A stretch of DNA of 55,950 bases, from NCBI GenBank assembly GCA_050011565.1, contig JBEKIW010000007.1, forward strand, positions 1 through 55,950. Reading direction: 5' to 3'. Positions 1 through 55,950 of this stretch are shown piece by piece. This stretch comes from Dehalococcoidia bacterium. Lineage in GTDB: Bacteria; Chloroflexota; Dehalococcoidia; GIF9; UBA5629. Within the stretch, counting starts at the first letter, position 1; every line of letters begins with the position of its first letter. Below the pieces are notes generated by a model. The model saw only the letters and a list, made by a program, of their open reading frames with translations. It was not told where the DNA came from and ran no database searches. A program made the translations under genes and the position numbers.

Positions 1-1597
1 GGGCGGCCGCGGAGAAGCTCTGGGCAGGACCGACGCCGATCTTATAATTGAACTCAGTCTGCTTGCCGGCGGGGTCGGCCATGGTCTTACTGAAGGTGAT
101 GATGATGGTGGTGCCGGCTGTGTTGGTGGCCGCCGAGACAAACACCGGTGGCCCGGGCATATTGTTGGTCACGGCCTGGTCGGTAAAGCTTTGCAGCACG
201 TTGCCGTCAGCAGCCAGCACCGTGCCCATGTTGTAGCTGACGGTGACGATATCCCCATAAACGATGGCGGTCCCGGAACAGGTTAAATCTATCCTGGTGT
301 TATCCGCGTCCAGGGCAGCCGCGGAGAAGCTCTGCGCAGGACCGACGCCGATCTTATAACTGAACTCAGTCTGCTTGCCGGCGGGGTTAGCCATGTTCTT
401 ACTAAAGGTGATGGCGATGGTGGTGCCGGTCACGTCCGTGGCCGCCGAGACAAAGGTGGGTGGTGGTGCTGATGTATTAAGCAGTATGGAGACATCGTTG
501 GTGCCCACATTGGCCACGGCCAGGTCGGGCCTACCGTCGCCGTTGAAATCGCCCACGGCCACAGAGAGGGGCCAACGTCCCACGTTATAGTTCACCGCAT
601 CGTTGAAGGTGCCGTCGCCGTTACCGAGCAGTATGGAGACATTGTCGCTGCCATAATTGGCCACGGCCGGGTCAGTCTTGCCGTCGCCGTTGAAATCGCC
701 CACGGCCACAGAGGTGGGGTAAGTTCCCACGCCATAGTTCACCGCATCGTTGAAGGTGCCGTCGCCGTTACCGAGCAGTATGGAGGCATTGTCATTGCCA
801 TAATTGGCCACGGCCAGGTCAGTCGTGTTGTCGCTGTTGAAATCGCCCACGGCCACAGAGAAGGGGCTATTTCCCACGTTATAGTTCACCGCATCGTTGA
901 AGGTGCCGCCGCCGACACCGAGCAGTATGGAGACATTGTCGCTGCCATTATTGGCCACGGCCAGGTCAAGGTTGCCATCGACGTCGAAATCGCCCACGGC
1001 CACAGAGAGGGGGTTACTTCCCACGCCATAGTCCCCCGCAGCGATGAAGGTGCCGTCGCCGGCACCGAGCAGTATGGAGACATTGCTGGCACCCCCATTG
1101 GCCACGGCCAGGTCAAGGTTGCCATCGACGTCGAAATCGCCCACGGCCACAGATGAGGGAAAAGTTCCCACGCCATAGTCCCCCGCAGCGATGAAGGTGC
1201 CGTCGCCGGCACCGAGCAGTATGGAGACATCGTTGCCGTTATCATTGGCCACAGCCAGGTCAGTCTTGTTGTCGCTGTTGAAATCGCCCACGGCCACAGA
1301 GAGGGGGCCATCTCCCGCAGGATAGTTTACCTTCGGTCTGAAGGTGCCGTCGCCGTTACCGATCAGTATGGAGATATTGTAACCGACGTTATTGGCCACG
1401 GCCAGGTCAAGGTTGCCGTCTCCGTCGAAATCGCCCACGGCCACAGAGCGGGGGGTATTTCCCACGCCATAGTTCACCGCCGGATTAAAAGGCATAGCAT
1501 AGACATTGCCCTGAGGTACGGCAAGGAATGCGGCACAGAGAACTAATGCCACAAAAATCCGTATGAATTTCCTATATTGATGACTCAGTTTATCCAA
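1..1597 (-). CDS. Secreted surface protein with 7 FG-GAP/VCBS repeats followed by SwmB-like Ig repeats; 3' end lies outside the window
   Basis: Not in the ORF track because it runs off the edge. Manual translation from TTG at 1597 gives MDKLSHQYRKFIRIFVALVLCAAFLAVPQGNVYA (signal peptide), then repeated SVAVGDFxxDxxxDLAVANxxxxxVSILLGxGDGTF, then PTFVSAATD..TIAITFSKNM..VTVSY..LQSFTDQAVTNN units. The frame is open to position 2. Confidence 0.9.
   Translation of the reverse strand, partial: MDKLSHQYRKFIRIFVALVLCAAFLAVPQGNVYAMPFNPAVNYGVGNTPRSVAVGDFDGDGNLDLAVANNVGYNISILIGNGDGTFRPKVNYPAGDGPLSVAVGDFNSDNKTDLAVANDNGNDVSILLGAGDGTFIAAGDYGVGTFPSSVAVGDFDVDGNLDLAVANGGASNVSILLGAGDGTFIAAGDYGVGSNPLSVAVGDFDVDGNLDLAVANNGSDNVSILLGVGGGTFNDAVNYNVGNSPFSVAVGDFNSDNTTDLAVANYGNDNASILLGNGDGTFNDAVNYGVGTYPTSVAVGDFNGDGKTDPAVANYGSDNVSILLGNGDGTFNDAVNYNVGRWPLSVAVGDFNGDGRPDLAVANVGTNDVSILLNTSAPPPTFVSAATDVTGTTIAITFSKNMANPAGKQTEFSYKIGVGPAQSFSAAALDADNTRIDLTCSGTAIVYGDIVTVSYNMGTVLAADGNVLQSFTDQAVTNNMPGPPVFVSAATNTAGTTIIITFSKTMADPAGKQTEFNYKIGVGPAQSFSAAA
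480..1480 (-). repeat. Seven ~147-bp coding tandem repeats (FG-GAP blades)
   Basis: ATCGCCCACGGCCACAGA recurs near 548, 695, 842, 989, 1136, 1283 and 1430 (period 147). Confidence 0.9.
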
Positions 1598-1665
1598 TCT
1601 AAACCTATCGGCTTACAAAAATACCATTAATTGTTGTTGTTGTAAACAACTGCTAGTTATATAGC

Positions 1666-1694
1666 ATTCTATATTAATGCCACACGGTTGTCAA
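1666..1694 (-). promoter_or_regulatory. Sigma70-type promoter of the FG-GAP gene
   Basis: Minus strand TTGACA-17 bp-TAGAAT, about 70 bp upstream of the TTG start. Confidence 0.75.
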
Positions 1695-1789
1695 ACGGCT
1701 CCTGGCACATAATGCGGCTGCTTAATGCCCTTTCGGGACTAATGTATTACGCCAAGCTATGCCACAGCGGGTCCGTTTAGCTCTGACCT

Positions 1790-1830
1790 AAAAAGAAAAG
1801 CCCCTCCTCATCGAAACGGGGAGGGGCTTG
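1790..1830 (-). terminator. Rho-independent terminator
   Basis: AAGCCCCTCC...GGAGGGGCTT hairpin followed on the minus strand by TTCTTTTT, just after the stop at 1847. Confidence 0.85.
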
Positions 1831-1846
1831 TTGAACAGTAAACTGA

Positions 1847-3379
1847 CTATTTCTTGGCTGATGCGGCAGGCGCCTTGGCTGGTTTTCTCCTCTGCTTGCT
1901 CAAGGCATCGCGGTCTCCGCCGCTCATGCCGGCGATATATTTCACCAGCTTTTTCCTGGACTCGATGTCGTACTGGGTCGTGATGGCGATTTGCTCCATG
2001 ACCGGTGAGCCGCCGCCGTGATAACCGCCCACATTATGTATGCCGCCGGTGGCTGAGCACAGCCCGTCACCCAGGTACCGCCAGAGTTGCGCCTGGTCCT
2101 CCGCCGACATATCGGGGTTGCGCTTGGTGTATTTCAGAAGCAGGTCTTTGGTCTCGGGGTTCAGGAAATCCTTCTCATGAGGGAAGGTGGCCATCACGCC
2201 GCCGCCTATGTCGCAAAGTATTTCCGCTTCACGCCAGACTGCTTCGCCTGAGAGGCAGCGGCCGACGTTACAGTAAATTGAATTTGGTATGTACGAGCCG
2301 GGACCGTAAGGCATGAAGCCCACGCCCGGTATATAGACCTCCGGCTTGCCCAGGTCGGAAGCCGTATATCCCGCGGCATAACCCAGCTCGGTGGTCATGA
2401 TGAGCTCGGCTAACTTCTCGCGGACATGGGATGCCTTATGAACGTTGTTCGCCTCGGCGGCGAGAGCTGCCGTCCCCATGATGATGTCACCGATGGCCGG
2501 CTTGCAGCCCGAATAGGAATGGCGGTGGAACAGAGCGAACAGGAGCGCCAGCACCCCGCCATGCTGCCATTCACCGGCAAGGAAGACCCTATCCCAGGGT
2601 ACGAAACAATTGTCGAAAATCATGTAAGAATCTGTGCTGCCGGGCATGAATCCACGCTTGAAGTACTCGCGGGGCCTGTAGTTATGGATGGTAACTACCT
2701 GCTTCAGCCCATCCCAGTCGCCCGGAACAGCGAAAGCGACAGCATAGTCTTTGTCTTCGGGGCGCAGCGCTCTTGTTGGTACTACAAGTACCTCGTCGGC
2801 GACCGAGGCCTCAGAGATATGCACCTTGCAGCCGCTGACTACGATGCCGTCGCTAAGCCTCTCCTTGATACGCACATAGGCATCCGGATTGGGCTGGTCG
2901 GCAGGCCTCAGCATTCTATCGCCTTTAACATCCGTCTGTGCCGAGCAACCCACCAGGTCCTCGGTCTGGAAGCGGGTGAGCCACTTCTTGAAGTTCTCAT
3001 GGTACTGGGTGGCACCTTTGTTGATTTTGTCCGCTTCGTAGGACACGTTATATATAGCATTGGTGGCGTCGATGCCCATGCACCTCTGGATGCAGCCGCC
3101 CGCCTTCTGGCAGAGCATGCGGGTCATGTCCTGTTTATTGTGCAGGTCCTCGGTGTTCTGATGGACGTGGGTGAAGCGGTTAATCCTCTCGCCGGTGAGA
3201 TGAGAGATGGCGGTGCACAGGTCTTGATTCTCCGGCTTAGCGGCTTCCTCGAATGTGATGCCCATTACGTTCAAGCAGTCCGCCTGCAGTTCGTCGGTCC
3301 GGTCGATTAGCGCGCCATCGTAGTAGACGTTCCGCTTCATCTTGGACAGACCTTTGATATATTGTTCTTTTGTCCTCAT
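1847..3379 (-). CDS. abfD: 4-hydroxybutyryl-CoA dehydratase/vinylacetyl-CoA isomerase-like protein (HpaB/AbfD family, FAD + [4Fe-4S])
   Basis: Contains CIQRCMG and HRHSYSGCK (the three Cys plus His cluster ligands of AbfD), TDVKGDR and HGGGSP. SD AAGGAGGAG. Confidence 0.8.
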   Translation of the reverse strand: MRTKEQYIKGLSKMKRNVYYDGALIDRTDELQADCLNVMGITFEEAAKPENQDLCTAISHLTGERINRFTHVHQNTEDLHNKQDMTRMLCQKAGGCIQRCMGIDATNAIYNVSYEADKINKGATQYHENFKKWLTRFQTEDLVGCSAQTDVKGDRMLRPADQPNPDAYVRIKERLSDGIVVSGCKVHISEASVADEVLVVPTRALRPEDKDYAVAFAVPGDWDGLKQVVTIHNYRPREYFKRGFMPGSTDSYMIFDNCFVPWDRVFLAGEWQHGGVLALLFALFHRHSYSGCKPAIGDIIMGTAALAAEANNVHKASHVREKLAELIMTTELGYAAGYTASDLGKPEVYIPGVGFMPYGPGSYIPNSIYCNVGRCLSGEAVWREAEILCDIGGGVMATFPHEKDFLNPETKDLLLKYTKRNPDMSAEDQAQLWRYLGDGLCSATGGIHNVGGYHGGGSPVMEQIAITTQYDIESRKKLVKYIAGMSGGDRDALSKQRRKPAKAPAASAKK

Positions 3380-3588
3380 ATGTCTCCTCCTTGGTTAATG
3401 GATAATCGGTGCCATAATGTTACTACTTCCAGGCGAAAAAGTCACATTTTGTTACGTTCCAAATATTTGGGATAAAACAAACTTTTGAGTGCCTTTAACT
3501 GTCAAAGTTTTTAGCCAAACCCATAATTTAGTGGTAGAATTGAAATCCTGGAAGGCATTCGACAGTTCCATGGAACGGAGGTAAGACA

Positions 3589-4971
3589 ATGGAAAACGCA
3601 AAATACCAGTTTACCAGAACTTTACGCTGCAAAAACCTTAATGTTCCGGGCACATTGGGTAAGTTAGCCACCGCTATTGGCAAAGTTGGAGTGGATATTG
3701 GAAATCTAACAACCGTGCATCTGGGGCATTATTATACTATCAGAGACGTAGAAGTGCTGCTAAAGAGTCAGGAGGAGCTGGCACATCTTATAGAGGAGGT
3801 GTCGAAAATACGGGAGGTCACTGTTCTGGAGGTCAGAGACGATGTGCTCGACCTTCATAAGGACGGGAAAATTAAGACTGTAAGCATTCACCCCATTAAC
3901 TCACTGGACATTCTTAGGAAAGTGTATACCCCTGGCGTCGCTGAGGTATGCCGGTTAATCGCCGACAGACCGGGCCTCAAATATACCTATACCAACATTC
4001 AGTATTCCGTGGCTATTGTCACCGATGGGACTGCTATCCTGGGTCTGGGCAATATCGGGGCGGTGGCAGGAATGCCGGTTATGGAGGGAAAAGCTGCACT
4101 GCTTCAGGAGCTGGTTGGAGTTAGTGGCATTCCTATTTTATTGGACACTACCAACGTTGACGAAATTGTGGAAACCGTAAAATACATCGCCTCAACCTTT
4201 GGAGGTATTCAGTTAGAAGACATAGCATCGCCAAGATGCTTCCCGATTCTGGAGAAACTGGAAAAAGAACTGGATATTCCGGTTATGCATGACGACCAGC
4301 AGGGTACTGCCGTAGTCACCTTGGCGGCTGTGCTCAACGCCTGTAAACTTAGTAACGTGTCACTCGAAGAGGCGAAGGTGGGACTTATAGGTCTTGGCGC
4401 CGCCGGTTTATCTGTTGGAAAGTTTTTGCTGAAATATACAGGCAAGCCCGCCCTGGGTACGGCTAAGACCGAAGCCAGCATTAAGCGGCATGTAGAACAT
4501 GGAGGCATTGCCAGCAATTTGGGTGAGATTATGCGGACGGCTGATATCGTTATTGGCACCAGCGGGGTACCAGGCCTAATAGAACCGAGCATGGTGAGGA
4601 AAGGGCAGATTATTCTTGCTTTATCCAATCCGTTTCCGGAGATTGCTCCGGAGCTGGCTAAAAAATCGGGCGCGGCTCTGGCTGTCGATGGCAGGACGGT
4701 AAATAATTTGCTCGGCTTCCCCGGCATTTGGCGGGGAACGCTGGATGCCATGGCTAATAAGATAACCTATGAGATGTACAAGGCTGGCAGCCTGGCTATT
4801 GTCAACACTACCGACGAAGGCGAACTTGTTCCCAATCCACTTGACCCCAAGGTGCATCTGGCCGTGGCTCATGCTATAGCCAAAGCCGCCGTAGAATCCG
4901 GTGTGGCACAGCGGCCTCTGGATAACGACTACTTCGAAAATACCAACATCAAGCAGCCGCCCTGGATGTAA
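3589..4971 (+). CDS. NAD(P)-dependent malic enzyme with N-terminal ACT domain
   Basis: Motifs VYTPGVA, VTDGTAILGLGNIG, PVMEGKA, LEDI, HDDQQGTA, GLGAAG and LSNP. The N-terminus is ACT-like (NVPGTLGKLATAIG). SD GGAGGT. Confidence 0.92.
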   Translation: MENAKYQFTRTLRCKNLNVPGTLGKLATAIGKVGVDIGNLTTVHLGHYYTIRDVEVLLKSQEELAHLIEEVSKIREVTVLEVRDDVLDLHKDGKIKTVSIHPINSLDILRKVYTPGVAEVCRLIADRPGLKYTYTNIQYSVAIVTDGTAILGLGNIGAVAGMPVMEGKAALLQELVGVSGIPILLDTTNVDEIVETVKYIASTFGGIQLEDIASPRCFPILEKLEKELDIPVMHDDQQGTAVVTLAAVLNACKLSNVSLEEAKVGLIGLGAAGLSVGKFLLKYTGKPALGTAKTEASIKRHVEHGGIASNLGEIMRTADIVIGTSGVPGLIEPSMVRKGQIILALSNPFPEIAPELAKKSGAALAVDGRTVNNLLGFPGIWRGTLDAMANKITYEMYKAGSLAIVNTTDEGELVPNPLDPKVHLAVAHAIAKAAVESGVAQRPLDNDYFENTNIKQPPWM

Positions 4972-5089
4972 TTTCGCACCTCATCGTGGCAAAGTCTGAG
5001 ACAATTCCTATTGAATTGACCTCCATCTTTTCTTTTAAATAAAAGCGTGGTATCGTAAGGTAGGGCTGCTGAACAAGGAAAGAGCGATA

Positions 5090-5899
5090 ATGTCTGTATA
5101 TGAAGTTGTGCATGTGGCGGTAGGTCTCTCGACTGTGCTTGACGAAGAGCTCGTTAAAAAGGTTTCCGAAATTATCGGCAAAAACCCATACGAGACTCGA
5201 CTTCGGCTGACGGGCAAGATTCCCAAAATCATCGCCAACTATGACGCTATGCAACAGGCGGAATTGACCACAAAAAGTCTGAGAGAGCTGGGCCTGGTGG
5301 TGATTCTGTTCACGGATTCGGAGCTACGTAAGCCATGGCAAATCTTTAAGGCACGCAACCTGAAATTCGAGGAACAAGCTATCATGTTTTGTGACAGGAG
5401 CGGCCAGACAAGGCGAATGGAGGCAAGTGAGGCGTTTTTGATTCTCAGCGGCAGGGTGCAGACCTACACGGAGACAGAATCAACCAAGACCACAAGAAAG
5501 TTAAATGTGACAGCAACTCTACTGACTGGCGGCATTCCTATAATGAAAAAGGTGGAAAAAAAGACGACGAGTAAATCGTTTCAAACTAAAAGTTTTTTAA
5601 GGCTTTACGACTGTATGTCACCTGAGCTAGCCGTGGAAATACTGCAGGACGATTTTGACTACTCGTTCCTGGGGACGGAAATGGTCTCCTCCGCTACGGC
5701 CAACTTCAGCATTGCTATTCGAAAAATCAGAGAGGCGTTTCCTCAGGCGATTTTCGATGACAGCTTGATAGAGCCATTCGGGGCTAATATGCCAGACACT
5801 ATAGTGCAGGACAGTATCGAGTCCAACTGCAAGTTGCTTTATTGGTACCACCAGGCCGTGAACAACGTCGGCACATCGATACAGACCCAACTCGGATAG
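5090..5899 (+). CDS. Hypothetical protein
   Basis: 269-aa ORF filling the gap between neighbours; no family recognised. Confidence 0.75.
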   Translation: MSVYEVVHVAVGLSTVLDEELVKKVSEIIGKNPYETRLRLTGKIPKIIANYDAMQQAELTTKSLRELGLVVILFTDSELRKPWQIFKARNLKFEEQAIMFCDRSGQTRRMEASEAFLILSGRVQTYTETESTKTTRKLNVTATLLTGGIPIMKKVEKKTTSKSFQTKSFLRLYDCMSPELAVEILQDDFDYSFLGTEMVSSATANFSIAIRKIREAFPQAIFDDSLIEPFGANMPDTIVQDSIESNCKLLYWYHQAVNNVGTSIQTQLG

Positions 5900-5901
5900 A
5901 T

Positions 5902-5950
5902 TGTAGCATCTGCTCCAATCGTGCCTGGAGCGGATGCTACAGGCTACCCA
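5902..5950 (+). repeat. Palindromic hairpin element, copy 1 (second copy at 38704-38748, minus strand)
   Basis: TGTAGCATCTGCTCCA-ATCGTGCC-TGGAGCGGATGCTACA, a 16-bp stem with one G:U pair. Confidence 0.7.
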
Positions 5951-6084
5951 CTAGTAAAATCCTAAATCCCAAGCTCCAAATACAAAACAATATCAAAATC
6001 CGAATAATCAAATTCACAAAATAGGGACGGACATTCGGGTCCGTCTGCCCATCAGGAAAGTCCATGACAAGGCATCATACTCGC

Positions 6085-6113
6085 TTGACTGCTATCTGTA
6101 GCTCATCTACAAT
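6085..6113 (+). promoter_or_regulatory. Sigma70-type promoter of the DUF47-pit operon
   Basis: TTGACT-17 bp-TACAAT. Confidence 0.75.
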
Positions 6114-6239
6114 GATGATGGCAGATTGTTATGCTGTTTCGCCTTGATCACCAACCGGGCACCGGCCCGCTCCCTTCCCCGCCTTTAGATTCAATTACTT
6201 TCCTCTTGTCTCGGCTTTGTCACCAAAGGAGGTCACACG

Positions 6240-6869
6240 TTGCCTAGATTTTCCTTGTTTCCCAGGGAGCAGAAGTTCTTCGTCCTATTCGAGCAGAGCG
6301 CCCAGAATGCGGTCAAAATAGCTCAGCAATTAAAGGACATGGTAAACACCTGGGAAAACGTTAAGGAAAGAGTGGAAATGATAACCACCCTGGAGCATGA
6401 TGGGGATGCCATTACCCATCAAGTTATGGCCCAGCTATATCGGACATTTGTGACGCCGCTCGACCGTGAGGACATTGCTCTGCTAGCTCAGACCCTGGAC
6501 GATATTACCGACTTAATTCATTCATCGGCGGACGCCATGCTCCTGTACAAGGTGGAGCGTCCCACCGATAAAGTAAAGGAGCTGGCCGATATCGTGGTAC
6601 AGGCGACGGCTGCGGTAGAGAAGGGCGTGGCCGAAATACATGACCGCATCGACCGGGATAAGCTTATGAAACAATCCATGGAGATTAACCGACTGGAGAA
6701 CGTAGGGGACAGTGTCTACCGCTCGGCGCTGGCGGAGCTTTTTGTCAACTCACCGGATTTTGCTTATCTTATCAAGTGGCGCGAGATTTATGAAGATATC
6801 GAATCTGCCATCGACAAATGTGAGGATATAGCTAATATCCTGGAGGGCATAGTACTGAAGTATGCCTGA
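6240..6869 (+). CDS. DUF47 phosphate transport regulator (Pit accessory, PhoU-like fold)
   Basis: Motifs LEHDGDAITH, TFVTPLDREDI, LDDITD and IKWREIYE..E.AIDKCED. It precedes pit. SD AAGGAGGT with TTG start. Confidence 0.92.
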   Translation: MPRFSLFPREQKFFVLFEQSAQNAVKIAQQLKDMVNTWENVKERVEMITTLEHDGDAITHQVMAQLYRTFVTPLDREDIALLAQTLDDITDLIHSSADAMLLYKVERPTDKVKELADIVVQATAAVEKGVAEIHDRIDRDKLMKQSMEINRLENVGDSVYRSALAELFVNSPDFAYLIKWREIYEDIESAIDKCEDIANILEGIVLKYA

Positions 6870-6913
6870 GACCCCATGTCAGACTTGTCTCTAACTCTGC
6901 CTGGCGGGATACG

Positions 6914-7915
6914 GTGGATTTAAATTTAGTATTTATAATTTTTATCATCCTCGTAGCCCTGGGTTTCGATTTTACCAACGGCATGCATGATGCCGCTAAT
7001 TCTATTTCCACCGTCGTATCCACCAGGGTTTTATCGCCGAGACAGGCCGTTATCTGGGCAGCCTTTTTTAACTTTATAGCTTTTCTTATATTCGGCACGG
7101 CGGTGGCGAATACAATCGGCAAGGGGATGATCGACGTTAATACGGTTACCCCCACAGTTATTCTGGCGGGAGTCTGCGGAGCGATTTTTTGGAACTTGCT
7201 CACCTGGTATTTGGGGCTGCCTAGCAGCTCTTCTCATGCTCTGATTGGCGGATACGCCGGAGCCGCTATTGCCAAGAGCGGCTTCAGTGTGATTATAGCC
7301 AGTGGCTGGTACAAAACGTTGATTTTTATCGTCCTGGCGCCAGCTATCGGTCTGATTTTGGGCTACTTATTAAAAGTCATTACAACCTGGATTGTACGTA
7401 AACAGACACCGGCTGCGGTTAATAAATGGTCGCGGTTTGCACAATATTTTTCGGCAGCTCTATACAGCCTGGGCCATGGCGGCAACGACGCACAGAAGAC
7501 TATGGGTATTATAACCAGCCTTCTATTCGCCGGTGGCTTAATCAGCGAATTTAAAGTACCTCTCTGGGTGGTTCTGAGTGCACACGCAGCTATTGCTCTG
7601 GGCACATTGAGCGGCGGCTGGCGTATTGTTAAGACAATGGGGCAGAGAATTACTAAAATAAGGTCGATCGACGGTGTTTGTGCCGAGACAGCCAGCGCTA
7701 CCAGTATTTTCTTAGCCACTCATCTGGGTATTCCGGTAAGCACCACCCATGTGATAACCGGTGCCATATCGGGCGTGGGTTCGGCGCGCCGGCTTTCGGC
7801 CGTGCGCTGGGGCGTAACCATTAATATCGTTTGGGCCTGGATTTTCACTATTCCGGGAGCGGCTGTTATAGGGGCTATCATTTATTTCTTGATTCGGCTA
7901 ATTGAGTTAATTTGA
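6914..7915 (+). CDS. pit: Inorganic phosphate transporter, PiT family
   Basis: Signature motifs NGMHDAANSIST, GLPSSSSHALIGG, HGGNDAQK and PVSTTH. Confidence 0.95.
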   Translation: MDLNLVFIIFIILVALGFDFTNGMHDAANSISTVVSTRVLSPRQAVIWAAFFNFIAFLIFGTAVANTIGKGMIDVNTVTPTVILAGVCGAIFWNLLTWYLGLPSSSSHALIGGYAGAAIAKSGFSVIIASGWYKTLIFIVLAPAIGLILGYLLKVITTWIVRKQTPAAVNKWSRFAQYFSAALYSLGHGGNDAQKTMGIITSLLFAGGLISEFKVPLWVVLSAHAAIALGTLSGGWRIVKTMGQRITKIRSIDGVCAETASATSIFLATHLGIPVSTTHVITGAISGVGSARRLSAVRWGVTINIVWAWIFTIPGAAVIGAIIYFLIRLIELI

Positions 7916-8027
7916 GGAAGGGATTGCGTGCGTTATAATATATTGATAGCACCTTGTTAAGTGGATTGACAACAATGTTTAATTGTTTACATTTAATCAT
8001 ATTTTATCTTTAAGGAGGTAATGATTT

Positions 8028-8180
8028 ATGAAATGGATTGGGGTGGGGCTTACCATTGCCGGAGCTATTGTGGGGCTTGTTGCCGGGTTTCAATTCCACA
8101 GCTGGGCCTGGACTATTGGGGGCATAGTCTTCTTTGCTATTGGTATCATCATTCTCATTCTTTTTAGGAACGGTAAATAA
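8028..8180 (+). CDS. Small two-helix membrane protein (50 aa), not in the ORF track
   Basis: Strong SD TAAGGAGGT upstream of ATG 8028. Translates as MKWIGVGLTIAGAIVGLVAGFQFHSWAWTIGGIVFFAIGIIILILFRNGK, ending 20 bp before phoU. Confidence 0.8.
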   Translation: MKWIGVGLTIAGAIVGLVAGFQFHSWAWTIGGIVFFAIGIIILILFRNGK

Positions 8181-8200
8181 TTCCCAGTGGAGGTAATAAC

Positions 8201-8869
8201 ATGGAAAAGACTGCCGGTTTTAGCAAAGGTTTTAAGGAAATCCAGGATAAAGTGATGGGTATGGGCGACATGGTGACCAAAGAGATACACAAGTCCATCG
8301 AGGCACTAAAGGCCAGAGATTTAAAGCTGGCACATAAGATAATTGCCGATGATGCCGTAATTGACGAACAACGGTTTACTATCGAAGACGGGTGCATCGA
8401 GCTTATGGGCATGCAGAAGCTGACAATAGCCGACCGGCGTGCCATCGTGGCTGTGCTCAGTATCAGCACCGAACTGGAACGGATTGGCGACTATGCTGAG
8501 GGAATTGCCAAGATTGTAGTCATGATTGGCGATGAACCGCCGTTGAAACCTCTGATCGATATTCCCCGTATGGCGGAATTGACCATAGAAATGATTGACA
8601 AGAGCCTCAAGTCTTTCGTTGAACGCGATGTGAAATTGGCCAGGCACGTGGTCACCATGGATAACCTGGTCGACGGTCTCTACGACCAGGTATTTCGAGA
8701 GCTACTCACTTTTATGATGATTGATCCGAAGACGATCAATCGGGCGACGCGTCTCATCTGGGTGGCGCACAACCTGGAACGCGCCGCCGACAGGGTAACC
8801 AATATCTGCGAGCGTGTCGCCTTCACCGTCACCGGCAAGATGGAGGAGCTCGAGATTTCCAAATATTAG
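8201..8869 (+). CDS. phoU: Phosphate signalling/transport regulator PhoU
   Basis: Two PhoU repeats with ELERIGDYA and NLERAADRVTNICE. SD GGAGGT. Confidence 0.95.
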   Translation: MEKTAGFSKGFKEIQDKVMGMGDMVTKEIHKSIEALKARDLKLAHKIIADDAVIDEQRFTIEDGCIELMGMQKLTIADRRAIVAVLSISTELERIGDYAEGIAKIVVMIGDEPPLKPLIDIPRMAELTIEMIDKSLKSFVERDVKLARHVVTMDNLVDGLYDQVFRELLTFMMIDPKTINRATRLIWVAHNLERAADRVTNICERVAFTVTGKMEELEISKY

Positions 8870-8873
8870 AATT

Positions 8874-8912
8874 CACCCTCACCCTAGCCCTCTCCCATCA
8901 AGGGAGAGGGAA
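8874..8912. repeat. CCCTC-type REP-like palindrome
   Basis: CACCCTCACCCTAGCCCTCTCCCATCAAGGGAGAGGGAA; related copies at 43832-43972 and 45820-45896. Confidence 0.75.
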
Positions 8913-8971
8913 TTTTCGAAGCAAAGGTGATACAATACCTGAAGCGTTTTAGCCAGTCTGAGACCAACTCA

Positions 8972-9949
8972 ATGATTGAAGAGATTTTACCTAGCCTTTA
9001 CCGTGTCGAAATTCCGTTACCCCGGAGTCCTTTGAAGGCGCTGAATTCTTATATCGTAAAAGGGAATGGACGGTTTCTGATTATAGACACGGGAATGAAC
9101 CGTGAGGAATGTCTGCATCCGATGCAAAAGGCTCTACAAAAACTGGATGTTGACCTGGACAAAACTGACTTTTTTATCACTCATCTGCACGCCGACCATT
9201 CAGGACTGGTGGGTGTTCTAGCCACCGATAGCTCCAAAATATACTTCAATAAGACGGAAGCCTCCTTTGTAAATTTCCAGCCGGCCGAAGATTACTGGAG
9301 AAAACACTTTGTTTTTTATGCCTCCCACGGTTTTCCTGAGGATGAAATGAAAAGGGTGTGGGAGGGTCATCCCGGCTATCGGTACAGCTCGCGGCGGCAG
9401 ATTAGCTTCACCGTAATGGAGGAAGGGAATGAGATAGAAGTCGGGAATTACCTGTTCCAATGTATCGAAACGCCGGGGCATTCACCGGGACACATGTGCC
9501 TTTACGAGGCCGGCAGGAAGGTACTTATCTGCGGAGACCACATTCTTTTTGACATCACGCCTAACATAACGCACTGGGAGCAGCTGGAAAATTCACTTAA
9601 GCATTATCTATTAAACCTGGAGAAGGTCTATGCGCTCGACGTGAATCTCATTTTGCCCGGCCATCGCCGTATCTGGAACGACCACAGGAAGCGGATTGGC
9701 GAACTGCAGGAGCACCATCGGGACAGGCTGGCTGAGGCGCTAAGTGCAGTAAAAGACGGAGGTAAGACAGCCTGGGAGGTAGCTCCCTATATAACCTGGG
9801 ATATAGACTGCAACTCATGGGCGGAGTTCCCTTCAGTACAGAAATTCTTTGCCGTCGGGGAGACCATCGCCCACCTGGACTACCTCGAAGCAGACGGCAA
9901 GTTGCGCAAACAGATAAGCGGCCAAAAAGTGCTTTATTCGCTGGCATGA
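8972..9949 (+). CDS. Metallo-beta-lactamase-fold hydrolase
   Basis: Motifs IDTG, THLHADH, TPGHSPGH, GDH and PGH. ATG at 8972 preferred over GTG at 8927. Confidence 0.9.
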   Translation: MIEEILPSLYRVEIPLPRSPLKALNSYIVKGNGRFLIIDTGMNREECLHPMQKALQKLDVDLDKTDFFITHLHADHSGLVGVLATDSSKIYFNKTEASFVNFQPAEDYWRKHFVFYASHGFPEDEMKRVWEGHPGYRYSSRRQISFTVMEEGNEIEVGNYLFQCIETPGHSPGHMCLYEAGRKVLICGDHILFDITPNITHWEQLENSLKHYLLNLEKVYALDVNLILPGHRRIWNDHRKRIGELQEHHRDRLAEALSAVKDGGKTAWEVAPYITWDIDCNSWAEFPSVQKFFAVGETIAHLDYLEADGKLRKQISGQKVLYSLA

Positions 9950-9976
9950 CGAAAATAAGTGATGGTTTAGAAAAAA

Positions 9977-10585
9977 ATGAGCTATCGCAGCTACCGAAGT
10001 GACAACATTGCGCCCGTTTTAGGCATAATCATAGTCTGTTTTCTGGTATATATAGGCACCATCGTAGCCGGAATTATGGGGTACGACCTCGTCCCAATAC
10101 TCGGGCTGCAAACTGCCTCCTTTCTTGAGCGGCCGTGGACAATCGTAACCAACCTTTTTATGCACGGCAGTATATGGCACATTTTATTCAATATGATTAC
10201 TCTCTACTTTTTCGGCACCTTCTTAATCAGGCTTGTGGGGACTCGTGACTTCCTCATCATATACTTTTTGGGAGGAATCGTAGGCAATATCGTCTTTATG
10301 CTTTTTGCCTTCGCTGGTTTTTTCACCTCACCTTTCTCCATAGTAATCGGTGCCTCGGGGGCTATATTCGCCCTGGGCGGTGCGCTGGCGGCGCTGACAC
10401 CCAGGTTGCGCGTGTTTGTTTTTCCCATACCCGTCCCCATGCCGCTGTGGGCGGCAGTAATCGGTGGTTTCGTTATACTGGTTTTTGTCGGGGGCGTCGC
10501 CTGGCAGGGTCATCTAGGTGGTCTGGTTTTCGGCCTCTTAGCCGGCCTTGTCCTGCGTAGGCGCGTGCGCACACCGTTCTCCTAG
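9977..10585 (+). CDS. Rhomboid-family intramembrane serine protease
   Basis: Motifs FMHGSIWHILFNM, GASGA (catalytic Ser) and GHLGG (catalytic His). Confidence 0.93.
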   Translation: MSYRSYRSDNIAPVLGIIIVCFLVYIGTIVAGIMGYDLVPILGLQTASFLERPWTIVTNLFMHGSIWHILFNMITLYFFGTFLIRLVGTRDFLIIYFLGGIVGNIVFMLFAFAGFFTSPFSIVIGASGAIFALGGALAALTPRLRVFVFPIPVPMPLWAAVIGGFVILVFVGGVAWQGHLGGLVFGLLAGLVLRRRVRTPFS

Positions 10586-10600
10586 ATTGATCAAAATATA

Positions 10601-11350
10601 ATGAGAAGTCGGTTCTACACCAAGGCGGGTTTGCACCGTTTTCTTACGTCAATTGTCACCTCCGCTCAAGATTCTGTAACTGTTTATATTACTCCGGCTT
10701 CTTTCCCAGATTATGCCGAGTCGCTCATGCTGGGGAGGAAATATGATACGCATGGAGCTGAGATTAGGGAGGCGGTCAAGACCGAGGCGGTTATCAAGGG
10801 GGCCGGGAAATACGGCACCGGTGCCGCCATATTTTGGGGTGGGCTCGGCAAGCAAATTGTGCTGCCATCATTCCCCATCGCTCAGAATGAAGTATCGGAA
10901 GGCAAGTGTGATACCTCTGTCCTCCACGAGGTGATGGACGGGAAATACCTTATCGGCGTCGTCATGGTAACCTGGGGCTGGTATGCTTTGGGCTTGTTCG
11001 ATGGCAGTAATATGGTGGAATGTAAAATAGGCACGGGTTACATACACAAAAAACACAAAAAGGGGGGCAGAAGCCAGAAAAGGTTTGCCCGCCGGACGGA
11101 GGAGCAGAAGAAGGATTTCCTGCGCCGGGTCGGCAACAGGATTGACGAGAGATTCAGCAGCTACCTGCCCGACCATATCTTTTTTGGTGGCAACAGACTG
11201 ATCCTTAAACCGTTAATTCAGGAAAGTAGATATCTGCAGACCAGGACTGATAAAATATTGCCGCGTATTCTAAATGTAAGATATGCCAATAGAGAAGCCC
11301 TGGTCGGCAGCTTGGCCGAGATAAACAAATCGCTGGTCTTCACTTTCTGA
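10601..11350 (+). CDS. eRF1/Vms1-like release-factor-fold protein (VLRF1/baeRF type)
   Basis: KKHKKGGRSQKRFARR carries the GGxSQ-R loop of this superfamily; the downstream strand HIFFGG also fits. Confidence 0.75.
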   Translation: MRSRFYTKAGLHRFLTSIVTSAQDSVTVYITPASFPDYAESLMLGRKYDTHGAEIREAVKTEAVIKGAGKYGTGAAIFWGGLGKQIVLPSFPIAQNEVSEGKCDTSVLHEVMDGKYLIGVVMVTWGWYALGLFDGSNMVECKIGTGYIHKKHKKGGRSQKRFARRTEEQKKDFLRRVGNRIDERFSSYLPDHIFFGGNRLILKPLIQESRYLQTRTDKILPRILNVRYANREALVGSLAEINKSLVFTF

Positions 11351-11384
11351 AAAAATAAAAACGTTAATCTAAGGAGGTAAAAGC

Positions 11385-12752
11385 ATGAAGAATAAATTTT
11401 GGGGTCTGCTTGCAGTTCTGTTATTGGTCGTGACCTTTTTACCGGCATGCACACCGGGTGAGGTCAAGGTGCCAACGCCGGCTAATATTAAGCCCATTAT
11501 TTTTGTGCATGGTTTCGCCGGTTCATCGGCTCAATTTGAGTCACAGGTTATGCGATTTGAAAGCAATGGATATCCCGCCAACTATATATCAGCCTACGAA
11601 TACGATAGCGCCGCCGGTCTCTCCCCTCAATTTCCACCGGCAAGCGTTCTTACCGGCGTTGACCAGGTCGTGGACGCCGTTCTCAAGAATACCGGTGCCG
11701 ATAAGGTTGACCTTATCGGGCATTCTCTGGGTACCAAGGTGTCGCAGGCATACCTGACAAGCTCGCCGGAGCGTGCCGCCAAAGTTGCCCATTACGTGAA
11801 TATCGACGGCTTTGCAAGCACCGATCTTCCCGGTGGCGTGCCTACCCTGGCTTTGTGGGCAGGGCGAAGGCCACCCGAGTTTCTTCAAGCCGGTGAAATT
11901 GTGGGTGCCACAAATGTTACATTTCCAAACGTGACTCACGTGGAATGTGCCACCTGCCCCGAGGCATTTGTCGAAATGTACAAATTCCTTACCGGCCAGG
12001 CGCCGGTAACTGATAAGATTGTCGCTGAACATTCAGGTAAAATTGAGCTTGCCGGAAGAGCGGTCATTTTCCCAAAAAATACAGGAGTTCAGGACCCGGG
12101 CGCCACTTTACAGATATGGGAAGTTGACGGCAAGACCGGCGCCAGAACCGGCAGCCAGCCACAGGCAACTTATCCTATAGGTGAGACTGGAGCCTGGGGC
12201 CCCTTTAATGCCAAGGGCGGTGTGAACTATGAATTTTGCCTGCTACAAGAAACTTTTATGACGCACTACTACTTTGAACCTTTTATAAGAAGCGACTACT
12301 TAATTCGCTTGAACACAGAGGTGCCCGGCACAGGGCTCAGCAGCCACGCCGATACCAGCGACCGTCAAAGCAACCTTTTAATTATGAGAAACAAGGAGTT
12401 CTGGGGCGACCAGGGCACCGACAGCGACGTCCTCACTATCAATGGCTCTAACATTTGCACTCCTGCCATATGTCCCCTTAACAAGCTGGTAATTGCTATA
12501 TTTGTTAATGATAATGGTGCTGATGCTAAAACAGACCTTACAGCACCGATTCCTTATTTCTTTTCGGTAATTTCGTATTTCATAAGCGGAGCTGATCTCT
12601 ATGTACCCGCAGCTAACCCACCGAGCGGGACAATACCCCTGATGCTTACACCACGGGGTGGTGGTGGGACACAGGTGATAAACGTCCCCAATTGGGTATG
12701 TGAGAAAGATAGAATCTCAGTCCAGTTTAACGATTTTATCCAGGCTAAATAA
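11385..12752 (+). CDS. Lipoprotein alpha/beta-hydrolase lipase with C-terminal beta domain (Archaeoglobus AFL-like)
   Basis: Lipobox-like FLPAC, PIIFVHGFAGS oxyanion motif, GHSLG nucleophile elbow, VAHYVNIDG and THVECAT. Confidence 0.82.
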   Translation: MKNKFWGLLAVLLLVVTFLPACTPGEVKVPTPANIKPIIFVHGFAGSSAQFESQVMRFESNGYPANYISAYEYDSAAGLSPQFPPASVLTGVDQVVDAVLKNTGADKVDLIGHSLGTKVSQAYLTSSPERAAKVAHYVNIDGFASTDLPGGVPTLALWAGRRPPEFLQAGEIVGATNVTFPNVTHVECATCPEAFVEMYKFLTGQAPVTDKIVAEHSGKIELAGRAVIFPKNTGVQDPGATLQIWEVDGKTGARTGSQPQATYPIGETGAWGPFNAKGGVNYEFCLLQETFMTHYYFEPFIRSDYLIRLNTEVPGTGLSSHADTSDRQSNLLIMRNKEFWGDQGTDSDVLTINGSNICTPAICPLNKLVIAIFVNDNGADAKTDLTAPIPYFFSVISYFISGADLYVPAANPPSGTIPLMLTPRGGGGTQVINVPNWVCEKDRISVQFNDFIQAK

Positions 12753-12758
12753 TTTAAG

Positions 12759-13454
12759 ATGAAAACCCTAGGAATTGTTGGCGGTATTGGGCCAGAGTCA
12801 ACCATAGAGTATTACCGCCAGATTATTGCATCCTACCGCCAACGAAAACATGATGGAAGTTACCCCTTAATCATAATAAACAGCATCGACATGAAAAAGA
12901 TGCTGGATTTGATTGGGGCGAACGAACTGGCTAGGCTAACGGACTATCTATTGCGGGAAGTGCAGAAGCTAGCTAAGGCCGGTGCAGACCTGGGATTACT
13001 GGCGTCCAATTCACCGCACATCGTATTCGATGGGCTTTCTCGCCAGTCGCCGATTCCGCTACTGAGCATTGTGGAGGCTGCTTGCGAAGAAACTAAGAAG
13101 TTAGGGATGAAACGAGTTGGCTTGTTAGGCACACGCTTTTCGATGCAGGGAAGGTTCTATCCGGATGTATTTTCCAGGGTGGGGATCACACTGATAACGC
13201 CTGGGGTAGAGGAGCAAGTCTATATTCACGACAAGTACATGAATGAATTGGTCAACGGCGTTATACTTTCTGAAACACGTGAACGATTGCTGGCGATAGT
13301 CGAGCGACTGAAGGCGCAGGAAGGTATTGAGGGCTTGATTCTCGGTGGTACCGAATTACCTCTTATTTTACGAGAAGAATCGTATCAAGGGCTTCCATTT
13401 TTAGATACAACGAAGATTCACGTTGAGCGTGCTGTGGCTCAGATGTTGTCGTAG
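12759..13454 (+). CDS. Aspartate/glutamate racemase family protein
   Basis: Motifs MKTLGIVGGIGPESTIEYY, ASNSPH and LGGTELPL. Confidence 0.88.
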   Translation: MKTLGIVGGIGPESTIEYYRQIIASYRQRKHDGSYPLIIINSIDMKKMLDLIGANELARLTDYLLREVQKLAKAGADLGLLASNSPHIVFDGLSRQSPIPLLSIVEAACEETKKLGMKRVGLLGTRFSMQGRFYPDVFSRVGITLITPGVEEQVYIHDKYMNELVNGVILSETRERLLAIVERLKAQEGIEGLILGGTELPLILREESYQGLPFLDTTKIHVERAVAQMLS

Positions 13455-13463
13455 GAAGTCCTA

Positions 13464-13913
13464 CTAAGTCCGGTTCACCTGCAAAAGATCAAAAGTTGCC
13501 TTCTTATCCGGCAGGCGGACTGCGTCCGTACCCAGTATCTCGAAGATAATTACCTCGCCCACCAGCCAGGTGGTTACACCAGGTCGCAGACAGCCGGTGG
13601 TGGTTTTTCCGGCCCTACCCAGTGAGGCATGTATATGCAGCTTCGGTTTATCCTTTTTATCCGGAGCGATGATACCCACACCGACTACTTCATGCACGCC
13701 GTCTACGGGGACCAGCATCGGTTCGGGCGGCATCTCGTTTGACCGTCGCGGGCCAACGACCACCTCTCCGTCACCGATGCCGCCAATTAAAATGACCTGG
13801 CCTACCGAAATCTTCTTTTCCTCGGCGAAATGCTCGATGCTGGCGGGAACAGCATCGCCATCTTCAAGTCGAATTACAAATACGCGACCCAGTTTTCCTT
13901 CAGAAGCCTTCAT
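13464..13913 (-). CDS. PPC/DUF296 domain protein
   Basis: Motifs GRVFVIRLEDGD and LHIHASLG..GCL. Confidence 0.85.
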   Translation of the reverse strand: MKASEGKLGRVFVIRLEDGDAVPASIEHFAEEKKISVGQVILIGGIGDGEVVVGPRRSNEMPPEPMLVPVDGVHEVVGVGIIAPDKKDKPKLHIHASLGRAGKTTTGCLRPGVTTWLVGEVIIFEILGTDAVRLPDKKATFDLLQVNRT

Positions 13914-13925
13914 TACAAGCCTCCT

Positions 13926-14975
13926 TTATGCTGACGGCTGCGGCTTTTGATATTTACGCGCTTCTTCCCGATACTGCTTGACATACTCAGCCAGCAGGTC
14001 CCGGATAGGGAGATGATAGGGACATCTTTCTTCACACTCACCGCACTCAGTGCAGCTAGCCGCCTTTTCCACAATTTGCCCCCAGAATCCTGAGAACAAG
14101 TGCTCCGGCGGCAGTCGCCGCACCAGGCTGGGATACATCATGACGGTGGATATCATAATGCCTTCACTGCAAGGTTGGCAGTAATCGCAGCGATGGCAGA
14201 ATTTGGTGCCGAGTTCCCCCTTTAGTTTTTGCATCTGTTTTAGTTCGGCTGCCGTAATCTTTCTGGGGCCTTCCATTATCTGAACGATTTCCTCTATCTC
14301 CGTCACTTTTTCAATGCCGGCGATGGTCAGGATATCCGGAAACTGGAAGAGATATTTAAAGGCGATTTTAGCGTTGTCTATCATGCCCCCGGAGAGCGGC
14401 TTCATAACGATAAAGCCAACATCGTGTTTCTTAGCCAGTGGTATGAGTTCATCAGCGGCTTCGGCGGTAACAAAGTTAAACGGGAACATGATGGTCTCGA
14501 ACCGGCCGCAGGCAACGGCTTCCTTGGCTACGTCTATCTGGTGGGACGTGATGCCGATGTGTTTCACCAGTCCTGCATCCCTGGCCTTTTCCACTGCCGC
14601 CATTGGCCCGTCAGGGGCGAGGACCATATCCAGTGAGGCCTTATCGCTGACGCCGTGGAACTGGTAGAGGTCGATATATTTCACATTAAGCCTCAACAGG
14701 CTCAGATTGAGGTGCTTTTCCACTCCCTCGCGCTTTCGTGAAGTAGACTTGGTGGCTAAAACAAGTCCCTCGCGCCGTCCGGCTATAGCCTTGCCGATGC
14801 GCTCTTCGCTGCTGGTATAGGCATTGGCGGTATCGAGGAAAGTTATGCCCAGGTCCAGGCATCTTTTGACAACGTTGACCGCTTCATCCTCGTTAAGCCT
14901 CTGAATCGGTATGCCGCCGAAACCCAATCGGGAAACGAGCATGTTGGTTTTGCCGAGTCTTATCCTATCCAACAT
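13926..14975 (-). CDS. Aldo/keto reductase with C-terminal 4Fe-4S dicluster domain
   Basis: Motifs LGFGGIPIQR, DTANAY and IDLYQFH; C-terminal CHRCDYCQPC and CTECGECEERCP. Confidence 0.92.
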   Translation of the reverse strand: MLDRIRLGKTNMLVSRLGFGGIPIQRLNEDEAVNVVKRCLDLGITFLDTANAYTSSEERIGKAIAGRREGLVLATKSTSRKREGVEKHLNLSLLRLNVKYIDLYQFHGVSDKASLDMVLAPDGPMAAVEKARDAGLVKHIGITSHQIDVAKEAVACGRFETIMFPFNFVTAEAADELIPLAKKHDVGFIVMKPLSGGMIDNAKIAFKYLFQFPDILTIAGIEKVTEIEEIVQIMEGPRKITAAELKQMQKLKGELGTKFCHRCDYCQPCSEGIMISTVMMYPSLVRRLPPEHLFSGFWGQIVEKAASCTECGECEERCPYHLPIRDLLAEYVKQYREEARKYQKPQPSA

Positions 14976-14987
14976 TTTTCCTTAGAG

Positions 14988-15101
14988 CTGTACGCCGCAT
15001 TTACTATCGTATTGTCATAGACACGCTTAGCCCGGGTCCCCTTTTGCCCAAGGGTTCAGTGGCAGCCGTGGCAACGACGACAGCAGTTATGCCGCTACAG
15101 A
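14988..15101. other. Long imperfect intergenic hairpin; candidate structured RNA or leader
   Basis: The arms pair over about 30 bp (CTGTA/TACAG, GCAT/ATGC, minus-strand TGCTGTCGT/ACGATAGTA with G:U) around an inner CCCTT...AAGGG hairpin. Confidence 0.4.
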
Positions 15102-15117
15102 ACTTGTACCGGGGGTT

Positions 15118-16131
15118 CTAGTTTCCTGCGGGGCCAAACGTGTTGACGTAGATATGCTGGTCGTCGGGACCCTTGCCGAAGACATAGATTTTACTGTTGA
15201 AAACAACCGGGGCTAACGCAGCATCAGCTATGCCGCCGCCTGGCACCTGTGCCGCCCCGCTCCAGTTACCTGCGGTATCAGACGTGTTGTAGTAGATACG
15301 CTTGTCGTCGATTCCCTTGCTGAAGAGGTAGAGTTTACCGTTGAAGACGGTAGCGGCTACCGAGACATCAGTCGTGCCGCCGCCCGGCACCTGTGCCCAA
15401 CCGCTCCAGTTGCCTGCGGTGTCGGATGTGTTGACGTAGATACGCTTGTCGCCGATGCCCTTGCCGAAGAGGTAGAGTTTGTTGTTAAAGGCAGCTGCGG
15501 CTAAGGCGACGTCAGTTGTGCCGCCGCCCGGCACCTGTGCCCAACCGCTCCAGTTGCCTGCGGTATCATAAGTGTTGACATATTCACGCTTGTCGCCGAT
15601 GCCCTTGCCGAAGAGATAGAGTTTGTTGTTGAAGGCAGCTGCGGCTAATGCGACGTCAGTTGTGCCGCCGCCAGGCACCTGTGCCCAACCGCTCCAGTTG
15701 CCTGCGGTATCATAAGTGTTGACATATTCACGCTTGTCGTCGATGCCTTTGCTGAAGAGATAGATTTTACTATTGAAGACAGCTGGGGCTACCGAGGCAT
15801 CAGTTGTGCCGCCGCCAGGCACCTGTGCCCAGCCGCTCCAGTTGCCTGCGGTATCAGACGTGTTGACGTAGATACGCTTGTCGCCGATGCCCTTGCTGAA
15901 GAGATAGATTTTGCTGTTGAAGACAACCGGGGCTAGTGCGACGTCAGTTGTACCGCCGCCCGGCACCTGTACCCAGCCGCTCCACTGGTCTGCAGCAGCC
16001 GCCGGCGGAGGAGTTGTGCTGCCCGGCGTTTCCTCCGATGGGGCTGGTGGTGGCACTACAATAGGGGCTGGAACACAACCAGAGATAAAGAAAACCGCGA
16101 TGGCAATTACGAACAACAATTTTTTCAACAT
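15118..16131 (-). CDS. Lipoprotein with six 47-aa Trp-rich repeats (lectin-like beta-propeller)
   Basis: Lipobox ISGC and a Pro-rich linker, then six copies of WSGWAQVPGGGTTD..AVFN.KLYLF.KG..DKR.YVNT (141-bp period). Confidence 0.88.
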   Translation of the reverse strand: MLKKLLFVIAIAVFFISGCVPAPIVVPPPAPSEETPGSTTPPPAAAADQWSGWVQVPGGGTTDVALAPVVFNSKIYLFSKGIGDKRIYVNTSDTAGNWSGWAQVPGGGTTDASVAPAVFNSKIYLFSKGIDDKREYVNTYDTAGNWSGWAQVPGGGTTDVALAAAAFNNKLYLFGKGIGDKREYVNTYDTAGNWSGWAQVPGGGTTDVALAAAAFNNKLYLFGKGIGDKRIYVNTSDTAGNWSGWAQVPGGGTTDVSVAATVFNGKLYLFSKGIDDKRIYYNTSDTAGNWSGAAQVPGGGIADAALAPVVFNSKIYVFGKGPDDQHIYVNTFGPAGN

Positions 16132-16168
16132 GACCTATAACCCCCTTCTTTTTTTGCCTGTTGTTTCT

Positions 16169-16197
16169 ATTATAAGTAGGTTTATCTAGCCCGTCAA
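16169..16197 (-). promoter_or_regulatory. Sigma70-type promoter of the propeller lipoprotein
   Basis: Minus strand TTGACG-17 bp-TATAAT. Confidence 0.8.
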
Positions 16198-16286
16198 TGG
16201 GGGACGGAATTTGCGCCATCATCTAGGTTGCCGACAACGTCCTTTTTGAATAATGTGACGATTTGTTACATTTTTAACTGCCAGAT

Positions 16287-16840
16287 TCACGTAGCCCTGG
16301 CAGCGGTTTTCTTTTTATAAAGTTGTGGCAGAAATTCGGGGAATCGCCCCATTTCCGCTATATTGTGCTTGCGTAAAGAATCAAGGAACTGTTGAGGTGC
16401 AATCGCGGGAAGAAGAAATGTGGAGCGCATTCGTGTCCCGTAAGATGTTTCTTCATACTCATGGACGACACAGCCGAGAGGTATGTCGTCGATGCCGGGG
16501 GCGAGCGGACTGCCCACATTGACGTGGCTGTAAATAGTGGTAATGGGAGAGGCACTCGAATCCTCCCAGCGTATGCGTAATATATGAGCCGGCACGTCGC
16601 TTATACTCTCGCACAGCATATGTATAGCACCGGCATCTCCCACCTGGCTCGGCGGAATTTGCCATTCAAGTGCAATATGGTCCTGGGGGTTCCACAGCTT
16701 GTAAGTATCGTTATCCATGTTGTCCCACCACCAGTCGAGCATCTCAGGTACAACACCGCGTAGCTCATGTTTCATAACCAGAGCCACGGGCTTACCCTTT
16801 AATAACTCCTTGTAGACCACCTCCGGGATGATTTCTTCAT
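16287..16840 (-). CDS. PhlG/DAPG-hydrolase-like (Bet v1 fold) protein; start probably disrupted by a 1-nt frameshift
   Basis: Motifs GVVPEMLDWWW, YKLWNPQDH, MRSTF and HNIAEM..F..FLP.LY. The SD-linked ATG at 16840 is out of frame; the main frame runs 16287-16820. Confidence 0.7.
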
Positions 16841-16862
16841 CTTTCTTTACCTCCTTGCTTCT

Positions 16863-17276
16863 TTAGCAGAGATTTTCGGCTAACAAATTCCCGATTAACT
16901 GATAGAACTCTTCGGGGTCTTTGCCGATTGATAATGTCTCCATGGGGCACATGTCTTTGTTGGGCTTCTGGATGCAGGGCACGATTTGGGTCAGGTGGTG
17001 CTTGATGCTATATTTCTCCAGCACCTCAATGGCAAGCTGGCTGCCCAGCGGGCTGTAGACTTCCTGACAGTCCGCTTTGATGAAAAGCAAAGCCGCAGCC
17101 CGCCCCACTATTTTGTCGAAAATGACCACGTTATGATGCTGGGAGGCGAATTTATCTATGTACTCGACCAGCGGCAGCAGCCTGTCCTTGTCTGAGGTGA
17201 AGATGAGCTTGCTGCCTTTGTAGACGCGAAGTGTGTTCTTGCTGGTCAGGAATTCATCGAATAAGGGTTGGTACAC
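16863..17276 (-). CDS. DUF1893 (TM1506-like) protein
   Basis: Motifs IFDKIVGRAAALL and MCPME; adjacent to an ECF S component. Confidence 0.85.
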   Translation of the reverse strand: MYQPLFDEFLTSKNTLRVYKGSKLIFTSDKDRLLPLVEYIDKFASQHHNVVIFDKIVGRAAALLFIKADCQEVYSPLGSQLAIEVLEKYSIKHHLTQIVPCIQKPNKDMCPMETLSIGKDPEEFYQLIGNLLAENLC

Positions 17277-17878
17277 TACTCCTGTTTACCCTTTATGTTA
17301 CCGGCGGTGAATTTCCCCACCAGCCAGATTATGGCGGGTATAGAAATCAACTGAATGACTATGCCCGGCCAACCCTGCTTAACCGTTGACCAGAAGGAAG
17401 CCAGTGGATTTGCCTCAGGACCCAAGGGGCTGTAGCTCTGCCCGCCAATGAAGTAAACGAGCGAAATCGCCAGCAGCAGCGCCATTCGTCCGCCGATAAT
17501 GGCTCCTAGTAATGACCATATTGTTCGCAGGTGGTATTTCTCTCGCAGCATACCGGCGATAAGGCCATAAGCTGAAACTTCTATTACGACCTGCGGCAGA
17601 ACGTTTAAAGCCGGCATACCCGAGATGAAATAGCTGGTCACCGGCGTAAACAGTCCCACAAGCAAGCCGGCGCGCCAGCCAAACAGCAGCCCGGCAATCA
17701 ATACGAAGATGTGCATGGGCAGAAAGGTGGGTCCAGCCAGATGGAATTGGTGGAAAACCCAGGGCACAAATACAGCCAGCATAACGAAAGCGGCTGTAAG
17801 CAGATAGCTCCGAATGTCTTTGTACTTGAGCGCCGCAATTAAGGACTGGGGTTTAGAAAAAGCGATTCTGTTAGTCAT
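17276..17878 (-). CDS. ECF transporter S component
   Basis: FLPMHIFVLIAGLLFGWRAGLLVG..TP..S..ISGMP and a final GWPGIVIQL helix. Confidence 0.85.
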   Translation of the reverse strand: MTNRIAFSKPQSLIAALKYKDIRSYLLTAAFVMLAVFVPWVFHQFHLAGPTFLPMHIFVLIAGLLFGWRAGLLVGLFTPVTSYFISGMPALNVLPQVVIEVSAYGLIAGMLREKYHLRTIWSLLGAIIGGRMALLLAISLVYFIGGQSYSPLGPEANPLASFWSTVKQGWPGIVIQLISIPAIIWLVGKFTAGNIKGKQE

Positions 17879-17922
17879 CTGTAATATCTCCTTTCGGCAT
17901 AGCCGCTGTCTCTACATCTATG

Positions 17923-18864
17923 TTATCTGTGTTTAAGCAGTATGTCACTGACCTGTGCGGCGAAGGCTTCGCTCTCGGGGTCGCCGGTAACCAGTTGAAT
18001 TTCCTCAGGTGAGTTTATTCCCAGGCCCAGCTCAACGGCTCTGGTAATCTGCTCTTGTTCGAAGATGCGCCCCTGGCTTAGCTCGGGTGTGGTGCCGAAC
18101 AGCCGTAGTATGGCTACTCCAACGGCATCGATGGCAATTCGGTCGCTACCGGCTAAAATTACATTGGTCTTTACATGGGTACCCGTGGCCGGTCCACCCT
18201 GGGTGAAGGCATCAACGCCATCGAGTACCACCAGGTCCGGGGAGTAGGCGGTGTTGATTTCGGCGAGCATCTGTCGCATGTGCGGCGAAGTATGCAGTTC
18301 CTGCATATAGGGATAACCTTTACCGGCCACCATACCCACCGAGTTTTTAAGGGAAAGTGTGAAATGCCCGCCGAAGGCGTGCGACTTCAGGCAGCATGTC
18401 TGCACGATAGCTTCTGCCTCGGCATAAATGCGAGGGAAAAGAAAGCCGTCTTTCCAGTGGCTGTCCTCGGGATGAAAGTGGACCCAGCCATCGGCACCGA
18501 GCTCCTCAAGGTTAACGATGTCGAAGTCCAGCTCTTTAGCCAGTTCGAATACGCCTTTATCTTTCATCACCCGCTGTGTAGGTTCCATCGGCCCGCAGCG
18601 TTCGGCCAGAGTAACGCGTGTAGCCCCCAGTTGCTTCAAGGTTAGGACCAGAGCACGCAGTGTGTCGTTATGGGTAGAACCGGGAGTGGGGTCGGCGGTA
18701 TTGAAGTTGGGCTTGAGGACAACCGCTTTACCTTGTACCGGATTAGATTGGAGCAGAGCGATGGCCTTGGGCACGCCTTTCAGTCGGTCTGAGGTACGAA
18801 CCAGGCTGACATTGACCAGCAATTTCTCTTCCGCGCGCTGCTCAAATTTACTGTGGCTTGTCAC
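17923..18864 (-). CDS. DUF362 domain protein
   Basis: Motifs VVLKPNF, LKSH, TLSLKNSVG, GGP and DRIAIDA. Start moved to GTG 18864 because the track's start (18912) lies inside the predicted promoter. Confidence 0.85.
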   Translation of the reverse strand: MTSHSKFEQRAEEKLLVNVSLVRTSDRLKGVPKAIALLQSNPVQGKAVVLKPNFNTADPTPGSTHNDTLRALVLTLKQLGATRVTLAERCGPMEPTQRVMKDKGVFELAKELDFDIVNLEELGADGWVHFHPEDSHWKDGFLFPRIYAEAEAIVQTCCLKSHAFGGHFTLSLKNSVGMVAGKGYPYMQELHTSPHMRQMLAEINTAYSPDLVVLDGVDAFTQGGPATGTHVKTNVILAGSDRIAIDAVGVAILRLFGTTPELSQGRIFEQEQITRAVELGLGINSPEEIQLVTGDPESEAFAAQVSDILLKHR

Positions 18865-18898
18865 CTTCTTCACCTTTTCGAGTAGATTCGCTAAATAT

Positions 18899-18967
18899 AT
18901 TTTAGCTGACACGCGTCAGCGCGGTCAAAACATACATCTTGACAGGCGGTCGGGAAGCTAATAGGAT
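18899..18967. promoter_or_regulatory. Back-to-back divergent sigma70 promoters with a palindrome in one spacer
   Basis: Minus strand TTGACC-18-TAAAAT (18928-18899) has GCTGAC-N4-GTCAGC in its spacer. Plus strand TTGACA-17-TAGGAT (18939-18967). Confidence 0.65.
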
Positions 18968-18987
18968 TGATTATGGGAGGTGTTGGA

Positions 18988-19563
18988 ATGCGAAGAATCG
19001 CTCTGTTAGCCGTTAGTTTGCTTGCGTTGATATTATTTACTATCGCCGGCTGTGCCCGGTCGGTAGTGCAGGAGGAACCAATAATGTCTCAAGATAGGGA
19101 TACGGCATTGATGTTGACGAGTCCGGTTTTTGCGGGTGGGGGAGAAATTCCCGTCAAGTATAGCTGCGACGGGCAAAGCATATCGCCGCCACTCGATTGG
19201 GGCGATGGTCCGCCAGGTACAGCCTCGTTTGCCCTGATACTGGAGGACCCCGATGCGCCGGTGAAGAATTTCACACACTGGGTTATTTTCAACTTGCCGC
19301 TGGATTTGCCGGGATTGCCGGAAGCTGTACCGAAGGATGGCACGCTGGCCAGCGGAGCGTTGCAGGGGAAGAACGGGGGTGGGACCATCGGTTACATCGG
19401 TCCCTGTCCACCAAAGGGCTCTCCGCATCACTATTGCTTTACTTTATATGCCCTGGATAAATCTTTGGATTTAGGTGACGGCGCTACGAAGGACCAGGTG
19501 CTGCAGGCTATGGAAGGGCACATACTCAGCCAGAGCCAGCTCGTAGGCGTATACCAGCGATAG
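18988..19563 (+). CDS. YbhB/YbcL (PEBP/Raf kinase inhibitor-like) lipoprotein
   Basis: Lipobox IAGC, DPDAP..FTHWV, GYIGPCPP..HHY.FTLYALD. SD GGGAGG before ATG 18988. Confidence 0.92.
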   Translation: MRRIALLAVSLLALILFTIAGCARSVVQEEPIMSQDRDTALMLTSPVFAGGGEIPVKYSCDGQSISPPLDWGDGPPGTASFALILEDPDAPVKNFTHWVIFNLPLDLPGLPEAVPKDGTLASGALQGKNGGGTIGYIGPCPPKGSPHHYCFTLYALDKSLDLGDGATKDQVLQAMEGHILSQSQLVGVYQR

Positions 19564-19650
19564 ACAATAACGTGCGGAAAGTGCCGATAGCTACTACTAA
19601 AAGATTAGGCAGCATTGTACAATGTGTGCAGAAAAAAATAGGAGGTTAAA

Positions 19651-21087
19651 ATGGGACTAATTACACCAGAAGAATACAAGAAGAGCCTTAAAGACGGCAG
19701 AGTGGTTTACTACGAAGGTGAGAAAGTCGAGGATGTTACTACACATCCGGCGTTGAAGGTATGTGTGGAGACGGCGGCTATAGATTATAAGATGGCAGAG
19801 ATGCCGGAGTATAAAGATTTAGCTGTGGTTAAGCACCCGAAAACAGGCGAACCGATAAGCCGGTATTACTATACTCCCCAGAACGCCGAAGACCTGCTCA
19901 AAAGACACGAATTAATGGTAACGGCAACGCGGCTTGGTGGCAGCGTAATTCCTTTCATCCACGATATAGGCGCTGATACTTTGAATGCGGTGAATATAAC
20001 CGCCAAGATGATGGGTAAGAAGGAGTACACGGAGCGAGCCGAAAACTATCGATACTACCTGCAAAAAAATGATTTGAGTGCAGCTTCTGCCGTGACCGAT
20101 GTTAAGGGAGACAGAATGCTCCGGCCTTCTTCACCCAAGCAGGCTCATCCGGACTATTATGTCAGAGTCGTGGACAAGGATGACAAGGGGATTACCGTTA
20201 GAGGTGCTAAGGCGCACATCACTGCGTCTGCGTATTGTAAAGAGCTCTTCGTCATTCCCTGCCGGAACATGACCGAGGAGGACAAGGACTACGCGGTTGC
20301 CTTTGCCATTCCGGTAAACACCAAAGGGATTAAACAGATATGCCATCCCATCACCTGGAAGCTGGGCTCGCTGGAGTTTCCCATAGACCTGCCCATCAGA
20401 AATCATACTGACTCGCTCATTGTTTTCGACGATGTGTTTGTTCCGTGGGATAGAGTATTTCTTTGCGGAGAATACCAGTATGCCATAGCGCTGGTGTATA
20501 ACTTTGCCTACCTGCACCGGCATACGGCGGCCAGCTATAGAATACCTGTATCTGAGGCTATGCTCGGCGCCGCTCAAGCTATGGCCGAATACAACGGCAT
20601 AGACAAAATACCGCACATACGGGAGAAGATAACCAATCTCATAATCTATGTTGACACGCTGAAATCACTGGCCCGGGCTTCATGTATGGATTTTGTTACC
20701 CATGAAGGCATTCCCATACCAAATCCGGTAATTTCGAATATAGCTAAGTATCACTTTGCCGAAAATATACATAATTGCATCAAAGCCATCGAGGATATTG
20801 CCGGCGGGTTGCTCATAACCGTACCTACCTATAAGGACTATCAGAACCCGGAGACAAAGGGGTATATAGAAAAATATCTGGGCGGCAAGGCAGGTATACC
20901 TACCGAAGACAGGCTGAGGATGTTGCAGCTAATTCGGAGGCGTCTGGCAACGTTTGAGACGGAGGTCTTAGCCCTGCATGCCGAAGGCTCACTTCAGGCG
21001 CAGCGGATGACAATATATGCCGAGAGGATGTCCGAGGTTCAAAAGTACAAGCAGTGGGTCGAGATGGCTGCGGGGATAAAGAAGTAA
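19651..21087 (+). CDS. HpaB/AbfD-family flavoprotein lacking the Fe-S cysteines
   Basis: Motifs TDVKGDR, GAKAHIT, FDDVFVPWDRVF and HAEGS; no CxxRC or H..SY.GC motif. Confidence 0.85.
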   Translation: MGLITPEEYKKSLKDGRVVYYEGEKVEDVTTHPALKVCVETAAIDYKMAEMPEYKDLAVVKHPKTGEPISRYYYTPQNAEDLLKRHELMVTATRLGGSVIPFIHDIGADTLNAVNITAKMMGKKEYTERAENYRYYLQKNDLSAASAVTDVKGDRMLRPSSPKQAHPDYYVRVVDKDDKGITVRGAKAHITASAYCKELFVIPCRNMTEEDKDYAVAFAIPVNTKGIKQICHPITWKLGSLEFPIDLPIRNHTDSLIVFDDVFVPWDRVFLCGEYQYAIALVYNFAYLHRHTAASYRIPVSEAMLGAAQAMAEYNGIDKIPHIREKITNLIIYVDTLKSLARASCMDFVTHEGIPIPNPVISNIAKYHFAENIHNCIKAIEDIAGGLLITVPTYKDYQNPETKGYIEKYLGGKAGIPTEDRLRMLQLIRRRLATFETEVLALHAEGSLQAQRMTIYAERMSEVQKYKQWVEMAAGIKK

Positions 21088-21111
21088 TATTCCGAGAAGT
21101 TTATCCTGAGT

Positions 21112-21147
21112 GAGATTCTTCGGTCGCTTCGCTCCCTCAGAATGACA
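21112..21147 (-). repeat. TGTCATT-type short palindromic repeat (RPE/REP-like)
   Basis: Its reverse complement TGTCATTCTGAGGGAGCGAAGCGACCGAAGAATCTC nearly matches 38605-38640. Confidence 0.75.
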
Positions 21148-21156
21148 TAGAAGCCT

Positions 21157-22554
21157 TTATCGCAGCTTGCCGCGTGCCAATGAGGCGAAGATGCCGCCCA
21201 GGCACAGGACGGCGAAGATTATAAATGCTACATTCACGCTGCTGGTGAAGGCCGGGTAATATTGGGGCGTAATTTGTACATGGCCGATGTAAATACCGAA
21301 TATCAGCATTACCATGCCCATGCTGAACGTCATTCCAATCTGCCTCATGGTGGCTAAGGTTGCTGAAGCTACGCCGTAGAACCTCTTGTCTACAGAGCTC
21401 ATAACCGCGTTGGTATTGGGGGAGGAGAAGAAGGCAAAGCCGAGGCCGATAATAGCCAGACCAGCTACGATATACCACAGGTTTGTGGCGTTGTTTAAGA
21501 AAATGAAGAAGACAAGACCGACGACCGTCAGCCCCATGCCGGCTGAGGCTACAATTCGCGGCTCTATTCTGTCGGAAAGCCGGCCGGCAACAGGCGAAAA
21601 AGCAGCCTGCATAACCGGTGCGGCTATCAAGACCAGGCCGGCGTGCTCGGGGTTAAATCCTTTTATATACTGGAGGTAAAGGCTCAGGAGAAAGCTGACG
21701 GCGAAGGTGGCGCTGTAGTTAATCAAAGCCGCCACATTGGATAAGGCGAATACGGTGTTGTTTCGGAACAGACCGATGTCCAACACCGGGCTTTTCACTC
21801 TGGTTTCCCATATGATAAAGCCTGCAAACCCGGCGGCGCCGGCCAGAATCAAGACCACACCGACAATATCCGGCAGGCGGGTGAATCCATACATTATGGC
21901 TATGAGCATCAGGCTGTAGATTACGGAGCCGGCAACGTCGAATTTCTCTCCCCTGGCCTCAGCCCATTCTCCTTTTAGTTTCCAGAAGAGCAAAGCGATA
22001 ATCAGCAGGCACAAAGGTACGTTTACCCAGAAGATGCTTCTCCAGCCGAAATACTGCGTTAGCAGTCCACCCAGAAATGGCCCTAAAGAAAGTCCTATAT
22101 AAACGGCGGCGACATTTATTCCCAGTACCCTGCCCCTCTCGCTGGCCGGGAATACCGAAGTCAGTATGGCTACGGCGGTGCCGAAAATCATGGCAGCACC
22201 TATTCCCTGCAAGACCTGGACCGAGATAAGCATAGTAGCCGACGTTGAAATCGCTGAAAGCACAGAGGCAACGGCATAGACGAACACGCCTAAGGTAAAT
22301 ATCTTTTTCCTGCCATAGATATCAGCAATTCTGCCCAACGGGACGAGGAACATGGCGGCTGCCAGTAGATACGCCGTGGGCACCCAACCCAGCAGTATGG
22401 CGTTCATCGATAGTTGCTTTCCGATGGAGGGCAGCGCTATAGCGATGGAGGAGCCTAGAAACGGAGTCAGGAAAGAGCCTACTGTAGTCACCAGTAAGGC
22501 GGCCGGACGATTCGGCGCTTTCTCCGCTTCCGCACCAGTTTTCTGAATCTGCAT
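21157..22554 (-). CDS. MFS transporter, DHA2-like (14 TMS)
   Basis: Motif A GRIADIYGRKK, FPASERGRVLG, GPFLGG and FFSSPNT. Confidence 0.92.
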   Translation of the reverse strand: MQIQKTGAEAEKAPNRPAALLVTTVGSFLTPFLGSSIAIALPSIGKQLSMNAILLGWVPTAYLLAAAMFLVPLGRIADIYGRKKIFTLGVFVYAVASVLSAISTSATMLISVQVLQGIGAAMIFGTAVAILTSVFPASERGRVLGINVAAVYIGLSLGPFLGGLLTQYFGWRSIFWVNVPLCLLIIALLFWKLKGEWAEARGEKFDVAGSVIYSLMLIAIMYGFTRLPDIVGVVLILAGAAGFAGFIIWETRVKSPVLDIGLFRNNTVFALSNVAALINYSATFAVSFLLSLYLQYIKGFNPEHAGLVLIAAPVMQAAFSPVAGRLSDRIEPRIVASAGMGLTVVGLVFFIFLNNATNLWYIVAGLAIIGLGFAFFSSPNTNAVMSSVDKRFYGVASATLATMRQIGMTFSMGMVMLIFGIYIGHVQITPQYYPAFTSSVNVAFIIFAVLCLGGIFASLARGKLR

Positions 22555-22775
22555 GAATTCATAAATTCTACCATGTAGTTAATTAGAGATGGAAGTGAAT
22601 TAAAGCAAAAGTTAAAAATCAAAACTTAAATACTAAAATGGCAAGTGAAAATGTATGAATATTTCTATTCTGTCGGCCCGTCATCCAAATACAAACGAGG
22701 ACGACGGTCACCCGTAGGCGGGTGACCCGTAGTTAATTATATTGCGAGGTCATCCATCTCCAGATATCTGCAGAC

Positions 22776-22823
22776 TCGACCCTTTAGGGTCAAGTTCTGC
22801 GGGGCTAAAGCCGCGCAGCTACA
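22776..22823 (-). repeat. GTAG-type REP-like palindromes
   Basis: GACCCTTTAGGGTC and GCGGGGCTAAAGCCGCGCAGCTAC (terminal CTAC is GTAG on the minus strand). Confidence 0.55.
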
Positions 22824-22925
22824 TGTTCTTTTTAGAGAAAGGGCTCAGGTAAAAGTGATAAATTAAAATTGGTGTCCCGGGTGTGTGCTGTGATAAAATT
22901 TCAGCGGAAGGCGGAAGCATAAGCT

Positions 22926-23423
22926 ATGAGACGTTCGGCTGATGCCTACCTCGATATAGAGACCACAGGCTTATCAGCATTTTTTGACTATATCACCGTA
23001 GTCGGTATTCTCCGTTGCGATGGTAGCCAGGATGAGCTAATTCAGTTAGTCGGCGAAGAAGTAACCAGGGGCAACCTGATTACGGCTCTCAGGGACGTAA
23101 GAAATATCTATACCTATAACGGCGCCAGGTTCGACCTTCGCTTCATTTCAAATTCTCTGGGTATAGACCTTTCTGCACAATACTATCATCGTGACCTTAT
23201 GTATGACTGCTGGAGATGCAATTTATATGGTGGTTTTAAAGCCGTTGAGCGGCAGTTGGGCATTCCGCGGCGGCTGGTTGGAGTCAGCGGCTATGAAGCG
23301 GTGCAGCTGTGGTGGAGCTACGTGAAGGCTGGCAACCAAAGGGCACTGGCTACGCTTCTGGAATACAACAAGGAAGACGTAGTAAACCTCAAAGCACTGA
23401 GGGAGAGGCTTAGTTCGTTCTAA
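22926..23423 (+). CDS. RNase_H_2/YprB-like DEDD exonuclease
   Basis: Motifs YLDIETTG, TYNGARFD and YNKEDV. Confidence 0.88.
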   Translation: MRRSADAYLDIETTGLSAFFDYITVVGILRCDGSQDELIQLVGEEVTRGNLITALRDVRNIYTYNGARFDLRFISNSLGIDLSAQYYHRDLMYDCWRCNLYGGFKAVERQLGIPRRLVGVSGYEAVQLWWSYVKAGNQRALATLLEYNKEDVVNLKALRERLSSF

Positions 23424-23537
23424 GTATTGCCGCTGCAATGGTGTGGCTGGTTCTCTAAGGCGCTGCGAAAGCCGAAATCCTGATATTTAAATTCTAAGCC
23501 AATTCCAAGATTCTAATTGCTTTACAATATCCCATTT

Positions 23538-23560
23538 TGTCATTGCGAGCGAAGCCTGGC
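23538..23560 (+). repeat. Truncated TGTCATTGCGAGCGAAGC repeat
   Basis: 18 bp identical to 50692-50709. Confidence 0.65.
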
Positions 23561-23573
23561 TGGCAAAACATGC

Positions 23574-23978
23574 CTAACGTGAGCCGAGTTTGGCGTGTCT
23601 CCAGAGAATGAGGGAAGTTATCATTACTGCTATCCCAGTCACCATGGCAATGGTCAAGGCATATTCAGGCACCTCGATTCCGGTCACATTAAATATGGCA
23701 GTTCCCAGAAGTGACCTGGTTCGCAACCAGCTTTCGCTATTGTCATAAAGCCTTCTCATCATGTATTCCAAGTCGGTAATAGGACAGGACTTCAATATCC
23801 CCGTCGAGAGTGCCACCTGCAAGCCCACTGCTAGCGCAACGAAAACACAATAGAATATCTGCCAGTTGCGACGTTCTTTGAAGAAGCCTATGGCTAAAAG
23901 TACAACCGAAGTAGCAAAGAAGCCTATCAGGAGAAGATGTAGCCCTGTCACCACATCGGCAAGAATCTTCCAGAACAT
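23574..23978 (-). CDS. DUF2784-like membrane protein
   Basis: Motifs ILADVVTGLH and CPITDLE...R; three hydrophobic segments. Confidence 0.7.
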   Translation of the reverse strand: MFWKILADVVTGLHLLLIGFFATSVVLLAIGFFKERRNWQIFYCVFVALAVGLQVALSTGILKSCPITDLEYMMRRLYDNSESWLRTRSLLGTAIFNVTGIEVPEYALTIAMVTGIAVMITSLILWRHAKLGSR

Positions 23979-24123
23979 TGTATCCCAGCCAGCTTTGTGG
24001 CGAGTATATTTTATATTCAGTTCCGTGTCAACCTTGGGTAGTGGGTCAAAACATGCTTTCTGGTGGTATAATAGCTGGTTCGTGCTTTGGACACCTGTTT
24101 GAAGCTGGAAAAGAATTTTTATT

Positions 24124-25422
24124 TTGGCTACTGAGACGAAAACGAAGGGTTTTTACGGATGGTGGCTGCTATTTTTCCTGTGGATTGTTTATACCATCCC
24201 CATTGGATTTGCTTACTACAGCCCGGCAGTGATTTACCCGTTTATGATTCAGGGTATGGGATGGTCGCGCGGCGAGATAATGGTAGGCGCGATGGCACTG
24301 ATGCTCCTCTTTGGTATCAGCGCGCCGCTGAATGCCTGGATGATACGCCGTTTCGGCGCACGTGTTACGCTGGCTACAGGAGGAATCATTGTGGTCGTGG
24401 CCAGTACTTTGATGGGCTTATTGGGCCACATCTATTCGATGTTCATCGTTTTGTCTCTATTTATTGGCCTGGGGGCTGCGTTTGCCTCGATGATTCCCTG
24501 TCAAATGGTGATTATTTCCTGGTTTAATGCCCGGCGTGCCATGGCGATGGGACTGGTCCTGGGAGGTGGAGCTATCGGTGGTTTCCTGGCACCACAGCTT
24601 ATCAGCGCTGTTATTCGAAGTGCCGACGGTAACTGGCGAGTCGGCTGGTTTATTATTGCGGCGGCATCCGTTGCCGGGATAATTACAGCTTTAGCTACAG
24701 TGCGCAACTATCCATCAGATATGGGGCAATATCCTGACGGGCTGACTCCCTGCGAAGACGAAACAGTGGTTAGAGGTAGCAGCCGTGCGCCCCGGACGTA
24801 TCGCACAGCTGTTGATTGGACTGTGCGCGATGCTGTAAGGTCACGTTCATTATGGCTTTTAATCGTTGCCGTAGTTTTCAGCGCGTTTGTATGGCAGGTG
24901 ATTGTCACCCAGGGACCTCTTCACCTGCAAGACCGCGGTTTCGACCCGGGCATGGCAGCCTTTTTCTACAGCCTGGCTATCGGGTTAAGCATTGTCGGGC
25001 GTTTTACCATCGCTGCCCTGGGCGACATAATTGAACCGCGTTACTTATTTGCCGGCGGTATTTTCTTCATACTGCTGGGAGGGATACTGTTCTGGTTTGT
25101 TTCGCCTGCGGCCATGTGGATGGCTTATATTTATCCTTTGCTCGCCGGCTTTGGCTTCGGGCTGACCTATATCTGCCTGCCCACCATTATCGGCAACTAC
25201 TGGGGGGCCAGCGCTTTCGCCGGTATCAGGGGAATCGACTCACCGATTGAGCTGACTTCTGCTGCAGTAGTTGCGCCAATAGCGGGATTTTTCTATGACC
25301 TCCAGGGCAGCTATCTTACGGTTTTAATCATCTCATTGATAGCCGGGGTCGTTGGTCTGGTGGCGATTCTATTGTGCACACCGCCCAGGCCGAAAGAGGC
25401 GGGCACGACGGAAGCAGTTTAA
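24124..25422 (+). CDS. MFS transporter (OFA/YbfB-like)
   Basis: About 12 hydrophobic segments; motifs IRRFGAR, WFNARRAMAMG and YDLQGSY. Confidence 0.9.
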   Translation: MATETKTKGFYGWWLLFFLWIVYTIPIGFAYYSPAVIYPFMIQGMGWSRGEIMVGAMALMLLFGISAPLNAWMIRRFGARVTLATGGIIVVVASTLMGLLGHIYSMFIVLSLFIGLGAAFASMIPCQMVIISWFNARRAMAMGLVLGGGAIGGFLAPQLISAVIRSADGNWRVGWFIIAAASVAGIITALATVRNYPSDMGQYPDGLTPCEDETVVRGSSRAPRTYRTAVDWTVRDAVRSRSLWLLIVAVVFSAFVWQVIVTQGPLHLQDRGFDPGMAAFFYSLAIGLSIVGRFTIAALGDIIEPRYLFAGGIFFILLGGILFWFVSPAAMWMAYIYPLLAGFGFGLTYICLPTIIGNYWGASAFAGIRGIDSPIELTSAAVVAPIAGFFYDLQGSYLTVLIISLIAGVVGLVAILLCTPPRPKEAGTTEAV

Positions 25423-25452
25423 TCGCTTGTGTTTTAGGATAGCGTAAGCTTT

Positions 25453-25959
25453 TTATAGCCCTTTCTGCTTGTAGCCGCGGGCTAAGTCAGTGTAGGTAGC
25501 AGCGCCGAGATTCAGTTCGTTCTGTTGTTCTTCAGTTAGCTGGCTTTTCACGTGACCGGGCACGCCGATAACTACAGACCGCTCCGATATTTTTGTATTC
25601 GGTGGTATGAGGCAGCCGGCGCCGATGATGCAGTAGTCGCTGATTTCGGCACCGTCCAGGACGGTGGCGTTATTGCCAATCAGCACACTATTGCCCACCC
25701 GGCGACAGTGGACAACAGCGCCGTGTCCGATGACGTTGTTGTTGCCGATGGTGACATCGGTGGCGCCGTGAATGACCGAGTTGTCTTCAATGCTGGTATT
25801 ATGTCCGATGGTTATGTTGCCAAAATCCGCCCTGATTACGGCTCCCGGCCAGACGCTGGAGTTCTCCCCGATTTCCACATCGCCGACCACGTAGGCGGCT
25901 TCGCTGATAAATGCTGAAGCTGCTATCTTGGGACTTTTACCTTGGAAATCTCTTATCAT
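25453..25959 (-). CDS. Gamma-class carbonic anhydrase family protein (YrdA/PaaY-like)
   Basis: Hexapeptide repeats; GDVEIG.NSSVW..AVIRAD and the His ligands VIH, IGH and VVH. Confidence 0.92.
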   Translation of the reverse strand: MIRDFQGKSPKIAASAFISEAAYVVGDVEIGENSSVWPGAVIRADFGNITIGHNTSIEDNSVIHGATDVTIGNNNVIGHGAVVHCRRVGNSVLIGNNATVLDGAEISDYCIIGAGCLIPPNTKISERSVVIGVPGHVKSQLTEEQQNELNLGAATYTDLARGYKQKGL

Positions 25960-26027
25960 TTCCGGTGCCTCCTGATTTTAGTTATGTGGTTAGCTCTTTA
26001 TGATTAAAGGTCAGCCATTCACCGAAA

Positions 26028-27113
26028 TTATTGCCAGGCTCTCAACCTCTTAAAGGCGGATATTTTCTCACTATCGCCGACCTTAGCTTTCTCCAGCGCC
26101 TGGTGGAGAATTTCGATACTTTTGTCGTAATTTTCTTTGTCGACGGGGTAGGGGTGGCCATCTTTGCCGCCGTGGGCGAAGCTGTACCGTGCGGGGTCAC
26201 GAAGGCTGACGGGGACGTCATAGATAAGCTCCGATATCAGGCTCAGGGCGCGCAGGGTTTTGGGGCCGACTCCTTCTAGGCTTAATAGATTTTCAAAATT
26301 TTCCGGCTGGTGCTCGTAGGAGATTAAAAGCGTCTTATACAGGCGGTCGGGGTGTATATCATCGAGATTTAAATGATGGCGCGACGGCAGGTCCAGTGTC
26401 TTGAGCCTTTTTAGCTGGCTGATAATCTTTTCCGGTTTTTCTTCAATGGCAATCTGGGGGATGGTATGGCGTGCCGCTTCGCTCTCCGCGGCCACCAGGT
26501 TCAAGACTTCGCCTGTGGCTTGCGAGCAGATGGCGGAGTGAGGTTCGCAGACAAAATCGGACAAGTTTTCGCCCAGCCAATGATAACGTCGGGCATAACG
26601 GTTGCTCTCGTTCATGCCCTGCTGGACTACCGACCATGAGCCATCGGTGGTGAAAATGAAGACATGGTGGTAGAGCTGATAGCCGTCCTGAAGCGCTGAG
26701 TTGTCAACCTTGGCTGCCATTCGGCTGGCGTAGACCAGCGATGAGGAGTCCGATTTTAATAGATGGCCGACGCTTTCTATTTCGCTTGGAGTTTTCCTCG
26801 ACGTTCTGCCCTTGCCGCCGGCCACGAATAAGCCGAGGTCGGTTTCCAATCCCTTGATTCCTTCTTTAAGAGCGCCGCAGACGGTGGTGGTAACGCCGCT
26901 GGAATGCCAGTCGTAACCCAGGACGCAGCCGAATGCCTGGAACCAGAACGGGTCCGACAGGCGGCGGAGCATCTCCTCCGGCCCGAACTCGGCAGTGATG
27001 GCAATGGTTATTTCCCGGGCCAGTTTGGTCATGCGGTCGAATAGCCACCGCGGCGCCTTGCCGTAGTGCAACGGCAGATTGGCGGTACCGGTTCGTTGTG
27101 CTGAGTTGGTCAT
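26028..27113 (-). CDS. DUF763 family protein
   Basis: Motifs LPLHYGKAPRWL, RLSDPFWFQ, DWHSSG, KVDNSALQDGY.LYHH and FAHGGKDGHP. Its start overlaps the arsM stop (ATGA). Confidence 0.92.
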   Translation of the reverse strand: MTNSAQRTGTANLPLHYGKAPRWLFDRMTKLAREITIAITAEFGPEEMLRRLSDPFWFQAFGCVLGYDWHSSGVTTTVCGALKEGIKGLETDLGLFVAGGKGRTSRKTPSEIESVGHLLKSDSSSLVYASRMAAKVDNSALQDGYQLYHHVFIFTTDGSWSVVQQGMNESNRYARRYHWLGENLSDFVCEPHSAICSQATGEVLNLVAAESEAARHTIPQIAIEEKPEKIISQLKRLKTLDLPSRHHLNLDDIHPDRLYKTLLISYEHQPENFENLLSLEGVGPKTLRALSLISELIYDVPVSLRDPARYSFAHGGKDGHPYPVDKENYDKSIEILHQALEKAKVGDSEKISAFKRLRAWQ

Positions 27114-27943
27114 TTGCCGGGCTTTACCGCATGGACTTTTATGCTTTTGATTGAGCCGCCGAGCTTTTTCAAATCCGTCTGCGATATTCCCAAATCATTG
27201 ACCAGCGCCTCTATGGTAGGGTCTTTCACCGCGTAATCGCTTGGAAAAGACGTCTCGTCAACTATAGTTACTTCCTTGAATCCGGCAGCATTAATATTGT
27301 CCAGGTATTCATCTTTCATGGCGGCACCGGCTACGCAGCCGATATAAGCTGCCACGGACTTCTTTATGGAATCCGGAAGCTGACTCATTAAGACTATATC
27401 GGAGACCATTAATCTGCCGCCGGGTTTTAGCACCCGGAATGCCTCGCGGAAGACCCTGTCTTTTTCCGGCGACAGGTTGACCACGCAGTTGGAGATAATT
27501 ACATCAACGTAATTATCGGCTGTGGGCAGGTTTTCTATCTCGCCCAGCCTGAACTCTATGTTGTCATAGCCGCCCTGGCGGGCATTTTCCCGCGCTTTTT
27601 CAATCATTTCCGGCGTCATATCAACACCGATGACCTTGCCGGTTTTGCCGACAATATTAGCCGCCAGGAAGCAATCGAATCCGGCGCCGGAGCCGAGGTC
27701 CAGGACAACCTCGCCTTTTTTAAGAGAAGCCAGGGCCACGGGGTTGCCGCAGCCGAGGCCCAGATTAGCTCCTTCCGGGACCGATTCTATATCCTGGTCG
27801 CTATAGCCTATCCTTTTGCTGATGTCCGTGGCTACGTTTGATGAGCAGCCGCACGTACTTTGCGGTGCGCAGCAAGAGCTGCCGCTTTTAGCAACCTGGG
27901 CATAGCCTTCTCTGACAGCTTTTCTGACCTCTTCTTTTTTCAT
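27110..27943 (-). CDS. arsM: Arsenite S-adenosylmethionine methyltransferase
   Basis: N-terminal CC..CGC, LGLGCGNP, VLDLGSGAGFDC, IISNCVVNL and GCVAGA. Confidence 0.95.
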   Translation of the reverse strand: MKKEEVRKAVREGYAQVAKSGSSCCAPQSTCGCSSNVATDISKRIGYSDQDIESVPEGANLGLGCGNPVALASLKKGEVVLDLGSGAGFDCFLAANIVGKTGKVIGVDMTPEMIEKARENARQGGYDNIEFRLGEIENLPTADNYVDVIISNCVVNLSPEKDRVFREAFRVLKPGGRLMVSDIVLMSQLPDSIKKSVAAYIGCVAGAAMKDEYLDNINAAGFKEVTIVDETSFPSDYAVKDPTIEALVNDLGISQTDLKKLGGSIKSIKVHAVKPGK

Positions 27944-27990
27944 TTTCTGACCTCCGATTTTAAAAATTTAGTGAATTGGGGTGTCTTTTT

Positions 27991-28030
27991 AGCTTTTTAC
28001 TACCCTGACCGGGCAGTTATGCTAGCCCCC
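27991..28030 (-). promoter_or_regulatory. Candidate bacterial SECIS element
   Basis: After UGA (28033-28031) the RNA reads GGGGGC UAGC AUA ACUGCCC GGUCA GGGUAGU AAAAA GCUA: a 7-bp stem whose GGU-containing loop starts 20 nt after the UGA. There is no U-tract after the stem on either strand. Confidence 0.55.
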
Positions 28031-28750
28031 TCAGCCTCCATAGCCGCAAGAGCCCCCATCGCTCGGTGGGCATGGAGGGGACGGCGGGGTTATCTGAATG
28101 TCAAATACCGGGCTGGGCGGTTCCTTAACTGTGAACTGCCCGCTGAGGTCGCCAAGGGCGACTTTATAGGTCCCGGGTAAACCCTTTGATACCTTAAAAC
28201 ACAGCATGCAGTTGGCCCCGGCGGGTACATTCAGTTTCTGGGTCTGGTTGGTGACGCCGTCTATCTTTAGTTCGGCCGTGTAACTACCCTGGCTGCCTCC
28301 GATATTGGTTAATGTAGCGGTTATAACCGTAGTTTGGCAGACATCGACCTCATCGGGATTTATTGCCAGGTTGGAGAGACGGAAGTCCGGAGGCGACGGT
28401 TTTTGCACGGTGAGGGTTGACTCTTTGTCGCCCACCGAAACTTTGTAGCCTCCGGCATAGCTTCTGGTAAGCTCGAATGTCAAAAGCTCTGATTGCCCGG
28501 GAGCCAGCGTAACGCTTTTCCTGCTGTCGGCGACACCGTTGACCATTAAAGGAATATTATACGTATCAGTTTCGGAGTTAATATTTCTGACCTCAGCTAC
28601 AACAGTCACTTTCTCACCTGTCGCGACCTTTGTAGGCGCCATATTAAAGGACAACACTTCGTAGCTTGGATGAGCCTCAACGCAGGCTTGTAGTAGACCA
28701 AGGCTAGCCAAAGCCAGTAAACATATTGCGCCAATAGTTTTTGTCTTCAC
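28031..28750 (-). CDS. Lipoprotein with two CARDB (Ig-like) domains and a Cys/Gly tail; candidate selenoprotein extending to 28022
   Basis: Lipobox LQAC and two CARDB-like domains (V.N...ETDTY...L.VNG; LTNIGG..GSYT..LKIDG). The tail is PPCPPSDGGSCGYGG-TGA-GGG-GGC-TAG. Confidence 0.85.
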   Translation of the reverse strand: MKTKTIGAICLLALASLGLLQACVEAHPSYEVLSFNMAPTKVATGEKVTVVAEVRNINSETDTYNIPLMVNGVADSRKSVTLAPGQSELLTFELTRSYAGGYKVSVGDKESTLTVQKPSPPDFRLSNLAINPDEVDVCQTTVITATLTNIGGSQGSYTAELKIDGVTNQTQKLNVPAGANCMLCFKVSKGLPGTYKVALGDLSGQFTVKEPPSPVFDIQITPPSPPCPPSDGGSCGYGG

Positions 28751-28801
28751 AGTTTAAGGCCTCTCTTAGCTACTGAGCTTAATTCAATTTTATACAGTAT
28801 G

Positions 28802-29503
28802 TTAAAGGATTACAATCAACCAGAAGCCTGCCACGATAAGAAGTACGCCCGAAGCCATGCGAACAGGCCCGGCGACCTTATTAGCAACGCCTGTCATTTT
28901 GCCCAGTCCTATACCTAATATAGCTGCCACCATGGGAAGACTGTACCCGATGGCGAATGCGGCAAGTATCAGGGCGCCCCAAACTCCCTCGCCTTTCAGG
29001 ATAGATAAGCCCAGAACCACGGGTAGAATCATCGGACCGCAGCATGCCATAGTGTAGGTTATGCTGGCACCACCGACGCCAAGTCCCATAACCGAAGCCC
29101 CGATAAAACCACGTGGAAGATTCTTTTTGACCGGATTAAATGACGGAATGCGGAAGGGCAGAAGATTAAGTGCAGCAAATCCGAAGAAAATGGTTATGAC
29201 GGCTATAAGTAGCTTGCCGTACAAACCGAATGTGCTTCCTGCCACCTGCCCGATGTAACCGACGAGATATCCCGCTGCTGATAGGGCAATGACAGTTCCC
29301 AGCATAAAGAAACCGGCTATTACCAAAATGTCCCTTTTCTGTGCCTCATCCCGGGAGCCGGCATATCCGACGACAGCGGCTATCAATGGAGCACTGCAGG
29401 CAATACAACCGATCGCCGTAATCAAACCCAGTAGGAATCCTGCCGGCAGGACCAGTATGCCAAATTGTGGGGCATTAAAGACTTGTTGAATCCACTCTTC
29501 CAT
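28802..29503 (-). CDS. CcdA/DsbD transmembrane electron-transfer protein with extra cysteines
   Basis: Six or more TM helices; GLITAIGCIACSAPL and MACCGPMILP occupy the two CcdA Cys positions; FAIGYSLP. Start taken as ATG 29503 (MEEWIQ). Confidence 0.82.
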   Translation of the reverse strand: MEEWIQQVFNAPQFGILVLPAGFLLGLITAIGCIACSAPLIAAVVGYAGSRDEAQKRDILVIAGFFMLGTVIALSAAGYLVGYIGQVAGSTFGLYGKLLIAVITIFFGFAALNLLPFRIPSFNPVKKNLPRGFIGASVMGLGVGGASITYTMACCGPMILPVVLGLSILKGEGVWGALILAAFAIGYSLPMVAAILGIGLGKMTGVANKVAGPVRMASGVLLIVAGFWLIVIL

Positions 29504-29508
29504 GCCAG

Positions 29509-30198
29509 CTATTTCCCACCGCAACAGCCGCTGCCTGGGGCACAACCTGGGGCACAAACAGGAGGTTGTAAAACCGTCAGATATGTCTGCAGAAGATTTT
29601 CTTCTGTGATGTCACCGGTCATAATCGCTCCATTGCCGCTGACGCTAATGGCCAGAACCGCCGGTACCCCTCCAATACCCAGGCGGCGCATCGTAATTGA
29701 GAATTCGGGGTCGTCAGGGCTCAGGGTTATTGTCTCCACACGTGCACCTCTGGCCTCGATTTTTGCTGTGGCGTCGGAAATCAGGTTGGTAAGTGTTTTA
29801 GTTGATTTAATGTCATTATCTGACAGAGTCACAAAAATAAAATCATGGTCAGCAAATTTAGCAGCGAGACTTTCCGACAACTTTAAGTCTCCGATGCCCG
29901 TTGCCTTAGGAAAATTTATGCTCGTGTATGAACCTGCCCTAGGAACATTTAGGCTCGTGTATGAACCTATTAACGGCACATTGCCCAAGGGCCCACTCGA
30001 AGCGGCGCTGTCACGTGTTGTCAGGGCATAGGTCACGGCAACTGCAATCAGAAGTATTCCTAAGGCGAAGACGGCAATCTTCCACCATGGCTGCCTGCTT
30101 GGGGGTTGCGGCTTAGTAGTATCCGCCGGGGACGGACAGCATCCCTTCTGGTCGCAACAATCTGTCTTTTGCACCTTTTTAAAACCTTTATCGCTCAT
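29509..30198 (-). CDS. Single-pass membrane protein with Cys-rich termini and a thioredoxin-like domain
   Basis: N-terminal DCCDQKGCCP, one TM helix, a GVPAVLA strand resembling the cis-Pro loop, and C-terminal CAPGCAPGSGCCGGK. SD AAGGAGA. Confidence 0.78.
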   Translation of the reverse strand: MSDKGFKKVQKTDCCDQKGCCPSPADTTKPQPPSRQPWWKIAVFALGILLIAVAVTYALTTRDSAASSGPLGNVPLIGSYTSLNVPRAGSYTSINFPKATGIGDLKLSESLAAKFADHDFIFVTLSDNDIKSTKTLTNLISDATAKIEARGARVETITLSPDDPEFSITMRRLGIGGVPAVLAISVSGNGAIMTGDITEENLLQTYLTVLQPPVCAPGCAPGSGCCGGK

Positions 30199-30229
30199 TA
30201 CGCAGTCTCCTTTCTAGCATCAGAAAAAA

Positions 30230-30559
30230 TCAAACGTTGACAGGCTGCTTGAAAAACTCAGCAAGGTCATCCAATGTATTTGGGTCAACCCAGCACTCAA
30301 CGGTTTGTCCTCGTCTTCTCATTTTTATCAGACCTGCTTGGTAAAGCTCCTTGATGTGGTGGGAAATGGTTGATGGAGCAATTCCTAAGTCTTTGCCAAG
30401 CTTGCCGACGCACTCGTACATCTCCGTTTCCGTATTGCAGGCACCTCCGGGAAGACAGCATGAAGCCAGGCGCATAAAAATGCTCAAGCGGTGTGGATTC
30501 GACAGCGCCTTGAATGCTCCGGCGAGCCGCTCCGAGCTGTCATTTCGAAAATTCGACAT
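30230..30559 (-). CDS. arsR: ArsR/SmtB family repressor (second operon)
   Basis: Motifs FKALSNPHRL, ASCC, ECVGKL and STISHHIKELYQAGLI. True start ATG 30559. Confidence 0.88.
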   Translation of the reverse strand: MSNFRNDSSERLAGAFKALSNPHRLSIFMRLASCCLPGGACNTETEMYECVGKLGKDLGIAPSTISHHIKELYQAGLIKMRRRGQTVECWVDPNTLDDLAEFFKQPVNV

Positions 30560-30596
30560 GTTTCGAATTATAAGCACAAGAACAAGCCTTTGTCAA
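30550..30596 (-). promoter_or_regulatory. Consensus promoter plus operator; leaderless arsR transcript
   Basis: TTGACA-18-TATAAT-7 nt-ATG. The inverted repeat AATTCGA-N6-TCGAATT (30550-30569) covers the start codon and the edge of the -10 box. Confidence 0.85.
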
Positions 30597-30626
30597 GGGG
30601 GGTATTGGTTTATTTAGAACAATTTG

Positions 30627-31709
30627 TCATGTTTGGTCATGGTTAGAGGCTAATTGCTTGGCAAAGAACCTTCGCTGGAAATACAAAGCTACATTGACCA
30701 GGCTTACCAATACCGGCACTTCCACCAGCGGCCCAATAACGGCGGCGAAGGCCTCACCGGAGCCGATGCCGAATACGGCCACGGCCACGGCGATAGCCAG
30801 TTCAAAATTATTGCTGGCGGCAGTGAAGGCAATGGCGGCCGTCTTGGAATAATCGGCCCCTATTTTCTTACCCATGTAAAAAGAAACCAGGAACATTATC
30901 ACGAAGTATATGAGGAGCGGGATGGCAATGCGTACAACGTCCAGCGGCAATTGGACAATGATTTCACCTTTCAGGGAGAACATGACAACTATCGTAAATA
31001 AGAGAGCTGCCAGGGTTACCGGGCTGATTCTGGGTATAAATTTAGTTTCATACCACTGGCGTCCTCTTGCCCTGATAAGAGCAAAGCGGGTAATCATTCC
31101 GCCGAAAAATGGTATGCCGAGGTAAATGAGTACGCTTTGAGCTATCTGGGCTATGGTTACGTTTACGGCGGAGCCTTTCAGCCCGAACCAGACCGGCAGC
31201 ACCGTTATGAAAATATAGGCGTAAACCGAGTAAAACAGTATCTGGAAAATCGAGTTAAAGGCCACCAGCCCGGCAGCGTAATCGGTATCGCCTTTAGCCA
31301 GTTCATTCCAGACAATAACCATGGCAATACATCTGGCGAGCCCTATTAGAATAAGGCCTGCCATGTAATCGGGATAGGCGCGCAGGAAAAGAATGGCCAG
31401 CAGGAACATCAACACCGGGCCAATCAGCCAGTTCTGTATCAGAGACAGGCCGAGTACTTTCCAGTTGCGGAAGATGAGGGGCAGGTCCTCGTATTTAACT
31501 TTTGCCAGCGGCGGGTACATCATCAGGATAAGCCCGATGGCTATAGGTATGGAAGTGGTATCGACTTGAAACAATGAAATGAAACCGGACACGGAAGGCA
31601 CGAAATAGCCGAGTCCGACTCCGAAGCCCATAGCCAGGAATATCCAGAGAGTCAGGAAACGGTCTAGCAGCGAGAGTTTACCGGTCGTAGATTCCGGCTG
31701 GTTTGCCAT
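30627..31709 (-). CDS. acr3: ACR3 family arsenite efflux transporter
   Basis: Motifs [31 protein letters not shown] and [17 protein letters not shown]. Confidence 0.96.
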
Positions 31710-31721
31710 AGTTTTTACCCC

Positions 31722-32555
31722 TCACTCTAAAAGTTTGGCTAAAGCGCGACGGTTTTCAGCAAATTCAGGCTGCTCCAGGTAAGGGCAATCCTCAAGGCGA
31801 CACTTACCTTTAGCCAGGTCAATGGCGAAGGCAAGGCAGGTCTTCTTGCCGCATTTCTGGCAATCGGTCTGGGGCAGTAGCTTATACAGCACCAGTCCCA
31901 GGCCCATCTTCGATTTGCCGGGTTCGACGGCCTGCTGCGGCTGGCTTAATTTAGCCACAATTTTGTGGACGATAGCCGGCTCAGGATAGGCTCCCATGTC
32001 ATAAAGCGTGTAATTCATGAATGCTACCGGATTCTCCTGGTAGCAGCTCCGGACCGCCTCTTCAATCACTTTTGGATTCAACCCCGGGACTTTGATGTCT
32101 CTTTCTCCTGGTTTGCAAAGCAGGTTGATGATGCTGACGATTTGCTGGTTAAATCTGTCTATTAGCTCCTTCGGTATATTGGACAGATACGGGGTAAGGG
32201 CTTTAGAGCCGATGATACGTTTAGCTTCGTCGATGCCGTTCTGTTTAAGTGCCAGCAGCGCTTCGCCGGGCAAATGCCCGGTTGATTCCCTGCCGCAGAG
32301 CACGATGTAACGAATATTCGGGTTAGCTACGATATTGCAGATTATCTTCTCCAGCCCTAAATTCTCGGTTTGGAGCATTCCGGAAAGGGCGGCACCTGCG
32401 TCTGCGGCGCACATAACGAGCTCGTTTAAATCCGGCGGTATCGCGAAGTCAAAGGTATCCAGAATGACACAAACGGCTACGGGAGAGTAGTCGTTACCTC
32501 TAACGTAACGGCCTTCCTCTGGGGGATAACCATCAGGTGGTTTAACTTTAAGCAT
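31722..32555 (-). CDS. Soluble MtrA-like corrinoid-binding domain fused to a C-terminal [4Fe-4S] domain (AcsC/CdhE/RnfB type)
   Basis: MtrA motifs G.Y.RGN.YSPVAV, GAALSG.LQTENLGLEKII.NIVANPNIRY.VLCG.ES.GH..G (Co-ligand His) and RIIG...PYL.N.....DRF..Q. C-terminal LLPQTD-C-x2-C-x4-C-x16-CP. No membrane anchor. Confidence 0.88.
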   Translation of the reverse strand: MLKVKPPDGYPPEEGRYVRGNDYSPVAVCVILDTFDFAIPPDLNELVMCAADAGAALSGMLQTENLGLEKIICNIVANPNIRYIVLCGRESTGHLPGEALLALKQNGIDEAKRIIGSKALTPYLSNIPKELIDRFNQQIVSIINLLCKPGERDIKVPGLNPKVIEEAVRSCYQENPVAFMNYTLYDMGAYPEPAIVHKIVAKLSQPQQAVEPGKSKMGLGLVLYKLLPQTDCQKCGKKTCLAFAIDLAKGKCRLEDCPYLEQPEFAENRRALAKLLE

Positions 32556-32570
32556 TAGCCTTTAACTACG

Positions 32571-33047
32571 TTATTCTTCTCCAGCCAGATATACACGAAT
32601 CCTGGTATTCACCAGTCTATCGAGTGCCTCGTCATCATCTTTCACCAACAAAATTTCCGGTACAGCGATAATGTGTTCGGTATCCGCTCTAACTACGTTT
32701 ATGAATAGTGAGAGAGATGTTGCTCCATACTTGTTAACGATAGCCGCATTGTTCTTGTCATTCAGATCAATACTTTGGAATGTCAATTTGCCACTGGCCA
32801 GTTCCTCAGGGAAGTTAAAAAATAAGGTACTTTGGATATATTCACCCGGGGTTGCCTGACAGTGGCATATCTCGCTATCGTAAAAATAAACGACATCTAT
32901 TCTATCCGGCGGACCAAGCTGTTCCTTTGGTAAATTCGTTGCCGGTGTTGGATTGGAACAGGAAGACAGCAAGCCAAGCACCAGCAGAGAAAGTAAAAGA
33001 ATGTAAGTTTTATTAGCTTTCTTGTTAGCTTTAACAAATATGTTCAT
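32571..33047 (-). CDS. ArsF-like thioredoxin-fold lipoprotein, paralogue 2 (CxC motif)
   Basis: Lipobox LSSC, DRIDVVYFY...CHC, and GKLTF..IDL.D..N..IV.KY..LFI; homologous to 33777-34325. Confidence 0.78.
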   Translation of the reverse strand: MNIFVKANKKANKTYILLLSLLVLGLLSSCSNPTPATNLPKEQLGPPDRIDVVYFYDSEICHCQATPGEYIQSTLFFNFPEELASGKLTFQSIDLNDKNNAAIVNKYGATSLSLFINVVRADTEHIIAVPEILLVKDDDEALDRLVNTRIRVYLAGEE

Positions 33048-33072
33048 ATTTTTAGCACATGCTTATAATTTT

Positions 33073-33777
33073 CTAGGATTGTATCCACAGCACCACATAA
33101 TATATACCAACTCCTATAAAGATAACGGAGACTATTATACGGATAATTCGTTCGGCGCGGGTGATGGCATTAAGCCAGGTAGCAACTCCAGCTACACCAG
33201 CAGACAGAAGCGTACCGAATACTAAAACAGGCAGCCCGGTGCCGATGGCGAATACTGCGGGCAGCGCCACGCCGCCGGTTGACTTGAGGGCCACGGGTAT
33301 CAGTGCGCCGAAGAATAGTACGGCGCTATAGGGGCAAAAAGCCAGGGCGAAAATGGCACCCAGCAGAAATCCGCCTATCATACCCCACTGTGCTACTTTA
33401 CTCCCCAACGAGGCTAATATGTTACCTCCCGTGCCGAAAGAGAGCCTGTCGATGAATAGCATAAGCAGTCCCACTATAATCAGCAGCGGTCCCAGGACCC
33501 GTTCACCGACGTCTTGAATGGTTGCAGAGACCCCCGGGATTTCCAGGCCGACCACGATGATAAGCACGCCAAGAACAGAATAGGAGAACATGCGACCCAA
33601 AGTATAGAGGGAGCCGGTAATGACTGCGTACTTACGGTCCGTCACGTTGCGCGTGATGTAGGCCACAGCAGCGATGTTAGTAGCCAGAGGGCATGGGGCA
33701 ATGGCGGTTACTAACCCCAAAAGCAGTGCCGTAAGCACCGGGATATTAGGACCGGACAAAATGCTGCCCAAGTCCAT
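33073..33777 (-). CDS. arsG: ArsG-family/DsbD_2 (CcdA-like) membrane protein
   Basis: Motifs TAIAPCPLATNIAAVAY, YTLGR, FALAFCPYSAVLFFG and FAIGTGLP. Confidence 0.8.
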   Translation of the reverse strand: MDLGSILSGPNIPVLTALLLGLVTAIAPCPLATNIAAVAYITRNVTDRKYAVITGSLYTLGRMFSYSVLGVLIIVVGLEIPGVSATIQDVGERVLGPLLIIVGLLMLFIDRLSFGTGGNILASLGSKVAQWGMIGGFLLGAIFALAFCPYSAVLFFGALIPVALKSTGGVALPAVFAIGTGLPVLVFGTLLSAGVAGVATWLNAITRAERIIRIIVSVIFIGVGIYYVVLWIQS

Positions 33778-34325
33778 TATTCTTCGCCCCTTAGGCTTCG
33801 CTCGATAACGTTCTTGACCTGCTGGTCGAAGCCCGCTTTATTGGTTCTGCAGCTCCAGGACCAGATGTCCTGTATATCTTTAATATTATCAGTGCCATCC
33901 TTCACAGTATCGATGAACAATTGTGAGCCGACAGCACCGTATTTTTTGACGATATCGGTATTTTTACTGTCTCCTATGTCATATACCCCAAAAGTCATCT
34001 TGCCGCCATTTAACTCGTTCTGAAAATATGTGTTCACGACATAGCGGATGCGCTCCTCGAAACATAGGCAAGTTGGGCAGCGTTGGGGACGGTGGAAATA
34101 GACGACGTCTACTCTGTCAAGTGAGCCAGTAGACTCATCCGGGATCTGCGAAGTTGACGAGTTGTCTGATGGCGCCGTTGTCATTTCAGACGGCGCGGCA
34201 GGTTCATCTGGCGAGGTCGGTTGTGCAGGCGGACTTGAGCAGGCAAAGAAGAGCAATAGGATAGCCAGGATAGCGATTATGATTAAGTGCGTCTTTGTCC
34301 TGAGTGATAAATTCATGTTTTTCAA
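33777..34325 (-). CDS. arsF: ArsF-family thioredoxin-fold lipoprotein
   Basis: Lipobox FFAC and VDVVYFHRPQRCPTCLCFE; coupled to the ArsG-like gene. Confidence 0.78.
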   Translation of the reverse strand: MKNMNLSLRTKTHLIIIAILAILLLFFACSSPPAQPTSPDEPAAPSEMTTAPSDNSSTSQIPDESTGSLDRVDVVYFHRPQRCPTCLCFEERIRYVVNTYFQNELNGGKMTFGVYDIGDSKNTDIVKKYGAVGSQLFIDTVKDGTDNIKDIQDIWSWSCRTNKAGFDQQVKNVIERSLRGEE

Positions 34326-34375
34326 TATCTCCTTGTCGCTTTGATTTTGCTTATGTCTGCAAGCGGACTGAAATC

Positions 34376-34642
34376 TCAGGCGCCTTTTTTCTGCTCTTCT
34401 CCAGCCAGGGAATTTATTATAAGCTGTGTAACTTCTGCTTTCGAAGGCACCTTACCAGAGCTGATTACCTGTTCATTTATTACCAGGCCGGGTGTGGTCA
34501 GGACGTTGTAAGCCATGATTTGACGCATATCCTTGACCTCCTCTACGGTGGCGTCGATACCCAGCTCTTTCACCACCTCTCTGGTGGTCTTTTCCAGCTG
34601 GCGGCACCTGGAGCAGCCCGTTCCCAGAATTTTTATATTCAT
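34376..34642 (-). CDS. Small redox-active disulfide protein (MTH895/Thioredoxin_3 family)
   Basis: MNIKILGTGCSRC...TTPGLVINE.V.SSGKVPS. SD GGAGG before ATG 34642. Confidence 0.92.
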   Translation of the reverse strand: MNIKILGTGCSRCRQLEKTTREVVKELGIDATVEEVKDMRQIMAYNVLTTPGLVINEQVISSGKVPSKAEVTQLIINSLAGEEQKKGA

Positions 34643-34729
34643 AGCAGTCGCCTCCATTTCGATTTTTCGGTTAATCCTTAGTTGGATTTACCTACATTAA
34701 AGTAATCTCTGATGTTAGCTTTTGACGGC

Positions 34730-35815
34730 TCATAAAATTGCATTAAACAAATAACCAACGATAACAATGCCCAGGGCCACCACGCCGACAAATACACCCA
34801 GTAACTGCCATTTAAGTACCCGGCGCAGGATTATGGTCTCAGGCAGGGAAATGGCCACTACAGACATCATAAAAGCCAGCACTGTTCCCAGCGCCGCGCC
34901 TTTTTCCATCAGGGCTTGTACCACAGGGATAATACCGGCGGCATTGGAATATATGGGCACACCAATCAATACTGCCATGGGCACACCCCACCAGGCATCT
35001 TTACCCATGAATGAGGCCAGCAATCCTTCAGGCACGTAGCCATGAATTACTGCGCCAACTGCTATACCGGCCAGAAGATAGGGCCAGACTTTACCCACTA
35101 TTTCACGTACGGCATTCAGGCCATAGTGGACACGGTCTTCGAATCGCATACCCGAATTTGCTGTAGCCGTCTGAGACAGCTTAATATCGAATACCCAGTC
35201 TTCTACGAACCTCTCCATTTTCAGTTTGCCTATAAGCCACCCCGCGATTATGGCTATGATGAGCCCGGTTACTATGTAAATTAGCGCGATTTTCCAGCCG
35301 AACATGCCGTAAAGTAGCACAACAGCCACCTCATTTATCATAGGCGACGCAATCAAAAATGATAAAGTTACACCAAGGGGGATTCCTGTCTCCAGAAATC
35401 CTATAAAGAGCGGGCAAGCTGAGCAGGAGCAGAATGGAGTGACAATACCCAGTCCCGAAGCCATGATGTTCCCCATAAATTGCCGTTTTCCAGCCAGCAT
35501 CTGCCGGGTGCGTTCCGGGGTAAAGAAAGACCTTATAATTCCGACTGCAAAGATGATAAGGACCAGCAGCAACATCACTTTTGGTGCATCGTAAAGAAAG
35601 AAAGCAACACTGCTGCCAAGGTGGCTTTGAGCGGGGAGTTTAAATACGTTGTATGTCAGGAAGTCAGCAGCCGGTTTAAGCCAATAGTACAGGAAGCCCC
35701 ATAGCACCAGGCAGCCGCCGAGCATAATAGATAAATTTAGTCTATTTTTGGTTGTTCCGGTCTCGGTGAGTGTGCCGCCGGGGCCGCCATCAGAATTAAT
35801 ATTTTTGCCTACCAT
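34730..35815 (-). CDS. arsP: ArsP (DUF318) organoarsenical efflux permease
   Basis: Motifs TPFCSCS, FLIASPMINE, GVPIYSNAAG, GTVLAFMM and SLPE. Confidence 0.9.
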   Translation of the reverse strand: MVGKNINSDGGPGGTLTETGTTKNRLNLSIMLGGCLVLWGFLYYWLKPAADFLTYNVFKLPAQSHLGSSVAFFLYDAPKVMLLLVLIIFAVGIIRSFFTPERTRQMLAGKRQFMGNIMASGLGIVTPFCSCSACPLFIGFLETGIPLGVTLSFLIASPMINEVAVVLLYGMFGWKIALIYIVTGLIIAIIAGWLIGKLKMERFVEDWVFDIKLSQTATANSGMRFEDRVHYGLNAVREIVGKVWPYLLAGIAVGAVIHGYVPEGLLASFMGKDAWWGVPMAVLIGVPIYSNAAGIIPVVQALMEKGAALGTVLAFMMSVVAISLPETIILRRVLKWQLLGVFVGVVALGIVIVGYLFNAIL

Positions 35816-35866
35816 GACGATAAAGTTTTATTCCTTATAACCTTTACAAAAATAGAGACGAGCGAA

Positions 35867-36232
35867 TCAAGCGGTGCTTAGCTTCCTAACCACACAGTTT
35901 GGACCTACTCTTTCCGTCTGTTGCAATCGCTGTCTATCCAGTAGGGCTATTTCGTTTCCTTCCAGCGCTTTCCCAACGGCTTCAACCAGGTTGGTGTAGT
36001 GCTGCTTTAAACCTTCCCTATCGATGGAATATAGTGCCCAAAGTCCCTCTCGCCTGAGCTTCAGGAAGCCGGCATCATAGAGGGCACTCAAGTTCCTTGA
36101 AGCCCGGGACTCGGAGATGTTGAGTACCTGCATAACCTCGCAGACGCAGCATTCGCGCTCCAGCAGCAGGTTAAGAATCCTAAGCCTGGTTTCGTCCGAC
36201 AGGGCCTTGAAGGCTTTAACTAACTCTCTCAT
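35867..36232 (-). CDS. arsR: ArsR family As(III)-responsive repressor (first operon)
   Basis: FKALSDETRLRILNLL..ECCVCE contains the alpha3 CVC site. ATG 36232 (GTG/TTG alternatives up to 36238). Confidence 0.93.
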   Translation of the reverse strand: MRELVKAFKALSDETRLRILNLLLERECCVCEVMQVLNISESRASRNLSALYDAGFLKLRREGLWALYSIDREGLKQHYTNLVEAVGKALEGNEIALLDRQRLQQTERVGPNCVVRKLSTA

Positions 36233-36248
36233 CACCAAACTCCATTAC

Positions 36249-36299
36249 TATATGCGCATTTACGCATATATTATAGATAAATAGTAATACGCAGGTCAA
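36249..36299 (-). promoter_or_regulatory. ars promoter with ArsR operator
   Basis: TTGACC-18-TATAAT (36299-36270); perfect inverted repeat TATATGCG-N6-CGCATATA (36249-36270) over the transcription start. Confidence 0.88.
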
Positions 36300-36386
36300 A
36301 TATTACGGAGTTCAACCTCACCTCCAACTTGATGGTTACTTGCCTATTAACTAAATCTATGCCAGAATGTAAGATACGCTAATATT

Positions 36387-37841
36387 ATGGCTATGATAAG
36401 TGTTGTTATACCGGCTTTAAATGAAGAGAGATTCATCGCTGAATGCCTTGAGTCCTTGAAGAATCAAGACTACCAGGGCGAATATGAAATCATAGTCGCC
36501 GATAACGGCAGCAGCGATAACACCGCTAACATTGCTCGAAGCCACGGTGTAAAGGTTATTCTTTGCCTGGAGAAAAAGAGCGTGTCCTATGCCCGGCAGG
36601 TCGGTGCCCATGCCGCTCGCGGCGACATAATCGCCCAGGCCGACGCCGACACGGTTTACCCTCGCGATTGGCTGACGAAGATAGCCGACCACTTTGCTTC
36701 GCACCCGGATGCAGCAGCTCTTACCGGCAGGTTCCTCTATAAAGACCCGCCATCGTGGGCTGGATTCGAGTATTTTTTAAGAGATTGGACAAACAGGTTG
36801 AGCGCGGCACTTTTCCACAGGCCGCTGCTGGTCTCAGGTGCTACTTTTGCATTCCGTAAGCGCGCCTTCCTGGATGTGGGCGGCTATAGCGACACTTCTT
36901 TTTCTGCCGACCAACTCGGCATTTCCCGCCGATTGAGTGAAACGGGAAAGGTTTATTATGATAGAGATTTTTATGTCTTAACTTCTTCGCGCAGCGTGAG
37001 GAAACCCCTCGCGGTGTGTATTATGGAAGCGGTGGTTCATATAGGTCGCTGGGGCGGCTATATGTGCCGCACCTACATGAATAGCTTCGAGGAATTCGCC
37101 AATAAGACAACTTTAAGGCGAGTTGCATTTAGAGTCTCCCCGGTGGCGGTAATTATCATCCTGCTTGCCTACGGGTACTTCATACCGACATCACCGGTTT
37201 TCGGAAAGGTCTACTATAAAGGAGACAATCATAATAAGGTTGTCGCCCTGACCTTCGATGACGGCCCGAATGAGCCGTATACGTCAGAAGTGCTTGATAT
37301 CCTTGATAAATACAATGTTAAGGCGACCTTTTTTTGCGTTGGTAAAAACGTGGAGCTTTATCCGGAGACCGCCAAACGTATAGTGGCTGAAGGAAATGTG
37401 CTGGGCAACCATTCATATACTCATAATGCCAATCATGCGCTTACCGAATATGGCGCCAGGGACCTGGTGGTGGCGGAAAAGGCGATATTCGATACTGTTG
37501 GAGTTGAGCCTCACCTCTATCGGCCGCCGCACGGTAAAAAGACTCCGTGGGAACTTGAAGCGGTTAGAGACCAGGGTATGATCGAGGTAACGTGGAGTGT
37601 TGCCACGGGTGAGTTGAATACGCACTCATTTGCAAGGGTAGCTGAGAGAATTGTCGACGAAACTCATCGCGGCGAAATAATACTTTTGCATGACGGCTAC
37701 GGCACGTCGCATAATTGCCGCCAGGCTGACAAAAGCCTCACCGTTGAGGCGCTGCCATTGATTATCGAGAAGCTTCAGGCCGAAGGGTACACGTTTGTCA
37801 CGGTTCCCGAGCTTCTCGATGTCCCAGCATATAATAATTAG
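36387..37841 (+). CDS. GT2 glycosyltransferase fused to a NodB polysaccharide deacetylase
   Basis: GT2 motifs ISVVIPALNEE, DNGSSD and DAD; a TM segment; then ALTFDDGP, GNHSYTH, YRPPHG and IILLHDG. Confidence 0.92.
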   Translation: MAMISVVIPALNEERFIAECLESLKNQDYQGEYEIIVADNGSSDNTANIARSHGVKVILCLEKKSVSYARQVGAHAARGDIIAQADADTVYPRDWLTKIADHFASHPDAAALTGRFLYKDPPSWAGFEYFLRDWTNRLSAALFHRPLLVSGATFAFRKRAFLDVGGYSDTSFSADQLGISRRLSETGKVYYDRDFYVLTSSRSVRKPLAVCIMEAVVHIGRWGGYMCRTYMNSFEEFANKTTLRRVAFRVSPVAVIIILLAYGYFIPTSPVFGKVYYKGDNHNKVVALTFDDGPNEPYTSEVLDILDKYNVKATFFCVGKNVELYPETAKRIVAEGNVLGNHSYTHNANHALTEYGARDLVVAEKAIFDTVGVEPHLYRPPHGKKTPWELEAVRDQGMIEVTWSVATGELNTHSFARVAERIVDETHRGEIILLHDGYGTSHNCRQADKSLTVEALPLIIEKLQAEGYTFVTVPELLDVPAYNN

Positions 37842-37849
37842 GTACCCGG

Positions 37850-38521
37850 ATGAACCTGGAAGCTCTTTTTCAACAAGCCTTTAACTTAGCCGGCACTTTT
37901 AATCCGACGCTGGTAGTTTTTCTATTCATTATCTGTTTTATCGGCGAGTTCGGTATATGTATCCCGTATCTACTTGAGACCATCTGGCTGTTATCCGGAT
38001 ACAACTTCGGCACCGGTGTAATTCCACTTATCGACCTGCTGCTATTGTGGCTGGTAGCGCAGGTCGGCCGGCAGGCAGGCGGAATAACGCTATCTTATCT
38101 CGGCAGATTCGGCAGTATGCCCATAATCAAATTTTATAATAAGCATTTTGAAGCCAACGTATCCGAGAAGCTGGCGGAGAACAATTCTACAACGGTCAGC
38201 TTCTTCCGCAGAATAAACTTTTTGTCGCCGTTTTCAGTAGCACTGGGGCGGTTGGTCTGGCTCCGCATCCCCATAACGCTGATACTTGGCGCCAAGAGGC
38301 AGTTAAAAACGCTTTCGCTGGGTATTTTGCTGGCCAGCCTGGTTTGGGACGGCATGTATATTTTCCTGGGTGCCGTGGTCGGTGCTCATTCAGCGTTGAA
38401 ACCGGCACAGATGATTATATATTCGTTGATAGGCCTGACTTTATTGTATGCAGTCAGTTTCGCTGTCCGCCATTTGTGGAAGCTTAGAATGTCTAGAAAG
38501 CGCGTCAGGGAAGAAGCCTAG
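37850..38521 (+). CDS. DedA/VTT-like membrane protein
   Basis: IGEFGICIPY..E helix, SYLGRFG, and VALGRLV.LRIPITLILG resembling the DedA motif. Confidence 0.68.
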   Translation: MNLEALFQQAFNLAGTFNPTLVVFLFIICFIGEFGICIPYLLETIWLLSGYNFGTGVIPLIDLLLLWLVAQVGRQAGGITLSYLGRFGSMPIIKFYNKHFEANVSEKLAENNSTTVSFFRRINFLSPFSVALGRLVWLRIPITLILGAKRQLKTLSLGILLASLVWDGMYIFLGAVVGAHSALKPAQMIIYSLIGLTLLYAVSFAVRHLWKLRMSRKRVREEA

Positions 38522-38604
38522 CCTCAAGCCGCCTACTTTCGGAAATCCTAAATTCTAAGCTCTAAATCCAAAACAAATTCAAAATATCAATAACTAAAAA
38601 TAAA

Positions 38605-38678
38605 TGTCATTCTGAGGGAGCTGAGCGACTGAAGAATCTAGATCCTTCCCCTTCACGTCGTTCAGGGTCGGGATGACA
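38605..38678. repeat. TGTCATT-type palindromic element with terminal inverted repeat
   Basis: TGTCATTCTGA...TCGGGATGACA; the left arm matches 21112-21147. Confidence 0.72.
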
Positions 38679-38703
38679 GTGAATGGCTCAGGGTGATAGT
38701 ACG

Positions 38704-38748
38704 GGGTTGCCCAGAGCATCCGTTCTAGTTACGATTGGAGCAGATGCT
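38704..38748 (-). repeat. Palindromic hairpin element, copy 2
   Basis: Reverse complement AGCATCTGCTCCAATCGTAACTAGAACGGATGCTCTGGGCAACCC aligns with 5905-5949. Confidence 0.7.
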
Positions 38749-38792
38749 CCAATTTACCCGAGTTTCTATATTGTTTGAGATTTTGCCGGGCG

Positions 38793-40052
38793 TCACGGTG
38801 TGGTGGGCACCGGTTCCGGCTGGTAAATCTTCTCCTCGGCAAGCTGCTCATCGGTGAGCCCGACATCGGCTTCGATATCTCTGCCCTCGATACCTCGAGC
38901 CAGAATTTCCTTGTAGTACTCATGCTGTATAATCAGGTTCATGATTTCACTGCTGCCAGTCCAGATCATGGCCAGTCTGGCTTCTCTCAGCGCCCGTTCC
39001 ACGGGAAAGACATTCGTATAGCCGATGCCGCCCAGAATCTGCATGGCGTCGTTTACCACCTCCCAGTGCGTTTGGGTGGCCAATCTCTTGACTTCAGATA
39101 CCAGCCTCCTTTGATAACCCGGAGTACCAATGCCATCATCGATTGTCTTAGCCACGGCGTAGGCTAAGGCGCTGACGGCATCTATTTTAGTTACGCAATC
39201 GGCTATTTTGAAGCTGACTCCTTCGAAATTTCTTATAGTCTGGCCGAAAGCCTGCCTCTTGTTGGCATACCTGGCGGCTATTTCCAAAATAGCCCTGGAA
39301 CCGCCGACTCCGCCGGAAAGTAGTCTTTCCGGCACCATCAACTTATAAAATATCTTGGACCCGTCGTTTTCTTTCCCCAGCAGATTCTCCTCCGGCACGG
39401 GCACATCGCGGAAGACCAGCCTGCCCGTACCAGCCCCTCGGCTGCCCATCAGGCCGTAGACATGCCTGACTTCGACGCCCATGTCTCTCTCGACGATGAA
39501 GGCGCTGATGGAGTCGCGGCCGGCCCCTGGATTGGTAACGGCGAAGACAAGGAAGAAATCGGCGCCTTCAGAGCCGACGACAAAACGTTTTTGACCTGTA
39601 AGATAGTACTTGTTGCCTTTCTTCCTGGCCACGGTGGTGGCGCCGAAGAAGTCGGAGCCGCCTCTGGGCTCGGTGAGCGCCTCACCAGCCCACTGCGTGC
39701 CCGCCAGGAGTGGTTTAAGGTATTTCACCTTTTGTGCCTCGGTGCCGAAGACATTTATGCCTTCGCCGACAATCGAGACCACCGAACAAAGGCAGGCAAA
39801 AGGTATGCCCAGTTTATTGATTTCTCCTATGGCGAGGATTTCATCCACCCATTTAAGGTCCCTGCCGCCGTACTTTTTTGGAAATCTGAGCCCGAGCAGA
39901 TTTCTCTTGCCGGCTTCCTTGACGAATTCATCGGGAAACTTGACCTTATCGGCATCCATATCGAGGATGAGCTGCCGTGGGACGCTTTTGACGAAATCCT
40001 GTACCTCGCGCTTGAATCTCTTTTGCTCTTCAGTCAAAAACACCTCTAACAT
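38793..40052 (-). CDS. Acyl-CoA dehydrogenase
   Basis: Motifs ALTEPRGGSD, GQKRFV, RQAFGQ.I, MQILGGIGY and IWTGSSEI. SD AAGGAGGA. Confidence 0.93.
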   Translation of the reverse strand: MLEVFLTEEQKRFKREVQDFVKSVPRQLILDMDADKVKFPDEFVKEAGKRNLLGLRFPKKYGGRDLKWVDEILAIGEINKLGIPFACLCSVVSIVGEGINVFGTEAQKVKYLKPLLAGTQWAGEALTEPRGGSDFFGATTVARKKGNKYYLTGQKRFVVGSEGADFFLVFAVTNPGAGRDSISAFIVERDMGVEVRHVYGLMGSRGAGTGRLVFRDVPVPEENLLGKENDGSKIFYKLMVPERLLSGGVGGSRAILEIAARYANKRQAFGQTIRNFEGVSFKIADCVTKIDAVSALAYAVAKTIDDGIGTPGYQRRLVSEVKRLATQTHWEVVNDAMQILGGIGYTNVFPVERALREARLAMIWTGSSEIMNLIIQHEYYKEILARGIEGRDIEADVGLTDEQLAEEKIYQPEPVPTTP

Positions 40053-40174
40053 TTTTCTCCTCCTTGTGTTGGCTTTAAGAATGGGTGATATTGCAGCCCT
40101 GAATCAAGATATGCTGATTCTATTCCTTTTTTAATGAAATGCCAAGATATATGGGAATGTAGATGTATTCGTGA

Positions 40175-40211
40175 TAAAAAGGCGGGGCAGACATAAAATT
40201 CCACCCCGCCA
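40175..40211 (-). terminator. Rho-independent terminator
   Basis: Minus strand GGCGGGG...CCCCGCC followed by TTTTT. Confidence 0.7.
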
Positions 40212-40346
40212 CTCTCCGGTTCTACCACACCGCTGAGATTCTAGATTGGGCACTGGCTAACGGCACAGTGAACGGTCGGAACATGTACTGCAGAATCTCT
40301 TTATGCAGTCACAATATCTATCACATGAGCCTCTGTCACGCGGGCA

Positions 40347-40727
40347 CTATGGTGATGGTTCGCACGATGGGCATCTATTATATTGATCGTAATACGGGTA
40401 TGGATAGTAATATTGGTACGGATAGTAATATGGGTATTGCTGTTGCTGTTGAGGACATTGTGGGCAGGTGGGGCATTGGGGACACAGAGCTGTGCCGGCC
40501 TGCAGTCCTTTAGCATAGCCTTCATTGTAGCCGGTTGACTGACCCTCCGTTTTGCCCGCGTTGTAGCCGTCGTTGTAACCTTCTAGTTTCCCCTTATCGT
40601 ACCATTGCTGGCAGGCCGTGGGCATTGTTCCGGGTGGAGTGCAGGCGAATCCGGCCAGGACAGCCCCGAGTACAACAAGAACAATTACAGGGAGCAAAAT
40701 ACATAATGTTTGTCTACTTATTTTCAT
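40347..40727 (-). CDS. Membrane-anchored low-complexity Cys/Tyr/Pro-rich protein (GxxxG repeats, CPxCPxCP); frame continues past TAG to 40257
   Basis: SD AAGGAGA, an N-terminal hydrophobic helix with FAC, EGYNDGYNAG repeats, CPQCPTCPQCP and YPYYYPY. Confidence 0.78.
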   Translation of the reverse strand: MKISRQTLCILLPVIVLVVLGAVLAGFACTPPGTMPTACQQWYDKGKLEGYNDGYNAGKTEGQSTGYNEGYAKGLQAGTALCPQCPTCPQCPQQQQQYPYYYPYQYYYPYPYYDQYNRCPSCEPSP

Positions 40728-40827
40728 CTGTTTCTCCTTTCTCTAGCTCCTTTTGTTATTCTAGCACATTCTGTCAATTTCATAGCGGCTTCGGGCAGAT
40801 TGGAGCATCGGCACCAGGTCATATCCC

Positions 40828-41595
40828 TCAGGTCCTGGCGACTATGGCGGCACCTAGAGCGGCGATGATTTGAGGCTGGGCTGGCACCAGGAGGTGAGTG
40901 TGCAGTTCCCGTTCCAGGGTTTTTATCAAACCGATGTTGAGTGCCCCACCGCCACAGATAGCGCATGGTTCCTCTAGTTTGATTTTCTTAGCCAGTGAAG
41001 AGATTTTGCTGGCCAATGCCTGATTGACCCCGGCGGCGATGTCCTCTTTCGGGATGCCTTCGGCGACTCTGGTGACGGCCTCCGATTCGCCGAATACAGC
41101 GCAGCCGGTACCGAAAGTAACAGGTTGTTTGGACCTAAGCGAAAGCGGGCCGAAATCCTTTAAATCTGTTCGTAGTACGTTGGCGATGACTTCGATGAAC
41201 CGGCCGCTGCCGGCAGCGCATTTTTCGCTGACGGTGAAATCGGTCACCATGCCCTGTTCGTTTACTTTTATTACTTTACTGGACTGGCCGGACACCTCGA
41301 TTGCCGTCTTGACCTGGGGGAAGACGTTGTTTATGCCTCTGGCAGTGCAGACTATTTCGCTGGCACTGCGGCTGGCAAAAGTAACATTGGCGGCACCGGT
41401 ACCGGTGGCTACAATATCGGCGATGTCATCCTGATTCAGGTTGGCCTGTTTTAAAAGTTCCCGCCTTATCGTCTCGGCGGCTGTCTGGTAATTGGCTCCG
41501 GAAAGAATTACGTGGTAGGCGGCAAGCTCGGAGTCTTTGATTATGACTCCTTTGCTATACGCGGAGCCGATATCGATGCCCATAAACCAGGTCAT
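40828..41595 (-). CDS. ATP-dependent activase subunit (BcrD/BadG/BzdP-like, ASKHA)
   Basis: Motifs GIDIGSAYSK, ATGTG, EKCAAGSGRF, CAVFGESE and AALGAA. Confidence 0.88.
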   Translation of the reverse strand: MTWFMGIDIGSAYSKGVIIKDSELAAYHVILSGANYQTAAETIRRELLKQANLNQDDIADIVATGTGAANVTFASRSASEIVCTARGINNVFPQVKTAIEVSGQSSKVIKVNEQGMVTDFTVSEKCAAGSGRFIEVIANVLRTDLKDFGPLSLRSKQPVTFGTGCAVFGESEAVTRVAEGIPKEDIAAGVNQALASKISSLAKKIKLEEPCAICGGGALNIGLIKTLERELHTHLLVPAQPQIIAALGAAIVART

Positions 41596-41695
41596 TAACA
41601 TTATTAAATCCCAAATACCAATATCCAAATTGCAAACAAAGTCAAAACTCCAATTCTCACATGTTCAAAACACTTTTTGATATTTGCATTTATTT

Positions 41696-41730
41696 GAGAT
41701 TGCCACGGCGCTTCGCGCCTCGCAATGACA
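41696..41730 (-). repeat. TGTCATTGCGAG-type palindromic repeat
   Basis: Reverse complement TGTCATTGCGAGGCGCGAAGCGCCGTGGCAATCTC is similar to 50692-50720. Confidence 0.75.
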
Positions 41731-41756
41731 ATAAATATTTAGCAAAAACCATTTTC

Positions 41757-42599
41757 TCAGTGGAAAAAGATAGCTTTGTCCAGGCGGCGTGATTTAGTGA
41801 CGATGGGCTCGCCCTGGCTGGTTGCCTTCATATAGTTTTCTTTGGCCAGTATAGCAGCTCCGAGCGCACCGGTGAGCAGCGGCTCTTCGGGAACGAGAAG
41901 CTCGCAGCCCAGGCTCTCTTTCATCGCCTTAACCATGCCGATGTTCTTGGCTACACCGCCGGTAAGCACCACGTCAGGTTCTATCTTCAACCTCCGTGCC
42001 AATGTTGCCACCCGGCTGGCCAGAGCAAGGTGGAGTCCAGCTATGATGTCTTCAACTTTTTCACCGCGGGACAGCAGAGCTACCACCTCCTGCTGAGCAA
42101 AGATGGTGCATAAGTTGCTGAGCTGGATATTCTTGGTGGATTTCAATGAAATATCGCCCATGTCTTCCAGCCGGATACCCAGGGTGGCAGCGGTGACTTC
42201 CAGAAACCTGCCGGTACCTGCGGCGCATTTATCATTCATGACGAAGTCGATTAGCTTGCCGTTATGAATCTTCAGGCACTTGGCATCCTGTCCGCCGATG
42301 TCGATAGCAGTCCTGACATTTGAGAATATGCTGGATACGCCTCTGGCATGGCAGGAAAGCTCCGTTATCTGGTCGTCAGCGAAAGGCACGTTCACCCGGC
42401 CGTAGCCGGTAGCTATAATGTAGGAGATATCATCGAGCCGCAAATTGGCTTGCTCCAGCGCCATTTTCATAACCTCGTTGGCTAGCTGGCGATGCTCAGG
42501 GCCGGTTGGTCCCTTGATAGCAGACAGTACCCTGTCGGTCGTGTCTATAAGCACGACCTTGGTCATGGTGGAACCTATATCGACGCCGGCGAAGTACAA
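41757..42599 (-). CDS. ATP-dependent activase subunit (BcrA/BadF/BzdQ/HgdC-like)
   Basis: Motifs GVDIGSTMTK, ATGYGR, ITELSCH, DIGGQDAK, MNDKCAAGTGRFLE and TGGVAKN. Confidence 0.92.
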   Translation of the reverse strand: MYFAGVDIGSTMTKVVLIDTTDRVLSAIKGPTGPEHRQLANEVMKMALEQANLRLDDISYIIATGYGRVNVPFADDQITELSCHARGVSSIFSNVRTAIDIGGQDAKCLKIHNGKLIDFVMNDKCAAGTGRFLEVTAATLGIRLEDMGDISLKSTKNIQLSNLCTIFAQQEVVALLSRGEKVEDIIAGLHLALASRVATLARRLKIEPDVVLTGGVAKNIGMVKAMKESLGCELLVPEEPLLTGALGAAILAKENYMKATSQGEPIVTKSRRLDKAIFFH

Positions 42600-42622
42600 A
42601 TTAGTTCTCCGGAGCAGTGCTA

Positions 42623-43789
42623 CTAGCTGATGGTCTCAAGGAAGGCTTCGACTCTGGTCCTTAACTGGGCCACAGCTCCCATGGTGTAGTCATATTCTAT
42701 GTAGGTGTTGGGAATACCGATGCTGTCGAAATAATCCTTAAGCGACGGCATTTCAAAAGCGAACGGATCGCAGTACCTGACGAGCAGCATTACCGCGCCA
42801 TTGATCTTCCAGTCTCTGATGATGCCTTTAAGGTAACCGAAGCGGCTTTGCAGGTCTTTGGCGTAGTCTTTTTTGGTCTCACCGAGCACAGCTTGTCTGA
42901 AGGTGCGGGCACAGGTTATTTCTTTCATGTAATAGTCAGCCAGCCCGTCTAATGGGTCTGTGGTCAGCTTTACCTTACCTCTGAAAGCTCTGATGCCGCC
43001 ACAAGTCTCATCCATGACCACATTAGCTTTATCTTCGAAAATCTGCATGATGTCGGTATCATCGAGTGTGCTGCTCCAGATAAGCAGGCGTGCCGGCTTC
43101 TTACCGGGGCCATCGCTGCGTTTCTTGACCCCGTCTATGACCTGGTTTAGAAGCTCGTTTCCTTCAGCTACGGGGAGGCTCATCAGCGCTTTTATTACCT
43201 GGACGAGTTCCGTCCCCGAGATAAGCGGCGGGACCGGCTTGGTCAGCTCGTATAATTCCTGCACCAGTGCGCGCTGCCGGTTATGAGACTTTATAGCCGA
43301 TTTAAGCTTAGCCGCCGACAGCTTCTTTCCCGTGAAAGACTCCAGCGTTTTCTTGAAATCGTTCAGCAGCGACTTGAAATACTCGATAGACTCGGGGTGG
43401 ACAGTGCTGGGCATATCCAGGAAGTGAAAATACTTATGACTGATATAGGATTCCCAGACGCGAGCTGTTTTCTCCTGCGGGTCGCAGGAATGGACAGTGA
43501 CCATGCCGTCAAGAAAATCGTATTTGCCTTTTAAGGCGCAATCGAGGCAGGTGCGCATCATAGGACAGAATGAAGTGGGCAGGGCTCTATCGGCTTCAGT
43601 GACCGGTTCTTCTATGGAACCGCACACCCGGTAGGGGACGAGGTCGAAGGCGGTCAGTATTTCCAGAGGAACATAGGCACAGGGGTAACCTATTATCTTC
43701 TTGCCAGCCTTCTTAAGTTCCTTAATTCTTTGCGTCCGGTTTAAGTAGATATCCCTGGCTCTGCTCAGTCCCTGGTTTTTATCCGGCAT
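42623..43789 (-). CDS. 2-hydroxyacyl-CoA dehydratase/benzoyl-CoA reductase subunit (HgdB/BcrC/BzdN-like)
   Basis: Motifs KIIGYPCAYVP.EI, HSCD, RYCDP and QLRTRVEAFLE. ATG 43789 follows GAGGTG. Confidence 0.88.
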   Translation of the reverse strand: MPDKNQGLSRARDIYLNRTQRIKELKKAGKKIIGYPCAYVPLEILTAFDLVPYRVCGSIEEPVTEADRALPTSFCPMMRTCLDCALKGKYDFLDGMVTVHSCDPQEKTARVWESYISHKYFHFLDMPSTVHPESIEYFKSLLNDFKKTLESFTGKKLSAAKLKSAIKSHNRQRALVQELYELTKPVPPLISGTELVQVIKALMSLPVAEGNELLNQVIDGVKKRSDGPGKKPARLLIWSSTLDDTDIMQIFEDKANVVMDETCGGIRAFRGKVKLTTDPLDGLADYYMKEITCARTFRQAVLGETKKDYAKDLQSRFGYLKGIIRDWKINGAVMLLVRYCDPFAFEMPSLKDYFDSIGIPNTYIEYDYTMGAVAQLRTRVEAFLETIS

Positions 43790-43831
43790 CGGTGGCACCT
43801 CATTTATATGTATGTATTTAAATGCTTGTTT

Positions 43832-43972
43832 CACCCTCACCCTAACCCTATCCCATTCCCCATATCCCAGCGGGAGTAAATCCTCGCTGGATGCCTGCCC
43901 ACCCTTCCTCCCCCAAGGGAGAGGGAAAAAGAATCCTCCCTCCCCTGGCGGGAGGGAGCTAGAGGGAGGGGG
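43832..43972. repeat. Composite CCCTC-type REP-like palindromes
   Basis: CACCCTCACCCTAACCC...AAGGGAGAGGGAA plus CCTCCCTCCCCTGGCGGGAGGGAG. Confidence 0.75.
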
Positions 43973-43982
43973 ATACTAAACT

Positions 43983-45326
43983 TCACCAATCGAAGCCTTC
44001 CTGTTTTCTGACCCGTCTATAGTGCTCCATGGTTTCTTCGAAAGGTTCTGCCCTGGCCAAAGCGTCTTCAGGATTGAACAGTCTGAGGTCGACGATGTCT
44101 CCTTCGATGCTCAGTGAAGGCACTTTCAATTTTTCCATCAACATGTTTGATACATAAGGCAGGTGTGTGGAGGCACTGCGGCAGCTGATAAGCGGATGAA
44201 GCATGGCACCGTCGCATCTCCATTCTCTGGCATATTTAAGATAGGGATAAGACTGTGAGCCGCCGAGCACATTTTGCCTCCGGGCGTCTTCATAATAGCC
44301 GGCAAAAAATTGGAGGCTAAACCTGGTGATTCGTTCCAGCGGGTCTTTTACCTGGCTGAGGTCAATGGGTATTGGCGGTCGGTAGCCAAAGCTCTCGACG
44401 ACGAAGTTCCAACCTCTCTCCGCCAATCTGTCGAAAAACCCCAGGCTGTGCCACGGCGGGAGCTCAGCGAACAGCAAACGGTATTTCTCCTCAGGTATGG
44501 CTCCTATATGATTATTGACCCTGTCTTTGACTTCGGCGTACATGTCTTTAAACCGCTGCAGTGAGTCCTCGAGGTCGCCGGCCAGAAACAGTGCCGCCGG
44601 CATGGCGCTCCAGAAGTCCCGGCTATGCATGGGGCATGGCCTTGCCTTCCGCAATTCATTGACTTCATGCCATACCCGGTTGACCTCAATCATCAGGTTA
44701 ACTGTTTCGTCCAGTTTATCCCAGTCCATTTTTCGGTTCAACATGCGCTCGACGAAGTCGACGAAATCTCTGAGGTGCTTGACGCCCAGGTCGACCATTC
44801 TTTCGAAGGCGCCTTCCATAAAGAATTCTTTTAGCCCTGGGCTTGGCGATTCCAATGTCCATACCGGCACGTCCATGTAACGGCCTAATGCCTGGAACCA
44901 CTTGTACCTGGCGTCGCAGATAGCTGATGATGCCAGAAGAAATAGCGGCTTTGGCATTCCGCCCAGGGGCGCCTCCGGAGGCACCTCACCTTTGAATTCC
45001 CGCATCATCCTCGACGTATAGCCTAGACAAGTCAGGCTGTAGCCGCAGAGGTGGGTCGGATAGCCATCGGCATAAGCCTGCTCCAGGTACTGCTGAGCAA
45101 CACCGAAAGCCGCGGCCAGCGCACCGTAGTTTTCAGGATAGACCACTTCTACGTCCATGGCCTTGAGTATAGGGTCGCCATAATAAAAGTTAAGCATAGC
45201 CCAGACGGCAGGTTTACCTGCCTTGATGGCTTCGGCGCTCTTCAGATAGGTCTCATTTACCTTGGCCCGAAGCGGATACATTGTTTTCAGCCGGTTTATG
45301 ACCTTCTTTTTTTCTTCCGTAACCAT
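43983..45326 (-). CDS. 2-hydroxyacyl-CoA dehydratase/benzoyl-CoA reductase subunit (HgdA/FldB/BcrB-like)
   Basis: Motifs YPENY, LCGY, GGMPKP, ICD..YKWF, SCR and EGDIVD. SD GGAGGT before ATG 45326. Confidence 0.88.
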   Translation of the reverse strand: MVTEEKKKVINRLKTMYPLRAKVNETYLKSAEAIKAGKPAVWAMLNFYYGDPILKAMDVEVVYPENYGALAAAFGVAQQYLEQAYADGYPTHLCGYSLTCLGYTSRMMREFKGEVPPEAPLGGMPKPLFLLASSAICDARYKWFQALGRYMDVPVWTLESPSPGLKEFFMEGAFERMVDLGVKHLRDFVDFVERMLNRKMDWDKLDETVNLMIEVNRVWHEVNELRKARPCPMHSRDFWSAMPAALFLAGDLEDSLQRFKDMYAEVKDRVNNHIGAIPEEKYRLLFAELPPWHSLGFFDRLAERGWNFVVESFGYRPPIPIDLSQVKDPLERITRFSLQFFAGYYEDARRQNVLGGSQSYPYLKYAREWRCDGAMLHPLISCRSASTHLPYVSNMLMEKLKVPSLSIEGDIVDLRLFNPEDALARAEPFEETMEHYRRVRKQEGFDW

Positions 45327-45493
45327 GGTTATATTTACCTCCCGGGGATCCCAGGTTATCTTGCAGTGAAAATTAGTCGAATTATAGCACAATGGATGAT
45401 ATCGAAATTCAGGTTCAGCCCAGTCATAAATAAAATGACCCTAACATTTATGTTTTGGGATTCGGGGTAGGCCGCGAGAATAGAATATTGAGG

Positions 45494-45811
45494 TCAGCAA
45501 TAGTTAGGCTGGGGGGATTCACAGCTTGTGTCTAACAAATTGAGGTACTCTTGTAACAAATCTGCGGCAAGAGCCGTATTGTTATTTTCGAGAGCAGACA
45601 GCGTATTTTCCAGGATGCTGATTTCACGGGTGAGGTGTGCCGAGATATTGCTCAAAGAGCCGCAGCAGGGCGCCATCCCCTCGGACCGCCACAGTAGAGC
45701 CTCTTTTATCTCCAGCATCTTCCTTACGTCTCTGATGGCCTGTTGTATCTTTTTTGGGTCAGCTATTTTCTGTCTGGTAGCGCTGACGGTCTCTTTATCG
45801 ATTATCATCAT
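45494..45811 (-). CDS. Hypothetical helical protein with a CC motif
   Basis: 105-aa ORF co-oriented with its neighbours; contains APCCGS. Confidence 0.65.
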   Translation of the reverse strand: MMIIDKETVSATRQKIADPKKIQQAIRDVRKMLEIKEALLWRSEGMAPCCGSLSNISAHLTREISILENTLSALENNNTALAADLLQEYLNLLDTSCESPQPNYC

Positions 45812-45819
45812 TGGCTTTT

Positions 45820-45896
45820 CCCCCTCCCTCTAACTCCCTCCCGCCAGGGGAGGGAGGGTTGCCATTTTTTCCTCTCCCTCCAGGGGGAGAGAGAAA
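45820..45896. repeat. CCCTC-type REP-like palindromes
   Basis: 45820-45857 is the reverse complement of 43935-43972 at 37 of 38 positions. Confidence 0.78.
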
Positions 45897-45906
45897 TTGC
45901 ATACAT

Positions 45907-47439
45907 CTAATGCTTGAAGTGGCGGATGCCGGTGAGCACCATAGCCATATTATATTTATCGGCGGCGGCGATTACCTCTTTATCTCTTACCGAGCCGCCG
46001 GTCTGGATTACGGCGGTTACTCCGCCTTCTCCTGCAACCTCGACGGTGTCAGGGAAGGGAATCATGGCATCGGAGGCGAGTACGCTGCCTTTGGCGGCCT
46101 TACCGGCTCGCTTCAAAGACAGCTCGACGCTGACTACCCGGTTAGGCTGGCCCGTGCCCATGCCGAGCAGTGTATTGTCTTTAGCCAGGACGATGCCATT
46201 CGACTTTATGTGTTTAACGGCTCTCCAGGCGAAGATAAGGTCGCGCATCTCTGTCTTGGTCGGCTCGCGCTTTGACACGGTCCTGGGCTTGAACTCTTCC
46301 TCGGTGTAATAATCCTGCTCTTGCACCAGGAAACCGCCGCTGATGGGACGGAGGTCGATGTTTCCGGTTTTACCTTGCTGTTTCAGCACCGGCAATGAGA
46401 GAAGGCGCAGATTCTTCTTACGCTTGAATATGTCGAAGGCTTCATCGCTATAGCCGGGGGCGATAATGCAGTCATAGTGAGTTTTGTCTATTTCAGCAGC
46501 CAGTGCCAGGTCTATGTGTCGATTGCAGGCAACGATGCCGCCGAAGGCGGATACCGGGTCGCCGGCGAGAGCCCGTTTATAGGCTTCAATCAGGTCTTTG
46601 TTGCTGCAAAGCCCGCAGGCATTGTTGTGCTTGATGATGGCTATGGTGGGGTCGGTGAAGTCGCAGGCGGTGCTCCAGGCAGCTTCTAAATCAAGGAAGT
46701 TATTGAAGGACAGCTCGGGCCCGCTGAGCAGTTTAACCGAGGTCATGCCCGGCGGCCTCTGGCCTACGAACTGTTCGGCGTATATGGCAGCTTTCTGGTG
46801 AGGATTCTCCCCGTAGCGCAGGTCGTAGAGCTTTCTCATGGCTATAGTCATATCCTGTGGGAAGTTTTCTTCGCCGCGGAGGTACTGGGCGATGGCGGTA
46901 TCATACATAGCCACATGCTGGAAGGCTTTTTGCGCCAGCTTTTTCCGCTCTTCCAGGCTCACTTTGCCCTGACGCAGCTTATCTAGAATGACGTCATAAT
47001 CTTCGGGGTCGACAATTACGAGTACAGACGGAAAGTTCTTGGCGGCGGCACGAATCATTGTCGGTCCACCTATGTCTATGTTCTCCAGTGCCTCCTCAAG
47101 TGAGACATTGGCCTTAGTCACCGTCTGGACAAAGGGGTAGAGGTTCACTACTACCATGTCTATGGGCTCGATTTTATTCTTAGTTAGCTCCGTCATATGC
47201 TGGGGCAGGTCTCGTCTGGCGAGTATGCCGCCGTGGACCATCGGGTGAAGCGTCTTCACCCGCCCATCCAGTATTTCGGGAAAACCGGTGATTTCCGAGA
47301 TGCTGTGGACGGTGATGTCCTCGGCTGAGATGGCCTTTTTAGTGCCGCCGGTGCTGTAGATTTCGACATTTAAATCTCTTAGCTTACGGACAAAATCGAC
47401 CAGACCTGTTTTGTTGGAAACGCTGACGATAGCGCGCAA
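45907..47439 (-). CDS. purH: Bifunctional AICAR transformylase/IMP cyclohydrolase
   Basis: Motifs STGGT, GRVKTLHP, IDIGGPTMIRAAAKN, LRYGENPHQ and TGIRHFKH. Confidence 0.98.
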   Translation of the reverse strand: MRAIVSVSNKTGLVDFVRKLRDLNVEIYSTGGTKKAISAEDITVHSISEITGFPEILDGRVKTLHPMVHGGILARRDLPQHMTELTKNKIEPIDMVVVNLYPFVQTVTKANVSLEEALENIDIGGPTMIRAAAKNFPSVLVIVDPEDYDVILDKLRQGKVSLEERKKLAQKAFQHVAMYDTAIAQYLRGEENFPQDMTIAMRKLYDLRYGENPHQKAAIYAEQFVGQRPPGMTSVKLLSGPELSFNNFLDLEAAWSTACDFTDPTIAIIKHNNACGLCSNKDLIEAYKRALAGDPVSAFGGIVACNRHIDLALAAEIDKTHYDCIIAPGYSDEAFDIFKRKKNLRLLSLPVLKQQGKTGNIDLRPISGGFLVQEQDYYTEEEFKPRTVSKREPTKTEMRDLIFAWRAVKHIKSNGIVLAKDNTLLGMGTGQPNRVVSVELSLKRAGKAAKGSVLASDAMIPFPDTVEVAGEGGVTAVIQTGGSVRDKEVIAAADKYNMAMVLTGIRHFKH

Positions 47440-47450
47440 GTTAGCCTCCT

Positions 47451-48476
47451 TTAAGTGATGGTTATTTTTTTGCTATCCGTGGATTTGATAACTTTACCAA
47501 TTTTCTGGGTTTCAGGCAAGGCTGTGGTGAGTTCAGCTACCCGCTGCGGTGAGCAAATAATTACCATGCCGATGCCCATGTTGAAGACCTGGTACATCTC
47601 GACCTCTTTTATTTTGCCTTGCTCCCGAATGAGTCTGAATACCGGTGGGACAGGCCAGGCATCTTTACTGATTTGTGCAGCCAGTCCCTGGGGCAGTATT
47701 CGGGGGACATTTCCTTCGAATCCTCCGCCGGTTATATGGGCCAGCCCTTTAACCAGCGGTAAAACCGGCTTCAATTCCGGATAGTAGCAGCGGTGCGGCT
47801 CGAGAAGCTCCTCTCCCAGAGTCCGCTTCAACTCGGGGTAAAAAACCTGCAGCGAAGAAGGGTCCCGGTCCACCTTGAAGACCTTACGCACCAGCGAGTA
47901 GCCGTTGGTGTGCAGTCCGCTGGAAGGCAGGCCAAGTATGATATCACCTGAAGCAATAGTATGACCGGTTATTATATTTTCTTTTTCCACCACGCCGATA
48001 ATAAAGCCGACTAAGTCATAGTCGTCAGACTGGTATATACCGGGCATTTCAGCCGTTTCACCGCCGATGAGCGCACAGCCGACGTTCTTACAGGCCCGGG
48101 CTATGCCTCCGACGATACTTTCTACTCTCCTGGGCAGGAGTTTACCCATGGCAATATAGTCGAGAAAGAAAAGTGGGCTGGCGCCACAGGTGAGTATGTC
48201 ATTAACGCAGTGGTTGACTAAATCAATGCCAATAGTATTGTGTTTTTTTAAAAACGAGGCGATTTTGAGCTTGGTGCCAACGCCGTCGACGCTGGAAACT
48301 AGTACCGGCTTGTTATAGCCCGTTATTTGGAACATGCCTCCGAAAAAACCGATATCCGTCAGCACTTCGGGTCTGGAGGTAGAATGGGCAAGTCGTTTAA
48401 TCAACTCTTTGGCTTTATCGGCAGCCTTGATATCAACGCCGGCCTGGGCATAAGCCTTACGAGCCACCGAGTTCAC
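47451..48476 (-). CDS. purM: Phosphoribosylformylglycinamidine cyclo-ligase (AIR synthetase)
   Basis: Motifs AGVDI, DGVGTK, GGETAEMPG, SSGLHTNGYSL, HITGGG and FNMGIG. Confidence 0.98.
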   Translation of the reverse strand: MNSVARKAYAQAGVDIKAADKAKELIKRLAHSTSRPEVLTDIGFFGGMFQITGYNKPVLVSSVDGVGTKLKIASFLKKHNTIGIDLVNHCVNDILTCGASPLFFLDYIAMGKLLPRRVESIVGGIARACKNVGCALIGGETAEMPGIYQSDDYDLVGFIIGVVEKENIITGHTIASGDIILGLPSSGLHTNGYSLVRKVFKVDRDPSSLQVFYPELKRTLGEELLEPHRCYYPELKPVLPLVKGLAHITGGGFEGNVPRILPQGLAAQISKDAWPVPPVFRLIREQGKIKEVEMYQVFNMGIGMVIICSPQRVAELTTALPETQKIGKVIKSTDSKKITIT

Positions 48477-49872
48477 TCAAACTCCCTGAAGGTATGACTT
48501 CTAGGGCCAGTTTGTCCATCTCCAGCTGCACCGGTATGGGGTAATCTCCGGTGAAGCAAGCCAGGCAGAACATGTCTTTAGGCAGACCTACCGCCTCGAT
48601 TAAGCCCTCGATGCTGATATAACCGAGTGAATCAGCGCCTATAGCCTCTCTGATTTCCGGTATGGTCTTTTGGGCAGCGATAAGCTCCCATCTGGTTGCC
48701 ATATCTACGCCGAAGAAACAGGGGTGGCGGATGGGTGGAGAGCAAATACGCAAATGGACCTCTTTAGCGCCGGCTTTCTTGAGCATGGCCACTACCTTAG
48801 GAGTGGTAGTGCCTCGGACGATGCTATCATCAACAACTATCAATCTTTTGCCTACGATAGTTTCAGCCAGTGGGTTAAACTTCAGCTTAACGCCGAGGTC
48901 TCTTAGTCTCTGGTCAGGCTCGATGAAGGTGCGACCTACATAACGGTTTTTAATTAGCCCTTCGCAGTAGGGGATGCCTGAAGCTACGGCATAGCCGATG
49001 CCGGCAGCGGTAGCGGAGTCAGGTACACCCATTACCAAATCGGCGTCAACGGGATATTCTCGAGCCAGTATTTTACCCATTGCCTGCCGGGCCGGATAAA
49101 GCAGCTTGCCCTGTATAACGCTGTCGGGACGGGCGAAGTAAATGTATTCGAAAATGCACAAAGCTTTTCGCGGGCTCTCCTCGGTAAAGCTCCTGACACC
49201 ACTCTTATTTATGACCACTATTTCGCCGGGTTCGATTTCCCTGATAAACGTGGCTCCAACGTGTCCCAGGGCACAGCTTTCCGAGGCAATTACCCAACCT
49301 CCATCGATAGTTCCAAGACAAAGCGGCCGCACTCCCATCGGGTCGCGAACGCCAATCAACTTGTCTTTGGTTAAAATTACCAGAGAATAGGCACCTTGCA
49401 GCCGGCGCATAGCATATCTTATCTTATCTACGTGGTTCTTTTCCGTAGAGGACATAACAAGATTGGCGATTATTTCGGAGTCCGTGGTGGTGGCAAAGGT
49501 GTATCCCTGCTGGCAAAGCTCGTCGCTGAGGAATTTGGCATTGACTATGTTGCCGTTATGGGCTAAAGCTATTGCAGTGGAGTTAGCTTCAATTAATATG
49601 GGTTGGGCGTTGCAGGCACGGCTGGAGCCGGTGGTGGAATACCTGGTGTGACCTATAGCGATATGACCGTGGAGTTGGGCCAGTTCATCCTCGGTGAAAG
49701 CCTGGGAAACCAGCCCCATCGAGGTGTGAAGGTAGATTTTCTTCCCGTCGGCGGTGGCGATGCCGGCGCTTTCCTGTCCACGATGCTGTAGTGCGTATAG
49801 GCCGAAGAATGTAATTCGGGCGACATCTACGCCGGGAGCATAGATGCCGAAAACACCGCAGCTCTCATGCAT
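48457..49872 (-). CDS. purF: Amidophosphoribosyltransferase
   Basis: Motifs CGVFG, LQHRGQESAG, GHTRYSTTG, CIFEYIYFARPDS and VDDSIVRGTT. Confidence 0.98.
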   Translation of the reverse strand: MHESCGVFGIYAPGVDVARITFFGLYALQHRGQESAGIATADGKKIYLHTSMGLVSQAFTEDELAQLHGHIAIGHTRYSTTGSSRACNAQPILIEANSTAIALAHNGNIVNAKFLSDELCQQGYTFATTTDSEIIANLVMSSTEKNHVDKIRYAMRRLQGAYSLVILTKDKLIGVRDPMGVRPLCLGTIDGGWVIASESCALGHVGATFIREIEPGEIVVINKSGVRSFTEESPRKALCIFEYIYFARPDSVIQGKLLYPARQAMGKILAREYPVDADLVMGVPDSATAAGIGYAVASGIPYCEGLIKNRYVGRTFIEPDQRLRDLGVKLKFNPLAETIVGKRLIVVDDSIVRGTTTPKVVAMLKKAGAKEVHLRICSPPIRHPCFFGVDMATRWELIAAQKTIPEIREAIGADSLGYISIEGLIEAVGLPKDMFCLACFTGDYPIPVQLEMDKLALEVIPSGSLSELGGS

Positions 49873-49908
49873 AGTTATATTTACGTCCTAGTAATTATAA
49901 GCTTTTTG

Positions 49909-50682
49909 CTATGCAGAGGTCAATTTTGCCGTTGCCGTGAGCCAATCCAAAGCGGTGTTTACGGCTTTTTCTTCTAAGCGCAGCCTGTGACCGGCGCCGG
50001 GTATTATTAACAGTTTTTTAGGTTCGCCGGCTTTTTCAAAAAGCTTGTGGGCGTGCTCCACGGGCACCAGGTCGTCTTTATCGCCGTGAATCAGGAGCAG
50101 GGGACGGGGTGAGATTTTATCAATCCAGCGAAGCGGGGAGACTGTCTTGAAGCCATCAAGCCATTTGTCCACTGAAGGCGGGAAGTCGACATCTCTGATT
50201 ACTCCGATGCTGCGGAAGTGGTCGATGGTAGCCCTGGCGCTTTGTTTATCGGCCAGGAAGCTGAATTCAGCCGGGCAGGCGAGAGTGACCAGTGAAGATA
50301 TTCTCGGCTCATTGGCGGCGACATAAACGCTCACAGCGGCGCCGGCGCTGGAGCCGAGTAGACAGAGGCGAGACTTATCGACTTCTTCCAGGCTGGACAA
50401 ATAATCGATGGCAGCCATTAAGTCTCGTGTCCAGCCCAGCATATCGAGGTTGCCCTGAGCTTGACCGGCTCCACGGAAATTGAAAATCAGTGCGATAAAA
50501 CCGGCAGAGCAGAATTTTTCCGCCAGTCCGGGATAGCCTGAGTCATCGCTTGAGGCGGGTTGTCCCGACGGAATACCGTGACAGAGGCACAGTGCCGGGA
50601 TTGGCTTATCGATTGTCTCGGGGAAGTAGACCTCACCGGGAAGGTTAAGGTTATCTACTTTCAGAGTGAAGTTTCTTTTCAT
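49909..50682 (-). CDS. Alpha/beta-fold hydrolase
   Basis: Motifs LCHG, FNFRGAG, GSSAG nucleophile, IHGDKDDLVP and GAGH. The alternative ATG at 50697 lies inside a repeat end. Confidence 0.9.
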   Translation of the reverse strand: MKRNFTLKVDNLNLPGEVYFPETIDKPIPALCLCHGIPSGQPASSDDSGYPGLAEKFCSAGFIALIFNFRGAGQAQGNLDMLGWTRDLMAAIDYLSSLEEVDKSRLCLLGSSAGAAVSVYVAANEPRISSLVTLACPAEFSFLADKQSARATIDHFRSIGVIRDVDFPPSVDKWLDGFKTVSPLRWIDKISPRPLLLIHGDKDDLVPVEHAHKLFEKAGEPKKLLIIPGAGHRLRLEEKAVNTALDWLTATAKLTSA

Positions 50683-50691
50683 GTTTTCTTC

Positions 50692-50757
50692 TGTCATTGC
50701 GAGCGAAGCGTGGCAATCTCTGCGGTTGCTCCGGATCTTATGCCCCGCGCAATGACA
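50692..50757. repeat. TGTCATTGCG...CGCAATGACA palindromic element
   Basis: Perfect 10-bp terminal inverted repeat enclosing AGCGAAGCGTGGCAATCTC. Confidence 0.78.
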
Positions 50758-50778
50758 AATAAATGCTTTCTTTTCATG

Positions 50779-51513
50779 TCATTTAGTTTGGCTAGGAGTC
50801 AGAAGTACCAGAAATTCTTTATTTCCCTCGGCGCCTAAGATGGGCGAGGCAACCAACTCGCGCAGCCTCAAATTATTTTCGGTAGCCCAGACGATAAAGC
50901 GACCGAGGACGAGGGCGTGAACCTGGGGGTCTTTGATTATGCCGCCCTTGCCCACTTCTTTTCTCCTGGCTTCGAACTGAGGCTTGAACAGAACGATTAT
51001 GTATCCAGGTTGTGTAAGGTGGTCGATGACATTGGGGATTACCTGAGTCACCGAGATGAAGGACAGGTCCATGGTGGCTATATTGACCTTTTCCGGTAGA
51101 GAGAAGGGGTGATGGGCATTGACCCTCTCCATGACCACCACTCTGGGGTCTTGCCTCAGCTTGTAGTCGAGCTGGCCGTAGCCGACGTCAATGGCGTAGA
51201 CACGTTTGGCACCATGCTGGAGCAGGCAGTCGGTGAAGCCTCCCGTAGAGGCACCGACATCCATAGCCGCCAGGGAGGTGACATCGAGCTTGAACTCATC
51301 GAGGGCATGAGCCAGCTTAATGCCGCCGCGGCTGACGTAGGGCAATTTCTCAGCTAGCTTGAGTTCAGCGCCTTCATCAACCAGAGTACCCGGCTTGGTG
51401 ATTATTTTACCCGATACGGTAACCTCGCCGGCCATAATCAGAGCCTGTGCCAGTTTCTGGTTTTCAGCGAGCTCTCTGGTCACCAGCAGATTGTCCAGTC
51501 GCTTTTTTGACAC
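50779..51513 (-). CDS. tlyA: TlyA family rRNA (cytidine-2'-O)-methyltransferase
   Basis: S4 domain (KKRLD.LLV), YVSRGG.KL, DVGASTGGFTD.LLQ, KPQFE and SPILG.EGN.EF. True start GTG 51513; the track's N-terminal extension overlaps a divergent gene. Confidence 0.95.
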   Translation of the reverse strand: MSKKRLDNLLVTRELAENQKLAQALIMAGEVTVSGKIITKPGTLVDEGAELKLAEKLPYVSRGGIKLAHALDEFKLDVTSLAAMDVGASTGGFTDCLLQHGAKRVYAIDVGYGQLDYKLRQDPRVVVMERVNAHHPFSLPEKVNIATMDLSFISVTQVIPNVIDHLTQPGYIIVLFKPQFEARRKEVGKGGIIKDPQVHALVLGRFIVWATENNLRLRELVASPILGAEGNKEFLVLLTPSQTK

Positions 51514-51548
51514 AGGCTGATTATAGATAAGAGACCACAGGCTTTCAA
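51514..51548 (-). promoter_or_regulatory. Promoter giving a leaderless tlyA mRNA
   Basis: TTGAAA-17-TATAAT-6 nt-GTG with no SD. Confidence 0.7.
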
Positions 51549-51667
51549 CAGGTTCGTTGCTTCGGAGGTAATAAAACGGGCTATTGCTCCTAGTATTGGG
51601 AAATGTACAGGTAACATAAACTTTTAATAATAATCCATCGTTTATAACTGAAAAAGGGGGTATGTAA

Positions 51668-51808
51668 ATGCAAGCATATTGTATGACATGCCGCACCAAA
51701 AGGGAGATGAGCCATCCGAAGACTATTAAAACGGAAAATGGTAAGCCAGCTATAAAAGGCAGTTGCCCCAAGTGTGGGACCAAAATGTACCGGATAGCCC
51801 AGAGCTAA
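51668..51808 (+). CDS. DUF5679-type small zinc-ribbon protein (46 aa), not in the ORF track
   Basis: MQAYCMTCRTKREMSHPKTIKTENGKPAIKGSCPKCGTKMYRIAQS with two CxxC motifs; G-rich SD upstream. Confidence 0.85.
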   Translation: MQAYCMTCRTKREMSHPKTIKTENGKPAIKGSCPKCGTKMYRIAQS

Positions 51809-51832
51809 ATATGGCAAGAACCAGAAAAAATT

Positions 51833-51870
51833 GAAGCCGGGTATCTTTAACGTATCCAGCTTCTTGTTTG
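51833..51870 (+). terminator. Probable terminator
   Basis: Imperfect hairpin GAAGCCGGGTA...TATCCAGCTTC followed by TTGTTT. Confidence 0.5.
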
Positions 51871-52015
51871 TGAATTATTAATTAAGGACAATTGTTGCCG
51901 AGAGACCTTATCCATCGTTACATCCGCCAATGGCATAGAACCAAAGTTGTCGTTATCTGGAAATCGCCGTAGATTCCGGGATGGGTTGCCTTCCGAGCTG
52001 TTCTTGTGGAGTCGA

Positions 52016-52930
52016 TTAGCTCACACGGTGGGAAGCGCTTTTCCGTCGGAAGTCAATGAGGTCACCACGCCTGTATCTGCGGTCGCCTCTCGTCCCCATA
52101 CGGTAACATGGCAGCATACGCTGGTCACTCCAGCGTCTTAGTGTGTTCACGTGTAGATTAAGAAGCTTGGAAGCTTTAGAAATTGGCAGCATTTGATCGT
52201 CGGGTGAAACCTTCTTATTGCCGACAGCTCGACCCCTAAATATCTGCCTCACCCGCTCACGGGTGAGTCCTAATTTGCGCCCAATTTCGGCATAGCTCGA
52301 CCCGTTTCTCCTCAATTCATTCAGCCACTTGTGTCCGGTGTTGTCGATGAGCTCCCAATTTGCTTCGCGCCGAAGAAGGATGAACCGATGGTTGCTGAAT
52401 ATATCGACAAGTTCGAGCACCGCGCACCGGTCAAGTGAATAAGCGCAGATGGCGATAATCTTGTGCCTTCTGATGACACTATCCGCCACCGATTCATAGC
52501 TGATCAGGTTGTGCCAATCCCTCCGCTGAAGGTCGAATGTGTGAGCACAAACACGAAGCCCATTGAAGCCTTTCCCTAAAGCTAGGTCCTCCTTTTTCAA
52601 CCAGGACTGGAGCATAACGCCGGCATCGAATTTACCTGCTCTGGTGTACCACTCCCTCTGGTCTAATATCTTAATGTGACTCTTTTTTATATAATTGTCC
52701 AGATGCTCCACCGCTTTACTTAAGGCCGCTGTTGCCTCGTGGACTTTCAGCGGCTCAGACGTAATCCACATGCAAAGTTCATTATTTTCCAATCCGGCTT
52801 TGAAATAGGGCACCAGAACATCTATAAGATCCTGTTTGGTGTGGTATAACTGGCAGACATGGGTTCCCCAAGTGATATCGTTGACGATATTTCTGCCGGC
52901 TCCAGCCTTATTTGCCAATGCTCCTACCAT
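52016..52930 (-). CDS. MEDS (DcmR-type) sensory domain fused to two HTH domains
   Basis: MEDS motifs WGTHVCQLY, PYFKAGLENNE.C.WI, GLRV and ICAYS; then SYAEIGRKLGLTRERVRQ (HTH) and ISKASKLLNLHVNTLRRW...RGDRRY (MerR/excisionase-like HTH). Confidence 0.85.
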   Translation of the reverse strand: MVGALANKAGAGRNIVNDITWGTHVCQLYHTKQDLIDVLVPYFKAGLENNELCMWITSEPLKVHEATAALSKAVEHLDNYIKKSHIKILDQREWYTRAGKFDAGVMLQSWLKKEDLALGKGFNGLRVCAHTFDLQRRDWHNLISYESVADSVIRRHKIIAICAYSLDRCAVLELVDIFSNHRFILLRREANWELIDNTGHKWLNELRRNGSSYAEIGRKLGLTRERVRQIFRGRAVGNKKVSPDDQMLPISKASKLLNLHVNTLRRWSDQRMLPCYRMGTRGDRRYRRGDLIDFRRKSASHRVS

Positions 52931-52952
52931 AGTGCGATATTTATCCTAGAGG

Positions 52953-54635
52953 TTAGTAGCCGCTGAACCGCCTCAATCTCATAAGCATCCATATGCCTAG
53001 CGACAGGATTACGGCAGCAATAATGCCACCGATAAGCCACCAGTGGATTTGAGACGGCTTCGCCGCCGGAGTTACTTCAAATTCACCATTTAGGCCAGCT
53101 ACTTCTACCTGGTGTTTGCCAACAGAATCTCCAGTTGTAGTGAAGTTCACTGCTTGGCTTGCCCCGGCAGCAATAGTCACCTGCTTTGTTGATTTTGTCG
53201 TGCCATCGACTTTGAGCTCCAGACTGTATTTTCCACTTGTGCCGCCCGTGTTGGCCACGTTTACGCTAAAGGTAATTTCCTGATTGAGCCCAGCCTGGGT
53301 TGGGCTGATAGATAGGTTGTTTGTCTCAAACTTAGCTGGCGTAGATGCCGGCTCTGCCAGCTTAGCTAAGACCGCGAAAAGCGAGAAGTGACCTACAATG
53401 CCATTCGCTTTGCCGGCCTCGGAGACAACCCCTGGTGTCTGTGCCAGCGCCAGCCAGCCTTTTTGGGTATCATAATTGGCAATGAACACTTCGGCAGCGT
53501 TTTCGGGTAGCTTATCAGGGTCATAACTTAAAATCAGTCTGGCTGGTGGCGAGATGGTGATAGGAGATGGCGTTGTCGCGGATGTAGAAGAATAGGCGTT
53601 GAGCTCGTAGACCGGGCTGACTATGACAGTGTTTTCTGGGGTTGGCGGTGTGGCAGATGACTCGCTGAATCTCAGTATCAGTGGTACTATGTTGCCGGCG
53701 AGCATTACCTTGGTGTCCTTGTCTATTTCGAGCGTGTGTTTGTTTGCTGTGTCCTTTGCCAGGCAGGTTTCACACAATAACCCACCCTTGGTCATTGAGA
53801 CTGCGGTTATGTTGCCCTGCATGTCTACAGCCAGCGTTACCGGGCAGGCAGTGTATGCTGCAGGTAGGCCTCCGAAACCGCCACCTCCACCGCCACCTCC
53901 GCCTATGGGAGGTATAGTTGGCAGTTCCAGTCTCACTGCATCAATCAATAAGCCAGAGTCAAAAAAACGGTCTTCTTGATCGGCAACAGTAAACTCCAAG
54001 GTATAGTTACCAGGGGCGACTATGGTGTAAGAGAATACTATAAAACCACAGGCGCCACCATCAAAGGCGGAGCCGTCGGTTAGCCCGTAGCTAATCACTG
54101 TGTAGTTAATTTCGTCCAGAGGTGGAACATCAGGAAAGGGAGACTGATAATTCGGAGCATCAGGAACACTGCCGGTAAGAATTTTGGACCCATTTAAATT
54201 CACCATGAAGAAATCATCATGTCCGCCGACTTCAGCACTTAAGAAATTCCATCTGAAGCTCAGAGTAGCCGGCACCTGGTTCGGTAATAAAGTAAAGGTC
54301 TGCCACAAGGCAGCAGTGTCATTATCAGGGAACGTATTACCATCCAAGTCAGGGCCAAGAGCCAGACTTACCTCACCGTGACCGGTAGACAATAAAGCGA
54401 AATATCTGCCTTCAGGAGCAGCTATCTCAGGTTCAAAGCTATCGGCACTGAGAGCTTCAACATTGGCGCCCAAGCCGGCAACAGTCCACCCGGACAAATC
54501 CCCGGTTTCAAAGCCGCCATTTACTATTGGGTCAGCACTGGCATTTACCTTTTTCAATGATGCCGGCCCAGCAGACAGAGATATGGTTACGGCTATTATC
54601 GCCAGGAACGAGAAGAGCTTGATTATTTTTGCCAC
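52953..54635 (-). CDS. Secreted, C-terminally anchored surface protein with a CARDB domain
   Basis: Signal peptide, NGGFETGDLSGW carbohydrate-binding-like domain, poly-Gly linker, HFSLFAV, CARDB (V.NTGG.SG.Y...LKVDG), and a C-terminal TM helix followed by RLRR. Confidence 0.85.
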   Translation of the reverse strand: MAKIIKLFSFLAIIAVTISLSAGPASLKKVNASADPIVNGGFETGDLSGWTVAGLGANVEALSADSFEPEIAAPEGRYFALLSTGHGEVSLALGPDLDGNTFPDNDTAALWQTFTLLPNQVPATLSFRWNFLSAEVGGHDDFFMVNLNGSKILTGSVPDAPNYQSPFPDVPPLDEINYTVISYGLTDGSAFDGGACGFIVFSYTIVAPGNYTLEFTVADQEDRFFDSGLLIDAVRLELPTIPPIGGGGGGGGGFGGLPAAYTACPVTLAVDMQGNITAVSMTKGGLLCETCLAKDTANKHTLEIDKDTKVMLAGNIVPLILRFSESSATPPTPENTVIVSPVYELNAYSSTSATTPSPITISPPARLILSYDPDKLPENAAEVFIANYDTQKGWLALAQTPGVVSEAGKANGIVGHFSLFAVLAKLAEPASTPAKFETNNLSISPTQAGLNQEITFSVNVANTGGTSGKYSLELKVDGTTKSTKQVTIAAGASQAVNFTTTGDSVGKHQVEVAGLNGEFEVTPAAKPSQIHWWLIGGIIAAVILSLGIWMLMRLRRFSGY

Positions 54636-54730
54636 TTATTGCCTCTCAAAAGCTCCCAGCACATCAACATCCGAAATCCTACCGGCTCGAATAAACCGCC
54701 TCGTTGCACTGTACTACACAGGTGCTGTCA

Positions 54731-55950
54731 CTAATTACTCATATAGACAACCACGTAGCTAATTGTCATCGTTGTCGTCGTATCATTGTTTATCCTCAAG
54801 CCAAAGCCTGAGACCGGGTAAGAAGCATAGCGAGCACCGGCTGCCACAACGGTGGTCCAGATCGTCACATTCCAGACATCAACATTATACCTAAGTCCAG
54901 TACTCTGAATGCCTATAGTGCCCATGAACGGTAACGTGCTCGGTGTTATGATATCTACAGACACGCCCGGTGCCAAAATAATGTCTCCCCTGGCGCTGCC
55001 CAGCAAAACTCCCGGTGATGGAGGTAAAACAACCGTAAAGCTTGCCGCAGCTTCAACAGAACCACCAGAAGGTATGTCAGCCAGCACCTGGTAAACTCCG
55101 GCTGCTATCGCTGGTACCGTCAGAGTGACTCCTGTTGGAATGAAACCGGCATCAGTGGTAGTCACCGATACTCGAGGCTCAACAAGTTCTATGGCACCAT
55201 TGCCATTGCTGTCAAAACCGACTGCACCGACAGTATTCGGCGCAAAACCGCTGCCGGTAATCGTTATTACTGTCCCTGATGTTCCCGAGACGGGACTCAA
55301 GGCTATAGCTCTGACGAGCACCGTGAAGTTGGCCGAGGCTTCAACAGACCCACCCGAAGGTATGTCAGCCACCACTGGATAAGTACCTGGTGCCACTGCT
55401 GGTACCGCAAGGGTGATTCCAGCAGGGATGGCACCAGCCGCCGTAGTAGTCACTGATACCCGAGGCTCACCAGGGTCCAGGGCACCACTGCCATCGCTGT
55501 CAAAACCGACTGCACCAGCAGTATTCGGCGCAAAACCGCTGCCGGTAATCGTTATTACCGTACCGGGTGCTCCCGAGACAGGACTCAACGTTATAGCTCT
55601 GACGAGCACCGTGAAGTTTGCCGAAGCTTCAACTGGCATGCCCACAGGTATGTCAGCCAGCACCTGGTAAACTCCGGCTGGCACCGCTGGCACCGTCAGG
55701 ATGGTTCCGGCGGTGATGGCACCAGCCGCCGTGGTAGCCACCGACACTTGCGGTTCACCGGGGTCTATGGCACCATTACCATTGCTGTCAAAGCCGACTG
55801 CACCAGCAATATTTGACCCAAAACCGCTGCCGGTAATCGTTATTACCGTACCGGGCACCCCTGAGGCGGGAGTTAAGGTTATGCTGGGTACAGGTATGGT
55901 AAAGCTTGCCGCAGCTTCAACAGGCACACCCACAGGTATGTCAGCCAGCA
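54731..55950 (-). CDS. Surface protein with tandem ~96-aa IPT/TIG-like repeats; 5' end lies outside the window
   Basis: Repeated ITL.P.SG.PGTVITITGSGF..N..GAVGFDSNGNG..D.GEP at a 288-bp period; the frame stays open to the window end. Confidence 0.88.
   Translation of the reverse strand, partial: LADIPVGVPVEAAASFTIPVPSITLTPASGVPGTVITITGSGFGSNIAGAVGFDSNGNGAIDPGEPQVSVATTAAGAITAGTILTVPAVPAGVYQVLADIPVGMPVEASANFTVLVRAITLSPVSGAPGTVITITGSGFAPNTAGAVGFDSDGSGALDPGEPRVSVTTTAAGAIPAGITLAVPAVAPGTYPVVADIPSGGSVEASANFTVLVRAIALSPVSGTSGTVITITGSGFAPNTVGAVGFDSNGNGAIELVEPRVSVTTTDAGFIPTGVTLTVPAIAAGVYQVLADIPSGGSVEAAASFTVVLPPSPGVLLGSARGDIILAPGVSVDIITPSTLPFMGTIGIQSTGLRYNVDVWNVTIWTTVVAAGARYASYPVSGFGLRINNDTTTTMTISYVVVYMSN

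Follow-up and report, generated by a model that had tools for sequence, protein, structure and literature searches.

A selenoprotein family recognized by sequence comparison in arsenic-resistance operons of uncultured Dehalococcoidales

The window analyzed here (the whole stretch of 55,950 nucleotides from a Dehalococcoidia bacterium, assembly GCA_050011565.1, contig JBEKIW010000007.1) contains a lipoprotein gene whose apparent stop codon, TGA, is followed in frame by a second stop and then by a hairpin. The locus raises the question of whether this TGA ends the gene or encodes selenocysteine (Sec), and what a protein with such a tail might do among arsenic-resistance (ars) genes. The gene has the following features:

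28022..28750, minus strand: Sec-read coding sequence, a lipoprotein of 242 aa with two Ig-like (CARDB) domains and a Pro/Gly tail containing Cys227, Cys235, and Sec240 (PF07705, alignment, AlphaFold2)
28682..28750, minus strand: signal peptide and lipobox ending in Cys23, the predicted lipid anchor (Cys in 20 of 21 aligned proteins)
28403..28663, minus strand: Ig-like domain 1, residues 30-116 (AlphaFold2 pLDDT above 90, all beta)
28124..28384, minus strand: Ig-like domain 2, residues 123-209 (AlphaFold2; Foldseek matches to generic tandem Ig/FnIII)
28025..28123, minus strand: low-confidence Pro/Gly/Ser-rich tail with C227, C235, and U240 (pLDDT from 64 down to 44; composition)
28031..28033, minus strand: Sec codon UGA (homologue comparison, sel genes)
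28022..28024, minus strand: true stop UAG (a second stop, TAG or TAA, is found in 72 of 72 TGA-form genes)
27999..28017, minus strand: SECIS hairpin between the true stop and arsM, in untranslated 3' sequence (loop GGUCA, 28010-28006, on a 7-bp stem)

The start codon is GTG at 28750 on the minus strand. Between the TGA at 28033-28031 and the TAG at 28024-28022 lie the codons GGG GGC, and the tail read through the UGA is ...SCGYGG-U-GG. The stem is formed by ACUGCCC (28017-28011) and GGGUAGU (28005-27999), and the loop begins 20 nt past the UGA. The initial annotation had described both the reading frame and the hairpin, and direct reading of the window found both exact. Its UAGC/GCUA lower stem appears in most of the four folds made but varies among relatives. 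It had also held that the hairpin is no terminator; a terminator scan of the site calls none, and the terminator reading was rejected on this ground.

The bSECIS model, in the available part of its description, expects an apical loop of 3-9 nt with G and then G or U at positions 1-2, a stem of 4-16 bp, a distance of 16-37 nt from the UGA, and an energy of at most -7.5 kcal/mol (PMC13188914). The same source also expects selA/B/C/D in the genome and a UGA that is kept in some homologues and aligned with Cys in others (PMC13188914). The window hairpin lies within all the bSECIS bounds (5-nt loop, 7 bp, 20 nt, and -10.5 kcal/mol by our own script), and by the same script an energy of -7.5 kcal/mol or lower was found in 65 of 72 relatives. 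By itself its stability is modest (z from -1.85 to -2.77 in four folds). An Rfam search returned a single chance-level match (E 7.3) and none covering the hairpin. Among 1624 crude ORFs of at least 120 aa in the same genome, a SECIS-type hairpin together with a TAA or TAG within two codons was found after 2 of the 472 TGA stops and after 0 of the 1152 TAA/TAG stops. The two positives are the gene described here and a gene with two in-frame TGA codons, which we take to be C-GCAxxG-like. As judged from sequence comparison, the excess over chance is carried decisively by conservation across homologues.

Homologues were collected from 30 genome regions and 80 metagenome loci. The matches kept had to extend to residue 195 with an identity of at least 36%; two one-domain paralogues (L087 and L090) and a gene at a contig end (L071) were dropped, and genes with identical tail and downstream DNA were collapsed, leaving 88 distinct genes, of which one (L091) is identical to that of the window. 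A TGA was found in the tail of 72 of the 88 genes. The next stop in these is TAG (52 genes) or TAA (20 genes), never TGA, and it lies 0-2 codons past the TGA in 71 of them; since the true stop is so close, the hairpin falls outside the coding sequence. By a strict rule, a hairpin was found in 69 of the 72 TGA forms and in none of the 16 others. Of the three TGA forms without one, L061 has a stem mismatch under an unchanged loop, L140 lies at a contig end, and L080 is divergent.

The remaining 16 genes end in three Cys, with TAG (11), TAA (4), or TGA (1, after CCP) as the stop. All of these Cys tails have exactly three Cys, arranged as CC-x4-10-C (11 genes) or C-x11-CC (5 genes). The 72 Sec tails offer two (37), three (34), or four (1) S/Se ligands, with three in the window, and their spacing ranges from CU to C-x7-U (C-x4-U in 56, CU in 8, others in 8). 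Because the tail is of low complexity, the protein alignment was anchored on the C-terminus; in this alignment, the last Cys of the Cys forms is aligned with U. Thus, a search for Cys-aligned homologues and hairpin covariation, which the initial annotation had suggested, yielded 16 Cys counterparts and compensatory changes in a conserved hairpin. The same annotation had likened the tail to the GSGCCGGK ending of the neighbor at 29509. That ending is as described, but the real counterpart with Cys is found within the family, in its Cys form. Among relatives of this neighbor, a Sec-type tail was found in none of the 10 tails listed, and Sec in it or in other neighboring genes was rejected as a candidate, with no Sec-type tail among the tails listed.

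The label "Sec" itself rests on the TGA, and it was therefore checked against a tree whose only input was the Ig domains (86 rows, without L069 and L086, which are too short). The tree contains a group of 69 genes with support 100/100, all with TGA, and a group of 17 genes, in which the 16 Cys forms are joined by a single gene whose TGA is internal. In L064 (G005), L106, L121, and L122, the family gene occurs in tandem, each copy having its own TGA, its own hairpin, and a different tail.

Among 400 genomes across the class, with seven candidates scored per genome, the protein was found only in the window's own taxonomic family, where 34 of 77 genomes have a match, a few of them via paralogues only. 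A scan of genome contigs with one protein gave two loci, both duplicates of genome matches, and no RNA run was listed as containing the family. Long Ig-repeat proteins dominate the representatives at 50% identity; of 150, 11 carry Cys among their final 12 residues, and 8 of these are family-like, longer forms of 332 and 423 aa included. Among the database homologues listed, 118 of 120 end at the UGA position, and none is named a selenoprotein.

The hairpin is conserved among the TGA forms. In 50 distinct hairpins, each of the six inner pairs is kept in 47-50, and 49 have U at the third loop position; the loop G was imposed by the search anchor. The loop lies 20 nt from the UGA in 35 of the 50. 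In the covariation analysis of 47 hairpins (L068, L079, and L080 were left out), 94% of the cells pair and four of the seven pairs show two-sided changes. These figures, which are inflated by relatedness and include the misaligned L082, exceed all slid controls; four of five measures also lie above 499-500 of the 500 shuffles.

The machinery for Sec insertion is encoded in the same genome, which is 99% complete. As the initial annotation had asked, selA, selB, selC, and selD were looked for, and selA, selB, selD, and the tRNA-Sec gene (selC) were found together on contig C4, all above curated cut-offs; selD itself contains an in-frame TGA. A genome-wide scan for UGA with a hairpin recovers SelD and further ORFs with in-frame TGA, presumably encoding FdhA, HdrA, MvhD, a DsbA-like protein, and an ArsS-like radical SAM enzyme. 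Comparison with known SECIS elements of the same genome had likewise been suggested, and the window hairpin resembles the FdhA-type one (7 bp, loop GGUCU, 18 nt), the two having nearly the same shape.

Across genomes, the form of the tail appears to follow the sel genes, with Cys as the substitute where these are missing. SelA was detected in 19 of the 20 TGA-form genomes (in part in G050, G053, and G040); in the remaining one, G002 (77% complete), selA, selB, selC, and selD were all not found. In 7 Cys-form genomes (64-98% complete), which belong to only three genera and so are not independent, selA, selB, and selC were found in none. The rule was then used to predict the tails of four newly found intact members. 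TGA was found in the selB-positive G477, the sole selB-positive one among 17 genomes of its genus, and Cys in the selB-negative G489, G482, and G485. A fifth new member, in G490, is frameshifted.

Taken as an ordinary stop, the TGA would leave the inverted repeat as a DNA operator or an RNA-processing site for arsM, which is the next gene in 55 of the 72 TGA forms; the modest stability of the hairpin alone and the lack of detected sel genes in G002 agree with such a view. Inherited TGA stops also persist at these loci: the neighboring arsR ends in TGA in 30 of 34 cases, and for this reason conservation of TGA is by itself no proof of Sec. At the same loci, arsM ends in TGA in 21, TAA in 10, and TAG in 8 cases, and the gene for the CcdA-type protein in TAA (15), TAG (2), or TGA (1). 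However, the hairpin travels with the family gene and not with arsM. Its consensus was found upstream of 1 of 20 other arsM genes, which had been chosen as not being known neighbors of the family, and the locus of this single arsM contains a further TGA-form family gene. It persists where the next gene is not arsM (the first copy in L064, L076, and L083). Its position varies less relative to the UGA (sd 1.5 nt) than to the true stop (2.1 nt) or to the arsM start (3.6 nt; n = 50). The arsM operator was rejected on the tie to the UGA and the absence of the consensus from 19 of the 20 other arsM. G-U pairs, occurring in the hairpins beside two-sided changes, and the agreement of tail form with sel genes also speak against an ordinary stop, which we regard as very improbable. 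The apparent stop UGA of the family gene is almost certainly decoded as Sec with the help of a downstream SECIS hairpin of the SelB type at a distance of about 20 nt, as the comparative evidence indicates.

Two genomes from Sec-poor genera, G025 and G477, have a family gene with an internal TGA and, on the same contig, a divergent selABCD cassette. Both genes group inside the Cys clade, yet their TGA stands at the upstream Cys pair and the terminal Cys is retained. In G477 (L225, G477:C55:6000-23390), the cassette is part of the ars island: selA-selB-selC-selD stands 4 kb away from the family gene, with arsM on one side and arsA-arsD on the other. In G025 (L226, G025:C84), the sel cassette is on the contig of the family gene beyond an IS21 pair, and no ars gene was seen there. 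The SelB proteins of the two genomes, which represent two genera, are 87% identical to each other and 48-58% identical to those of 20 others of the window's taxonomic family. Matches to MvhD (5 and 3 copies) and HdrA are Cys forms without TGA, unlike those in G008, G040, and G046, and no Sec-type FdhA or ArsS was found in G477 and G025 (four client families were checked). Against this second origin, the two hairpins are no more stable than shuffles (z -0.17 and 0.30), both bins are incomplete (82% and 89%), and misbinning is possible. In a tree of 42 rows, made of a chosen subset of Sec rows with three paralogues as outgroup, the Cys group lies inside the Sec forms; with deep support of 44-52 at several nodes, the order suggests Sec, then Cys, then Sec regained.

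The genes surrounding the family gene in the window are as follows:

26028..27113, minus strand: DUF763 gene overlapping the end of arsM (PF05559; within 3 kb of 24 of the 72 TGA forms)
27110..27943, minus strand: arsM, arsenite methyltransferase, Cys form (NF008823, above cut-off)
28802..29503, minus strand: CcdA/DsbD-type membrane protein, directly upstream of the family gene (PF13386)
29509..30198, minus strand: membrane-anchored protein with Cys-rich ends (without a Pfam/NCBIfam match; weak thioredoxin-fold lead)
30230..30559, minus strand: ArsR/SmtB repressor, first gene of the sub-operon (NF033788, above cut-off)
30567..30596, minus strand: predicted sigma-70 promoter directly before arsR (12/12 consensus, sequence scan)
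30627..36238, minus strand: upstream ars island with acr3, MtrA-FeS, ArsF, ArsG, ArsF, ArsE, ArsP-type permease, and ArsR (Pfam/NCBIfam)

The island thus runs from ArsR through the ArsP-type permease, ArsE, ArsF (two copies), ArsG, MtrA-FeS, and Acr3 to the promoter, followed by arsR, the Cys-tailed membrane protein, CcdA, the family gene, arsM, and DUF763. An inverted repeat lies at the arsR start codon after the promoter and, by its sequence, is a possible operator. This context is shared by most of the family: at least one ars gene was found within 3 kb of 84 of the 88 genes, including 68 of the 72 Sec forms and all 16 Cys forms, and two of the four TGA forms without one are on contigs of less than 2 kb. 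The next gene is arsM in the window, where the initial annotation had placed the family gene directly upstream of it, and in most Sec forms (see above), and arsD in 12 of the 16 Cys forms.

CcdA is directly upstream in all 16 Cys forms and in 12 of the 72 Sec forms, 12 more Sec forms stopping at a contig edge. An orthologue was found in 11 of the 26 genomes searched and was not found in the Sec-form genomes G010, G013, G046, G053, and G001 (98, 97, 96, 95, and 91% complete, respectively). The proposal of the initial annotation that the tail is kept reduced by the adjacent CcdA therefore does not hold as a general rule, nor was the obligate partnership found that would mark a substrate of a DsbD/CcdA relay. 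ArsG, found in 20 of the 26 genomes searched and in all 11 of the high-quality ones, may substitute for CcdA.

Several other genes of these islands deserve mention. The protein at 29509-30198 has Cys clusters at both ends and stands beside CcdA in 10 related regions; compared with thioredoxin-like clusters of an atlas it gave weak TM values of 0.37-0.44 by query, and its atlas look-alikes are found in other phyla. The gene at 31722-32555 (minus strand) of the window fuses an MtrA-type corrinoid domain with an FeS domain and adjoins acr3, as it does in 10 of 30 related regions; a methyl-transfer step in arsenic handling is a possible role. Other ars-linked predicted lipoproteins with a C-terminal CC and no NCBIfam match are encoded at L077:10670-11395 and in L066, L078, L080, and L082. 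A membrane protein of 570 aa (L063:12950-14671, L067:5727-7451, L071, L072, L073), in which an Ig-like part is combined with a thioredoxin domain resembling ResA/TlpA, recurs in the ars islands of Sec-form genomes. In L083, an HgcC-like gene (7270-7548, NF040962) lies between the family gene and arsM.

The family product is predicted to be a lipoprotein on the outer face of the membrane, with a stalk of two Ig domains and a flexible tail presenting two or three S/Se atoms. The initial annotation had called it a CARDB lipoprotein, which agrees with a Pfam match to CARDB (PF07705) at 31.1 bits against a gathering score of 22.7. It agrees also with the conserved lipobox Cys, assigned from motif and conservation, and with Lgt (two copies) and LspA, both encoded in the genome. 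The AlphaFold2 model consists of a signal helix, two confident beta-sandwiches, and a low-confidence tail. Foldseek gave generic Ig matches only, with TM at most 0.36 and no DsbD chain among the matches listed. Large proteins contain as many as 16 copies of the same Ig repeat, and there are family-like forms with extra repeats; both suit the role of a stalk. Two such forms known from protein sequence, P0129 (423 aa) and P0153 (332 aa), have the same kind of signal and tail. Lipoprotein paralogues with one Ig domain and long Cys-rich tails are encoded at L090:8121-8711 (G000:C2:48121-48711) and in L087, where they adjoin ABC transporter and sulfur amino-acid genes, not ars genes.

Arsenical binding was inferred from the ars context, from the constant number of three Cys in the Cys tails, and from the loosely spaced ligands in the Sec tails. 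On balance, the tail is probably a binding arm for trivalent arsenicals at the cell surface. The spacing in the Cys tails is similar to that of AfArsR, whose C-terminal As(III) site is formed by Cys95, Cys96, and Cys102 and whose two-Cys mutant still binds MAs(III), according to the available part of the report (PMC4287715). A tail with two or three ligands would capture As(III) or methylarsenite, either on arrival at the cell or once ArsM, encoded in the same operon, has methylated it and Acr3/ArsP has exported it, and the capture would limit entry or re-entry of the arsenical. In such a site the selenolate would act as a ligand that is softer than a thiolate and fully ionised. DsbD-type proteins would keep the tail reduced, CcdA where present and ArsG otherwise, and expression would probably start from the ArsR promoter at 30596. 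Failed insertion of Sec would lead to termination at the UGA and hence to the same protein minus one ligand. The variable ligand number and spacing of the Sec tails seem to fit a flexible chelator better than a fixed catalytic motif, and the two-ligand tails, about half of them, would suit methylarsenite. A tie between two-ligand tails and arsM was considered and rejected: arsM adjoins 25 of the 37 two-ligand and 25 of the 34 three-ligand genes, without a trend. Against an arsenical trap stands the cost of a stoichiometric sink that has no recognised release step.

The main rival is a catalytic redox arm, in which the thioredoxin-like protein, CcdA, and the Ig protein would form a split DsbD-like relay, contributing a thioredoxin fold, a membrane domain, and an Ig fold, respectively; by selenenylsulfide cycling, it would supply electrons to proteins of the envelope or to arsenicals that are oxidised or nitro-aromatic. 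A cycling selenenylsulfide is known from the C-terminal arm of animal thioredoxin reductase. In favor of this relay are the CcdA gene upstream of every Cys form and of the window's gene, the weak thioredoxin-fold lead for the 29509-30198 protein, and the predominance of C-x4-U (56 of 72), and ArsE, ArsF, and ArsG are encoded in the same island, ArsG in 11 of 11 high-quality genomes. CcdA is, however, upstream of only a minority of the Sec forms (12 of 72) and was found in 11 of the 26 genomes searched, the spacing varies from CU to C-x7-U, the constant three Cys exceed what a dithiol needs, and no homology to DsbD's N-terminal domain was found. We therefore consider the redox arm rather unlikely. 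Still less probable, in our judgment, is a tail that binds another soft metal or metalloid (Sb, Hg or methylmercury, Cu) or acts as a general heavy-metal trap within the ArsR regulon. Cys/Sec tails are chemically unselective, the island includes the MtrA-type corrinoid/FeS gene, and an HgcC-like gene adjoins the family gene in L083, but the constant neighbors (ArsM, ArsA, ArsD, Acr3) are arsenic-specific. In favor of such a tail, a non-homologous selenoprotein, SaoC, sits in an organometal operon with undefined substrate, according to the available part of its description (Haft and Gwadz, bioRxiv 10.1101/2022.07.06.499078).

SaoC (NF040734) is the closest precedent for the family. In the available part of its description, it is predicted to be a lipoprotein, ends in Cys or Sec, has an ArsP-family exporter as a neighbor, and is proposed to bind metal, and its UGA is immediately followed by a true stop, hence a non-coding SECIS (Haft and Gwadz, bioRxiv 10.1101/2022.07.06.499078). 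As described there, SaoC has about 158 aa, ends in CC/CU-COOH, contains Sec in 3 of 52 members, and belongs to the SAO organometal operon. Unlike SaoC, the family found here has two Ig domains, a Pro/Gly tail of about 27 residues, mostly C-x4-U, Sec in 72 of 88 members, and ars operons as its context. The window protein, ending in C-x4-U-GG and not CC/CU-COOH, gave no match to NF040734 at E 0.01. The KCU-star/DUF466 selenoproteins (NF033934) also have a terminal Sec and are encoded beside transport genes; they are small, end in CU-COOH, and are described, in the accounts available, without an Ig stalk or lipobox, and NF033934 was not matched here. The type-2 site of AfArsR and the ArsD metallochaperone share with the Cys forms of the family three Cys near the C-terminus, the CC-xn-C order, and ars operons, as far as the available text describes them (PMC4287715). 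They are, however, cytoplasmic, contain Cys only, and have other folds, the family tail being a candidate binder from its sequence.

DsbD has an N-terminal Ig domain, and split CcdA systems have a thioredoxin-like partner. The likeness to both lies in an Ig fold beside a CcdA-type membrane protein and a thioredoxin-like protein, whereas the S/Se atoms of the family are on a disordered tail and not on the Ig fold, and CcdA is often missing. Sec-containing ArsM and ArsM fusions (NF008823, NF041536, NF041537) also place selenium in arsenic-handling operons, but here ArsM has Cys, and it is a second protein, an exported one, that has Sec.

The family is apparently uncatalogued, as judged against the NCBIfam models, of which none matched the family protein at E 0.01, and against the 119-family selenoprotein table, which in its available part contains no CARDB entry and no row matching the family (PMC13188914). 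The family is not mentioned in the available text on deep-Sep, as searched by terms (PMC12013277), and a search of the literature on selenoproteins, CARDB, Dehalococcoidia, arsM, and SECIS found nothing on it. BSepDB, according to the accessible part of its description, searches known families only and places Dehalococcoidia among the most selenoprotein-rich genomes (PMC13326102). The kind of protein therefore has a precedent, a lipoprotein with terminal Sec in a metalloid operon, while the architecture and context are new. In the literature examined, as far as the available texts go, an extracellular selenium-based arsenical trap is an undescribed component of ars operons.

A broader scenario can be offered tentatively. 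The protein could be a dedicated extracellular selenium trap for trivalent arsenicals; lineages losing Sec would have switched to three Cys, and some would have re-acquired selABCD with the ars island and placed Sec at a new tail position, with the family protein and SelD as the main clients. The selenoprotein family adds a surface component to the ars operons of arsenic-methylating anaerobes and links selenium supply to arsenic handling. Public annotation leaves off the last one to three residues of its members, which thus break off exactly at the likely functional atom. Sec and Cys occur in the family as natural counterparts, Sec having apparently been regained, and the peptide is short enough for synthesis, so that any advantage of Sec over Cys as a ligand is directly testable. 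Additionally, the lineage gains a clean SECIS consensus from about 50 distinct hairpins, of which only one is under coding constraint.

Further selenoprotein candidates were found in the window's genome. At G000:C1:146595-146984 (plus strand), an exported protein has a long Gly tail ending in TGA-Gly-Cys-Gly-Gly in frame, with a hairpin at 20 nt. A secreted Ig-repeat protein at G000:C3:217211-218560 (plus strand) has an in-frame TGA right behind the signal peptide. Two related exported or membrane proteins, G000:C2:176634-176981 (plus strand) and C4:51358-52065 (minus strand), have an in-frame TGA a few residues ahead of a Cys and near-identical hairpins, and the gene on C4 adjoins selB. An in-frame TGA with a hairpin was also found at G000:C1:496474-497184 (minus strand), C2:191192-192274 (plus strand), C1:490204-491208 (plus strand), and C1:556306-556962 (plus strand), which presumably encode a C-GCAxxG-like/glutaredoxin fusion with two TGA, an Fe-S protein, an ArsS-like radical SAM enzyme, and a DsbA-like protein, respectively.

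What the first reader, a model, noticed from the sequence alone, without database searches (positions are those of the whole stretch)
31722..32555. Stand-alone MtrA-like corrinoid protein fused to a [4Fe-4S] domain inside an ArsR-controlled arsenic operon
Seen: the 277-aa protein has an intact MtrA core (TENLGLEKII.NIVANPNIRY, GHLPG with the His that ligates cobalt in methanogen MtrA). It lacks MtrA's membrane anchor and instead ends in a C-x2-C-x4-C-x16-CP cluster domain. It sits 15 bp after an ArsF-like gene and 12 bp before acr3, under the operator at 36249, and no other mtr subunit occurs in the window. Known: that Cys spacing is the cluster used for reductive activation of cobalt in AcsC/CdhE, and HgcA+HgcB (a different corrinoid fold plus a ferredoxin) methylate mercury. 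Inference: this is a one-polypeptide corrinoid/Fe-S methyl carrier induced by arsenic. It could be a B12-dependent arsenic methylation or demethylation route, or a partner of ArsM and ArsP. I know of no characterised ars gene with this architecture.
Basis: partly seen in the sequence, partly recalled or inferred. Interest (0 to 1): 0.9.

Follow-up and report, generated by a model that had tools for sequence, protein, structure and literature searches.

The report
Cobalamin-type protein inside arsenic resistance operons
A soluble vitamin-B12-type carrier protein with its own iron-sulfur module sits inside an arsenic-resistance operon, and its relatives do the same in many phyla of anaerobic microbes, which makes it an untested candidate for B12-dependent arsenic chemistry without oxygen.

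Summary
ORF 31722-32555 (-) encodes 277 aa: an MtrA domain (Pfam E 4.6e-40) followed by a PF04060 Fe-S domain with C-x2-C-x4-C-x16-CP. It lies 15 bp after an ArsF-like gene and 12 bp before acr3, in an eight-gene unit headed by an ArsR with a CVC motif.

New here: the protein belongs to a deep clade of MtrA homologues, split from canonical MtrA with 100/100 support. That clade is embedded in ars islands in many phyla of anaerobic bacteria and archaea. Acr3, ArsM or LMWP-ArsC lies within 5 kb in 58 of 86 members, and in 25 of the 30 members with 5 kb on both sides. It lies within 5 kb of 0 of 17 more distant homologues from the same phylum.

The Fe-S fusion is one monophyletic sub-branch (Dehalococcoidia plus two other MAGs). 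Most members end in a charged tail instead. The cobalt-ligand His and the nucleotide-tail pocket are conserved, and two Cys are clade-specific.

No function was tested. My best reading (0.45) is a cobamide methyl carrier acting on arsenic, leaning towards demethylation that feeds Acr3. My 10 paper searches found no description of it. HgcAB, whose link to ars genes is in print, is the nearest precedent.

The parts
36270..36299 (-). promoter-like site (TTGACC-18-TATAAT) of the first ars unit
   Evidence: matches 11 of 12 consensus positions; a consensus match only
36250..36269 (.). perfect palindrome ATATGCG-N6-CGCATAT directly after the -10 hexamer; putative ArsR operator
   Evidence: the only copy in the window; function inferred
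35867..36238 (-). ArsR/SmtB repressor containing ECCVCE (a CVC-type motif)
   Evidence: NF033788, 82.6 bits
34730..35815 (-). ArsP_1-family permease (PF03773)
   Evidence: E 2.7e-75
34376..34657 (-). MTH895/ArsE-family thioredoxin-like protein
   Evidence: TIGR00412, 108.5 bits
33777..34325 (-). ArsF-family protein
   Evidence: NF040494, 87.2 bits, cut-off 60
33073..33777 (-). ArsG-family DsbD_2-type membrane protein
   Evidence: NF040495, 266.5 bits
32571..33047 (-). second ArsF-like protein, just under the family cut-off
   Evidence: 55.9 bits, cut-off 60
31722..32555 (-). the finding: a 277-aa MtrA-fold protein fused to a CFeSP-type Fe-S domain
32112..32549 (-). MtrA domain (residues 3-148). 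It holds His94 (32274-32276), T63-E64-N65 (32361-32369) and the clade-specific Cys73 (32337-32339)
31953..32111 (-). well-ordered extension (residues 149-201). It holds the clade signature C171-Y-Q-E (Cys171 at 32043-32045) and D186-x-G-A-Y-P-E-P
31914..31952 (-). disordered linker (residues 202-214, pLDDT under 50)
31779..31877 (-). PF04060 Fe-S domain (residues 227-259) with Cys232, Cys235, Cys240 and Cys257
30627..31709 (-). ACR3 arsenite efflux transporter, last gene of the first unit
   Evidence: TIGR00832, 456 bits, cut-off 282.8
30567..30596 (-). second promoter-like site (12 of 12 match) that starts a second ars unit
26028..30577 (-). second ars unit: ArsR2 (30230-30577), Cys-rich protein (29509-30198), DsbD_2-like protein (28802-29557), CARDB protein (28031-28750), ArsM (27110-27943) and DUF763 (26028-27113)

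Best explanation
The gene encodes a soluble cobamide-binding protein of the MtrA fold. The cofactor is held base-off/His-on through His94. A CFeSP-type [4Fe-4S] domain is tethered to the core by a flexible linker. The gene is transcribed with arsR, an ArsP_1 permease, arsE/F/G-like genes and acr3, from an ArsR-controlled promoter. It belongs to a distinct, widely transferred clade of MtrA homologues that resides in the ars islands of anaerobes.

I propose that it runs a Co(I)/CH3-Co(III) cycle on arsenic. Co(I) would take a methyl group from pentavalent methylarsenicals, giving As(III) that the adjacent Acr3 exports. The reverse reaction, CH3-Co(III) methylating As(III), is the other possibility. 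The Fe-S domain would return oxidised Co(II) to Co(I).

Shown here: the architecture, the conserved cofactor residues, the operon position and the cross-phylum ars linkage. Inferred: cobamide and cluster binding, and regulation by As(III). Speculative: methyl transfer to or from arsenic. On direction I lean about 55:45 towards demethylation.
For: Fold and domains are supported.

Cofactor residues described for MtrA in PMC4915002 (passages read) are kept. His84 corresponds to His94, present in 87 of 87 clade rows. Thr53/Glu54/Asn55 correspond to T63 (87 of 87), E64 (69 of 87) and N65 (85 of 87). The tail-pocket residues Tyr18, Gly57 and Asn64 correspond to Y17 (at least 90%), G67 and N74 (both invariant) in the 100-row alignment.

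The clade separates from canonical MtrA with 100/100 support on a branch of length 1.62 (100 SH-aLRT).

ars linkage among 86 clade rows other than the window: Acr3 lies within 300 bp in 28 and within 5 kb in 54. At least one of Acr3, ArsM or LMWP-ArsC lies within 5 kb in 58. Any ars-island gene does so in 65. Of the 30 rows with at least 5 kb on both sides, 25 have one of the three core genes.

Controls: 0 of 17 distant homologues from the same phylum, and 0 of the canonical mtrA loci L082/L083, have such neighbours.

Neighbour identity was checked. All 50 Acr3-like neighbours hit TIGR00832 and all 15 ArsM-like neighbours hit NF008823 at E <= 1e-10.

Operon: gaps of -1 to 72 bp from arsR to acr3, and one strong promoter-like site with a palindrome.

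The genome can use cobamides: CobS and 4 B12-binding hits over cut-off. It also has an AcsC/AcsD/pterin-binding cluster that could supply methyl groups.

Lean towards demethylation: Acr3 is adjacent far more often than ArsM (28 against 4 within 300 bp). In addition, 12 of the 14 class genomes with the gene already carry SAM-dependent ArsM.

Background in print: methylcobalamin-dependent As methylation in methanogens, and an unresolved anaerobic demethylation route (PMC13262295, passages; bioRxiv 10.64898/2026.08.27.747368, abstract and passages). A second, separate MtrA lineage in Methanosarcina is also ars-linked in 7 of the 18 regions fetched.
Against: No methyltransferase that would load or unload a corrinoid (MtaA, MtaB or MtrH type) recurs next to the gene. 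Clustering of 441 unassigned neighbour ORFs gave LMWPc, DGC, DUF169, thioredoxin-like and FmdE families instead.

The window's genome has no MtrH and no RACo-type activator.

E64, the partner of the His ligand, is Ala or Pro in 18 of 87 clade rows.

Twenty-one of 86 clade rows have no ars gene within 5 kb. At least four of these (L056, L059, L068, L071) have long flanks with unrelated housekeeping genes.

Most clade members lack any Fe-S domain.

No expression data, cofactor data or arsenic assay exists. Neighbour detection used the window's own proteins as queries, so it favours islands that resemble this one.
Confidence: 0.45

Rival explanations
1. A cobamide/Fe-S reductase rather than a methyl carrier. 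Electrons would pass from the [4Fe-4S] cluster to cobalt and on to an arsenical, as in reductive dehalogenases or QueG. The substrate could be a pentavalent (organo)arsenical reduced to the trivalent form that is exported, or a C-As bond cleaved reductively.
For: The Dehalococcoidia form combines a corrinoid domain with one Fe-S domain. No methyltransferase partner recurs nearby. The window's island has no arsenate reductase; the only LMWPc gene lies on another contig. The island is rich in thiol-redox proteins of the ArsE, ArsF, ArsG and DsbD_2 types.
Against: Every characterised MtrA-fold protein is a methyl carrier (PMC4915002, passages). The PF04060 domain matches the CFeSP domain, whose known role is reactivation rather than catalysis (recalled). 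Most clade members have no Fe-S domain. LMWP-ArsC lies within 300 bp in 11 of 86 members, so arsenate reduction is already covered there.
Confidence: 0.18
2. A non-catalytic arsenic-binding protein. It would act as an As(III)/MAs(III) chaperone that hands substrate to Acr3 or the ArsP_1 permease, or as a sensor. It would use the clade-specific Cys73 and Cys171, with cobamide playing at most a structural part.
For: Cys73 is present in 82 of 87 clade rows and 0 of 18 outgroup rows. Cys171 is present in 87 of 87 clade rows and 3 of 18 outgroup rows. Acr3 or the permease is the immediate neighbour in many loci. Two archaeal members carry an extra C-terminal domain that looks like a DNA-binding domain (not confirmed).
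Against: His94 and the cobalamin tail pocket are conserved as strictly as the Cys residues, which is hard to explain without the cofactor. Whether the two Cys residues lie close together could not be measured, because no coordinates were available.
Confidence: 0.12
3. A general corrinoid protein of one-carbon metabolism that only travels with mobile ars islands and has no arsenic-specific role.
For: About a quarter of clade members (21 of 86) show no ars neighbour within 5 kb. The gene is patchy: 14 of 301 class genomes, and 0 of 7 other genomes of the window's own family.
Against: The linkage recurs with different gene orders in more than ten phyla of bacteria and archaea. It is absent from the nearest outgroups. 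The gene sits inside the transcription unit, between arsF-like and acr3, with gaps of 15 and 12 bp.
Confidence: 0.07

Closest known systems
MtrA, corrinoid subunit of the methanogen MtrA-H methyltransferase (PF04208; PDB 5l8x, 8q3v)
   Same: The same Rossmann-like fold (TMt 0.87), the same His ligand, the same T-E-N loop and the same nucleotide-tail pocket.
   Different: No C-terminal membrane helix and no mtr operon or MtrH in the genome. It forms a separate clade with 100/100 support. It has the clade-specific Cys73, C-[YF]-Q-E and DxGA[YF]PEP extension, and it sits in ars islands instead.
Cytoplasmic MtrA homologue of methanogens (PDB 5laa, Methanothermus fervidus), function unknown
   Same: A soluble MtrA-fold cobalamin binder. 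It is the best PDB sequence match (E 2.2e-34) and the best fold match (TMt 0.93).
   Different: About 170 aa with no Fe-S domain. It has Ala where the clade has Cys73 and lacks the YQE...DxGAYPEP extension (alignment). The comparable Methanosarcina protein L086 falls outside the clade.
CFeSP large subunit AcsC/CdhE (PDB 2ycl, 4djd, 4c1n)
   Same: The C-x2-C-x4-C-x16-C [4Fe-4S] domain matches in sequence (E about 1e-9) and in fold (rmsd 1.2-2.1 over about 55 columns). In both proteins it sits on the same polypeptide as a corrinoid domain.
   Different: Here the domain is C-terminal rather than N-terminal. The corrinoid domain is MtrA-type, not the TIM-barrel plus B12-domain of PF03599. The genome has separate AcsC and AcsD genes elsewhere.
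HgcA + HgcB (mercury methylation: a corrinoid protein plus a ferredoxin)
   Same: A corrinoid/Fe-S pair of anaerobes that is often flanked by acr3, arsC, arsM and arsR (PMC7438021, passages). [quoted passage not shown] This is the nearest precedent in print for a corrinoid system tied to ars genes.
   Different: An unrelated corrinoid fold (CFeSP-like with a membrane domain), split over two polypeptides. Its known substrate is Hg(II). No sequence relation to the protein studied here.
ArsM (SAM-dependent As(III) methyltransferase) and ArsI (O2-dependent C-As lyase)
   Same: These are the ars-island genes that make or break As-C bonds. ArsM lies in the same island (27110-27943).
   Different: Different folds and cofactors. 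ArsI needs O2 (stated in bioRxiv 10.64898/2026.08.27.747368) and so cannot serve strict anaerobes. The protein studied here would use a cobamide.

Membership tests
MtrA family (PF04208) | Profile match above the curated cut-off | tested here: met
   137.5 bits against a cut-off of 25; NF002126 170 bits against 161
MtrA family (PF04208) | Histidine lower ligand of cobalt (His84 in MtrA) and the neighbouring Glu-Asn loop | tested here: met
   His94, E64 and N65 align to His84, Glu54 and Asn55 of 5laa. His94 is present in 87 of 87 clade rows
MtrA family (PF04208) | MtrA Rossmann-like fold | tested here: met
   Foldseek 5l8x_A E 1.2e-16, TMt 0.87; 5laa_B TMt 0.93
MtrA family (PF04208) | Actual binding of a cobamide | not testable with these tools
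   Only residue conservation is available
Canonical membrane MtrA of the MtrA-H complex | C-terminal transmembrane helix | tested here: not met
   The C-terminus is a soluble Fe-S domain
Canonical membrane MtrA of the MtrA-H complex | Encoded with the other mtr subunits (MtrH and others) | tested here: not met
   1 PF04208 hit and 0 PF02007 hits in the 99.2%-complete genome
Canonical membrane MtrA of the MtrA-H complex | Groups with canonical MtrA in a tree | tested here: not met
   Separated by a branch with 100/100 support
PF04060 Fe-S domain (CFeSP / RnfB type) | Four-Cys motif C-x2-C-x4-C-x16-C and the domain fold | tested here: met
   Cys232, 235, 240 and 257; 45.4 bits against a cut-off of 23; 2ycl_A rmsd 1.2. 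The motif is found in 25 intact Fe-S-type relatives; 3 further relatives are split or frameshifted
CFeSP large subunit (AcsC/CdhE) | PF03599 TIM-barrel and B12 domain | tested here: not met
   Only the roughly 50-residue Fe-S domain matches (NF003195 54 bits against a cut-off of 306)
ars operon gene | Lies inside an ArsR-headed unit together with recognised ars genes | tested here: met
ars operon gene | Conserved linkage to ars genes in unrelated lineages | tested here: met
   58 of 86 clade rows against 0 of 17 outgroup rows
ars operon gene | Arsenic-dependent expression or phenotype | not testable with these tools
   No RNA holder was listed

The most novel reading that the evidence does not exclude
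This clade is the missing oxygen-independent enzyme for As-C bond chemistry. It would be a cobamide-dependent demethylase (or methylase) of arsenicals that anaerobes, methanogens included, carry in their ars islands. Dehalococcoidia would have evolved a self-reactivating one-polypeptide corrinoid/Fe-S version of it.
Probability: 0.3. Interest if true: 0.9.

Novelty: new variant of a known kind. Interest (0 to 1): 0.78.

Why it matters
How arsenic is demethylated without oxygen is unresolved, and the known C-As lyase ArsI needs O2 (bioRxiv 10.64898/2026.08.27.747368). Methylcobalamin-dependent arsenic methylation in methanogens has so far been treated as a side reaction (PMC13262295).

A B12-type protein that sits inside ars operons in many anaerobic phyla gives both questions a concrete gene to test. 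That matters for arsenic speciation in paddy soils, peat and sediments.

It would also be a second corrinoid/Fe-S system tied to ars genes, structurally unrelated to HgcAB. Finally, databases name the protein 'tetrahydromethanopterin S-methyltransferase subunit A'. That name can mislead metabolic reconstructions of organisms that are not methanogens.

Tried and rejected

Complex prediction of Acr3 (alignment A4) with the MtrA core, residues 1-205 (alignment A1), gave no verdict: ipSAE 0.00 in both runs. It counts neither for nor against binding.

The look-up of sequencing runs listed no RNA holder. The holders are DNA runs labelled peat, sediment and freshwater sediment.

Rfam at gathering thresholds found nothing in the window, so no cobalamin riboswitch. 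ARAGORN found no tRNA.

A tblastn search of PLSDB plasmids gave only 4 records. All were distant (under 60% identity, 53% coverage) and three of the four are annotated as DUF4346 proteins (the fourth record has no annotation). No clade member was found on those plasmids.

Genome-level co-occurrence with ArsM was uninformative. ArsM occurs in 199 of 301 class genomes, and in 12 of the 14 that carry this gene. One of the 199 is G605, flagged as unpublished; without it the count is 198 of 300.

The neighbours of 'orphan' clade members showed no alternative theme (10 proteins).

I wanted the distance between Cys73 and Cys171, and from each to the cobalt site. The structure tool returns no coordinates, so this is untested.

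The 'quick' 105-row tree was checked with a 'careful' 62-row tree. The 43 rows left out were close relatives and the four weakest outgroup rows.

Rows dropped before the trees and counts: L085, L087 and L089 (the same places as L083, L077 and L054); L009 (near-copy of L008); L010, L028 and L032 (split or frameshifted genes); and hits under 55 bits or under 150 aa. L040 and L091 are one place fetched twice, and both are counted among the 86 as 'none'.

Supplementary files of papers were closed. Supplementary gene tables of the papers cited could mention this gene without my seeing it.
Full report
OBSERVATION. The ORF at 31722-32555 on the minus strand is real and encodes 277 aa. Pfam finds MtrA (PF04208, E 4.6e-40, residues 3-148) and the 'putative Fe-S cluster' domain PF04060 (E 6.5e-12, residues 227-259). 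NCBIfam places it above the cut-off of the subfamily NF002126, 170 bits against 161. The best solved relatives are the cytoplasmic MtrA homologue 5laa (E 2.2e-34) and, for residues about 220-262, the N-terminus of the CFeSP large subunit (4djd_C, 2h9a_A; E about 1e-9). An AlphaFold2 model built on a 100-row alignment has mean pLDDT 90.2. It shows an ordered core to residue 201, a disordered linker at 202-214 and a small helical C-terminal domain. Foldseek matches the core to MtrA structures (5l8x_A TMt 0.87, 5laa_B 0.93) and the tail to the [4Fe-4S] domain of CFeSP (2ycl_A, rmsd 1.2 over 55 columns).

OPERON. On the minus strand the order is: ArsR (35867-36238), ArsP_1 permease, ArsE-like thioredoxin, ArsF-like, ArsG, a second ArsF-like gene, the MtrA/Fe-S gene and Acr3 (30627-31709). 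The gaps range from -1 to 72 bp. The best promoter-like site upstream (TTGACC-18-TATAAT, 36299-36270) is followed at once by a perfect 7-6-7 palindrome at 36250-36269. The ArsR carries ECCVCE. I recall a CVC motif at that place as the As(III) site of the classical ArsR; that is recall, not a test. A second, perfect promoter-like site at 30596-30567 starts a second unit: ArsR2, two membrane/thiol proteins, a CARDB protein, ArsM and DUF763. The gene therefore belongs to the first unit. Control by As(III) is inferred.

THE FAMILY. The large protein collection holds 2,668 relatives at E <= 0.001. The best 120 are 77-92% identical and nearly all exactly 277 aa. All 120 carry both domains. Where named, they are called 'tetrahydromethanopterin S-methyltransferase subunit A', '(Fe-S)-binding protein' or 'hypothetical', and they come from Chloroflexi/Dehalococcoidia MAGs. 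A scan of one genome per species returned 97 relatives, of which 80 were kept. Together with loci from the genome search these gave 105 MtrA-domain rows. In the quick tree, 87 rows including the window form one group, separated from 18 rows outside it: canonical MtrA of methanogens (L082, L083), two short Methanosarcina paralogues (L086, L088) and 13 distant Chloroflexota homologues. A careful tree of 62 of these rows (49 of the group, 13 from outside) gives that split a branch of length 1.62 with 100/100 support. The clade spans Chloroflexota, Methanobacteriota (Methanomicrobiales, Methanosarcinales, ANME-1 relatives), Nitrososphaerota/Bathyarchaeia, Actinomycetota, Planctomycetota, Verrucomicrobiota, Lentisphaerota, Nitrospirota, Thermodesulfobacteriota and others, going by record titles. 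It is patchy. In a sample of the window's own class it occurs in 14 of 301 genomes, and in none of the 7 other genomes of the window's family. That pattern suits an accessory, transferable gene.

THE FE-S DOMAIN IS A LOCAL ADDITION. Only the Dehalococcoidia-type sequences and two MAGs labelled Deltaproteobacteria carry the Fe-S domain. In the careful tree these 14 rows are one side of a branch with 99/94 support. Nearly all other members are 225-260 aa long and end in a conserved 'ITWRVTQPW.EP' stretch plus a Lys/Glu-rich tail (a few are longer, up to 426 aa). Two archaeal members (L029:5449-6318, L043) instead carry about 80 extra residues. These look like a winged-helix domain to my eye, but Pfam did not name them. 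Five Dehalococcoidia islands also encode a separate 181-aa protein with the same Fe-S domain.

LINKAGE TO ARS GENES. I searched all ORFs of the loci with the window's own ars proteins, plus LMWP-ArsC, DGC, DUF169 and FmdE representatives taken from the loci, using phmmer and keeping hits of at least 40 bits. Counts are over 86 clade rows other than the window.
- Acr3 lies within 300 bp in 28 rows and within 5 kb in 54.
- The ArsP_1 permease lies within 5 kb in 37, ArsR in 32 and ArsE in 31.
- ArsG lies within 5 kb in 18, ArsF in 17, LMWP-ArsC in 16 and ArsM in 13.
- At least one of Acr3, ArsM or ArsC lies within 5 kb in 58 of 86.
- Any island gene lies within 5 kb in 65 of 86.
- Of the 30 rows with at least 5 kb on both sides, 25 have a core gene.
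All 50 Acr3-like neighbours hit TIGR00832 and all 15 ArsM-like neighbours hit NF008823 at E <= 1e-10. As controls, 0 of 17 distant homologues of the same phylum, and none of the canonical mtrA loci, have such neighbours. Gene orders differ between lineages: MtrA-Acr3, Acr3-MtrA, permease-MtrA-ArsR, MtrA-ArsM-Acr3. The linkage is therefore not one inherited block. Against it, 21 rows show nothing. Many of those lie on short contigs, but L056, L059, L068 and L071 are true orphans among unrelated genes. A separate short MtrA paralogue occurs in 29 of 41 sampled Methanosarcina genomes. It is ars-linked in 7 of the 18 regions I fetched, and in 6 of the 6 closest to L088, with ArsM or Acr3 adjacent in four.

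COFACTOR SITE. PMC4915002 (passages read) describes the MtrA cobalamin site. His84 is the lower ligand. It is hydrogen-bonded to Glu54, next to Asn55. The nucleotide tail is held by Thr53, Gly57 and Asn64 and stacked between Tyr18 and Val61. Through the HMMER alignment to 5laa these map to His94, E64, N65, T63, G67, N74, Y17 and I71. In the clade, His94 is kept in 87 of 87 rows, T63 in 87, N65 in 85 and E64 in 69; the other 18 have Ala or Pro. G67 and N74 are invariant, and Y17 is at least 90% conserved, in the 100-row alignment. The clade also has its own marks: Cys73 (82 of 87 rows, 0 of 18 outside), Cys171 in C-[YF]-Q-E (87 of 87 rows, Cys in 3 of 18 outside) and D186-x-G-A. The paper notes that the stretch after the last core helix turns back towards the corrinoid side and seems to stabilise the cofactor. 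By analogy, the ordered clade-specific extension at 172-201 may lie near the cofactor. That is inference. I could not measure distances.

GENOME CONTEXT. The 2.0-Mb genome is 99.2% complete. It has CobS and four B12-binding-domain hits over cut-off. It has an AcsC/AcsD pair beside a pterin-binding protein. It has no MtrH and no RACo-type activator, and one LMWPc gene on another contig.

LITERATURE. Eight of them combined terms for MtrA, corrinoids or cobalamin with arsenic, acr3, arsM or ars operon; one search asked for arsenic demethylation with methanogens and fetched the MtrA structure paper. None gave a paper that describes an MtrA-type protein in ars islands. Most 'MtrA' hits concern the Shewanella cytochrome or other proteins. 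A 2026 preprint states that anaerobic demethylation is driven by methanogens, that ArsI needs O2, and that the mechanism is unresolved. A 2026 review reports methylcobalamin-dependent methylation as a side reaction of MtaA. The nearest precedent is HgcAB. That corrinoid/ferredoxin pair is often flanked by acr3, arsC, arsM and arsR (PMC7438021). In one strain it is controlled by an arsenic-responsive ArsR-like regulator.

HOW IT PROBABLY WORKS. I commit to a cobamide methyl carrier that acts on arsenic (0.45). After derepression, the protein binds a cobamide through His94. In the Dehalococcoidia form, the tethered cluster restores Co(I) after accidental oxidation, as recalled for CFeSP. Co(I) then accepts a methyl group from a pentavalent methylarsenical, which is the reverse of oxidative methylation. 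This leaves a trivalent product, and As(III) is exported by Acr3. The reverse direction is chemically just as plausible. I lean towards demethylation because Acr3, not ArsM or a volatile-product route, is the usual neighbour, and because most carriers already have ArsM. The weakest point is that no methyltransferase partner recurs nearby. The rivals are a cobamide/Fe-S reductase (0.18), a Cys-based arsenic chaperone or sensor (0.12) and a hitch-hiking one-carbon protein (0.07).

VERDICT. Function is untested.

Noticed in passing
window 26028-30596 (-): A second ars unit follows acr3 directly. It has its own 12-of-12 promoter-like site and a different repeat (TTCGAAA...TTTCGAA). It encodes ArsR2, a Cys-rich protein with no Pfam hit, a DsbD_2-like protein, a CARDB protein, ArsM and DUF763. 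The DUF763 start overlaps the ArsM stop by 4 bp, and the ArsM-DUF763 pair recurs in L003, L005 and L010.
   Followed up: partly
L021:6952-7494, also L019, L022, L032, L110: Some Dehalococcoidia ars islands encode an extra 181-aa protein. Its C-terminus is the same PF04060 Fe-S domain, and its first 120 residues or so match no Pfam family.
   Followed up: partly
L029:5449-6318 and L043:3772-4644: Two archaeal clade members (an ANME-1 relative and a Methanosarcinales MAG) carry an extra C-terminal stretch of about 80 residues in place of the Fe-S domain or charged tail. It looks like a winged-helix domain, but Pfam gave no hit for it. In the tree they are sister to the Fe-S-fused branch (98/93).
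   Followed up: partly
L088, L117-L122, L134 (Methanosarcina genomes): A short 182-aa MtrA paralogue that falls outside the clade sits beside ArsM, Acr3, the ArsP_1 permease, ArsE and a DGC-domain gene in 7 of the 18 regions fetched. The paralogue is present in 29 of 41 sampled genomes of the genus. It looks like an independent second link between MtrA-type proteins and ars genes, in a culturable genus.
   Followed up: partly
L010, L028, L032: In three relatives the MtrA/Fe-S gene, and in L010 many neighbouring genes too, are split or frameshifted. This looks like assembly error rather than decay, but I did not check.
   Followed up: no
ars islands of many loci (clusters): Several families of unknown role recur in these anaerobe ars islands: DGC (PF08859), DUF169 (PF02596), FmdE with a zinc ribbon (PF02663), and MauE/DoxX-thioredoxin fusions.
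   Followed up: partly
G000 contig C2, 251807-260540: The window's genome has an AcsC-like and an AcsD-like gene next to a pterin-binding gene and a weak B12-binding hit. This points to a Wood-Ljungdahl-type methyl branch that could serve as a methyl source or sink.
   Followed up: no
PLSDB records NZ_MN657150.1, NZ_CP013660.2, NZ_MN657143.1: Distant homologues (43% identity over residues 10-155) on Planococcus plasmids are annotated as DUF4346 proteins. This suggests that DUF4346 and MtrA are related folds.
   Followed up: no
window 32571-34325 (-): Two ArsF-like genes flank ArsG. One scores above the NF040494 cut-off and the other just below it. Several relatives (L005, L008, L010) also carry two or more copies.
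   Followed up: no
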